A program made the position numbers and the translations under genes. Of a DNA stretch of 64,000 nucleotides, positions 1-64,000 are shown in pieces (the first letter of the stretch is position 1; every line of letters begins with the position of its first letter). Under the pieces are notes generated by a model that saw nothing but the letters and a program-made list of their open reading frames with translations, was not told the DNA's origin and did not search any database. Origin of the DNA: Eledone cirrhosa (lineage: Eukaryota). Where the stretch lies: the NCBI GenBank assembly GCA_964016885.1, contig OZ024741.1:383222001-383286000 (forward strand), in the 5' to 3' direction.

Positions 1-350
1 ACAGGTGGATAATGATCAAAACAAAGAAAGACTTGAGATACTTACTGATTCTTCTTCCTGAACCAAAATATTCTGGTTTCATCCTCCGAAAATATTGCTA
101 ACCACAGTTGTTATGGAAAATTGATTATTGGCAAACTATGAATACAACGTGTCATCAACAGGTAATTCTACAGATAGCAAAATATTCTGTTTTACAGAGT
201 GACCAGTGGTGCGACTGTTCCAGAATGAGTAAAGAGAGTAACCTCGGATGCACTTAGGTAAGCTTATGTATTTTTCATGTGACTGTAGGAGAAGACAGTA
301 TAAATTTGCTTGGAGCGTGAAGTGGAAAATATAGATTGAGTGATGGAAAA

Positions 351-475
351 TAATTGTTTCTACTTTTGGCACAAGGCCAGCAAATTATCAGTGTATTACT
401 GGTACTTTATTTTATCGACCCCGTAAGGATGAAAGGCAAAGTTAACCTGGGGGGGGGGGGGATTTGAACTCAGAA
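351..475 (-). mobile_element. SINE 3' fragment (octopus-type family)
   Basis: Contains ggtactttattttatcgaccccgtaaggatgaaaggcaaagttaacc...gatttgaactcagaa, which recurs more than 10 times in the window. Confidence 0.85.
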
Positions 476-615
476 TTGGAAAATAATGTAAAGAAGTAAT
501 AGAAGAAAGAAAGTGCAATAAAAGATAAACGGGGCATCGAACATAATGAATCTAGTGGCTCAAATGTTTAAAACATTGATAATTATATATTTATAATAAA
601 TAATTATCAAACAGA

Positions 616-668
<53 letters not shown>

Positions 669-1249
669 TGTGTGTGTGTGTGTGTGTGTGTGTCTGTGTG
701 TGTATGTGTGAGTGTATGTGTGTGTGTGCATCCGTATGTGTATGTAAGTGCCTGCCTGTGTGCGTAGGGTACAACTACGTTTTTCTTATCAGTTATTAAT
801 TCAAAAGAGCGAAATATTAAGAAAGACCTAATTTTTATATCTCTTCAAACATCAATCGTTTATATATACTATATTCCTATACGGTCGATTGCTTTATTTT
901 TTCTTGTTTTCTTTTGCTCGTTTCTTTCTTTTTTGTTATTTTTGTTTTGTAAAATTGTACACACTACGTTATAAATAAACAATAATCGCAAAACTTATCT
1001 TTTGTAATAGAAATGAAAATATTTTTGTATATTTTTGAAATAAAACTACCTCCTATTTATATGTTTAAAGATATTCAGCTATATAATGTAGGGTATACAT
1101 AAGTTTAATACAATCTCCTTTAAAAGACGAGAATCTTGCAATTGTGTTTCTTGTTTTCTTGTTAAATTTAAGTCTACTTATATTTCAAGGCAAAATGTAT
1201 TACAATATCAAGAGCAATATTAGTGTAAATTTTTTACCAAAATAAATCT

Positions 1250-1697
1250 TCAATTCGATATTCATACCAACCAATACTCATGAATCTTGGATAATGCGCA
1301 AAAGAATACGAACGGGGATCAAAGTGGCCGAAATGGGGTTGGTTCTATCGAACGGTGTTTGGAATAACATTACTCGACAGAGTGCGTAGCTTGGAAATCA
1401 GAGATTCGTTCCTGGTACAGCCGCAACTTCTCCGCATTAAGAGATCACGGTTCCGATACTACGGGCATGTGGTTAGTGTGTCACAGGAAAGAATTGCTGA
1501 ACAGATTTTATGGGCAAAAGTAACCTGTAGGAGAGCGGGGATAGACCCCGAGCAAGATTGTTGGATAACATCGATGATATAGTGGGATCAATTTAAAACG
1601 GTTGCTTCAGACAGAACCCGCTGGAGGGTGTATTTCATGACAGTGCTCCCACGTACCCTCTCAGGAATAGTGGACGAAGAAAAAGAAGAAGAAGATG
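1250..1697 (+). mobile_element. RTE-clade LINE 3' fragment with (GAA)n tail
   Basis: ORF 1355-1582 (LLDRVRSLEIR..RSRFRYYGHV..ERIAEQIL) resembles the post-RT region of RTE proteins. Ends in gaagaaaaagaagaagaag. Related fragment at 40155-40320. Confidence 0.7.
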
Positions 1698-1862
1698 TAT
1701 ACAGATGAATCTGTATATTTTGTTTTACCTTCATTTAACCGCGATTAAATGCAACATTGTAAACAATACCTGTTAACACTGATACTTTAACTGGTCTTTA
1801 TTAAAAACCAGAGTTAGTTTACAGTAAATTACATGTTATAAGAGTTGTTATTAAAGTGAATT

Positions 1863-3140
1863 TAGGCGGCGAATTGGAAGATTCGTTAGAATGTCGGTTA
1901 TAATGCTTTGCAGGGTTCATTCCAACTCTCTCTTCCATGAGTTCAAATACCATCGAGATCAACTTGGCTTATCATCCATTTAAGGGCGATAAAATGTACC
2001 AGTCTAATACTGGTTCCTTTTTCTCATTCTCTATCGTTTTCTGGAAGAAATCTGCTGTATTCAGACCTGGAGAGGAGATGGGATCCGTCAGGCTTAAAAA
2101 TGCCCTAGGATCGTCGTATGCCAATATGGCACCCCTCTGATTCTCTGGGGAGTTGCGGGTCCATACAGGTAAGAATAAAACTCAAATTAGTTTTATTATA
2201 TTATTTTGGGAAGGGCGGTGAATTGGCAGCATCGGTGGAGATTCAGGCACCATGGTTTGAAGCATAAAGTTGTGACCCTTTACGTTCTGAGTTCAAATCC
2301 TGCCGAGGTTAACTTTGCCTTTCATCCTTACGGGGTCGATAAAATAACGTACCCGTAATGCACTGGTTAATTGCTGGCCTTGTGCCAAAAGTAGAAACAA
2401 TTGTCAGTATCGCTGGACCATCGGACAAAATGATTTGTAGTATTTAGTTACAATTTTATATTTTATATTCTGATTGTAAATCTAGCTGAGGTCAACTTTG
2501 ATTTTCATTCTTCCGGTAGTGATAAGATAAAGTACCATGGAAGAACTGGGTTCGATATAATCGACTTTCCCTTTCCCTAAAATATTGCTGGCGTTCTGCC
2601 AATGCTAGAAGGATGACTATTACTTTGGGTAAGGTTGCTAGATTAGTAATATCTTGCAATATTTAGTTACGGCTTTCTACGTTCTGAGTTCAAATACCGT
2701 AGTGTTTCACATTGATTTCTAACCTACTGGTGTCTATGAAAAAAGTACTAGTGAAATATTGCGGTCAATATTATAGACACTTCACACAAGATGCTAGCCT
2801 TGTATCTGAATTAGAAATCAAGAGGGTCGGACACCATGCTTTGACGCATAGAGTTACGTCCCTTTATGATCTGAGTTCAAATCCCGCCGAGGTTAACTTT
2901 GCTTTCATCCTTACGGGGTCGATAAAATAAAGTACCAGTAATGCTCTGGGTAATTGCTGGCCTTGTGCCAAAAGTAGAAACAATTATATTAAACACTACA
3001 GATGTTGCATTAACAGAATCTTTAGAACGCCGGGCCCAATCATTTGTGGTACCTGGTCAGGCTCTTTGTTTTCTGTGTGGGTTCAAAATCTACCCTAGTC
3101 AACTTTCTCTTTCATCATTTAGGATCGAAAAAATGAAGTA
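1863..3140 (+). mobile_element. Cluster of about six SINE copies of varying divergence
   Basis: Repeated gagttcaaatc(c)..gaggttaactttgcctttcatcc..gtcgataaaataaagtacc units starting near 1863, 2212, 2405, 2630, 2820 and 3000. Confidence 0.8.
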
Positions 3141-4670
3141 GTCAATCATATTCAAATGTACCCCACAAGGAGCGAGTATGCCCACTCTCATGGTACGTAC
3201 CAACTTACGAAATAATATATTGATCGAAAATATTAGTTTAGAAAGAATTTCGTACTAGATATCTCAGAGAGGAGGGAATCAAATGTGTTAAGTAAAAATA
3301 ATGGTTTGGCATATTGATAGTTATGGAAGAGTTTCGAGAAATTTAAGTAATTTGAATCAATTGTTACTACGTGTAACATTTAGTTCATAGTGATACGAAG
3401 TTCGGTGAAAAAACATTTGTATTTTCTATTGATTCTCTGTATTGATTTTGTATATGACTACGTAGAACTCATTTTTTTTCTTTTTTCTCGCCAGCTTTTT
3501 CCAGTAGTTTTATCATTGATTATTTTATTTTTTTGTAGAATTTAAATTCTGAAATAACTGCTAGATTCTTTATTGTTGTTTAGTAACATTTCAACAGTAA
3601 ATGATCATCAGGCCACCTGAAATTCTTAGACAAATATACCACAGTTACAAAATATTTTCTGAATTTTAGATATATATTTGATCACTTCTTAGGGCATATA
3701 TTTGCTTAAAAACAGACTTCGTTTCAGCTTGGTTACTTGCTATATTCTTCTCATAAGAGTTTCACAGTGTAAACCAAAATTTAAGAGTCATACAGAACGA
3801 CAATATTTTTTATAATATATACTCAATATTATTTTATGCATTCATACTTTATTGAATATTGTCATTGTTAGATGTGTAACTAGGATTCTCAATATCTCTA
3901 ATACTTCCCTTGATCCACAGGCTAATCCACACGCCAGCTCAGTGTCGTTGAACTCGCACATTGTGCCGGGAACTCTGACTTGCGCTGGGGTAGAGAACAG
4001 AAAATTTTATTTTTCATTACAAACTGTTCACCCATCTAAACTTAATGCCCCACACATCTTTCTTTAGAATGCTGTGTCAAATAGACACTAAACATACTTC
4101 CTTTAACCTATATGACTAACTCGTTAATATGTACACGCTTACATACAAATCACAGTTAGATATTTAACACGTACACAATATAAACTTCAACATACATACA
4201 CACGTTAGAATGTAATCATACACTCACATATACAAATCCACACATCTCATGGATATACGAGCACACCGCCAGATACTTTACAAACACACAAATGAACGTC
4301 AACGCACGTGTAGAGTAAATACCTTCAAACAGATTCACTCACACATACAAGTCCAATACCACATGCCACAGGCATAACACACACTAACTTTGATACTTTA
4401 CTCAATATATCTTAAAAACATACATATTTAAACATACACTTACACTCACACATAATATCGACATTAATACACACACACTTCATTTTGAGTTCCAAAATTG
4501 TTACTAAGACTACTTCTTTGTTATTTTTTATTGACTATATTTTATTTTCTCTATCACCTCTGAGTCAAAAACAAAAACACACTTATTTACTTCTCTGTTT
4601 TCTTCATTGCCTTTTCCCTTAAAGCCTTTTGGAATATATTTACCCTCATTCCTTTGCTATACAACTATTA

Positions 4671-4741
4671 TGCAATATACACCTGATGATGTCACCAGGT
4701 TCATACGCAACCTGGCCACTGAAATGTGCATAGTATTTGCA
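4671..4741 (+). ncRNA. Type I hammerhead ribozyme in a PLE pLTR remnant (about 4560-4945)
   Basis: tgcaatatac-ac, CTGATGA (4683-89), stem II ccaggtt/aacctgg, GAAA (4721-24), tgtgca-TA, gtatttgca. Same family on the minus strand at 36290-36685. Confidence 0.7.
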
Positions 4742-4996
4742 GGAATAAATAATTAAGATAATTCAACCTGCCGAGCCTCCTGTAATTTTATTTAAACATA
4801 TTTAACTCTGTTCCCACAGCACCAGTAGGATTCAACATCAAAATGAATGTGTTGCGTAACGTTGTGTGTTTTCCGTCCATGACATCACGGTAGTCATTGC
4901 AGATTGGCCAATTCTACCCAGTGATAAACAAGCAAATTTAAACGTATATATATATATATATAAATGGAGGTGTTACATATGAGATACAATGTTCAA

Positions 4997-5062
4997 CCTG
5001 GTTACATATGTTTCCCAGTCAGCCGGCCCGTGATCTGGGTACTCTCACCAGTTTTCTTCGGT
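4997..5062 (-). ncRNA. Degenerate hammerhead-like motif
   Basis: Minus strand CCGAAGA...GAAA-catatg-TA with a palindromic stem III. Stem I is poor. Insert bounded by (TA)n. Confidence 0.35.
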
Positions 5063-5110
5063 ATACAATCGGTGAACATTGTGCACGTATATACATACAC
5101 CCCCACACAC

Positions 5111-5157
<47 letters not shown>

Positions 5158-5162
<5 letters not shown>

Positions 5163-5625
5163 ATGCTTTGGGAGGGTCATGTTGCCAATAAGAAACACAC
5201 GCACCAGTTGTTTTCACTCCAATTTATAAATTAAATTTATAACAGATAAAAAGAGAATCAGTGTTGCTACGAATGGAATTTATTGGACATATTAAATTCG
5301 TTTCTCTGGTGACCAGCTCGATGCATGATCGATGTGATGATCGAACCTAACTCTGAAAATCGCAAGGTCCTCAGATACGTCTTGATTCTTCGAAGCAGAT
5401 TTTCCTAGTCCGATTTTCCTCGCAGATATTCAGAGTCAGGTTCGATCATCGCATAGATCGTGCCTCGAACTGGTCACCAGAGAAACGATTATAATATGTC
5501 CAAAAAATTCCATTCGTCGCAACACTGATTCTCTTTTTTTCTGTGATATCTCGATGCTCTATGAGAGCATCGAGTGCTCAAACGGCCTACCGCATACGGA
5601 CGCTTTAAGCATCCAACACCAATTG
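5158..5625. mobile_element. PLE-derived fold-back insert between (TA)n tracts, with a minus-strand HHR motif at 5286-5381
   Basis: Inverted repeat 5240-5358/5428-5545. Minus strand gacgtat-CTGAGGA...GAAA-cgaatt-TA-atatgtc. The first 60 bp match 49588-49648 and resemble the 3' tail of the PLE at 19597. Related sequence at 11740-11935. Confidence 0.65.
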
Positions 5626-5644
5626 TATATATATATATATATAT

Positions 5645-5708
5645 TTTTATTAAAATAACAGATTAAAGTTTAAGAATCGCTGCTTTCACCCTTAACGGGA
5701 TCTTCTGA
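5645..5708 (-). mobile_element. About 65-bp extreme 3' tail of the Naiad-type PLE seen at 19430-19497
   Basis: Reverse complement matches tcagaagatcccgttaagggtgaaagcagcgatt...aaactttaatctgttatt. Flanked by (TA)n. Confidence 0.75.
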
Positions 5709-5729
5709 TATATATATATATATATATAT

Positions 5730-6460
5730 AATTGCAAGTTTGAAGAATTATTAGATAAAATATATCCAGTCTTACCTCACCCTAGTCCGCAGAAATTAAC
5801 TAGATAAATAATCATTTAAACGGAGCTATAAAATGTATCTGACTGCTCTTTCTAGCAGCCAGCCTACTTGCTACCTGGCCACCATTCACAACATTCTACT
5901 TTGACCACTAGCCACGTGATGATTCTTAGCAATTTTTGAATTCATTTCTGGCGGAATCATTATAGACATTTTAATCCAAACCTGATGGGGGTCTCTTGAT
6001 AAGCTCTAAGCCTCATGGATAATACCAAGATCGCACATATCCATAAAGTACGAGCGAAACTATCGATAGTCGAGACTAGAGGAATTTTGGTAAAGTTTAT
6101 ATGCTTTTTTTCTTCTAACTTATATTTTAGACTTAGCTCCGTTTAATTGATTATTTGTCTAGTTAATTTCTACGGGCTAAGAGAAAGGACTGGATAGATT
6201 TTATCTGACTGTTCCTCGCGGAAAATAGTCTGTATCATTTACCTACTATTTCTCCAAAGTTACGTTTTATACTTATAGCTGCGTTTAAATAATTATTTAT
6301 CTAGTTGCTTCTACGGACTAGGGTGAAGAAAGACTGAATATATTATATCTAATAATTCTTCAAACTTGCAATTTTATATATAGCTCTGATTAATAATTAT
6401 TTGCTTGATTAAATTTTTCATTTAGCCACACCGTGAAAGGTAGCCACAATCATATATGTA
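5730..6460. mobile_element. PLE pLTR fold-back remnant
   Basis: Inverted repeat 5730-5833/6273-6373, internal duplicate at 6133-6210, HHR in the spacer, (TA)n on both sides. Confidence 0.7.
5991..6076 (+). ncRNA. Type I hammerhead ribozyme, U3-A8 core variant
   Basis: gtctc-TTGATAA-gctc...gagc-GAAA-ctatcgatag-TC-gagac: stems I and II, palindromic stem III and a GUC site. Confidence 0.8.
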
Positions 6461-6508
6461 TCTGTGACTAAGTCTAAATATATGTCTATATATATACATA
6501 TATCCCTA

Positions 6509-6586
<78 letters not shown>

Positions 6587-6694
6587 AAGAATTCCAACTT
6601 TGTCTACTTTACTCGTTTTATTTACAATCCTTTAAAATTTATAATGGTATTAGAATGAAATAGTATGACAAAATATTAAATGTTAAGTGTTAAT

Positions 6695-6733
6695 TGAACA
6701 AGTACTTTCATGCTTTCGCAATCTTCAGGTTCA
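6695..6733 (-). ncRNA. Minimal type I hammerhead ribozyme
   Basis: Exact reverse complement of 6807-6845. Confidence 0.8.
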
Positions 6734-6806
6734 TAATATGTGGTGACAGTCAAGGTTGCAATTTTCAACAGTTGAAAATTGCAAACTTGACTGTCACCAC
6801 ATATTA

Positions 6807-6845
6807 TGAACCTGAAGATTGCGAAAGCATGAAAGTACTTGTTCA
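6807..6845 (+). ncRNA. Minimal type I hammerhead ribozyme
   Basis: tgaac-CTGAAGA-t-tgc-gaaa-gca-t-GAAA-gtac-TT-gttca. Confidence 0.8.
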
Positions 6846-6996
6846 ATTAACACTTAACATTTAATATTCTGTCATACTATTTCATTCTAATACCATTATA
6901 AATTTTAAAGGATTGTAAATAAAACGAGTAAATCAGACAAAGTTGGAATTCCTCTTATTAATATAATCTTCTATACACAATCATATACACCCGTGT

Positions 6997-7058
<62 letters not shown>

Positions 7059-7063
<5 letters not shown>

Positions 7064-7622
7064 TAATAAATGTTCGGTGAATCCATACGTACATATATAT
7101 ATGTGTGCACGTATGTATATATATATATATATATACATACTACTGTACGTCTGTATACATATATGTATGTACGTATACATACTTATATTTAAGTAAAAGC
7201 TGTACTAAGAGTGGGAAATGAAATTTCGTTTCATTTTTTCCGTTTATCGTTTTCGGTGCAGCCGACCGATTAACCCACTCGATATGCAAATTGGGCTACT
7301 CAGCCGTTAATATGCATAAGGAAAGTATATAGTTTCAGACGTTCAATCAACTGGCAGGAAGGTATACGTTGCTGACGATAGCTAATAAGCTTGAAACTAG
7401 TACAGCGTTCCTTTGTCAGTGTTGAACAAACGAGCAAAGATGGTTGCTAGACACTACGGCTTAATACGGGATGTTTGTTTACAAACACACCGAGCATTAT
7501 AATAAATGTTCGGTGAATCCATACGTACATATATATATATATGTGTGCATGTATGTATATATATATATACATACTACTGTACGTATGTATACATAAATGT
7601 ATGTACGTATACATACTTATAT
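7059..7622 (+). mobile_element. Retrozyme-like or non-autonomous PLE unit (436-bp period, partial tandem)
   Basis: Direct repeats 7059-7188 and 7495-7622 enclose one intact HHR. No coding capacity. Bounded by (CT)n and (TA)n. Confidence 0.65.
7366..7408 (+). ncRNA. Minimal type I hammerhead ribozyme
   Basis: acgttg-CTGACGA-t-agct-aata-agct-t-GAAA-ctag-TA-cagcgt, GUA site. Confidence 0.85.
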
Positions 7623-7644
7623 ATTTATATATATATATATATAT

Positions 7645-8061
7645 ATATTAGTAAAAGGAAAAGAAAATGCTGACAAATTTTTCCCTGTGAAAAATAGTTT
7701 AATTAGGAATAAGTATAAATTAGTAATAGGTATTGGTTAGTATTCAGTTTTAGTTTAAAATTTTTACCGGTTGCGCATTTCTAATCCTTTTCAAAAATAA
7801 TTTTGAGATAGAGCGCACGTGATGTTTGCTCTAATTTGATCAGTTTTGGAATTTCTTCCTGTTTTATGTGAAAAAAGTGGCTCCAGAGGTATTACGATTT
7901 GGTTGGTTGTTGAATGTCACGTAAAACTAAAACTAAAACTAAAACTGAATATTAACCAATACTTATTACTAATTAAACTATTTTTCACTGGGAAAAATTT
8001 GTCAGCATTTTTTTTTCCTTTTACTAATATATCACAACTCGTGTGTTACACCTCTATTTTT

Positions 8062-8062
<1 letters not shown>
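7645..8062. repeat. Fold-back insert between (TA)n tracts (probable PLE remnant)
   Basis: Inverted repeat about 7645-7758/7925-8030. Decayed CTGATCA...GAAAtgcgca on the minus strand in the spacer. Confidence 0.6.
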
Positions 8063-8121
<59 letters not shown>

Positions 8122-8124
<3 letters not shown>

Positions 8125-9009
8125 TTTTTAGCCTAAGAAAATATATATATGCCTATATATATAATTACATGCATACATTTATTTTCTTTAATTAATTGAG
8201 TTCTTTACACGAGAAATTAATATTAGTTTTGAAATAACTAATTAACCCGCGTGTGTTTTATATGTTACTCTTAATTCGGCCGGAGATTTACATTCCCATT
8301 TGCCCTTTAAAGCATAACTTTCTGTATTTACTGCGATTATGAGATGCGGTTCTTATTCGGGTACAACTTCTGATTTTAGCCGAAGAAAATATATATATGC
8401 GCGTGTAATTTATACACGCATATATTTATTTTTTTTATTTTCAATTGAGTTCTTAACACGTTGGATTGATAATGTTTTCGAGGAAACTAATTAACCCGCG
8501 TGTATATTATTTTTTTCCTCCTTTCGTGGATCGTAGTTGTCTCCCCTTCCCGCTTCGTGTCCCTATGATACTTCCTCAGTCAAAAACTGCTGGAATTTCA
8601 AATTTGGCGGTCATTCGAGGCGAGAAGGGGCAACTTAACAGAAACGATTTTTGACTGCGGTAAGAATATTTTCTTTCTTATATCAAAGTTTAATGGGCTT
8701 CCACTGATGATTTATAAGTGCCCACCTAAATATATTCTTACATGAATATATATTAGGCTTCTACATAAACTGGAAATATTCTCCCAACTTGTAGAAAACT
8801 TATAATGAAACAATTGTTTGGAAAGAGAGATATACCTTAACTTTAATTATATCTCATAAAATAATACCACTGGTTTTTCCACATTATACATATTGTTAGC
8901 ACCCCAAACACTTAAATTGGGTTTATATTTAAATATAACCTAATGTTTGTTGAGTGAGATGGTTACCAGTCAGAGTTTAGCTTTAAACTATCTCTGTTAT
9001 TGTATTAAA
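8122..9009 (+). mobile_element. ~890-bp non-coding repeat (PLE 3' region-like), copy 1
   Basis: Reverse complement of 12376-13274. Internal duplication about 8130-8260/8377-8505. CTGATGA (8704-10)...GAAA (8773-76) HHR-like motif. Confidence 0.7.
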
Positions 9010-9152
9010 TATATATATATACATATAGATATGACCAAATATTAGTATGGTTTGTTGATTACTCAACGAATACAATTTTACAATAGATTAGAAGCACTCA
9101 ACACTGGTTTTCCTGGAGTTTTTAATATTATCAAATGAAAAATATTCGCATA

Positions 9153-9225
9153 ATCCAAATATATACTTTATTATATATATTTCAAAAGTACTGTGTTGTT
9201 TAAGTACGTTTGCATCAGACAAAAT
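9153..9225 (-). ncRNA. Degenerate hammerhead motif
   Basis: Minus strand CTGATGC-aaacgtact/agtactttt-GAAA-tatata..tatata-TT. A9 is mutated and stem I is weak. Confidence 0.45.
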
Positions 9226-10094
9226 ATATGATTTGATATATGACATACCGCTACGGTCTTCTTATTCAATTCCAGTATTGGCAGTGATTTATTTCATCAA
9301 ATCTCAACTTTTGTATACCACAAATAATATGATGAACTTAAAGAAGAAAAGGACGTACAGCAAATTAGAGATATAAGAAGGTGTGGAAAGAAGAGGAAAG
9401 GGCAAGAAAGAAAGAAATACATACATAAATAAATAAATGATTAAAAAAATAAATGGATGAATGAATAAAAGAAGAAAAGTAATATATAAAAAGAAAAGAG
9501 GAATAAAGACAAACGAAAGGGAAGATGTGGGCAGAGTAACAGGAAACGAAGGGGGATAAAGAAAAAGAGAAGAAAAAGAAGAAAACACCAAATAGAGAGG
9601 AATATAAAAAAACAGTTGTTTTCAAATGCTAGATAAAACAAGAAATCAAATCTATTCACATAAACAATGAATATCGCTTGTATTTGATTATGTTTTATCT
9701 AATAATCTAGATTATTCAGTATAGATTACTTTCTATAGAAATCACATATTTAAGTTAATTATAAATTTATATAATTTAATTTAACTCATTATAGATTATT
9801 ATAAATTTTAATTTTAATGTAAGATATTCTATAAATATTTTGTTACAACTTTAAAAGAATTAATCTTTAAAACGTATTTAAATAATTATTAAATATGTAT
9901 TAAAATATAATACCATGCATATATCATCATCAATATATATAAATATATATATACAATACATCAATATATACATCAATACATATACATATATATATACATA
10001 TATATATAAAATATATTTATATATACACGTATATATAATATATATATATATATATACATGTATATATAATATATATATAATACATATATATAAC

Positions 10095-10126
<32 letters not shown>

Positions 10127-10157
10127 CATATACATATATATATATATATATATATAT

Positions 10158-11300
10158 TTGGGGAGGGTCACATTGTTATAATATTGCCACAAATAATCAT
10201 GAATCACACTTTGGTTTGGAGTGGTTTTCGCACCTGCATCTTTCATATCTCTATAGTTAATTTATCTGGCAATCAATGTTTGTCTTTGGTTGACCAACGG
10301 TTAAAAATACAGATATGAATATTTATATATACATTATCTATCAAAGTTCCTGCGTCACACATCTGTGACATCATCACTGTTACGATTATGTTTCATCCCG
10401 TTATATTGTAATATCTACGCCATTTTTATTTACTTAATTTATTTATTATTGTCTCTGTCTCTGTTTGCGCATGCGTTTGCGTGTGTGTTTCCTGTTTGGT
10501 GTGTGTATGTGTTCATGTCTGTCTCTATGTGTGTTTGTACTCTATCAGTGTTCACTAGTGTGTGTTTATGTGTGTTTGTTGATACTGTATTTATGTATAT
10601 TTATTTATATTTACATTAGATCAGTATTGTGTGTTTGGGTATGGTTGTTGTTATTTCATTATTTTTTTTTCAACTTTGGTTTTGTTAGTTCTGTTGAATC
10701 ATTTCTATGTTTAGATATTATTTTAATTTCTATGTTGTCTATATTACCATCGTGTTTTTTTCCAGGCGTGTTAATATGGTACCGAACCGTCTTTTTGTCC
10801 TTTTAGTTCCCCCCAGCATTGGTCTAATATCTTTCCTATTGTTCCAGCTGTCTCATCTATGTATGTCATATTTCTGCAATGAGCCTCTGTATATCTGATG
10901 CTATAGGCTACATTTCTAGTCTTACAATTTATTTGAGGTTTCATTCTACATATAACTCATTACTTATTCGTACAGTGCGTTTTCTTAAAGGGGAATGTTT
11001 AGCTGATCAGGGATTGTATGGTAGTTCCTGGATTTTACCTTTAAATGGGTCTTTCTTAGAGCCTTTCTAAATCAGTTAACTAATTTCCCTCCAGGGGTAG
11101 CGTCCACGAACATGATACTCTGGTATCTCTGGTTGTCATACTATGAAGTGGCTTTCCCGGTCTTATGTTTAGTTCTATCTAAGTTATTCCAAGATTTGCT
11201 CCTGCACAATGGGCAAATTACTTTCATGACAATTTCTATGAGGGGGCTTTTATTTCTCGATGGATCGTTTCTATACTCTAATTCTGTTTGTATATTAGCA
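10158..11300 (-). mobile_element. 5'-truncated decayed PLE (same family as 19597-21235)
   Basis: Colinear similarity to about 19605-20800, including the GIY-YIG region and SWNNLDRTKHKTGKATS. Confidence 0.8.
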
Positions 11301-11610
11301 TACTGGCTGATCAGTCTGCTATTCTGCAAATTAGGCCGATCAATCAAGGTCTATTTTTGAAAATAGCATATATTTTCACTAGCTCTGGCAGTTTGGCAGG
11401 TCAACAGTGATGAAGGTTGATACCCAGAAACATCAGTGTCTGCAGTTATGTTCGCATGCCAACATAAGAGCAAGAATGAAGTGTTCATTCTCCTGACATG
11501 GCTATAATATTGAGGGTTGTTTGCAAAATTACAAACCAATCGAATGTTATTATTAATATTCGAAAATCTCAGATTACATTTATTGTATTCAGCCATGTAG
11601 AGCGAAATTT
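11290..11610 (+). mobile_element. PLE pLTR remnant (family of 48072-48935) with a decayed HHR
   Basis: gtgatgaaggttgatacccagaaacatcagtgtctgcagtt aligns to the intact HHR at 48729-48777. Confidence 0.75.
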
Positions 11611-11611
11611 C

Positions 11612-11722
<111 letters not shown>

Positions 11723-11734
11723 TAATATAAAAAT

Positions 11735-12355
11735 ATGAAAAATCAGTGTGTGTGGCAATTGTTTCGCCGGCAGATAGCTCGAGACATGATCATTGTATGG
11801 ATCTGCCTGATTCTATAATGTGGGTTCTTCGGACACATGCAATGCTTTCGGAGCAAATTTTCTTACACTGCTCTGTAAGAACATAGAGTGCTCAACAGGC
11901 ATACCGCCTATGGAAGCACCATAGATACCAAAATTGAAATGTAAAAGCTGTCATGGGGTGTATTATATATGTCACCCCATGAAAGCTTTTACATGTCAAT
12001 TTTATACATCTGCCTCATGTCAGCTAGATTTACACGCTAAAGTCGTAGATATACTGTTTCTTAGCTAGATTGATGTTGTGATTATTTCAAATAATTTATT
12101 GCTAGTATTGTTAGTATTGTTGTTATTGTCCTGATTGAATGTCATTACTACTATATATAGTAGCCATGCCTGTATATCCCTTTTATTCTCACAAGGTCCA
12201 ATGAATTGACTGATTACAACTATGTATTGGTGATCGAATGACGTGAAAACAAGCAGGAAGCGATCTCTAGACCTACCAGTTCAGAGAAACAATTGTCAGC
12301 AATGAGATTAAAAAACTTTTTTGTATAGCAAACCGTGTCACTCTTCTTTCCTGAT
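11735..12355. mobile_element. Composite of PLE pLTR remnants joined by a hairpin
   Basis: Minus HHR-like tgtgt-CCGAAGA...GAAA-caattg-CC-acaca (about 11748-11838), hairpin 11930-12003, plus-strand half-HHR GAAA-caattg-TC-agc (12286-12300). Confidence 0.55.
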
Positions 12356-12375
12356 TTATATATATATATATATTT

Positions 12376-13315
12376 TTAATACAATAACAGAGATAGTTTA
12401 AAGCTAAACTCTGACTGGTAACCATCTCACTCAACAAACATTAGGTTATATTAAAATATAAACCCAATTTAAGTGTTTGGGGTGCTAACAATATGTATAA
12501 TGTGGAAAAACCAGTTGTATTATTTTATGAGATATAATTAAAGTTAAAGTATATCTCTCTTTCCAAACAATTGTTTCATTATAAGTTTTCTACAATTTTG
12601 GGAGAATGTTTCCAGTTTATGTAGAAGCCTAATATATATTCATGTAAGAGTATATTTAGGTGGGCCCTTATAAATCATCAGTGGAAGCCCATTAAACATT
12701 GATATAAGAAAACAATTTCTTACCGCTGTCAAAAATCCTGTCCGTGAAGTCGCTCTCTCTCACCTCGAATGACCGCCAAATTTGAAATTCCAGCAGTTTT
12801 TGACTGAGGAATTATCATAGCGACACGAAGCGGGAAGGGGAGACAACCCACGATCCACGAAATGAGGAAAAAAAATAATATACACGCGGGTTAATTAGTT
12901 TTTTTGAAAACATTATCAATCCAACGTGTTTAAGAACTCAATTGAAAATAAAAAAATAAATATATGCTTGTATAAATTACACACGCATATAGATATTTTC
13001 TTAGGCTAAATCGGAAGTTGTACCCTAATAAGAACCGCTTCTCATAACCGCACTAAATGCATAAAGTTATGTTATATAGGGCAAATGGGAATATAATTCT
13101 CCGGCCGAATTATTAAGAGTAAAATATAAAACACACGCGGGTTAATTAGTTATTTCAAAACCAATATTAATTCCTCGTGTAAAGAACTCAATTAATAAAA
13201 GAAAATAATTACATATATGCATGTAATTATATACGTAGGCATATATATATATTTTTTTCCTAGGCTAAAAAACAGAGAAGTTACAACCCCAAAAAGCCAC
13301 AATATTTCACAACAG

Positions 13316-13318
<3 letters not shown>
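12376..13318 (-). mobile_element. ~900-bp non-coding repeat, copy 2 (inverted relative to 8122-9009)
   Basis: Colinear reverse-complement match, (TA)n on both sides. Confidence 0.7.
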
Positions 13319-13383
<65 letters not shown>

Positions 13384-13386
13384 TAT

Positions 13387-13522
<136 letters not shown>

Positions 13523-13534
13523 ACAAACAAACAG

Positions 13535-13830
13535 CCCGAAATACGGCCGAATTACGAGTGGGACTGGCTTTGTGCAGTGTCTTTGCTCACTATAAAAGCT
13601 TCAAGGCACAGGCATTGCTTTATATCTGGAGATCTCTCTGCACTTATCTTCAAATGGTACCATGGGCCCAGCACTATGTGTCTAATTGTCACAAGTGTAG
13701 TGTTTGTACCAGAGTTTTCAAGTCGCTGGCTGGACTAAAAAGTCACACTCGTTCAGCGCATCCGTAGGGGTTCTCCTACATGGATATAAAATAGTGCCTA
13801 TACTCGAAAACGTGTTGGTAGCCACCATGT
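13535..13830 (+). mobile_element. RTE LINE 3' end with a terminal C2H2 finger
   Basis: [22 protein letters not shown] closely matches the C-terminus of the RTE at 61002 ([10 protein letters not shown]). Confidence 0.65.
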
Positions 13831-13931
13831 ATATATATATATGTATATATGTATATTTGTACATATTTGTATGTGTATGTATGTATATGTGTATATATAT
13901 ATATATGTATGTGTATGTGTATGTATGTGTG

Positions 13932-14064
<133 letters not shown>

Positions 14065-14254
14065 GTGTATATGTATGTATATGTGTATATATGTATATGT
14101 GTGTGTATGTGAGTATATATATGTATGTATATGTGTATGTATGTGTATGTGTATATGTATATATATATATATATATATTATATTATGAAATACTGTTGGC
14201 TTCTTGCTCACATTAATTTCTCTATTTTCATTTATATACATATATATTTATAAA

Positions 14255-16105
14255 ACACAAAATCACTGGCTCTACTGTTGGCCCTCTAATTGATGAAAAT
14301 GGCACTCTTCAAGACAATGCTAAAGCCATAGGTGAGATACTGCAGAAACAATACTGCTCTGTTTTCAGCAATCCTTATATGGCTGATCTGGGCTGTATCG
14401 GCGATGTTACTCCCCATTACACCTTATCGGACATAACGTTTGGCGCCCCTGATGTCTTAGCGGCAATAAAGGAAATCAAGCATAATTCAGCAGTAGGTCC
14501 CGATATGTTCCCTGCTTGTGTCTTGAAGGGGTGTCAACACCAACTTGCATCTCCTCTTGCCAATCTGTGGCGGAACTCACTGGATGCTGGATATGTGCCA
14601 GAAAACCTTCTATCCCAGTCTGTTGTCCCAGTTTTCAAAAAAGCAAACGAATCCCTTGCTGTAAATTACCGTCCAATCTCACTCACCTCTCATATCATTA
14701 ATGTATTTGAGAGAGTGGTGAGATCGCGAATGACTCACTTCCTTGAGAGTAACAATATGCTGAACTCCAACCAACATGGATTCCGTAATGGAAGGGATTT
14801 CCTGACGCAGCTACTGCATCACTTTGATGACATTTTGAGAGCCTTGGGAGAGGGTTCCAACACTGATGTTATCTACCTTGATTTCAGCAAGGCCTTTGAC
14901 AGGGTTGATCACAACATTCTACTGAGAAAGCTGTCCAATATTGGTGTCACTGGAAAGCTGCTGCAGTGGATCAAGAGCTTCCTGTCAAACAGAACCCAAC
15001 TTGTTGTAGTCGAAGGAGTCAAATCCAGCCCAGCCAAAGTCAGTAGTGGGGTCCCACAAGGCACTGTGTTGGGCCCACTTCTCTTCATCATCTATATTAA
15101 TGACATCACTGACATCATCAAACACAGCAACATTAGAATTTTCGCTGATGATTCCAAGCTCCAAAAGGTCATCAATGGCGTGGATGACCGGATAAGCCTT
15201 CAGTCAGACCTACTGGCTGTTACCTAATGGGCGGAAAAGAACAACATGTTACTGAACGAAGACAAATTCGAACTGATCCACTTTGGAAAAGGGGATGCTC
15301 TGAAACACCCGTACTCCCTTCCCTCCGGTGAAACTCTCGTGGCATCTAACAACATCAGAGACTTGGGAGTAACCGTGGACAGCAACATAAGCTGGGCCAC
15401 GCATATAAGCAGCAAAGTTGACATGGCCCGCAGAATGTGTTCCTGATCCTCAGAACCTTCCAGTCGAGAGATTCCCACACCATTATCCTTCTCTTCTCCA
15501 CTTTTGCCCGACCACACATTGAATACTGTTGTCCACTGTGGTCTCCCCACACGAAACAAAGTATCATGAAACTTGAAGCTCCTCTAAGAGCAATCACAAA
15601 AAAGATAGATGGCATGTCAGATCTTGACTACTGGGGTCGACTAGAAAAGCTGAAACTTTACTCACTCCAACGTCGCCGTGAGCGTTATATTATCTGCATG
15701 ATGTGGAAAATGTTTCATCAGCACTGCCCAAATGATGTTGGCATCACCTTCAAAATACACCCAAGGCTTGGGCCCCGTGCTATCTGTCCCAGACAAAAAT
15801 CTAAATCGCAACACATAACAACAATACGGCACAATTATTTCACCTCAATCGGCCCTGCTCTCTTCAACATCACACCAGGACACGTCAAACGAGAAACTGA
15901 CCACACAAAATTCAAGAAGTCTTTGTACAAATTCCTCCAAGTAATCCCGGATAAACCACCCACACCCGGATATGTCTCCGCAAACAGTAATTCTCTTTTC
16001 GAATGGGCCATGGTGCCCAAATCCTGAGTTGAAAGACTTCACCAGGTGGTACTATTAAGTTAGACATGGCCTGGGCCAATACTTGCCAAAACATTTCAAA
16101 GTTAT
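14255..16105 (+). mobile_element. 5'-truncated CR1/L2-group LINE, RT pseudogene
   Basis: NYRPISLTS, QHGFR, YLDFSKAFDRVDH, GVPQGTVLGPLLF, FADD, LYSLQRRRER. Stop at 15225 and frameshift near 15440. Short ttcaaagtta tandem tail. Confidence 0.92.
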
Positions 16106-16136
16106 TCAAATATTCAAAGTTATATATATATATGTG

Positions 16137-16254
<118 letters not shown>

Positions 16255-16264
16255 CGTGTGTGTG

Positions 16265-16311
<47 letters not shown>

Positions 16312-16408
16312 GTGTATATATGTGTATGTGTGTGTATATGTATTTGTGTATATATGAATATATATATGTATATACATGTGTATGTGTGTGTGTATATATA
16401 TATGTGTA

Positions 16409-16451
<43 letters not shown>

Positions 16452-16498
16452 GTGTGTATATGTGTATATATATATATATGTATATATGTATATATGTT

Positions 16499-16575
<77 letters not shown>

Positions 16576-16740
16576 GTATGTATGTATTGGTGTATATATA
16601 TATATATATGTATACACATATATATATATGTATGTGTAAATATATTTGTATGTGTATGTATGTGTATATATATATGTGTATGTATATATATATATATATA
16701 TATGTATATGTATGTATACATATATGTATATGAGTATGTA

Positions 16741-16807
<67 letters not shown>

Positions 16808-17953
16808 CGAAAGAAATGTGGTAAGGAACCAGGTGGACCATAACGCACCAAAGTACTCAATACTTAGGGTAGTAGAGTGGGTAATAGGAACGGCTAATTC
16901 TGGACTAAACTTAGTCCAGAATGAGCCGTCGAAACGGCTTGAGCTCAGCCGTCGGGGTCCTACTGGTTCCTCGATTTAGGTAGACTTAGTAAGACGATTC
17001 TTGATAGAATTATACCTGAAATTAGAAGTTTGGCCCCGGCTTGCAGTGTGGAACAATACCTTCGCGGTGATTGATTGGTTCAACGGCATATGTAACAAGG
17101 AACATTGCCGTTTTATTCAATTCGACATCAACAATTACTACTCCTCCATCACCTTACCACTTCTCCTTAGGGCTATCAATTTCGCTAAAACACTCACAGT
17201 GGTTAAGGATTTCGAAGTTGATTTCATCCTCAATGCCCGAAAGTCGGTGATTAATTTCGACGACTCTATTTGGATTTAAAAATCCAATAGTACACCATTC
17301 GAAGTGAGTATGGGCGCCAGTGATTCTGCAGAGGTTACTGATCTTATCGGCCTTTTCCTTCTTTTCTCTATCAAGGACGAATTCCCCAACGCGGGCGATG
17401 GTTTGTACCGTGACGATGGTCTTTTGACCATGACTAAGTGCGGACCTCGTGCTTGCGACAGGTTCAGAAAAGAACTCACAGCCTTCTTTAAAGGCTTCAA
17501 CCTCTCTATATAGGTTTTTGGCCAATCTCTCGGTCGTTAATTACCTCGACGTTACCCTCAACTTATTGAATGAGTTGTATTACGCGTATAGAAAGCCGAA
17601 TGATACGCTTAATTACATAAGTAAGCATTCCAACCATCCTGCCAGCATAACCAAGAACCTGGTAAGAAACGTTTTGTTGAGGCTTTCCCGTATTTCCACC
17701 AACGAGCGTATTTTCAACGACCATTCCACTTATTACAATGAAGTCTTGCTCGAAGTGGATTTGTCGATAAGGTAGCATATACAGAGCACGAAAATAGACC
17801 TAGAAGAAATAGATCCCGTCGCATTTGTTGGTATAACCCACCATATAATATGGAGGTGGCCACACCATTAGCTAAGATCTTTCTTTCCCTTATTACGAAG
17901 CATTTTCCCCTACACATAAATATAGTAACATTTTTAATAGAAATACTATTAAA

Positions 17954-18499
17954 ATGTCTTACTCTACGACTCCTAACCTTGCACATAACATCACAGCTTC
18001 AAATTTAGCTAAACTACCTAGCCGTATGAACACGTGCAACCCTGTAGTTAGTACTAACTGTAATTGTAGGAATCGGGTTGATTGCCCCCTATCCGGGAAA
18101 TGCCTCTCTAGTAACATTGTCTACAAATGTAAGGTTGTAACACCCACGTCCCGTAGGGCCTACATAGGGTTAACTGCCAATAGATTCAAGCAGCGTCTTT
18201 ACATGCATACCCATTCTTTTCGTTACCCTCTAAGAAGGAATATGACGTCACTTTCAGCTTATATCTGGAGTCTAAAAGACAACCACACCACATATAAGTT
18301 ACACTGGGAGATCCTAGCTAGGGCTAGATCGTATAACGGAAATAAAAGACCATGTGACCTCTGCGCCGCTGAGGCCCTGGAAATACTCTACGCCACAGAC
18401 ATAATCTTAAACAAAAAATCTGAGGCAATTTCGGCTTGTAAACATAAATTGCACAAAACCTTCCTTTATTACAGCCCCACGTTATACCCTAACGGATAG
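17954..18499 (+). pseudogene. PLE linker + GIY-YIG endonuclease (open segment)
   Basis: CNCRNRVDCPLSGKC, IVYKC, YIGLTANRFKQR, CDLCAAE, LNKKSE. Confidence 0.85.
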
Positions 18500-19425
18500 T
18501 ACGATCTATACGTGGATATTTTACGTCTCGATGTGGGAGCTAAGTATATGTTTTGTTTATACCTTTACTTATTTGCATAGATATGTATATATTATCCGTA
18601 TGTTTTGTGAAGGTACGTATACCTTCTCGTACGTATATTTGACTGTTATGGCGTATCATTTTTTTATATATTCTGGTACATATGGTTCGGCTATGTGTAT
18701 ACGGGAGTTTTGCGTCTGTGTGAGTATGCAGGTTCGTACGTATGTAGGGCGTGTGTTATGTGTACTTCATGTTTTGGTTGACTTACGTCTCCGAACATTC
18801 GTGTACTTACATGTAGGTATGTCTGTGCGCTTGTTATATACGTATTTATTTATATACGTTTATATAATTATTTATTTATTTGTATACACGCTTACACACA
18901 CACACATATTTATATGTGCGTGGTTTTGTTTACCAATGGTAAGTTTTTGCGTATGCTTGTGTATGTACGTATTTGTTTGCGTGTATGTATTTATTTATTT
19001 CTATTACTTCTGTATTGTATTTATTTACTTTGTTCTTAACTCTGTAGCGGAGATTCATTCGGCCTCCTAGTTAGAATTTAGTCTACGACTTCTGCTATAC
19101 CATTTACGTGGTTTTGTCTTTGCGTGCTTTTGTTCTCCACGCTCCACATACGACGTATTATCTTCGTTTTTTTTCGTTCATTGCCAGAGAACGTCTCTAT
19201 GCACCCTAAGAGAACATTAGTCTATGACCTCTTTTATACCATAAACGTGGTTCTGTCTTTGCGCGTAATTGTTTTTCACTGCTCCTATTAATGACGTATT
19301 ATATTCGTTTTTTCCCGTTCTTAGCCACCGAACGTTTCCACGAACCAAAGTATCGTCTTCCTGTCTTCCGCCGGTTGCAAAGTTTTTTGAAATAACCAGT
19401 TCTGCGTTTACAGATTGACTTTGTT

Positions 19426-19476
19426 AGTTTCAGAAGATCCCGTTAAGGGTGAAAGCAGCGATTGTTAGCTTAAACT
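19426..19476 (+). ncRNA. Hammerhead motif at the PLE 3' end (CAGAAGA core variant)
   Basis: agttt-CAGAAGA-t-ccc-gttaa-ggg-t-GAAA-gc..gc-TT-aaact. The same core occurs in the 5645-5708 copy. Confidence 0.55.
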
Positions 19477-19499
19477 TTAATCTGTTATTTAATAAATAT

Positions 19500-21235
<1,736 letters not shown>

Positions 21236-21249
21236 AATGTAGACGATAT

Positions 21250-21462
21250 CATGTCTTCCTATTTTATCAGATGACAACACAAATGTTATTGCATGATGAT
21301 ATTTGTTTTTGAAATGCGCATAATAAAATACATAGAACTCTTTTAACCATCTTTTGATCTTATATATTATGTATACTCCAGTCCTACAAACTGTAGAGTG
21401 CTTCTTATCCGATATCTGCATTGCTTTATTGTACTACAATAAAACTCACCTCCTACATTATA
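21250..21462 (+). mobile_element. PLE pLTR remnant with an HHR at 21262-21328
   Basis: ttttat-CAGATGA-long stem II-GAAA-tgcgca-TA-ataaaa. Same family as 28490-28912. Confidence 0.75.
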
Positions 21463-21469
21463 TATATAG

Positions 21470-21634
<165 letters not shown>

Positions 21635-21844
21635 TTACACAAGTATCAAAGTTATGCTTAAAACATTTAATCGCTGACAATTGGAGCATTATCAATATTT
21701 GTACCTATAGTTAACCTCCTATTCAACTGTGGAATCATACAGATACATATATATTGATGTTGTGGACAACAGTTTCATGTTTACAGGGTGGAATGGATGC
21801 GACATATATTATACGAGAATTGTACAATAATTCAAATTAAGTTT

Positions 21845-22013
21845 AAAATTAAAATTAAAAATTAAAAATTAAAAATTAAAAATTGAAAAAATTAAAAATT
21901 AAAAATTAAAAATTAAAAATTAAAAATTAAAAATTAAAAATTAAAAATTAAAAATTAAAAATTAAAAATTAAAAATTAAAAATTAAAAATTAAAAATTAA
22001 AATTAAAATTAAA
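21845..22013. repeat. (AAAAATT)n tandem repeat inside the PLE 3' region
   Basis: Directly visible. Confidence 0.95.
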
Positions 22014-25000
22014 TGCATAGTGTGGAATACATGCGACAGATAATACAAGAGAATAGTCTAATAATTAAACTAAAGAGATAGTACATGCGTTAGTCATATA
22101 TAACGGAATGGAATAAGCAAATGTATCATGCATATATGAGTACTGTATGGAAAGCTATTACATAAAATACAAGCACTTTAAGCGAATATGTTAGTGTATT
22201 ATGGTGGAGCCAATGCGATGATATTTTCTGTATAGTTCAAATTTGTATGTGTGTAGAATATGAAAGTTACAGATTTCACATACATTACATATGTTAAGTT
22301 ATATTTGTATTGAATGTTTGTTATAGTAATGGATTGTAACTTGGTGTTATTGTATTCATATTTATGGATTAGAGTTGTTCTACTGCGAGAATTTTCAAAT
22401 GTTTAATATCCGGAAGTGGATATGGAATTAAGGGGAGCTAATGCGTAAGGGGAGGTAACTAACTCATTATAATAATTAAATTCCTTGCTCTAATATACAT
22501 AATATAGTGCCTCAATTGAATCCCTTATATAAAATTATATATTTATATCTAATTTAATTTCAAATACAGTCTATTCTCTCATAATATATTAAAGGTTTCA
22601 TTAGATTGTTGTATACCCAATATTATATAGTGTCATAATTGAATCCCTTATACAAAATGTTATATATTTATATTTAATTTTAAATACAGTCTACTCTCTC
22701 ATAATATATTAAAGGTTTCATTAGATTGTTAGCTACCCAATATTTGGCAAGATATGGAATAACGTATAGCTGTTTGCATGATAAATTAGATACATCCCTT
22801 GAGTAAATAAATTAATCTTTTATATACAATGTTATTAATTCATACATTTAATTATATGTGTATATATAATTCATTGTTCCATATTACATTTAAGTTAGAT
22901 AAATCCCTTATGTTAATAAATTAATCCTTTATATACAATGTTATTAATTTATATATTTAATTATAAATGTATATATATAATCCAGTGTTACATTTAATAT
23001 TTAAAGTTTATATATATTATATTATATTTCAATCACTATATAATTATAAGTAATCTAAAGAAATTATGTTAACATGTGGTGACTATAAGAATATTTCTAG
23101 AGTATAATGTTAGAGATAAGAATGATTTGTGTAGAGGAAAGGGTGGATCAAAGAGTGTGATGCAGGGGTGGAAGGCAAGTCTTAGAGGTGAAGTGCTAAT
23201 GGTGGTGATGAGTTCAAATCTGACATTGTTATATACTAGGTTTAAAGCTATGGAATGAGAGTAGGAAGCGGTGCTGACACGATGCAAAACACTTCCGAGT
23301 TTTTATTTAGGAGGTTAAGATTCGAAAAGATTATAGTCTGGGTCTCTAGGAGACAGAGGTTACAAAATGTATTAGGTTGTTTATACGATGCATCCCTACC
23401 TACTACTTCCCATTGAAGTGTATATGTTCTATTCATAGTTTTCAGATAGTGTATGTAGATAGTGAAATGGAGTTGGCTAGATTGGGTTTTTTGAAAGAGT
23501 GTAGGTGCGAGTTGTATCTCGTCTTGAAGCAGTTCGAAGTAGAGCCTATATGCGTTTTAGAAGATTTGTTAGTGTTGACCGTGCAGGAGTAAATGATGTC
23601 TTTGATTAAGCAGTTATTACCTAAAGGGCAAGTTCCATTTGATCTACAGTTACATTTATTTTGGCTGTTATCTTGTCGGTTATTATGTTGCTAGGGTTAG
23701 TATTAGGGCTATGATGGTTGTCGTTCCTAATGTTATTGATTTCATTAGTGTTATTACTATTATTACTATTGCTATTAGGGTTTGTAGTTATTAGGTTGTT
23801 CTGAAAGTTAACCTCCTGCTGTGTTTTAATTTGTTGAAAATAAGTATTAATCTTTCTTTTATTACTACTAGCTATATGGTATGCTATATTAGGTGTGTTA
23901 GGATAAGAGATTTTAATGGTGTTTTTATTTATAAAATTATGGTTTTTGTGGCCAGATGGAAAGTTTTTTTCTAGGATTGAGAAGAAAGCCTTAGGTAAGT
24001 TGGTAGAGACGTTTAGATTGAAAGCGGGATTGAAAAATGTATTAGTTCTTCTATTTTTGTTTTTTATAATATCTATTCAGGTATTTCTGTTTATAATATT
24101 CTTTTGGTGTCTACTTTGGTGCAAGTTAAGTTTGATACTACCCTTCGTATTAGAGTAAGGGTGGCTATTATTCTTATTATTATTTTTCCTCATGGCCATA
24201 TTTTGAGAAATAATGCTGTAACTATGTGATTTTATAGGTAGGAATTCAATCCCATTATTATGGCCTGATTTAACTAATGCCTGATTATAGTATTGTGAAT
24301 TATTGTTAAATATGGTTTCGTTATAAGATAGATTAGAGATTCTATTAGATATTCCTTTAGTGATTGAGTTTAATATGGATTTAGTGTGGTTAGACTTGGT
24401 ATCTACATAAATTAATTTTTCGTTAGGTTTATGAAAGGGTGTATATATTTTAGAGTCTAGGTAAAGGTAGCATCAAGGAAGTTAACATTTTTAGTGTTTT
24501 TGTCTATGGTGATACATAAGTTGAAGTTTTGGAAAATTTTATGTAATAGTTTGCTAGTTCTTTCTATATTAAATTGTTTATAGTCTATAAGGAGTAGTGC
24601 ATCATCGCGGTATAAGCCACCGTTGAGGTATGATAGGTCTTTATGGATTTCATTTTGTAGATATAGGCCCACCAAATCAGTGACCTGCGCCGAGTCAGTA
24701 GATCCCATAATTATATCAAAGTTGTTATGCGTGTCCTTGTGGGTCCATAATTGATCTTCAAATGTAATTATGGTTTTTCGGGCCGCAAGTATGACATCAA
24801 TCTGGGATCTAGTCAGGTCACTATTGTTCATGGCCATAATAAGTGCCTTATTTAATAGGATAGGGGAAATAGAGGTGTAGTATGAATTGATATCAAACTG
24901 TATACATTTTTTATTTTTGTTCTCTTTAATATCCTTAAACCATTCAATAACTTCACCTGTATTTCCCCACTGGTTAAGATATATTTTGCGCTTAATCTGT

Positions 25001-25883
25001 GGGATGATTTTATTTAAGATTTTCTTACTGATAATACCAATGTCAGATTTGGAAGGGCAGATTTGTCTTATCGAAGGGTTATTAATGAAATCTTCCTTAT
25101 GGTCCTTCAAAAAGAATGTTGGGGGGTTAGGGGTGTATGGCTGTTTATGTCTCTTATGTCCCAATTTACACACTATACGACGGCCTTCCAAATTAATGTC
25201 TTCTAGGTTTCTAATAGTAGTTTTCCTATAGCTCCTATGTAGTTTTTTATATATACATTTTCTATATGTATCATAATCTAGGCTATATATATTATTAGTT
25301 TTATCTGCATGTACTATAATTTTATTATTTGTATTGAATCCTTTAATAGTGGAGTTAAGTTTGTTTAAGAAGATGTTGTTTCTATTACGATGATTTTTGT
25401 ATTTAATGTTCTTAACTAGTTTTATTAGGTCATTTTCAAAAGAGTTTAATAATGTGTTGTGGGGAGGGCTTTTAAAGCTTTTAAAGCCGAAATAGTCAAA
25501 TTTGTTAGTATCATCAGTTTTGTTATCATAATGGAATGTCAGCTCACTCTATTGATAAAGGAGTTGACACTATTGATCAATAATTTTGCATATGTATATT
25601 TAGATGGTATTGGTATGTTCTTAGTAGACATAGGAAGGTAGTCTTTGATCAGCATACTGGTAATTTTAATGTATGTTAGCGCAACAGTATGGAGCAGTTA
25701 ATATTAAAGATACTATTTATAGTTATGTATATACTATACTGTAAACAACTATAAACAGGGAAGGTCAGTAATTTATTACTACCTTATTACCAATAAGAGA
25801 AATAGCTCAATGTAAGAACATCAGTTGTTTTACAGAGCAGTAATATAGATTACACAAGTATCAAAGTTATGTTTAAAACATTT

Positions 25884-25935
25884 AATCGCTGACAATTGTT
25901 TCTTCCAAACTTAAGCTTGGGGTCCTCGGAGCATT
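25884..25935 (-). ncRNA. Hammerhead motif in the upstream pLTR (CCGAGGA)
   Basis: aatgct-CCGAGGA-cc-ccaagc-ttaa-gtttgg-aa-GAAA-caattg-TC-agcgatt. Confidence 0.7.
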
Positions 25936-25959
25936 ATCAATATTTGTATATATATATAG

Positions 25960-25990
<31 letters not shown>

Positions 25991-26004
25991 TATATGTATT
26001 TATA

Positions 26005-26101
<97 letters not shown>

Positions 26102-26188
26102 ATATATATATGTGTATGTATATGTGTATATATATATATACATGTGTGTGTATATATATATATATATAAATAAATAAATGTGTATATA

Positions 26189-26229
<41 letters not shown>

Positions 26230-26268
26230 ATATATGTATATATATATATATATAAATAAATAAATGTG

Positions 26269-26319
<51 letters not shown>

Positions 26320-26347
26320 ATATATATATATGTATATATATATATCT

Positions 26348-27496
26348 CGATAATATTCCAAAGTAAAGAATAGTTAATGCTCTTTGATTTTAGGTCCCAT
26401 AGTAAGCTAGATAAAAAAGTTGAAGATTGTTTATTTATATTCGTAAATGAGCATTTATGGTTATTAAAACGAGATTTAAAGTCTCTGGAAGTAGAACCTA
26501 CATCATTAAATGAATTTAAATTAGTTTTTACATTACAATTATATACTATATATTTAGCTAAACAATTGCTATTTAACGGACAGTTAGATTTATTTCAACA
26601 GTTACATTTATCAAAATTCAAGTTACTAGGAGCCGTATTATTAAATTGGATATTGCTGGGGTTGTTAATGGTATTCTGGTTAGGTTTTAAGTTTCTATTA
26701 TTAATTCTATTAATATTCTGCGCTAAATTAATGGTGGTTGAATAAGTTAATTTTAAATTATGTCTATTAAATATTGAGTAATACCTATGTGTTCTAGGGA
26801 AGCATTTGTCAAGAGCTTTAAAGAATAGTTTAGCAATAGGAGTTTTAATATTTAATGAGAAAGGAGGAGCGAACCATAATATATTCCTAGTTCTATTTCT
26901 TTTTTTGTTTTTCGAATTATTGTAAGGTTTTCTATTACAGTTGTTAAAATTATGGTTAGTTGTTATATTATTATTATCAATGTATTTAATTGTATTACTA
27001 TATCCAGCTCTACCTAAAGCTTCCTTGTAATACTGTGCTTTATCATCAAAAATATTATTATTAGCTGAAATTCTAGAAATGCTTGGCTGTACAGAATTTA
27101 CTATAGTATTTTTAACGGATCTGGGGTGATTGGAGTTAAAATTAAGTAGTTTAAGTTCTCGTTTAATTTGTGAAATGGATAATGAAGACATGTGTTAAGG
27201 TTTAAGGTTACATCTAGAAAGTTAACTATTTTATAATTATTCTCTATTTCTACTTTAAGATTAAGGTAATTAAAAATTGTATAATTTCTATTCTTTTCCT
27301 ATTTAATTCACAGTTATTATTTTCGATAGATAATAGCATATCGTCGCAATATAAACCTCCGGTCATCTCCGGTATTTTTCTATGTAGACTATTATTTATA
27401 AAAAGTCCCACAAGATCCGTTATTTGGGCGGAATCAGATGACCCCATAGTGATATCGAAATTGTTATCTCTATCTGCTCTAGTCCAGAGGTCCATA
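26348..27496 (-). mobile_element. Internal fragment of a third Naiad-type PLE
   Basis: [59 protein letters not shown]. Confidence 0.85.
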
Positions 27497-27661
27497 ATTT
27501 GCTTTGGTGTCCTTGAAATATGTATAATGAAATAAATATGGTTTTATAAATATAGTTTCCATTTGTTAATATTTTGTATATATATATATATATTTATGTA
27601 TGTGTTTTTATGTATTTTGTATATGTGTATATATGTGTATTTCTGTAGATGTGTTTGTATA

Positions 27662-27720
<59 letters not shown>

Positions 27721-27773
27721 GTGTATATATGTGTATATGTGTGTATATATGTGTGTATATGTGTGTATATATG

Positions 27774-27806
<33 letters not shown>

Positions 27807-28289
27807 ATATATATGTATATATGTGTATATATATACATGCGTGTGTGTGTGAATGTGTCTGTTGACACCGGGAATTTAGCTTAAGAGAAACATGACAATA
27901 ATCATATGATAGGCACCAAATATTTTGAACTGGTTTATAGAATTCTCTTGGCCTTTGTCTCTCTAAGTAGAGCTTTAAAGTATTAGCTTCTAAAGAATTT
28001 CTCTTTTCTTTAAATCCATCAACCATGCCCGACCCCCAACCATCTTATAGACACCTGAAATATAGGCATTGTTAGCCTATGAGAAACTTAAAAATAACGA
28101 GTGGCTCCCCAATCTGAACTTGTCACTCTAAATATAAATTATAGCCTTAAAGATGAATTCCCTTCTCTTTTAGATATAGCTTTTAATGAATTCCCTTCTC
28201 TTTCAACCAATGACCTCCACCATCCCACTCCCCACCCTCTCCTACCACCTGAAAGGATATAAATACCACAACATTTATTTTGGAAAGCC

Positions 28290-28340
28290 AGATTCCTGAT
28301 GATTTCTAAAGAATGAAAAAGTTCTAGTTCTGTAGAATCT
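28290..28340 (+). ncRNA. Type I hammerhead motif in a pLTR remnant (about 27870-28420)
   Basis: agattc-CTGATGA-t-ttc-taaa-gaa-t-GAAA-aag..ctg-TA-gaatct. TATA-like tataaata about 30 bp upstream. Confidence 0.65.
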
Positions 28341-28421
28341 CATCTATATTAAAACTGTTATACTCTGCTATGTATTGAGTACCTTACTTACTGTGGTTAC
28401 CCCCGATTCAACCCGGAATAA

Positions 28422-28489
<68 letters not shown>

Positions 28490-28493
<4 letters not shown>

Positions 28494-28907
28494 GGAGGTG
28501 AGTTTTATTGTAGTACAACAAAGCAATGCAGATATCGGATAAGAAGCCCTCTACAGTTTGTAGGACTGGAGTATACATAATATACAAGATCAAAAGATGG
28601 TTAAAAGAGTTCCATGTATTTTATTAAGCGCATTTCAAAAACAAATATCATCATCCAATAACATTTGTGTTTCCATCAGATAAAATAGGAAGACATGATA
28701 TGAAGGTTAAAAACACTTGTGGATAGTGCAGTTTTAAATCAACATATCATATGTTGATTTAAAACTGCACTATCCACAAGTGTTTTTAAACTTCATATCA
28801 TGTCTTCCTATTTTATCTGATGAAAACACAAATGTTATTGCATGATGATATTTGTTTTTGAAATGCGCTTAATAAAATACATGGAACTCTTTTAACCATC
28901 TTTTCAT

Positions 28908-28912
<5 letters not shown>
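28490..28912. repeat. Head-to-head pLTR palindrome centred at 28748
   Basis: Arms about 28583-28747/28749-28912, with HHRs at 28620-28686 (-) and 28811-28877 (+). Confidence 0.9.
28811..28877 (+). ncRNA. Type I hammerhead ribozyme
   Basis: ttttat-CTGATGA-aaacacaaatgttatt/gatgatatttgttttt-GAAA-tgcgct-TA-ataaaa. Confidence 0.75.
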
Positions 28913-28948
<36 letters not shown>

Positions 28949-29033
28949 AAAAATTGAACAGGGACAGAACAGAGAGGCAGTACGACAAATGTTTATTAGA
29001 TTCACGCTCAGGAGAGTGGGGGGTAGGTTGAGG

Positions 29034-29065
29034 AAGACGTTTCGGTCATAAGCCCTTCTTCAGGT
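29034..29065 (-). ncRNA. Minimal hammerhead, 3' pLTR copy (stem mismatches)
   Basis: CTGAAGA-a-gggc-ttat-gacc-GAAA-cg-TC. Confidence 0.7.
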
Positions 29066-29897
29066 AAGAGTTCAAAAGGTGTGTAGGGGAGTGGTGGAGA
29101 GACATATAGCGAAAGGAAACGGTGCGAATGAAAAATTAACAAATAAAGACAAAAATATAATAAATAATAAATAAAAATAAAGCATGATCAAAATACAAGG
29201 AATGAGAACATTTAAAAATAAAGGCATGATCAAAATAAACTGAAATTAAAAGGGGGGTAAACAGGTGGTGGAAGGGTGTGGGGTGAGTAGAGGTGGAGGC
29301 GGGTGGAGTGGGGAGAGGGAGACGGGGTGTCCGAGCGGGGAGGGCTGAAGGTGGTGTGTGTGGTTAGGTGTGCGTGTGTGTGTGTGTGTGTGTATGTGAA
29401 AGTGAGGGTTGGGGGAAGAACGGGGTTGCATGTTCAGGAAGGTGTGTGTGGGGGGTGTTTTTGTGTGTCGGAGGGTCTGTGCGTGTGTGGATAGGGGGTG
29501 GGGAGAGAGGAATCAGGGGGCTGAGGGTGTAAATATGTGGTGGGAAGCACGTGTGTGTGGTTTAAGCGTGTTGTGGGTGTGGGTGGCGTGTGGATAAAAA
29601 AAATTGTTTTGGGATGTGTGTGTGGGTGAGTTATATAGGTGATGGTGTTAGAGGATGGTTGAAAGTGGTAAGTTACACGGATGTATGGAGATTTTGGTTG
29701 GAAGTCAAAACGCGTGTGGGTAATCCAAGAAGCGGTGGTCGGAAGAGGAGAGATGTGGGGTGCGCGCGCAACAGGAAGTGGTCAGCAGTGGAAGTGCTGT
29801 GGTCAGTTGGTGCTGAGACAGTGGTCGGAAGGGCATAGCAGCAGTCAGCGGAATGGTAGGGAGGCGAGGATGGGTAGGTGTGAGAGTTGGAGTGAGG

Positions 29898-29958
<61 letters not shown>

Positions 29959-30435
29959 TAGTAGGGATGTGGGTGGGATGAGTGAGTGTGGAGTGGGGAG
30001 AGAAGGGTGTGTGTGGTTCTATGGAGGGAGTGTGGTGTACTGGTGTGTGTGTAGTTTGGTGAGGAGGTGTTAGTGGGTGTTAGTAGACGGGAGGTGGGGA
30101 GGGGTGGAATGCAGGTATGAGTGGGGGTTGGTGGGGGTAGGGTGTGTAGAGTTGGTGGTGTACGAGGGTGTGTGGGTACGTGTGCGTGGGGATGGAGGGT
30201 GTTAGTGATGTTAGTTGCGTGTGGGGTGGGTGGTGTAAGTGTGTGCGTGTGATAAGGAGGGGGGAGGAGGAGAAGAGGGGAGGGAAGGGATGTTAGTATG
30301 TTAGTTGGGGAAGGGTGGTTAGATGAGGGGTGGAGTGGAGGTGTTAGTATTGTTAGTGTGGGGTGGGCGGTGAAAAGGAGGGGTGTGTTAGTGGTGTTAG
30401 TGGGGGATAAGTGGGGGAGGGGGGGCGGTCGAACG

Positions 30436-33228
30436 CTAAAGGAATAAGGGTGGGGAGTTCAGGCCGGGGGGGAGTGTGGGTCTGTAAGAGGAAGATAGTA
30501 CGTTGTTCGACCGTGAGGCGATGGGCGGGTGTTCCGTGGCACTGGAGTAGGCCACAGACTGTGAGATGGTGTGCGGAGTGTCCAGGGCCACCAAAGCGGC
30601 GGGCGATGGGGGAACTGCCCCCGAGACGAATGTCCCGGAGGTGCTCCGTGACTCGGTCCGCCAGGCGGCGTCCCGTCTGTCCGACATAAGTCGCGCTGCA
30701 CCTCGTGCAACGAAGTCCGTAGACTAGGTTGGAGGAGGTGCAGCGGAAGGCATGCCGGACCGAGAGAGAGTGGCCGTTGGGACCCTGGAAGGTGGTGGTG
30801 TTGGTGATGTGGGGACAGGTGTTGCAGCGGGGCCTAGAACAGGGGAAGGAACCGGGGGGGGGGGAAACGGAGCGTGGGTTGGGGGGTAGGGAGCTGTGGA
30901 CGAGGAGGGTGCGGAGATTGCGTGCGCGTTTGAAGGAGGGGAGTGGTGGGGTTGGGAAGATGTGGGAGGTGGAGGGGTCGGACTGGAGGTGTCGGAAGAG
31001 GCGGCGGATGGTGCGGTGGAGGGGTAAGGTGGAGGGGTGGTAGGTGATGGGGAAGGGGAGACGGTGGGTGGGTGTGCGGTGGCGTGGGGTGAGGGTGGTA
31101 GAGCGGGGGATAGCAGAGCGGTGTGGACGAGAGAGGGGGGGTAACCTCTGCGGATGAAATGGCTGACTAGGGAAAGGGCTTGGGACTCGAAGTCAGCATC
31201 TCGGCTACAGAGGCGGCGGATCCTGAGAAGTTGGGAGTAGGGAATGGAGAGTTTAGTGTGGGTGGGGTGGGAAGAGGTGAAGTCGAGGTAAGAGTGGGAG
31301 TCGGTGGGTTTGAAGAAGGCGGAGGTGACGAGGGAGTGGTGGGAGGGGTCGAAGGCGACGGAGATGTCCAAGAAGTGGACGTGGGTGGTGGAGATGGAGG
31401 TGGTGAAGTGGAGGGAGGGGTGGAAGGAGCAGAAGAAGGAGAGAAAGGAGTCGAGCTGTACTCGGTGAGGGTCGTGGCTCCGATACAGTCGTCAATGTAA
31501 CGACCGTACAGTTCGGGCGTGGGGCCGGTGTACTGGGCAAAGATTTGGGCCTCAACATGGCCAACAAAAAGGTTGGCATAGTTCGGGCCCATTCTTGTGC
31601 CCATGGCTACCCCCGTGACCTGTTGGTAAAACTCACCCGAGAAGGAGAAACAATTTAGGGTGAGGACCAGCTCGGCGAGGCGAAGGAGGGTGGGGGTGGA
31701 GGGAATGGGGGAGGGGCGAAGGTCGAGGTAGTGTTTGAGGGCGCGAAGGCCGTCGGCGTGGGGGATGACGGTATAGAGGGACTTGATGTCTAGGGTGAAG
31801 AGGAATGGCTGAGGGCCGGGTAGGTAGGTGAAGGAGTCGAAAAGGCGCAGGGCGTGGTTGGTGTCAGAGATGTGGGAGGGGAGGGTGGTGACAAGGGGGG
31901 CGAGGAGGGAGTCGAGAAAGGCGGAGATGAGTTCGGTGGGACAGTTGCAAGCGGAGACGATGGGACGGTCGGGGTTGTCGGGTTTGTGGAGTTTGGGGAG
32001 GAAGTAGATGGTGGGGGTGCGGGGTGTGCGGACGATGAGGTGGGAAGCGGTGGGGGGAGGAGGGAGGAGGCGATAAGGTCTTTGATGGTGGAGGAGACTT
32101 GTTGTTGGTAGAGGGGGGTGGGATCGGAGGGTAGAGGGCGGTAAAAGAGGGGGTTACAGAGCTGCCTGAGGGCTTCGGCCTTGTAGAGGTCCGCGCGCCA
32201 TACCACCACGGCGCCTCCCTTGTCCGCCGGTTTGATGACGATGTCATCTCGGCTACGGAGGGAGCGGAGAGCGAGGAGTTCGCCCCGTGAGATGTTGTGC
32301 CGTTTGGAACGGTGGCGGAAGTCGAAACGATTTACTGCGCTACGGCTGGCATCGACGAAGGCGTCCAGGGTGCTAAATTGCCCTGGGGCCGGCGTCCAAG
32401 AAGATGGTCGTCGGCCCAGGGCGAGAAATGGGTCTGGGGCGTCCGGAGCCGGTGGCGTTTGACCGAAATGTGCCTGTAGCTTAGTGCGTCGCACGAATCG
32501 CTCGACTTCCGTTCGGGTGCGGAACTCGTCGCTGAGCGGAGTGTGGGGTATGAAGCGAAGGCCTCTACTAAGGAGTGAGCGCTCAGGTGCGGAGAGGGGG
32601 AGGTCAGGGGGTATGGTGACAACAAGGGGTGGGGTTTGGGTGTTAGGGGAGGGAAGGGAGGGTGTGGTGAGGGGTGGAGGTTGGGTGGGGGTGGCGGTCG
32701 GGGGAGAGGTGGGGAGTGGTGGGCGTATGGGGATGGGCGGATGGTGGTGGATGGGAGGGGGGAGGGGAGGAGTGAGTGTAGCTTGCGGCCTTTGGTGGAG
32801 CTGAGGAACGAGAAGAGGTTGTGGTTGAGGTTGTGGATGAAGGAGAGGATGGCTTGGGCGAGGAGGGGGTGGCAGGTGGAGTAAAGGCGGAGGAGGGTGG
32901 GGGTCAGTTGGTGGTCAAGTAGGCGGAGGGTGGAACGGGAGGCGCGGATGGAGTTGCGCATCAGAAGGCGGGAGGATCGGGTGAGGATACGTTGCGAGGA
33001 GGGGGAGGCAGCGGGGGAGGGGTGGAAGTGTAGACGGAAGCCAAGGGGGATAAGGTGGAGGCGGAGGCAGTGGCTGAGGAAATGGATGTGGCTGGAGTGC
33101 CGGGTTTTGGCGAAGAGAAGGTAGGAGAGTTGAAGGGCGGATGGGAGATAGCAGGGTGGAAGGAGGGGGGTGAGGAAAAGTTTGAGGCGATTGTGGAGTT
33201 GGTGGAGAAAGGATCTCAGGTTGGCCAT
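30436..33228 (-). pseudogene. PLE polyprotein (RT + Zn knuckle + GIY-YIG), frameshifted
   Basis: IKPADKGGAVVVW, LPKLHKP..RPIVS, DIKSLYT, GVAMGTRMGPNYANLF, RYIDD, FKPTDSHSYL, CSRPRCNTC, RCTRC..YVGQTGRRLADR, GLN. Confidence 0.9.
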
Positions 33229-33776
33229 GATGGGCGTTGGGTGAAAGCAGGGGGGGGGGGGGAAGAGGGCGGGGTGGAGTGAACGAAGGGGTGAGTGCGA
33301 AGGATAGGCAGAGACGGGGATGGGAAAAGGAACCAGAAAAACGTGGGGAGGGGGGGAGTAAACACCGGAAAATTAAAGACAAAAAATCATAAAGGTAATA
33401 ACACAGGCGATCGTGAACAAAAATTCATAGAAATATCATAAAGGTAATGACACAGGCGATCGTGAACAAAAAATCATGGAATACAATTGTAGGAACACAG
33501 GCAAAGAATCATATACGGAAAAAAAGGGGTACGGTAACAAAATCAAACAGAGGTAATGCGTGGAAGGAAAGACAAAGTGTGGGAAGGTGTGTAAAGTTCG
33601 GAGAAAGGTCACGGCGGATTAGATCGGGGTTGAGCCGGTTGTTAAGTTGTTCCAAGGATGGAGGCCGTGTGAGCGTGTGTTTTGTATAATAAAAAATTGA
33701 ACAGGGACAGAACAGAGAGGCAGTACGACAAATGTTTATTAGATTCACGCTCAGGAGAGTGGGGGGTAGGTGGAGG

Positions 33777-33808
33777 ACGACGTTTCGGGCATAAGCCCTT
33801 CTTCAGGT
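33777..33808 (-). ncRNA. Minimal hammerhead, 5' pLTR copy (intact core)
   Basis: ac-CTGAAGA-a-gggc-ttat-gccc-GAAA-cg-TC-gt. Confidence 0.85.
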
Positions 33809-34668
33809 AAGAGTTCAAAAGGTGTGTAGGGGAGTGGTGGAGAGACATATAGCGAAAGGAAACGGTGCGAATGAAAAATTAACAAATAAAGACAAAAATA
33901 TAATAAATAATAAATAAAAATAAAGCATGATCAAAATACAAGGAATGAGAACATTTAAAAATAAAGGCATGATCAAAATAAACTGAAATTAAAAGGGGGG
34001 TAAACAGGTGGTGGAAGGGTGTGGGGTGAGTAGAGGTGGAGGCGGGTGGAGAGGGGAGAGGGAGACGGGGTGTCCGAGCGGGGAGGGCTGAAGGTGGTGT
34101 GTGTGGTTAGGTGTGCGTGTGTGTGTGTGTGTGTGTATGTGAAAGTGAGGGTTGGGGGAAGAACGGGGTTGCATGTTCAGGAAGGTGTGTGTGGGGGGTG
34201 TTTTTGTGTGTCGGAGGGTCTGTGCGTGTGTGGATAGGGGGTGGGGGGAGAGGAATCAGGGGGCTGAGGATGTAAATATGTGGTGGGAAGCACGTGTGTG
34301 TGGTTTAAGCGTGTTGTGGGTGTGGGTGGCGTGTGGATAAAAAAATTTGTTTTGGGATGTGTGTGTGGGTGAGTTATATAGGTGATGGTGTTAGAGGATG
34401 GTTGAAAGTGGTAAGTTACACGGATGTATGGAGATTTTGGTTGGAAGTCAAAACGCGTGTGGGTAATCCAAGAAGCGGTGGTCGGAAGAGGAGAGATGTG
34501 GGGTGCGCGCGCAACAGGAAGTGGTCAGCAGTGGAAGTGCTGTGGTCAGTTGGTGCTGAGACAGTGGTCGGAAGGGCATAGCAGCAGTCAGCGGAATGGT
34601 AGGGAGGCGAGGATGGGTAGGTGTGAGAGTTGGAGTGAGGAGGGTGTGTGTGTGTGTGTGTGTGTGTA

Positions 34669-34708
<40 letters not shown>

Positions 34709-34777
34709 TAAAATGATAGATCACACATGAGAAGTCTATATCTCGGAAACAAACCACCCCACCGAATACTAAAGTAG

Positions 34778-34842
<65 letters not shown>

Positions 34843-34846
<4 letters not shown>

Positions 34847-35450
34847 TATGAAGAGAGAAGAAACATTTAGATATAATTAGTAATAAAATGTATCATACCT
34901 AAACTGTTCCTAAATTCCTCGACTACGTAGTTTCGTGGCATAAACAAAAACAATATATCAAAGATATAGAGTCCTTGCGAGGTCTGCCGACTTATCAAGA
35001 GGATACCTCATTTTACTAGTCTCAAGAACGCGTCTACACGACGTGAGAAAGAATCCCAAAAGGCGGAGGGGGAGATAGTCACGCGATATAACGGTCGAGA
35101 AACCGAGCTAAGCCTCTTATAACCACGAAGAAAATACCACGGAGGCGGAGGGGGTATTCATATCGAGGCCGTAGAAGAGGTAGTGAAGAAGGCGAGAAGT
35201 ATGAGTAATGGAAGCTTTCCAGGTGTCCCCACACTTGTTTTTGTTTATGCCACGAAACTACGTAGTCGAGGAATTTAGGAACAGTTTAGGTATGATACAT
35301 TTTATTACTAATTATATCTAAATGTTTCTTCTCTCTTCATAATGTATTTTTAACTCTGATACTGGTTCAGTCTGGTTCAAACTGAATTGGTCTGTCCCAG
35401 TCATTCATTGAGCAACATCGGTGAAGTTGGCACCCTTAACTCACAGTTGG
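34843..35450. mobile_element. PLE pLTR fold-back
   Basis: Apparently perfect ~110-bp inverted repeat 34843-34953/35235-35345, flanked by (TA)n. Confidence 0.8.
34916..35003 (-). ncRNA. Type I hammerhead ribozyme, U3-A8 core variant
   Basis: tcctc-TTGATAA-gt(c)ggca...tgccac-GAAA-ctacgtag-TC-gagga. Confidence 0.8.
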
Positions 35451-35500
35451 GTGCGGATGCATTCATGTATATATGTGTGTGTCCGCATGTATCTGTGTGT

Positions 35501-35587
<87 letters not shown>

Positions 35588-36098
35588 AATTTGAGGGTCA
35601 TGATTGGGTGTGCTTGAGTGAGTGTTTGAAAATCTAAATTGCTTTACAATATTTATCACCATTACTTTATGTTCTTAGTTTAAATTGTTCGTGATCTCAT
35701 ATTACCTTTTCTCTCTCTCAGAGACTGTTAAAATAAAAGGCGATCATCTAATGGAATCTGTGGTACTTTGCCAAACTTGGTGAATTTTGCTGAAAGCATG
35801 ATCGTATGTGCATTTTAATGTTTGTGTATCTTTGATTATTTGTATGTATCAGAATTTCAATCGCACTTCTTTCTATCCAGAATAGTTTTTGAAGCAATTG
35901 TTTTCTTTAACCCTATAACGTACAATGTTAAATCATATTGACGCTGTTATGGGAGAAAGAATTAAACTGAAACATTGTATGCGCTCCATCGGGTTTTGAC
36001 TTTTGGACAATGGAATTCCATCTAACCATAGTTGCTGAACTATTGACGTTTGCATTTTATATATATATAAGTGTGTGTGTGTGCATGTGTGTGTGTGT

Positions 36099-36205
<107 letters not shown>

Positions 36206-36289
36206 ATACATATTGCTTTAACTCTGGTGGTGTTTCATCACCTGATATATCGATTCATTCCGTATAGTTACACAGCATGTAACAGTAGG

Positions 36290-36685
36290 AAAGTGCTCGA
36301 CGTTACGCAACTCATCATGTTGGTGGTGCGGGAACAGTGTTAATTAATATTAAGTAAAATGACAGGAGGCTGGACTGGCAAAATCCTTCAAAGTGTTATG
36401 CCTGAAAACACTATATACATTTCTGGGGCCATGCCACGCACGATCCTGNNNNNNNNNNNNNNNNNNNNNNNNNNNNNNNNNNNNNNNNNNNNNNNNNNNN
36501 NNNNNNNNNNNNNNNNNNNNNNNNNNNNNNNNNNNNNNNNNNNNNNNNNNNNNNNNNNNNNNNNNNNNNNNNNNNNNNNNNNNNNNNNNNNNNNNNNNNN
36601 NNNNNNNNNNNNNNNNNNNNNNNNNNNNNNNNNNNNNNNNNNNNNNNNTGCCACGCACGATCCTGGTGACATCATCTGTTGTCAA
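36290..36685 (-). mobile_element. pLTR remnant with an HHR (family of 4671-4865), split by the assembly gap
   Basis: CAGATGA-tgtcaccagg...GAAA-tgtata-TA and a downstream tail colinear with 4683-4862. Confidence 0.7.
36449..36648. other. Assembly gap (200 N)
   Basis: N run with tgccacgcacgatcctg on both sides. Confidence 1.
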
Positions 36686-36957
36686 ATGCTGGGGCCAGCA
36701 AACGCTCTTTATGAAAATGAATTTCAACAGATCATGAACATAATTGAAATTCCATAAGAATCCAGTTTCTATAGCCTACAGCAAAGGGGAAGGGATATGT
36801 AGTCTTGACAACCACTAGTAAGTGATAAACGATCATGCCCAAATTTCTTCCCTTTCTTTTTGCTGACGCTGGATATGCGACATCAGTCACAACTTTAAAT
36901 TCATAGCGAAAGGCATTCAAAATGTTTTTAAATAAACATACAGTATATTATTAAGTA

Positions 36958-38058
36958 CTAGCTGAATTACCCGGCGTTGCCCGGCTTACGGCTGTTCTTA
37001 TTCAGATTAGTAAACAATAAATATGACGAAATGTTTTTTTTTCTTATAATTATTTCAAAATATCTATATTCTATTTTTAAAAATATCGAAATTACAATGA
37101 TAATAGAATTTAGAAATGAAAATCTGTCAATCTTGAAGCAGATTAAGGTCAATAATATTCATTGTGTTAACAATATTCATGCATGTGTAGATGTGTGTGT
37201 GTATTTAATAATGTACCTAATGAATGCACAAACACACACACTCACAGACACATACATATTCATATACAAAATGTGACGTCCTATTGTTTTAATCCAAACA
37301 AAATAAAAATTATCAAACATACACTCACTCACACATACACTCACACTCACATAAACTCACACACACACATACACTCTCACATACACTCACACACGCTCTC
37401 ACATACATATACTAAGACAAACACACACAGACGTACATTCAGGCTCACCTGTCTGTCATCACATATGTATCTGTATGTGTAGATGGTGGTGGTAGTGGTG
37501 GTTTACTCTAGTTGACTAAGGAAAATATCGTTATGTCAGTCAACACACATACACTCTCACACACATACACTCTCACATAAACTCTCACACACATACACTC
37601 TCACATACACTCTCACACACATACACTTTAACATACATAAACTAACACAGACACATACACATACATATACTGACAGACACATACACATACAAAATGTGAC
37701 GTCTGCACTCTCACATACACTCACACGCATTATGTGTATTTATGTATGGATGTGCGTGTGTTTAATTCTCAGAGGCCTAACATACATAACGAACGCACAA
37801 AAGCACCCACTCACAGACACATTCACACTCATTTACAAAATGTGAGTCGTCGTAGTCGTGGTGGTGGTTTACTATAGTTGACTATAAAAATATTATTTTA
37901 GATAAAATCTTATATCGTTTTAATCCAAATGAAAATAAAAATTACACGTTGTAACCCCCAGGTCTAATACTATTAAATTTGATTTGATTTGGTTCAGCCG
38001 TTAGAGAATGCATAGGAACAGACAGCCAGACAGACAAAGTATTCTATATAGAGAGAGA
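36958..38058 (-). mobile_element. Non-autonomous Helitron
   Basis: Minus strand starts A|TC at 38058 and ends with hairpin ccgg-gcaacg-ccgg followed by CTAG|T at 36958. No TSD. Internal (CA)-rich repeats. Confidence 0.75.
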
Positions 38059-38065
38059 TACAATG

Positions 38066-38119
<54 letters not shown>

Positions 38120-38152
38120 TATGTGTGCATGTATGAGAGAGAGTATGTGTGT

Positions 38153-38235
<83 letters not shown>

Positions 38236-38746
38236 TGTGTGTGTGTGTGTCAGCGTTTGTGTTAGGGTGTAATTTAGTTTAACACGTTAAACACATTTCT
38301 TAACCTTGCATAAGCTACACAAATAAACAATATATATTTTGTGCAAATTAACATATTCTACTGTAAATATTTTGCTATTACGAAATAATGAATAAACGAC
38401 CGCATATGAAATCATATATTGCTTTTTGGTTTTATAGAATACGAGAGGAATTTCGCAATGTTTATCTCTTATTAGTGAATATCTATGACCAGGTATTTTG
38501 TTGTTAATGTATTTATCACTTCTGGTGGATTTCAGTTATGATGTAAAGTATTTCACCACCGTTTTGCATTAGGAGTCACCGTTTTTAATAATAAATATTA
38601 TTTTAAAATTATGCTGAAATGTTATTCTTCAGGGCAATATCAGTTATATATCACATTAGAAATTCTACTATTGTAAGAAACATTAAAAATAGCATATATT
38701 TTCTGATCCATTCCTAGCTCAAGAAACTGATATGTTTATACAAATA

Positions 38747-38926
38747 TAATTGTTTCTACTTTTGGCACAAGGCCAGTAATTATCCAGTACATTACTGGTA
38801 TTTTATTTGATCGAGCTCGAAAGGATGAAAGGCAAAGTTAACCTCGGCGGGATTTGAACTCAGTCCGTAAAGGGACGTAACTATGCTGGAAAGCATGGCG
38901 TCCGACTCTCTACCGATACTGCCAAT
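38747..38926 (-). mobile_element. SINE copy
   Basis: Matches the family consensus seen at 2212-2400 and 57400-57587. Confidence 0.85.
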
Positions 38927-40154
38927 AATGTCATACATTGTAATTTGTATGCCTTTTCAGAACTATTGATTGTGAAAACGAAAGGGGGATTGCATCAATT
39001 TAAAGTGAAATATTTTACTGGGACATTGCTGTTTCTTTTATGGGCGCCTCCAATGACAATATTGTATTTGTCAATATATTCTATGTTTAGTAAATGATCA
39101 CGGTGATATAGATTTGTTTTCTGCATGGTATTTTCCTACTAATATAGAAAACATACAATTATGAGTAACCTGTGTGTTATACCAAAGTTATTGAAAGATA
39201 AGGCTAAATCTGCCACAAAACTCCTCTCTGTATTCTTAAAACAAAACACATATTAGATAAATGTAATCCTATCACTAAATAGAAAAAAACATTATGTTAA
39301 GGGTGGCCCCTGGTTATTGAGTGCTGGCCAGATCTTACGTAGGACAGGGCAACTCTGTACACTCAGAAGAAGATTAAAATATTTGCATGGACGGTGGACG
39401 GTTTGCTATGTACTTTTAAGATATTGTTACATTCTGTATTCCTCATATTAACAAGCTTGTGAAACAATGTAATTGATCTCTCTTGGAAATTAATTCTTGC
39501 CTTTTTTCACAAATCCTACTAAATGTTCACCCATCAGCTCACAATAAATCCTACGATATATGGGAGTTTATCATGTGTTCAAATCATCTGATTACAGTCA
39601 ATGAATTTAATAATCCCGTACCTTTCAAGTGGTTTCAAAAATTCAATGTTCGATTGTCAGCATTGAGGTTTTTTGAGGCCCTGATATCTCTAACCCAATG
39701 TCCTAGTATTTGTGTTCGGATAAATGGTACTAAATCATAACCATTCCGTGGGAATCGGACTGTATAATCTTCATGAACATGATTGTCATGCGCAGTCGGG
39801 CTGGAAATGATATGACTACTGGCCAGTGTAAGATGAGGTGGCTGTAATTTGTAGGTGACATGGTATTATACCTCGTCAGAAAGGGATCACCGATATGGAC
39901 TTGACAAGTATGATGCCGAGTGCTATACAAATGAACATCATTGCTACGATGACACTTGTCCTCTCGTGGAAGCCTGCGCAGTGCACTCTACCTGTGGGTA
40001 GAGTTCCGCTGACGCAGATGGAGAGTTTCAGGAAAATCTGTGTCCACGAGTGATGGAAAGCAGGAATCTGAATTAAGTGCAAGCATTGCATGAGCTGGTG
40101 CATTATTGCGCACATTTTAGTATTCGCTAATCAGAATGGAGACAGGTGTAAAAG

Positions 40155-40320
40155 CCAAACTCGATTTATTCAATTCGGTATTCATGCCAACCCTTATCTA
40201 TGCTTGTAAATCTTGAGTAATGACCGAACGAATACGATCCCGAATACAAGCGTTCGAATTATGGTTCCTCCGAAGGGTCTTTGATGTAAAGTTACTCAAT
40301 ATTGTTGGGATATCAGAAAT
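40155..40320 (+). mobile_element. RTE LINE fragment
   Basis: Similar to about 1250-1400 (FMPTLIYACKS*VMTERIRSRIQAFELWFLRRV). Confidence 0.6.
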
Positions 40321-41823
40321 GTTTCGGTTATTCTTTAAAAACATATATATATATGTATATATAATGTTATAAACAAGCCATATATGGTATTATAGCCTTT
40401 GTTCGAATCCAAATTGTATGCTCTGTTAAAGTGAATATAGTATTTTAAATACTGAACGAAGGCCCTGAGATAGTAGATTTTTTAAAGACATGCGTTAGAA
40501 TTGTTACTTTGCTATAAGGTACTGAAAACAATGAACAAGTCACCATCCAGTCACCCAACCTGCAAGGATTAACATCCGATTATCGCTCAAAACTGTCCTA
40601 ATGTTTTAAAAAGGAAAATAATCCACAGGATCTAGAAGCGTTGTGCCTGAAACAGGAACGATCTGATCAAGTATGGTATGCCATTAATCACTATTTTACT
40701 CGAATAAATCTAACCTTGTGTTGAACAATATCAACGTTTGGGAATTAATTAACATTCTACATTTGGGAATTATTTTCAATATTTAAACCTCATGCATGCT
40801 TTATATTTAACATATGATTGTATGTATTTGCTATGTTCCTTCTTTTATATCACTTCCTTTTAATTATTTGCATACATTTCACGTTCAATGCTGATATTTT
40901 ATTAATTGACTTGAAAACAAACGTAAAACATGTGGGAATTAAAAGTATTCTGACATGCATTTACGAAATGATATTTTTAGAAAAACATTGATCAAATAAA
41001 AAATCTATTAGGTATGGTTATTTATTTGTCATCTTTTCTTTCCTTTTCTGTATTTTATTACATGTTCACAGTTTTTAGAGTATTACTCTCTCGGATAACA
41101 TACATTTTTATTTGTCGTATCACCACAAATAATATATCCCCCAGAGTATCTATTAATTTTAATGTTGATTCTTCTGAATGTTTATACCTATCGAACATTT
41201 CACAATGTTTCTTTTTCTGTCGTTTTTCTCGACATTTTCTCATCATCAATGATGTTATTAGATTTTTGTTCTCAGACGAGCGACTACTTAGAGATAAATA
41301 ATGTCTATCTACTAATTTCTCTGGGTATTTTTTCTATCGATTTGCTCTATTTTAAGTGGAAATATTATCGATTTTTAAGCTAGTTAACAACACAAAATCA
41401 GGACAAAGTTTTTCGTCACAGCATTTCACTGAAAGAGAATGAGACAAATCTTATTCAAAACAATAACTAAGTTCGTCTGTAGCTTAGCTTATCAAAGAAT
41501 CATAAAATCTATAATAACGTTACAGAAATTGATCACGAACAGACGATAGAAATGTATGTGGTTTGTATTTGACGAAATATACACATACAAACAAATTTCA
41601 CGTTGATATGGTTATTCATGTAAAACCATAGACTGAGAGTATCTATTTTTAAAGGTAGTGTATTTCAATTATAAGAAAATATGTTATTCAATTTGTTAAA
41701 AAGAATTTGAGACACAACAATATTTTTTTTTTCATATAACAAGGACTAGAACTAATACTAAAATACTAATACTATTAACACTACTGGCTGAATGCCAGAA
41801 ACTATGCTTATATTTACATATAC

Positions 41824-41938
<115 letters not shown>

Positions 41939-42319
41939 AGAGGTGGAGACTGAATGAGTGATTAGTTCAGAGAACTTTTCAAGAGAATTCTTCTAGACAA
42001 ACTTTTTCTATAGAAACTCCTTTTATCCGTAGAATATGTTCCATGTTCAACGGTTTTTATACATTGTTATGTACCTAACTATATGGAAGCAAAACTGCTT
42101 TCAACATGTATCCGAATAGACACGTATAGGGTGAATATAAGAAATAATCTTACTGTTAGTTTATATTCGCCGGAGGATCGAAAATGTGAAAGCTCAACGT
42201 AGTGATTCACACAGACTAAGCTCTAAATAATAATACGTATATTCAGGCATATAACTACGCATCTGCTTCATAAGATAACCATTTTCATCAATGTAAAAGA
42301 ATAAATATTTTAAATCTAT

Positions 42320-42535
42320 GTTGTCGTTGTGTTTACCTCAAGGTCAGACCTGGCCCAGCTGAACTTTGATCATAGACATTCAACTGTTAACCATCTCATA
42401 CAGTTAAGCAATAGAAATTATATAGAAATAATACGTAATATGTCATGATTTTGTATGTCAGTATTGTGTGATTTGAGGAAGATTTGGTCGCTTTTGTAAC
42501 AAATCAAGTGACTGCGTAAAGGCTCCAACGTTAGC
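42320..42535. repeat. Old interspersed repeat or SINE remnant
   Basis: Resembles an octopus repeat I recall (ggtcagacctg..gatcatagacattc..gtgatttgaggaagatttgg). Not verifiable within the window. Confidence 0.35.
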
Positions 42536-44059
42536 ACTTATCGTATTTCTACCAATCTTAAATATATTTGTACTGTATATAGAAATCATGTGTATTTAAT
42601 GATCTGAATATACACAGTATCGTAGTAATAATTGTGGTTATGACAAGGATGTAGAAATGTGCTGCCGAATACTGATCTTAAAGAGTCAATCTCCTTTTGT
42701 TAGGATTTATTGGGTATTTTTCTAGCTTCTCTGGTTGCTGTTAATTGACGTAAATGCACAAATAAAAACTCCACAGCTGAAACTTATATCAATTTGATGC
42801 CTATCGATAAAAGTTTACAACGTTGAATTGTTTCTATTTTCTTTTCTAACGCTAACCGACAAATTTACCACAGCCACATTTTATTTAAGCAGGTGTAATG
42901 CAGCTATTTATATATAAATGTGTATATATGTGTGTGTGTGTATGTATATATATATATATGCGCCTGGGTGGTGTGCGTTGGATGTGTGTTTACAACACAC
43001 ACTTTACGGCATGTATGTGTGTATGTATATTTGTATGTATTGTATGTACTTATACAACTCTATATACATGTAAATACTTTTTTTCTTTCTCGACATGACA
43101 ATATGTCACGACAAAAAAATGCAGATACACAAAAATTGCACTAAATTATTCGGTTACAGCAGTTTAGCTAAATTTCGTTTACTTCTATGAATTTCATTGT
43201 AATGAAATATAAAAAGAAAGCTTTTCTTTTCTGGTTCTTCAGAAATGAGTAATGCCGACAGTTACATCTACTTCTATTGTATTGTCTACTGCTTGTTATA
43301 TGTGTGATTCCAATGCCAGCCGCTTTTCTATATCTAAACTCTGCGTTCTTCTTTTACATTTTGTTCAGAGCTTCTAAGCAAGGGTTACATTTTCCTAGCA
43401 GTAAATATAGAGCCTCGGCTTGTTGAGGTTCAACGTGTAGACGAACTAACTTAGACTTTCATACAACTACTAAAACTATAACATAAATGACAGTGCCACT
43501 TATAGGTTTTTAGAATGTGAGCTTCTTGATTACAAGCATAAATGTTTGCGGAGAGTGGCGTTAGTCGATTTACAAGATTCTACTGTTTGGCTTTATAGCT
43601 AGTGATCTTTCAGATCAACTTCGAAGATTTGAAAGGTAGCGTGCTGAAGAACGAAGTTCAGAGGGTGTACAGTGTTAAGGAGCCAATCAAACGAGAAACT
43701 TCTAGAAACAGCAGTGACTTTGACCGTAAAAAATGAGACACATTTTAGTAAACCTCTGCAGAATTGGTATTTAATTTCCCATGCGTGTCAGCAAATGGCA
43801 TTACCTATATATAGTAGTCTTGAGTAAGGTGAATATAGTAGGGAAATGCGATATAAGACAGTGATTATAAGTAAACAAATACGTTAAAGACTCACTGAAC
43901 ATTAATTCTGTCTTTATAGATTTTAAACCTGCAGCTAAACGTTCAGACATGAGATATGTTCGATTGCTCGCAGACGCCTGTGTCTCATATTTTTCATCTC
44001 AGAAGTACTATAACCTATTTTTGCTATCATTTTAATGGTTGACTATCATTATTATGACC

Positions 44060-44385
44060 AATCGGTAGAGAGTCGGACACCATGCTTTGAAGAATAGATT
44101 TACGTCCCTTTATGATCTGAGTTCAAATCCCGCCGAGGTTAACTTTGCCCTTCATCCGTACGAGGTCGATAAAATAAAGTACCAGTAATGTACTGGGTAA
44201 TTGCTGGCCTTGTGCCTAAAATAGAAACAATTATTATGACCAGCATAGTTACGTCCCTTTATGGTCTGAGTTCAAATCCCGCCGAGGTTAACTTTGCCTT
44301 TCATCCTTACGGGGTCGATAAAATAAAGTACCAGTAATACACTGGGGTAATTGCTTGCCTTATGCCAAAAGTAGAAACAATTATT
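44060..44385 (+). mobile_element. Two tandem SINE copies (second one 5'-truncated)
   Basis: Family consensus repeated at 44060-44235 and 44243-44385. Confidence 0.85.
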
Positions 44386-44404
44386 ATACTCATCTACGTC
44401 GGAA

Positions 44405-44690
44405 AGCACACTTTTCAGCGCTACTGGTAACATGTAGCCCACTAGATCCCGTGCATGGTCGGGTCGTCGGCGACTAAACCGGTAAACCCACCAAGCTTGC
44501 TTGGTGAGGAAGATGATTTTGGACACTCTGCAGAATCAAAAAACAAAACACATCAAAGGGCGGAGGAACTCAGGACAGTCAACGGCCATCCAATAAAGTT
44601 TTTGTTTTATTTTTTTTTGTGGAGCGAGAGACTCCTAGTCCTCATTAAGTCATCTCTCTAGGAGAAGGTCGCACGGATATAAAAACAGAA
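44405..44690 (+). repeat. Interspersed repeat, probably a LINE 5' UTR-derived element
   Basis: Reverse-complement match to about 56220-56545 (gggtcgtcggcgactaaaccgg..gggcggacgaactcag). Confidence 0.6.
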
Positions 44691-44923
44691 GCTTCGTTTG
44701 CGTCAAATGATGTAGACCAGTCCTTCTTTTTAGGCAAATGCATTCGATGTTCAGAGAGTGGGATAGACCTCGTACAAAGCCTTTTTTCACTTAATTTGAA
44801 TGTGTCTTTGCACATATAAACTGGCATATCTGAGGAGATGTTGAGGAACAGTGGGGTATCGGTCTTTATCATTGTACTCGAAGCTGATTGCTATTCAAAC
44901 AATTCTAATATAGCAATAAAGTT

Positions 44924-44981
<58 letters not shown>

Positions 44982-45106
44982 TGTATATATATATTTATAT
45001 ATATATATATGTTTGTACTCTATACTTTATACTATATACTATATAATGTTTATATACATACATACACGCACACACACACACACATGTATGTATATACATA
45101 CATATA

Positions 45107-45170
<64 letters not shown>

Positions 45171-46579
45171 GAGAGGAAGAGGAGCAGAGTGAGAGAAAGA
45201 TGCGTATTTACAAATATTTGCTTGATTAGCTATTTGACGTATTCTATTGTAAAATCTAATTCCAGCCTTCCACCAACCTAAGTCTTTGCTCTTTATTCAC
45301 TCTTTATCAGTTGGCTATTATACTAATCCTTCAAATAAATTATAAACTTTTTGTTTGTTTGTTTATCTTTGAACTGTTTGTGTTCTACTTTCCTTTATTT
45401 TTACTCTTTCGTAGATACTAGAAACATCATCTGTCACCCAGATGTTTAGATAATGAAACGAACAGTGACACGTTGAATAATAGCGATTTTAGGAAATTTA
45501 TTTATGTTTGCGCGAAAGGTCAGTTAATATGGCGTTCGATTAAACTCTTTTGATAGTGGTCATGCTTAAAGCAAATAAATCGCTATTAATATCTTTTATA
45601 TGTAAACTAAATATCTATGATTCGACTAACTGAGAGCTTTCTGTTTCAAATTAGCTTTTTGATTAATAGCTGAGAAAACACTGCTCTATGATTGATGACG
45701 TTTGAAATGAAGAATCCTTTAAATTTGTGTAAATGAAAAATGAAGTGAAATTTATTTGTTGACTTCTTCAACTGGCTGGCTGGTTGACTGGTTAGTTGGT
45801 TGGTGGGTTAGCTGGCAGAGGAGGATTTAATAGGGGGCAAAGGGAGCAATTTCCCCAGGCCCTCTGCAGTGGGGGCCTCACCAGAGACGGCTGTAGCAAT
45901 TTATTTGTGCCTTGAGCAGGGCTTTTTATTTGTTAGGGTCGTTAGTATTTTTGAATTTAATACCTGTATGTATATCTTTTCAATTCAAATTACGTGCGCC
46001 AAACTAACTTTAATATGTAAAATTGGGGGTTTTGTGTAACATTGGGGGGGGGGGTCCGTGTATTCTAAGTTTTTTGTGCGTATGAGGGAGTATCCCTATG
46101 AAGGTATTAAAAGATCGGTCGAAAGGAAGGTAGATTTAATTTAAATGTAATGAAAAGACGTTAATTTACTTATATATATTTTATAAGTGATGGCTTTATT
46201 TCGTCTAGACACTGTGCTTAACGATCATTTTATTTTACTATAAGTAGTGTTAGGAGCTCTGCGTTTGTATTCATGTCTTGTATTACTGAACCTAATGCGC
46301 ACTACTATGTGGCGTAGCTCGGGAAAGAGATTACTTTATTTCGTGTAGACACTGTCCCTAACAATTCTATTTACTATAACATTAGTGTGTTAAGGAATCT
46401 GTTGTGTTTTTGCTTTTCTATTATTCTTATTCGCTAGCGGCAATATCACATTGAGAAAAACTGACTCACTTGAGTATGCGTGTGTTGCTCTTTGTGTGTG
46501 TGTATGTTTTTTTTATTATTTTTATAGAGGTCAATGATGGGTAAAAGATTCAAATAAGTACTTGCATCGATCTTTTCTA

Positions 46580-46935
46580 TAATAATGGTTTCTGATTTAA
46601 CCACAATGCCAGAAATGATGGTGGAGGGAAACTTTGATTAAATCGACCCCAGTGCATGACTTGTACTTTATTTTATCGACCCCGTAATGGTGAAAGGCAA
46701 AGCTAACGTCGGCGAGATTTGAATTCAGAACGTAAAGGGACATAATTCTAATAAATGTTTCTACTTTTGACACAATGCCATCAATTACCCAAGTACATTA
46801 CCGGTGCATTATTTTATCGATTCCGTAAGGATGAAAGGCAAAGTTAACCTCTGCGGGATTTAAATTCAGAACGCAAAGGGTTATAACTCTATGTGGCAAA
46901 GCATGGTGTCTGACGCTCTACCGATACGGCCAATG
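46580..46935 (-). mobile_element. Two tandem SINE copies
   Basis: Family consensus present twice. Confidence 0.8.
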
Positions 46936-48071
46936 CACCAAATGAAAGCTCCCTACGTACGATTTAGTGTGGGTGGTTTCTTTATTTTGGGGGATCAAAA
47001 ATTATATTCGCCAATCAGCTATTTTCACTTCATTTAGTGTTTGGTTACATGTTTTTGCTTGTTTGTTAACTATCATAAACAGATGTTTCAGATTGAACAT
47101 CAACCTTAACTACAAGCGTTTGATAGAACATATCACATATATTCCTATTCCTAAAACAAAAACTGACATGAGCTATTTGATTGCGTGTTGTAGTGTCTGG
47201 GATAATGCTTTGATATGGCCTCCAACGATTGTTTATCTGGTTTTTTTCCTACTTTGATCAATCTCCTTCGTTGTCTTTCATTTGCTGTCAATCCATTGAC
47301 TTCTATTATATTTTTACCTAATTCGTGATACTTTATTTTATTTTTATGTCGAACTATTTTTGATCAAACAATTAATTTTTGTTTTTCTATATCGACGGAT
47401 TCTTTCCGATTTAGGATCTCTTGTCTCAGGTGTTCTTTGATTTCCAGTACATCGTTTTTGTTATGCATATTTCTGTAACAATTCTTTTTTTATTTTAATT
47501 GCATGTTTTCGTTATCGATTTCCTTAATGATTGAATGATAAACACTTTCACTTTGTAGATTTTTCCGGAATGTTTGTATTTTGTGTTATTTGGTTTCGAT
47601 ATTCCTATATCAGTAAATCTAAGGAAATAGCCCGACTACATCGCTGCTACTGTAACCTCTGCATATATTATTTAGTTTAACATTGCAATATTGATAAAGG
47701 TACTTATTTCCATTAAATTTGTAATGGTTTTCCTTTTTATTTTAACATTCAGTTTTAAATTAGGAGTTTCATTCGTTAGTACATAGAAGGATCTATTGTT
47801 ATTAACATTTTAACTTCAGTAAGTTGTCATATTCACTTTGTTACTATTAAACGGCCTATTTTTTATATTTTCTCCAAACTCTTTTTTTTTTAAATTCATT
47901 TTCTATGGTTTTGTAAGTCATCACTTATATCTTATTGTGTAAATTTAATGTCTTGAATTTAAATTTGTCTTGCATATCTCAATGTTTTTTCTTTAAATAT
48001 ATAATACATATATTACACACACATACACAAGCACACACATATTTGTATATATATATAAATATATATATATT

Positions 48072-48935
48072 TAAATGTAATCTGAGTGTTTTTAATATTA
48101 ATAATAATATTTGATTCGTTTGCAATTATGCAAACAGCCTCTTTTATAAGCCATGTCAGTAGAATAAGCCCCTCATTCTCGCTCCTGTGATGGAATGTAA
48201 AGAGAACTGCAAACACTAAAGTGTATGTGTAATTACTCTTCATCAGTGCAGTTTACTGCTTACCTGCCAACTGTCAGAGCTAGTGAAATTATATGATATT
48301 TTTTAAAATATGCAGTGACTGATCGGCCTGATTTGCATATTAGAAGCCTAGCCGATCAGTCAGATCTGCATATTAGTAGCCTCACTGATCAGCCAGATAT
48401 AAATATAAGCAGATAAGCCAGTCAGTTTCATCTATAAGAGCGATTAATGGCCGACTTAGCCATATTCAAATAACTAACAACATGGCTGAATAAAATAAAT
48501 GTAATCTGAGTTTTTCGAATATTAATAATAATATTGGATTCGTTTGCAATTATGCAAACACCCTCTTTTATAAGCCATGTCAGTAGAATGCACCCCTCGT
48601 CCTCGTTCTTGTGTTGGCATGCAAACAGAACTGCAGACACTAATATGCACATCAGGCCGATTATTCACTGTATATTTTAGAAAGTATCATATATTTCACA
48701 AGCTCTGACAGTTGGCAGGTAAGCAGTAAACTGCACTGATGAAGGGTAATCACCCAGAAACATTAATGTCTGCAGTTCTCTTTGCATGCCATCACAATAA
48801 GGAGAATGAGTGGCTCATGCTACTGACATGGCTAAAAAAGAGGCTGTTTGCATAATTGAAACGAATCGAATATTATTAATAATATTCGAAAAACTCAGAT
48901 TACATTTATTGTATTCGGCCATGTAGAACGATAAA
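48072..48935. mobile_element. Three rearranged copies of one pLTR family (-, -, +)
   Basis: 48072-48400 (-), 48478-48650 (-), 48650-48935 (+). Homologous to 11290-11610. Confidence 0.8.
48729..48777 (+). ncRNA. Type I hammerhead ribozyme, intact
   Basis: aactgca-CTGATGA-a-gggt-aatc-accc-a-GAAA-cattaatg-TC-tgcagtt. Confidence 0.9.
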
Positions 48936-48941
48936 TAGTTG

Positions 48942-49495
<554 letters not shown>

Positions 49496-49497
49496 CA

Positions 49498-49528
<31 letters not shown>

Positions 49529-49587
49529 TTCGTTTCTGAATTTATTTAGCAAGATTCTTTATCTGAAAACATGTGTTGAAACCGGTA

Positions 49588-49942
<355 letters not shown>

Positions 49943-51996
49943 GTGAGAAGGAGAGAGAGAGAAATATATATAGAAATATAGATAGATAGGTAGATAGTTG
50001 GAATGATAGGTAGATAGATGTGATATGGTGACGCAACAGATTCATTTGAGCCCCGCAATAATTAGTAGCAGAATTCCCTGTCTATAATCTATTGCATACA
50101 ACAGCTGCAAGCAGCATTACTACAGAAAAGGTCGGTATAATAATAGCGGATTTTATTCTCACAGGTTCACCGTTTATACACACACACACACAGACACATA
50201 GACACACACACACACACACACATATACATACATGTGTATGTATATGTATATATAATAAAATAAAACTAGATATCACAATTATTTACAATCTTTAATGAAA
50301 AGAAATCTGAGTTTCCTAACAAAGAAAGTGATTTAGGTGAGGAAAGACGGTGCCAATTTTTATCAATCGTGGAAGAAATGAAACTGAGATTAATTGTATA
50401 GAAACGACGATTAATCTATTGAACTGTAAATTGATGACAGCAAATTGTAAAATTTAAAATTAATGACATATCTGTGTATCGTTAAGATATTTGATAATAA
50501 ACCAATCTGTAGATTTGGTTGAAAGCATCTAAATAAAGTGTTTCTACTATTACTAAAGACATGACGGCAATTTTATTTTGTTTCCATCCGAAAAATGTTT
50601 TCAAAAGTAGGAACGATTATTTTATTCATACGTAATTTCCTCTATTTAGATTTATGACATTTGTTTAGGCTTTATAAGGTATAAGTATCTTGAAAAACAA
50701 TGCCCAGAAATGTCGATACATTTTATTGATATTGATCCATCGTAAAGTATACAATCATCACTTTCAAATTTTCGAATATATTGAATTTTTTTTTTTTAAT
50801 TTTTATTTTTCAAATATCCATGGCCAATCATCCATACATGGTTGGAACCACACTAGTGATATATGCATGCATAAAATAATTGTTTCTACTTTCGGCACAA
50901 GGTTTCGATTTCCTGTCTTGGCAACACACTGTGTTTTTGAGCAAGACGCTTCATTTCACATTACTTTTCATGATAGAACTTAGATACCTGCCATTAAAAA
51001 AGAATTAACCTCCTATCAAATGCAACCTTTTAGTAACCCAGTTGCTTGAATGTGTTCTAATTTTAATTCAAACGTAAAATCCACATTCTGCAATAAGAAA
51101 TCAACACCTTTTTTTTTTGGTTCAATTCAGCACATATATAACTTTCAAGTAAAAGTACCATATGTTACTAAAATAATGTGGTACAAGATATAGATAACTC
51201 ATAAAGAGTAACTATGTCGAACAATTAGATTATTTGGAATGTTAAATTAGCAGAGAATATTGATTTCTCTAATAAGAATGACTAAGGTCATTATAAATTA
51301 AAATGAAGATTTCAAGATAGTAACAACAATTTAGAAAAAACAGATTCCAAGGTTATGTTACTTGTATGTAATGCACAACCGAATAGGTGCACGTACAAAT
51401 ATATGGTGACTATTGTGGTGGAATTAGTATGGAAATTATCTGATTAGTTGATGGTGTTTACTCCTACTTTGCGGAATTGATTCAAAATACGAATGTAATA
51501 GTAAATTGAAACAAAGCCTTGTGTCTCCAAAGAATTGTGGCTTTACAATGAAATTCATCAGGAGACTGGACATTACGCATATGATAGCTCATGTTTCCAT
51601 GTTTCTCTTAATTATACGAGTGGAAAATGTCAGCTGCACTTTCTGACTCATTTATAAAACATAATGCCAATTACATTAGAATGATGATTGGTTTAAGTTT
51701 GACATTCAGTACCATATTATCCAATAAAGCTTTTAATTTTCTGCTTATAGGATTGGTGTTTTCTAAAAGCTTTATATTTGCATCTGTTGTCCTGACTAAT
51801 AAACGAATAAACTTTAATACGAAATTAATATACACTATTAGTTTTAATATACGTTTTTCTCTCTCCCTCCCTCTTTCTCCTTCTCTGCCAACAGCTTAAA
51901 TTATGACATAAATGAAATATTTACACGCTCATACATAAAAACATATATACAAACATGCATACATCCATACATACATACATACATATATACATACAT

Positions 51997-54725
51997 AGAA
52001 AGTCAGCGCAAGCAGTCGCACATTTTGCCGTGGGAGACTATTCCTTATATTCAAGATGAATACTATCTCCTACAATAATACCACAACTACCAGTCGTGTT
52101 GAATAACTGTATATCCAGTGAAGACACCTTTTATTCGAATTCGTAGAGATATCTGACTAAATACATAATACATTTTACAAGTATTTACAACAAACAGCAT
52201 GGGGGACACGACATCAACAATAACAATTTACCAAACACAAGGAAGAAAACAATTTGCCGCAGAAAACAAATGAGAACATCAATGAGAAAAGTAAACAAAA
52301 TTTATTCAGTTGCAGCTACAGACGAAACCGAAATTATAAGCCGCATTTCTCTTGGAGTTGCAAACTTAATGATGTTTTATTTAATTGTTATAAAATGGCG
52401 AAAAGAAATCCCTTCGTTGGCTATATGAACGGAATTAAGCTACACTGGGACGAAATACATCCAAACTTAAATCATTTCACAGCCAAACAATTACGCCAAC
52501 AAGCGATATAAAACTCAGATAAATATTATTAAATATTATTAATTGTAACTCCCCCAGAACAAACATGGAATAAACAGCACGTGCTACCGGTCGCCATGCA
52601 AGTACACATCCAAGCAGCCAGACCTTGAAACAATTATGCTCGTAATTAATTTGGCGACCACGTGTACCATCTGAGTCTACCCCGATCGTTGTGTAAAACA
52701 GTATCGTTAATAATAATTAAAGGTATAAACAATTCAAATTTTCCCTCAACGAAATCTTCCACAGAGAAATTAATTCATGTATAAATATTTATCTTGCTGA
52801 ACGTAATAAAACAACAATACTAAATAAAATAAAACCAAATAATGAAATCCTAAAGTTAAAACAGAGAAGGGGGACTCTATTTTCACTGATAAAATAGAAT
52901 ATCACAGAATATACAAGAATATACAAGAATATACAAAAATATACAAGAAGACATTCTCTCTGTGCTACTATGTATTCTGTCATTAAACCCCTTGTCCTTT
53001 TTGCTCAAGAAATATGAAGGATACATCATTGGCTCAAAGGAGGACATAAATACGAACATAACCCATCATTTTTTTGGGAATGACCTGAAACTCTATACCA
53101 AGAACATAAATGGGATGTAGAAAAATCTTGACATGGTTTTAACATTCTCAATGGATATAGGAGTGGAGTCTGGCCAAGATAAATGTCCATATATGACTGT
53201 AAGGCGGGAAAAAACTACAACCTAATCTAGCGACATTTTTATCAATGACCTAACTGTTTCACCGATATCTGACGAGGACTGCTACAGATACCTGGGGATA
53301 GATGAGAATATATCCTATAATGGTATTTGTAATAAGGAACGCGTAACCAGGGAATATTACACCAGATTAAGAAAAATATGGTCATCGGAACTCTCTGCGC
53401 ACAATAAAACAGTGGCTCACAATGTGTTTGCTATGCCTGTCCTAACACCAACGCCTGAAATACTCGTTTGGACGATAGACGAAATCCGAGCACTTGATGT
53501 TAAAATTCGAAAAATTCTAAACAACGCCGGAAACTTCCACATCAACAGTGACATAGACCGCTTCTACGTGAAACGTAAACAGGCAGAGGACTAACATCAG
53601 TCCAGGAAGCATTTGAGTGTCACATCATATCCCTCAGATAACATTTACGAACCTGGGAGCGTAGGAGACCATCTATTGAGCAAGTCTATCTGCATGAGTC
53701 CGATGACATCCTGAGAGTTGGGAAAGATACTCCCTACATGATAATCAAAAGCTCACACCCAGGGAAATTGTCATCTTGGACCAACAACCACTATATTGGT
53801 TCCCACTTTGAAGGATATGCTTTTGCAATCCAAGAACAGGAAATCAACACAAAATACCTGATTCACAAAAGAGATAGGGATGCAAGCAAAACACATAGAT
53901 GAGACGACAAGTACAGACTCTGCAGAATTAACATCGAATATGTCAACCATGTCATAAGCAGCTGTCCAAAGATGTCATCACGGTACTATCTACCTATGAG
54001 GCATGATCTAGTGACCAAAACACTGTACAATGCAATCCGTAGAAAAGATAGCCCGACATTAAACACATTAAAAGCTATAGCAATGTGGAAGACATAATAT
54101 GAAAGTGTATTGGTGGAATGTTCCGGTAAAAGACCCTATAAAATACAGGCATAACAGACCAGGTATAATTATGTGGGACAGGGAAAAAAATGCATGCATA
54201 ATAGTGGAGGTTAGCTACCCAGCAGATGTCAATATAATATTAAACATTAGCGAAAAGGAGAATATGTATACAGAACAAATGAGAAATCTGCAGATACTCC
54301 ACCCTTACTATACATTCAGATTTATACGTACAATTATTGGGACACTGGGACATGTTAGTAACTAACTCGGTACAAATCTTGAGAAGCTGGGCTTCACAGA
54401 AATAGAAAGAACACGACTAGTTAGGAAATTACAAGTACAACCATTAATGAAACAGTAAACATGTGTAAAACATTCCAAAAATTCTGCATCTAATAACTGC
54501 ATGTACACATGCACAGATACAAAACATATGCACATGCACACATATAACTCAAAACATTCACATCCGCGCACACAATAACATCCATACCTGCACATGCAGG
54601 AATGCATATATAATCTACCTAGTTGATGTTGTGTAAATTCCAATGAGAGTCTTGTATCTATGTTAGAAACCGACTCTCTCTCACTATTGGTAAAAGTTTA
54701 TGAAATTATAAAACCAGATGAACTT
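51997..54725 (+). mobile_element. R4/Dong-type (restriction-like endonuclease) LINE, internally deleted and decayed
   Basis: THHFFGNDLKLY (decayed F.DDLKLY), DIGVESGQDKC, YRYLG, AIQEQEINTK, RLC..HVISSCP, RHD, HNRPGIIMWD..IVEVSYP. Flanked by (CATA)n-like repeats. Confidence 0.8.
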
Positions 54726-55160
54726 ACATATATTCATACATGATAGCATTTCGCTGTATTTCGTGTTAGTTCGCTTAGGACACATGAAACCCATGGGGAC
54801 CCCAGGAGGTCACCAGTATGTGTCACACTTTCTTTTATATTGTAAATGAAATCACATGAGAATGACATATGAAGAAAAAATATACGTTTGTAAGATTCTT
54901 TCTATGAAATTGAGACTGAACTGCATACAATCTACTTTTTTGAGTAATTAAAAACAATTCTTATCACATAACACGATATGATGGCCAATCCAAAATCTTA
55001 GATATTGTTCTCCTAGTCCTTCTCAATTGTATCTCTTAGTCCTTCTCAACAAATGGGACCACCCTACAGCAAAGATTTATATTCAGTGTCATTCTCTGAT
55101 ATATATCAACTCTCTCCGGCTTACTTCTCTTCCTGAAAGAATTAAGAGTCCTTCACTGTC

Positions 55161-55765
55161 TTTTAAAATGGTAGTTCTGGCAACAACTGAAAGATCATCA
55201 CTCCCCTTTTAGACAGATGTTCTAACAAAAACTATAAGATCATCAATACCTTTTTAGACAGATGCTCTCACAAGAACTAAATATCTCTCGTTGTTTTTAA
55301 ATAGATGAACTGGTAATAAATAAGGGCTCATCATCCCCTTCAGTTAAGTTCTCTGATAAGAATCTAGGTGCATACACCTTCCTTTTATATAAATCCTCTG
55401 GCAATAATAACGAGCTTTCAAGACAGATGTTCTAGTTAGACGCAGGACCCCAGCATTCCCCCATTAAACAAATGTTCGGAGAAGAAGTAGAAGCCGATCA
55501 CTTCTTTTAAGATAGATCTTTTGACAAGAACTAAGGTTCCATCCCTTCCTTTTCATTTAAAAAAATCGTTTAAATGTCCGTCACTCAATTTTTCAGTAGA
55601 TATTGTCTCAACATCCAGAAATATATTATCTACTTCCTACATCGATGTTCTGGCAAGAACTAAGGATAGATAACTCCCTCTTTATTTAGATGTTCTGAAC
55701 GAATTAAAAGTCTATCATTCTCTTTTTAAATAGATGTTCTGGTAAAAGCTATGAGTCAATCATTC
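55161..55765. repeat. Diverged ~44-bp minisatellite, about 13 units
   Basis: Recurrent tttta(g/a)a(c/t)agatgttctggcaagaactaaggatcatcactccc-like units. Confidence 0.75.
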
Positions 55766-56219
55766 GTTAAATGATCTTAAATTGCACATCTCTATGATCT
55801 CCAATAATACAAACTCCTATTGTTCTATTGTTAGTTGACCCTATATTAACTGTATTTGTCTATTTGTCGTATTCTTTCGTCCTGCTCGGCTTCTAGCAGC
55901 CCCAACTCACGTTGAAATCCTAGAGGAATTTAACCTAGTTTAGATTTAATTACCGAGAATCACTGTTGTTGGAGCGTCCAAATTCAGCTGATATATACAT
56001 ACATGCATACATAATGGCTGCAAACTCTGTTAAGAGTACTGCAATCGTTTGTCAGATTACAGAATTTGGTTCAGTTTTAGGCTACCGCCAGCCACACAAA
56101 TCTGTAATATATCCTGAACAAGCAATGCCTGTGCTTTGAAGGTTTTTTAAGTGAGGAAAGGCATTTCACTCGATCAATCCCACTCTCTGAGCATCGAAAA
56201 GACTACCCGACAAGGCGAA

Positions 56220-56545
56220 CTAGTCAACATCTTCGGATGGTTCCGAAGCCGCAAGTTTTTTTCAGCGTTTTCCTCTCCTTGAAAGGTGTTGTGATAACAC
56301 TGGGGGGCCTTTCCCTCCCAGGCGGAAAAAACCCAAAACAACAGAAAAAACAAGCACTATTATTCAGATGGTCGTTTACTCTGCTGAGTTCGTCCGCCCT
56401 AGGCTGGGTCTTGTTTTTCATCCCGCAGGGTGTCCAAATATCACCTTCCTCACCAAGCTAGCTCGGTGGGGTTGCCGGTTTAGTCGCCGACGACCCGATC
56501 ATGAAACAGGTTGCATTGGGTTACATTATACCAGTAGCACTCGAG
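56220..56545 (-). repeat. Second copy of the 44405-44690 repeat
   Basis: Reverse-complement similarity. Confidence 0.6.
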
Positions 56546-57399
56546 AGTGATCTGGCATGCATACATACATACATATATACACACATATATACATATATAC
56601 GCCGACGCCCGCTCAAGCACCATCACAAACACACATGTATCCATCTATCTAATCTCTCTCTATATGTGTGTGTGTGTGTGCGTGTGAGTGTGTGTTTGGT
56701 GGGCATGGGCACAGTTTCACACTACCAAATCTCTTTCACAGTATATTAGTCACTCCTAGAATATAATAGAGTGCATTTGCCTACATTACCATGCAGTTGT
56801 ATTGAACAGCAGTCCAGATATTGTGAATAAAGTTTCTTAATCAAATAGAGATGATGAACCCGTAATGCGGGTCGTCGGAGAATAGAGATCAGCAAAGAAT
56901 ATTGAAATACAACGAAGTCACAATCGTTATTTCTGCGTTATATTTCACCAGTTATCGTTTATGAGGAGTGATGTTTATTATTTAAGGTATTCTATAATAG
57001 AAGGTACCATTGTACTAGCACCAACAGCACAAAAATCAAGAGCTGTTAATAGAGTAATAAGGAACTCCTCATTCAACTCCTCATTCACCCCAACTATGAG
57101 TTAAATAGCCTCAGCAACATGCAATTGACCAAGCGTAGTGACTATGGTTACACCCCTGACATGACCAAAACCAAACAGCAAACATTGGAGTTCAACCAGG
57201 GAGGGGTTCCTCCAACAGGAGGGAGAAGGCCTTGGATTGCATTGGATTGGATTGGATTGGATTAGCATTCTACTAACGAGGAAACTTTCAGAATTGTTAT
57301 TGTAAAATGTTAATCCTATAAGTGTTATGGAAAAGAGAAAGAAAAAAATCTCCATATAAAGATAAATAAATGTATCAACAATATGCTTAAGTAATTAAT

Positions 57400-57587
57400 T
57401 GTTTCTACTGTTGGCACAAGGCCAGCAATTATCCAGTGTATTACTGGTACTTTATTTTATCGACCGCGTAAGGATGAAAGGCAAAGTTAACCTCGACGGG
57501 ATTTGAACTCAGAATGGCATGGGATTTAACTCTAAGCGTCAAAGCATGGCGTCCGACCTTCTACCGATACTGCCAATCCACCGCCCT
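57400..57587 (-). mobile_element. Full-length SINE with a 16-bp TSD
   Basis: tgcttaagtaattaat at 57384-57399 and 57588-57603. Confidence 0.9.
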
Positions 57588-58693
57588 TGCTTAAGTAATT
57601 AATGACCCATTATACAAGCTGATCCGATTAGTATATTCGTCTTTATTTGCGAGCCTGCAACATAAATATACCGAAGTTTTACTTGATTTCCTTTCAGATA
57701 ATTAAGTATATGAATGTAAATTGAAGCGTTTAGTGTTATAATGATCGGCTATGTAAGCGTCACGAACTTGTTTTGCAGAATGATGAATATATTTCTGCAT
57801 TCCTATTAGTATTGATGAAGTGACAAACAGTATCCATATATAAATTAACTTCATGAGTACTATAATAAATGGTCATTGAAAGTACACGGCACTTCGGTTT
57901 TAGCTACACATCAGTTATCGTAGATATATTTTCCGCATTAATGTGATTAATATCTCACTTTAGTATTATTTTGATATTTACAGAAATGTGACCTAATAGT
58001 ATAGACAAATTGATAAATGATCCTTCAAAATTACACTGCTCAGAAAAATATAGCCAGCAGGCGCACACATACATACACACACTTACGCACATCCACACAT
58101 ACACACACTGATGCAAATACATACACACACGCACGCACACACACACACACACACACGCATACACAAACGCACACACACATACACACACATACAAACGTGT
58201 TTATATGCATAGATGTAAAGTTGCTTCTGGCTTTCTGTGTTCAATTCCCACCGTGTTCAACATAGCATTTCTCCTGACAACTTTTACAGTGAATTATCAA
58301 TTCACTGTAAAATGTTAATGCGTTAATATCTGAAAAGCTATTTATTTTGTGAATTCATATTCACTGTTGATCACTTGAACAGATTACTAATACTTTCGCC
58401 CGGATTAATACCACCATATGGTCCTTGAAATGTGTTGTTATAGTTCACTTTGAGGCAAGGATTCGGAACAGAGCTCTGATTTAGCGATACTTGTCTACCT
58501 GCAACAACAATGTAACAATTCTCAGTGGGTTGAAAAATGTTCGTGGGCTTGTGTGATTATCTCAATCACACAAACACATAACTTTAATGTGTTCACCTAG
58601 ACAATCATAGAATCTACAGAACTGAGCCAAAAGGCATTCTGTTGCTTAGACATTAGAGATTAAGATGTAGCTAGAGCGCACATTCAGACAAAG

Positions 58694-58770
<77 letters not shown>

Positions 58771-58774
58771 TCTA

Positions 58775-59212
58775 CAGGGTGCAGACGGTATTTGAGGACA
58801 TATTTAGTGTTTACGCTTATATAATAACAGAAAAAACTGTATTCTTATAAAAATAACATAAACATAAAGCTAAATTATCATTTTAATAATTTAATTTAAT
58901 AAAACCACCATAAGCATCAATAACTACCTATACACGGGGTTGAAATCGTTTACAAGCTCGGATTAGGTGGTCCTTGTTCAGATTGGACATGACTCGTATT
59001 ATGTGACTTTCAAAGAATCTTTGGTGCTATGCGAGTGACATTGACATTTTTCTCAACAGTTCTCCATACATAGTAGTCCAGTGGATTGAGATCTGGAGAA
59101 TTAGGAGACCAAATGTTGGGGGTGATGTGTTCATGCAAATTGTTAGCCATCCATTTTTGTGTCATTTGAGCCGTGTGTGATGGTGCAGAATCTTGTAGAA
59201 AGACATAAGGCT
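58775..59212 (-). mobile_element. Tc1/mariner DD37D (maT) transposon 3' remnant
   Basis: Minus frame YVFLQDSAPSHTA..WSPNSPDLNPLDYYVW with 37 residues between the catalytic aspartates. End reads TA|CAGGGTG. Confidence 0.85.
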
Positions 59213-59655
59213 CTCTTATTTCGATCTTTTGATTTCCCCAGTCCTGAATTATGGTTTTGTTTTCTCAAAGAAGAATCTATGATATTTTGATATTATCTAT
59301 TTTGAGAACATTTTTGGATACCCCCCCCCCCCCAGTTATTTGAGAAGAGTATACCATACTTCAGGACTGGACGTAAGAAAAGATCGAAATAACAGAGGTA
59401 AACTTTGTTCCATTATTTTGTTATTCTGTTTTCTTTTTTTGTTCAAGTTCTAGCTCTCTGGTGAGGTCATTGGTGTTGAATAATGGTTATCACCGAAATA
59501 TATATAACAGCGAATATGAATAAGAGGGTTAATCTTAACCTGTTTTCTTACACTTCTGGTTTTTAAATTACTCCGGGGTAAACAAACCCACATTGGGCAC
59601 TTCGTTGAGGGTTCTACTCTGCATTCTGAAGTGTCGCTAACTAACCAACACATAG
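59211..59655. repeat. Diverged fold-back plus a decayed HHR-like motif (59453-59511)
   Basis: Inverted repeat 59211-59269/59338-59397. CTGGTGA-ggt..acc-GAAA-tatata-TA. Confidence 0.45.
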
Positions 59656-59811
59656 TCACATTTTTATATATATATATGTGTGTGTGGGGGTGTGGGTGTG
59701 TGTGTGTATGGGTATGTGCGTGTGTGAGTGTGTGTGTGTGTGATCATGTGTATGTGTATGAGTGTGTGAGTGTGCATGCGTGTTTGTGCGTGCGTGTGTG
59801 TGTATTATTGA

Positions 59812-60160
59812 TTCTTTTATTTGTACTTGTTTCAGCCAATATACTGCGGCCTTACTTGTGCATCGCCTTGATTTAATCAATGATTATTGGCTTGAGGACT
59901 TATTTTTGAGGACATGAGGACTTATGTTACTTACTATATCAAACTCGGTTCCATCGAATCGCCAAGTAACGTGATATAAACCCTGAGAGATATAAACCCT
60001 GAGAGATATATATGAAAAGGCAATGATGGAGCGATACATAAATATATATGCATATATATATAAGGGACTCCAGTAATTTGAGTTTCACAAGGCATTGGTC
60101 AACCCGAGGTAATAATAGTAGTCACTTGCCCAAATGTCAAGTAATACTGCTAAACCCCGA
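59812..60160 (-). mobile_element. Old SINE remnant (second octopus-type family)
   Basis: tacttgtttcagcc..actgcggcc and cacaaggcattggtcaacccgagg..cacttgccca resemble a family I recall. Single copy in this window. Confidence 0.45.
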
Positions 60161-60560
60161 GGACGGATTAATTTTTCTGAACAATTCACAAAACTGACAC
60201 CTGTGAATATTTAAGTTATTATTTGTTGAATACTTGTCAATCTAAACTGGCTTTCTCTGATTCTCCTTTTACCAGATTTATCTTAGCCCTGTATTGAGAT
60301 AGATATGACTCTACAAAGCAGTTGAAATATTTTCTAAAATTTAGAAGCAACAGACATCGTTATGAGAAAACGATGTTTCTATAGAGGTATATTTCACATC
60401 TCTTTATTTCCTGTAATCCCAGCTGAGGATAAATATTAATAGATCTAAGTTAAATACTGCAGATTTTGTTATTGCTATGGTATAAGTCGAAACGTTAAAA
60501 TAATATCTAAGTAACAAACATGTATATATATACACATATATACATATATGTGTGTGTGTG

Positions 60561-60631
<71 letters not shown>

Positions 60632-60658
60632 AAATGTGGAGAGGAAGCACACGAGTTA

Positions 60659-60693
<35 letters not shown>

Positions 60694-60755
60694 GGATGAC
60701 CCTTATCGAGTATAGCCATTGCACGAGGAGAAAAAAGAAAAAAAATTAAAATTAA

Positions 60756-60817
<62 letters not shown>

Positions 60818-60999
60818 CATATACACATATACACACACATATATATACACACACATATATACATTAATAACAATAATAATAATAATAATAACAACAATAA
60901 TAATAACGACAACAACAATAATAATATACATATACATATATATATACACATACACGCACACACATAAACATATCTATACACACACACACACACGATAGC

Positions 61000-63900
61000 A
61001 ACTAACAGCGCTGCGATGGAATGTGGCTTTTTAGCCCAGCCAATGATCTAAAATGTCTTGCACAGAGTCGGCGACCAAAACATTCACTGGGAATAGTCGG
61101 CTCTGGTTGGAGTTCATGTACTTTTGCATGTCGCTTGAGCCCTCCCGCTGATTTACATTCTCTACCACATGTTTGGCAAGCATGATGAGTAGCATCTCCA
61201 ACAGCAGCCTGGTAGTCAACCACTGGTCTTACTTTATGACTGCGACGATGACTTTCGAGTCCAGCTTTGCTTAGGCAGAGTCTCGCACAGACGCTGCATG
61301 TCAGCACTATAGGAGGACCCTCGCCGTCTTGAAGTGCAACAGCAATGCCCTTCCTCACATCTCGCTTTACTTTCTCGTATGCGATTCGAGATGCCTCAAA
61401 GGCAACTTTTCCCTCATATACAGTCTTTCTCCATTTATTACGATCAGCAGCAATATTTTCCCATGTATCAGCAGAGATGTTAGCGTCTTTCAAAGAGGCT
61501 TTCAAGAAATCCTTATACCTCTTTTTTGGTTTATGTGGCGGTCGTTTTCCTTTAACCAACTCTCCATAAAAGAGTTGTTTTGGTATTCTATAATCTTTCA
61601 TCCTGGCAAGGTGACCACTCCAACGGAGTCGTTGCTTAAGCACAAGAGCTTCTATACTGTCACACATAGAGCTTTCCAAAATCTCGACATCACTGATGTG
61701 GTCTCTCCATTGAACGCCATGGATCCGTCTGAGACACATCTGATGGAAACGCTCCAATTGCTTAATGTGGTGTCGATATGTGACCCAGGTCTCGCAAGCA
61801 TAAAGAAGACAAGAGAGCACACATGCCTTGTACACCTTTACCTTTGTCCTCCTGCATATGTCTCGCCGACCCCAGAGTCGCCTTTCTAGCTTTCCGAAAG
61901 CATCACTTGCTTTCCTAATCCTAAGTGAGATTTCTGTATCGTTTGACAGTGCTTCCCAGGTAGACAAACTGATCAACCACTCCAAGTCGTTTGCCATATA
62001 CATAGATGTTTGGTTCAGTGTACTGCTTACCAGGGGCAGGTTGGTACATGACGACGGTTTTCTTGAGACTGACAGTCAATCCTAGGGCAGTGAAAGCGTC
62101 AGAAAATGCATTCAAAATGTGCTGCATATCACTCTCTGTGTGCGCTACAAGATCGCAATCATCTGCATACAAGAGGTCTCTTATGATTGATGTAAATACT
62201 TTTGTCTTTGCAGCAAAGCGCCTGATGTTAAATATGCTGCCTGAGGCTCGATATCGGATGTAAACACCATGCTCGCAATTCCTGAATGCAATACAGAAAA
62301 CCATTGCAAAGTATATGGCAAACGGGGTCGGTGCTGGAATATCCCCCTGTTTCACTCCATTTTTTACTGAGATAGGCTCCGACATGTTACCTCCGACATT
62401 AACCCAAGCCTTCATGTCGTCATGGAAAGACCTAACTAAAGCAAGGAACTTATCAGGTCAACCAAGTTTCTAGAGAACCTTCCATAATGCATCTCTGTTA
62501 ACAGTATCGAAAGCTTTTGTCAGATTGACAAAATCCTGATACAGATCCAAGTCTTGTTCCATGCACTTCTGCTGGAGCTGTCTAGCTGAGAAGATCATAT
62601 CAGTAGTGCCGCGTCCAGCACGAAAACCAGATTGACTTTCAGGAAGAACACAATCTGCAAGGTGTGTCAGCAGACGGTCCAGAGGCACCCCACATAAAAC
62701 TTTCCCTACGACGGAAAGCAATGATATACCTCTGTAGTTCCCACAATCATTCCTGTTACCCTTTCCATTGTACAAGACCACCATTATTGCATCTCTCCAG
62801 TCCTCAGGTACGGATTCATTAGCCCATATCATGCCAAACAAAGAGTGAAGATGTTGCAGGAGTCTCTCATCACCATATTGTAGGAGCTCAGCATGTATGC
62901 CATCCATACCTGGAGATATTCCACTGTTCAGCTTCGAAATAGCCACTGCAACCTCCACAAGCGTCGGAGGTTCTGCGAGAGCTACTTTCACAGGACTTTC
63001 TGGAATGAGATTGACGAAATCTTCACTGACGACAGACGGCTGATTCAAAAGATCATCAAAGTGCTCTCGCCACCTTCGTAGAATTCCTTGTGAGTCACGA
63101 AGAAGTTCTTTGCCATCCTTGCGGCGAAGCGGTGTCACCAGAGAAGACGGTCCATAAACCTCATGCAATAGACTCTACAACAGCTTTGTGTTATTGGAAT
63201 CTGACGCAGTTTGTATCTCACCAGCCTTCTCACTCCACCACTGATCCTTCATCTGAGAAAGACTCCGCCTAACACGTGATTTTACATCCTTGAGTTCCTC
63301 ATGCAACGTATTCCTCTACTGTGGTTTTGCCGTCAAGTAGCGTGACAGAGCACGCCTCTTATCAGCCAACAAGTCTTCTATATATACATCATTCTCATTA
63401 AACCAGTCCTGATGTTTTCTCTGCACCAATCCCAGAACACGCCTGCCTACATCATAAACCGACTTTTTAAGGGTCGGCCAATCCTCACCAAGATCTGCAG
63501 CCTGCATCTCTTCTTCCAATGTCCTCTTCACATTTTTATCCTTAAGACGAACAGCATTCAATCTTTTGGGCAGGGCAACACCAGGAGCCCCTAATTTACG
63601 TTTAGTGATTAGTTTCACTTTTGCGCGTACCAGGCGTTGGTCCGTCCAGCACTCAGCTCCACGAAGAGCACGAACACACTGCACATCCTCTCTGTCACGC
63701 ATCCTGACTAGGACGTAGTCCAAAAGATGCCATTCCTTAGATGCAGGATGCATCCATGTGGTCTTGAATTTGGTCTTTTGTTGGAACATGGTGTTGGTAA
63801 CACACAGATCCAGCTCCTCACACATCTGCAGCAGGAGCATACCATTGTTGTTACACTTTCCCACCCCATGCCTTCCGATTACATTCCATGTGTTAAAATC

Positions 63901-64000
63901 CCTACCCACTCTAGCATTAAAGTCACCAAGCACGATGACTTTGTCTGCCTGAGGGATATTTCTTAAAACACCTTTCAAGGCATGGTAAAAGGACACTTTT
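61000..64000 (-). mobile_element. RTE-clade LINE (APE + RT + C-terminal C2H2 fingers), frameshifted, runs off the window
   Basis: LGDFNARVG, TWMHP..WHLLDY, NYRGISLLS, PESQSGFR, KAFDTV, GVKQG, LYADD, FVYLGS, LRWSGH, three CxxC..H motifs. Confidence 0.95.

What the first reader, a model, noticed from the sequence alone, without database searches (positions are those of the whole stretch)
34916..35003. Second U3-A8 hammerhead in a different sequence context (copy B)
Seen: minus strand tcctc-TTGATAA-gtcggca...tgccac-GAAA-ctacgtag-TC-gagga. It shares core architecture with 5991-6076 (ctc-TTGATAA-g, c-GAAA-cta..tag-TC-gag), but stem II and the flanks differ. The arms of its fold-back look identical, so it is probably young. 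Inference: two diverged families keeping U3-A8 argues for selection and may mark a PLE lineage.
Basis: partly seen in the sequence, partly recalled or inferred. Interest (0 to 1): 0.75.

Follow-up and report, generated by a model that had tools for sequence, protein, structure and literature searches.

The report
Hammerhead retrozyme with swapped core pair
This is one copy of a 591-base non-coding repeat present thousands of times in this genome; it carries a predicted self-cutting hammerhead RNA with an already published U-A core pair and is likely copied by Penelope-type jumping-gene enzymes, and its relatives carry U-A, U·G or C-G at that pair, so U-A does not mark a lineage.

Summary
The motif is real: a type I hammerhead with a U3-A8 core at 34916-35003 (-). 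It is not at the end of a protein-coding Penelope element (PLE). It lies in a two-armed insertion (34841-35512) of a 591-595-nt non-coding tandem unit, a non-LTR retrozyme with about 7,200 motif matches genome-wide. In 38 of 44 two-armed insertions the arms end at two fixed sites about 165 nt apart, mostly in (TA)n. A helix just after the first site is shared with Hydra-clade PLEs, the likely mobilisers. Copies A and B are homologous but far apart. Their stems covary, so the fold is under selection. U3-A8 itself is published (Perreault 2011; Cervera and de la Pena 2014) and does not mark a lineage: sister families of A spread with C3-G8, a U3·G8 group lies between the two on the tree, and unrelated families also use U3-A8. 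Twenty-two arms start at the predicted cut site, against 9 and 2 at control positions: modest evidence of cutting. The scan had already noted this family elsewhere in this genome (e1-9595527). Cleavage, circular RNA and the partner enzyme remain untested.

The parts
34841..35234 (-). Long arm of the insertion: unit positions about 1-394, 3' end at fixed site 1 against (TA)n
35235..35512 (+). Short arm, head-to-head with the long arm (2-nt overlap): unit positions 282-559, 3' half of the hammerhead only, 3' end at fixed site 2 against (TA)n
34916..35003 (-). Type I hammerhead motif (family B): 5-bp stem I, U3-A8 core, 57-nt stem II rod, palindromic stem III; predicted cut between 34921 and 34920
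34992..34998 (-). Core UUGAUAA: U3 at 34998, A8 at 34993
35348..35512 (+). About 165-nt 'tail' between site 1 and site 2, present on one arm only
35352..35413 (+). Helix just after site 1 (GCTCTG...CAT[A/T]GAGC in older copies, one base changed here), shared with Hydra-clade PLE ends; candidate binding or initiation signal (inferred)
34779..34840 (.). (TA)n target, left
35513..35585 (.). (TA)n target, right
5721..6518 (+). Copy A: two-armed insertion of the older homologous family A, hammerhead at 5991-6076

Best explanation
This is a two-armed insertion of a protein-free 591-nt tandem repeat (a non-LTR retrozyme) whose RNA is predicted to cut itself with a U3-A8 hammerhead and is likely reverse-transcribed into (TA)n by a Hydra-clade Penelope enzyme. 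Shown: no ORF, arrays of several units, thousands of dispersed copies, head-to-head arms, two fixed 3' ends 165 nt apart, (TA)n targets, compensatory stem changes. Inferred: read-through transcripts of an array are cut once per unit, probably as dimers through the self-complementary stem III, and probably circularise. The enzyme cuts both strands of (TA)n, starts one cDNA at site 1 and the other at site 2 of the same or an identical RNA, copies round past the joined cut site, and the two cDNAs join by short overlaps. Selection keeps a pair at positions 3-8, not U-A in particular: U-A, U·G and C-G lineages have all spread.
For: Copy number and fixed core: (14 + 14 single-base exceptions, none C3-G8). 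Tandem 591-595-nt units and no ORF; no contiguous PLE ORF in 223 loci. Ends: 38 of 44 two-armed insertions have one site-1 and one site-2 end (38 of the 41 with both ends at a site, p 5e-9); 58 of 64 3' ends adjoin TA. 48 of 115 arms exceed one unit, the longest 2,907 nt. Ten locus-private variants in six loci are shared by both arms. 15 of 23 junctions overlap by 1-8 nt. Covariation: 97.5% of 280 cells paired, 6 of 14 pairs with double changes, slid controls 26-56%. Stem III duplex -14.3 kcal/mol between molecules, no fold alone. Cut-site starts: 22 independent against 9 at +3 and 2 at -3. Hydra link: the post-site-1 helix occurs in family G, whose endonuclease has the CxCX5C linker and is contiguous with its 3' end in two loci, and at the ends of published Hydra consensus sequences.
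Against: No cleavage, transcript or circle was observed. The catalytic fold lies 5.0 kcal/mol above the minimum-energy fold in a 130-nt context. The cut-site excess over the +3 control is only about 2.4-fold (p 0.015), several junctions are ambiguous by microhomology, and such arms are well under 1% of copies. No Hydra element with a B-like terminal repeat was found; whole-tail alignment of G to A or B is not significant, so the link rests on a motif picked after the fact. 48 of 64 private variants covered by both arms are in one arm only (expected from later mutation, but uninformative). Six of 44 two-armed insertions break the site-1/site-2 rule. Eight of nine frog retrozyme dimers did not cut in vitro (bioRxiv 10.64898/2026.07.22.740005). 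The covariation count mostly reflects the single A/B split.
Confidence: 0.78

Rival explanations
1. B is the truncated terminal repeat of an autonomous PLE lineage defined by U3-A8.
For: Head-to-head arms, a one-sided tail and (TA)n targets are PLE features (PMC8557442). Another U3-A8 family in this genome is a true PLE end. Full-length PLEs are rare among truncated copies.
Against: Upstream of the hammerhead lies only the previous unit; no contiguous ORF in 223 loci, some of them overlapping; C3-G8 sister families in the same clade; U3-A8 in unrelated families.
Confidence: 0.07
2. The hammerhead is structurally kept but barely catalytic; it serves as a protein-binding fold, and arrays come from uncut multimer transcripts rather than circles.
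For: Nearly all arms read through the cut site. Two arrays carry the same broken or wobble core in both units. Ribozyme mutants did not reduce insertion by a lizard PLE in vitro (PMC11167929). The catalytic fold is not the lowest-energy fold.
Against: All invariant catalytic positions are kept across families separated by about one substitution per site; positions 3 and 8 change together; arm starts step up at the cut site.
Confidence: 0.12
3. It is a DNA-level satellite or fold-back element spread by recombination, the hammerhead being a passenger.
For: Tandem arrays and inverted arms exist; unequal crossing-over is a proposed route for array growth.
Against: Short dispersed insertions with fixed 3' ends and random 5' ends, no terminal inverted repeats of fixed length, covariation in RNA helices, and several A-to-G variants shared by all units of an insertion.
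Confidence: 0.03

Closest known systems
Metazoan non-LTR retrozymes (Cervera and de la Pena 2020, PMC7229834: passages and part 3 of 6 read; Li, Clavereau and Pollet, bioRxiv 10.64898/2026.07.22.740005: parts 1-3 of 5 read)
   Same: Non-coding tandem units with one type I hammerhead each, GC 42%, thousands of copies, self-paired unit (z -5.1 as a circle, 30 shuffles), coexisting with PLEs.
   Different: Unit 591-595 nt (170-400 nt in the tested invertebrates; within the 51-972 range of the preprint), U3-A8 core, 57-nt stem II. Two-armed insertions with two fixed ends were not described in the parts read.
U3-A8 minimal hammerheads of Schistosoma mansoni Cercyon PLEs (PMC4209133, parts 1-2 of 4 read) and natural U3-A8 hammerheads (Perreault 2011, PMC3088659, section 8 read)
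   Same: The same compensatory core pair; about 1,300 hits in S. mansoni; palindromic stem III suited to dimers; such pairs reported active in vitro.
   Different: Here the stem II is long, stem III is an 8-10-nt palindrome, the host is a non-coding unit, and both end states plus a wobble group are present in one clade.
Hydra-clade PLEs (Craig et al. 2021, PMC8557442: passages, section 11 and supplement searches)
   Same: (TA)n targets, inverted 5'-truncated copy, tail on one end only, type I hammerhead near the 3' end, GCTCT...GAGC helix at the termini.
   Different: No RT or endonuclease; tail about 165 nt against the 30-40 bp stated for PLEs.
Poseidon PAc of the green anole (Frangieh et al. 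2024, PMC11167929, parts 1-2 of 4 read)
   Same: Two internal start sites for reverse transcription, both target strands cut and extended, AT-rich targets, predicted protein dimer.
   Different: There the two start sites are adjacent and show no strand preference in vitro; here they are 165 nt apart and nearly always one per arm.

Membership tests
Type I hammerhead ribozyme | Three helices round the conserved core, open at stem I, NUH site | tested here: met
   GUC site; C3-G8 replaced by U3-A8
Type I hammerhead ribozyme | Match to Rfam Hammerhead_1 | tested here: not met
   no hit at E<=1; the 45-position model does not fit the 57-nt stem II, while a short-stem family in the genome does score
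Type I hammerhead ribozyme | Self-cleavage at N-U-H | not testable with these tools
   only an indirect footprint: 22 arm starts at the site against 9 and 2
Non-LTR retrozyme | Tandem units, each with a complete type I hammerhead | tested here: met
   family level (this insertion is shorter than one unit per arm)
Non-LTR retrozyme | No protein-coding capacity | tested here: met
   six-frame translation of a doubled unit is broken by stops; no contiguous PLE ORF
Non-LTR retrozyme | Accumulates as circular RNA | not testable with these tools
   needs RNA from tissue; arms longer than a unit fit circles or multimers alike
Autonomous Penelope-like element | RT and GIY-YIG ORF upstream of the terminal repeat | tested here: not met
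Penelope-type insertion | Inverted 5'-truncated copy, tail at one end, microsatellite target | tested here: met
Hydra-clade dependent element | 3' end shared with an autonomous Hydra family | tested here: inconclusive
   short helix motif shared; no alignable partner found

The most novel reading that the evidence does not exclude
The genome holds a complete natural record of a ribozyme core pair changing state through a wobble: one retrozyme clade spread successively as U3-A8, U3·G8 and C3-G8. Each insertion also records a Hydra enzyme dimer priming twice, 165 nt apart, on one circular RNA. The series would give matched natural variants to measure how much cleavage a retrozyme needs, and a small template to reconstitute two-ended Penelope insertion.
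Probability: 0.4. Interest if true: 0.62.

Novelty: new variant of a known kind. Interest (0 to 1): 0.4.

Why it matters
The headline feature, U3-A8, is known, so the finding as posed is ordinary. What remains useful: (1) the role of hammerheads in PLEs and retrozymes is open, and this clade offers U-A, U·G and C-G versions in nearly the same scaffold, each of which left genomic copies; (2) the near-strict one-site-per-arm rule with a 165-nt spacing is a sharp prediction for how a PLE enzyme makes two-ended insertions; (3) a young family of thousands of copies is a practical substrate for testing the proposed circular-RNA route.

Tried and rejected
Rfam scan of the window: only microsatellite-driven microRNA hits, all below gathering score. 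Repeat finder swamped by (TA)n. Pfam on 10 window ORFs: one weak RVT_1 hit and one irrelevant hit. Link to the neighbouring PLE at about 28942-34672: rejected; it faces the other way across a TA run and has its own canonical minimal hammerhead at 33806. A Hydra endonuclease 1 kb upstream of a B copy (L166): separated by a CA run. BLASTN of B against A found nothing outside simple repeats; homology showed only by alignment with an older B subfamily. A transcription start from arm 5' ends: no sharp peak among 116 ends. First tree (84 rows, automatic alignment, two non-homologous and five mis-parsed rows) needed two changes of the pair; cleaned trees need one. AU tests do not settle one against two origins of U3-A8 (p 0.275 and 0.034 for A-side monophyly in two row sets), so direction is left open. 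Sequencing runs: no RNA holder listed. Contigs of four runs were laid at low depth; one 621-nt contig equals a unit plus 30, which tandem DNA gives as well as a circle, so it is not used. Przybilski and Hammann 2007 (kinetics of 3-8 exchanges) is not held. Paper searches: 'hammerhead + C3U + G8A' gave 0; U3-A8 spellings gave 4; retrozyme/cephalopod and wobble searches (listings only) showed no description of this family or of a wobble series.

Full report
Observation. Copy A has the same plan. The shared 113 nt of the two arms are identical, but the right arm runs on to 35512 and holds only the 3' half of the ribozyme. Rfam does not score the motif, and alone it folds modestly (z -1.99).

What it belongs to. 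A DNA search of the own genome led to arrays of a 591-595-nt unit with one hammerhead per unit and no ORF. A core pattern gives 7,245 matches against 4 for the control; 99 of the first 100 are family B. With B flanks fixed, 14 matches differ at position 3 and 14 at position 8, none with both canonical bases. In 223 loci of the clade (some overlapping), 32 had a PLE protein hit. Every same-strand hit within 2.6 kb upstream was cut off by a TA run, or in one case a CA run. This fits the non-LTR retrozymes of PMC7229834 and of the 2026 preprint.

Insertion anatomy. I examined 71 loci. Of 44 two-armed insertions, 38 have one arm ending at unit position about 391 (site 1) and the other at about 556 (site 2); three have both ends at the same site and three end elsewhere (the first set was tallied by hand). 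In the 40-locus set, 58 of 64 3' ends adjoin TA and 15 of 23 junctions overlap by 1-8 nt. 48 of 115 arms are longer than a unit. Of 64 locus-private variants covered by both arms, 16 occur in both; six of these come from one older-subfamily locus, leaving ten in six loci. A tail on one end and an inverted truncated copy are known PLE features with a 30-40-bp tail (PMC8557442), explained by two internal start sites (PMC11167929). Here the spacing is about 165 nt. One RNA templating both arms is my inference; an array of identical units as the source fits as well.

Is the ribozyme used? Across 20 A and B sequences, 97.5% of 280 cells pair and 6 of 14 pairs show double changes; slid controls give 26-56%. 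Most of that is the one A/B split, but stem III also covaries within A. Stem III cannot fold alone and gives a -14.3 kcal/mol duplex between two molecules, so dimer cleavage is predicted. The catalytic fold is 5 kcal/mol above the minimum in context. Twenty-five copies begin at the predicted cut; all 25 are true junctions and 22 are independent. The +3 control gave 17 matches, of which 10 at 9 loci are junctions; the -3 control gave 3, of which 2 are junctions. The p values are 0.015 against +3 alone and 9e-5 against both. Microhomology blurs several junctions, so this is modest evidence. The idea for this test came from note e1-9529586.

A and B are relatives. Outside the hammerhead, A aligns to an older B subfamily with score 134.5 against 47 +/- 7 for 300 shuffles, and to young B with 78 against 38 +/- 6. 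Families D and E also score above all shuffles against A, more weakly. Further U3-A8 families with long stem II (432 matches, control 3) bridge A and B. Sister families with long stem II and C3-G8 exist too (1,189 matches, control 10). With positions 3 and 8 masked, 42-row trees split U-A from C-G by one branch at 100/100, with or without the hammerhead columns; the C-G families sit next to A. A rougher 84-row tree needed two changes, and AU tests do not exclude two origins. Among the first 100 of 263 matches at the A/K2 boundary I counted by hand 54 U-A, 37 C-G, 8 U·G and 1 C·A (8:1, p 0.02). On a 41-row tree, 7 of the 8 U·G copies lie between the U-A and C-G rows, with one U-A row among them. 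The switch therefore likely passed through a wobble lineage that itself spread. The direction U-A to C-G is favoured by the outgroup but not settled (about 60%). Note e1-8645517, from another genome, prompted this test.

U3-A8 is neither new nor a lineage mark. It was reported as natural covariation in 2011 (PMC3088659) and in about 1,300 S. mansoni PLE motifs in 2014 (PMC4209133). In this genome a short-stem pattern gives 8,144 matches (some double-counted; control 288) in at least four other families. One of these is the end of a PLE whose linker reads CX4CXXC, which resembles the linker stated for Neptune and Nematis in PMC8557442; I built no RT tree.

Likely partner. Just after site 1, A, older B and the K families carry a GCTCTG...CAT[A/T]GAGC helix. 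So does family G, whose endonuclease has the CxCX5C linker, CxxC and CxH motifs that define Hydra. In the supplement of PMC8557442, two of five hits of the two 8-mers searched are at Hydra termini behind GCTCTG and three are elsewhere. Hydra elements target (TA)n. No Hydra copy with a B-like repeat was found, so the partner is inferred.

Verdict. A real hammerhead motif in a young, abundant retrozyme of a known kind, with a known core variant. The scan had noted the same family before (e1-9595527) and similar two-armed and wobble-core families in this genome. The additions here are the A-B homology, the C-G sister families with a wobble group between, and the end statistics. Interest 0.4.

Noticed in passing
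window 28942-34672 (-): Near-complete PLE with ORF pieces at 30353-33372 and a 988-nt repeat at both ends (99% identical); canonical minimal hammerhead at 33806.
   Followed up: partly
window 17876-18499 (+), 23621-25548 (-), 25911-27194 (-): Fragments of PLEs with Hydra-like RT and linker motifs; the shared helix occurs at about 25838 (-).
   Followed up: partly
window 20081-21072 (-): GIY-YIG PLE fragment of another family; LINE-type RT fragments at 14217-16027 and 61002-63174.
   Followed up: no
L233-L241 (family G): Hydra-clade PLE with a canonical hammerhead, a 3' region of about 1.7 kb and two 3' ends about 104 nt apart.
   Followed up: partly
L242, L246 (family C): Abundant PLE with a CX4CXXC linker whose terminal hammerhead has U3-A8 with A7; near-intact ORF pieces.
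   Followed up: partly
L121-L132 and L133-L148: Tandem repeats of about 316-320 nt with a short-stem U3-A8 hammerhead (family D), with covarying stem III palindromes.
   Followed up: no
L200, L202, L182, L190: Several A-to-G variants shared by all units of one insertion; could be editing of the template RNA.
   Followed up: no
L210, L211: Arrays in which both units carry a U3-U8 or U3·G8 core, so such templates were still copied.
   Followed up: partly
unit positions about 557-580 (L063, L076, L255): A roughly 20-nt motif just after site 2 is the best-kept stretch between A, old B and family H; possibly a promoter or second binding site.
   Followed up: no
L266: A separate U3-A8 long-stem hammerhead family, not alignable to the clade.
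   Followed up: no
runs X1-X20: The B unit is held, at 20-76% of sampled words, in runs of 17 coded organism labels; four were laid and show low-depth pieces over 95% alike.
   Followed up: partly
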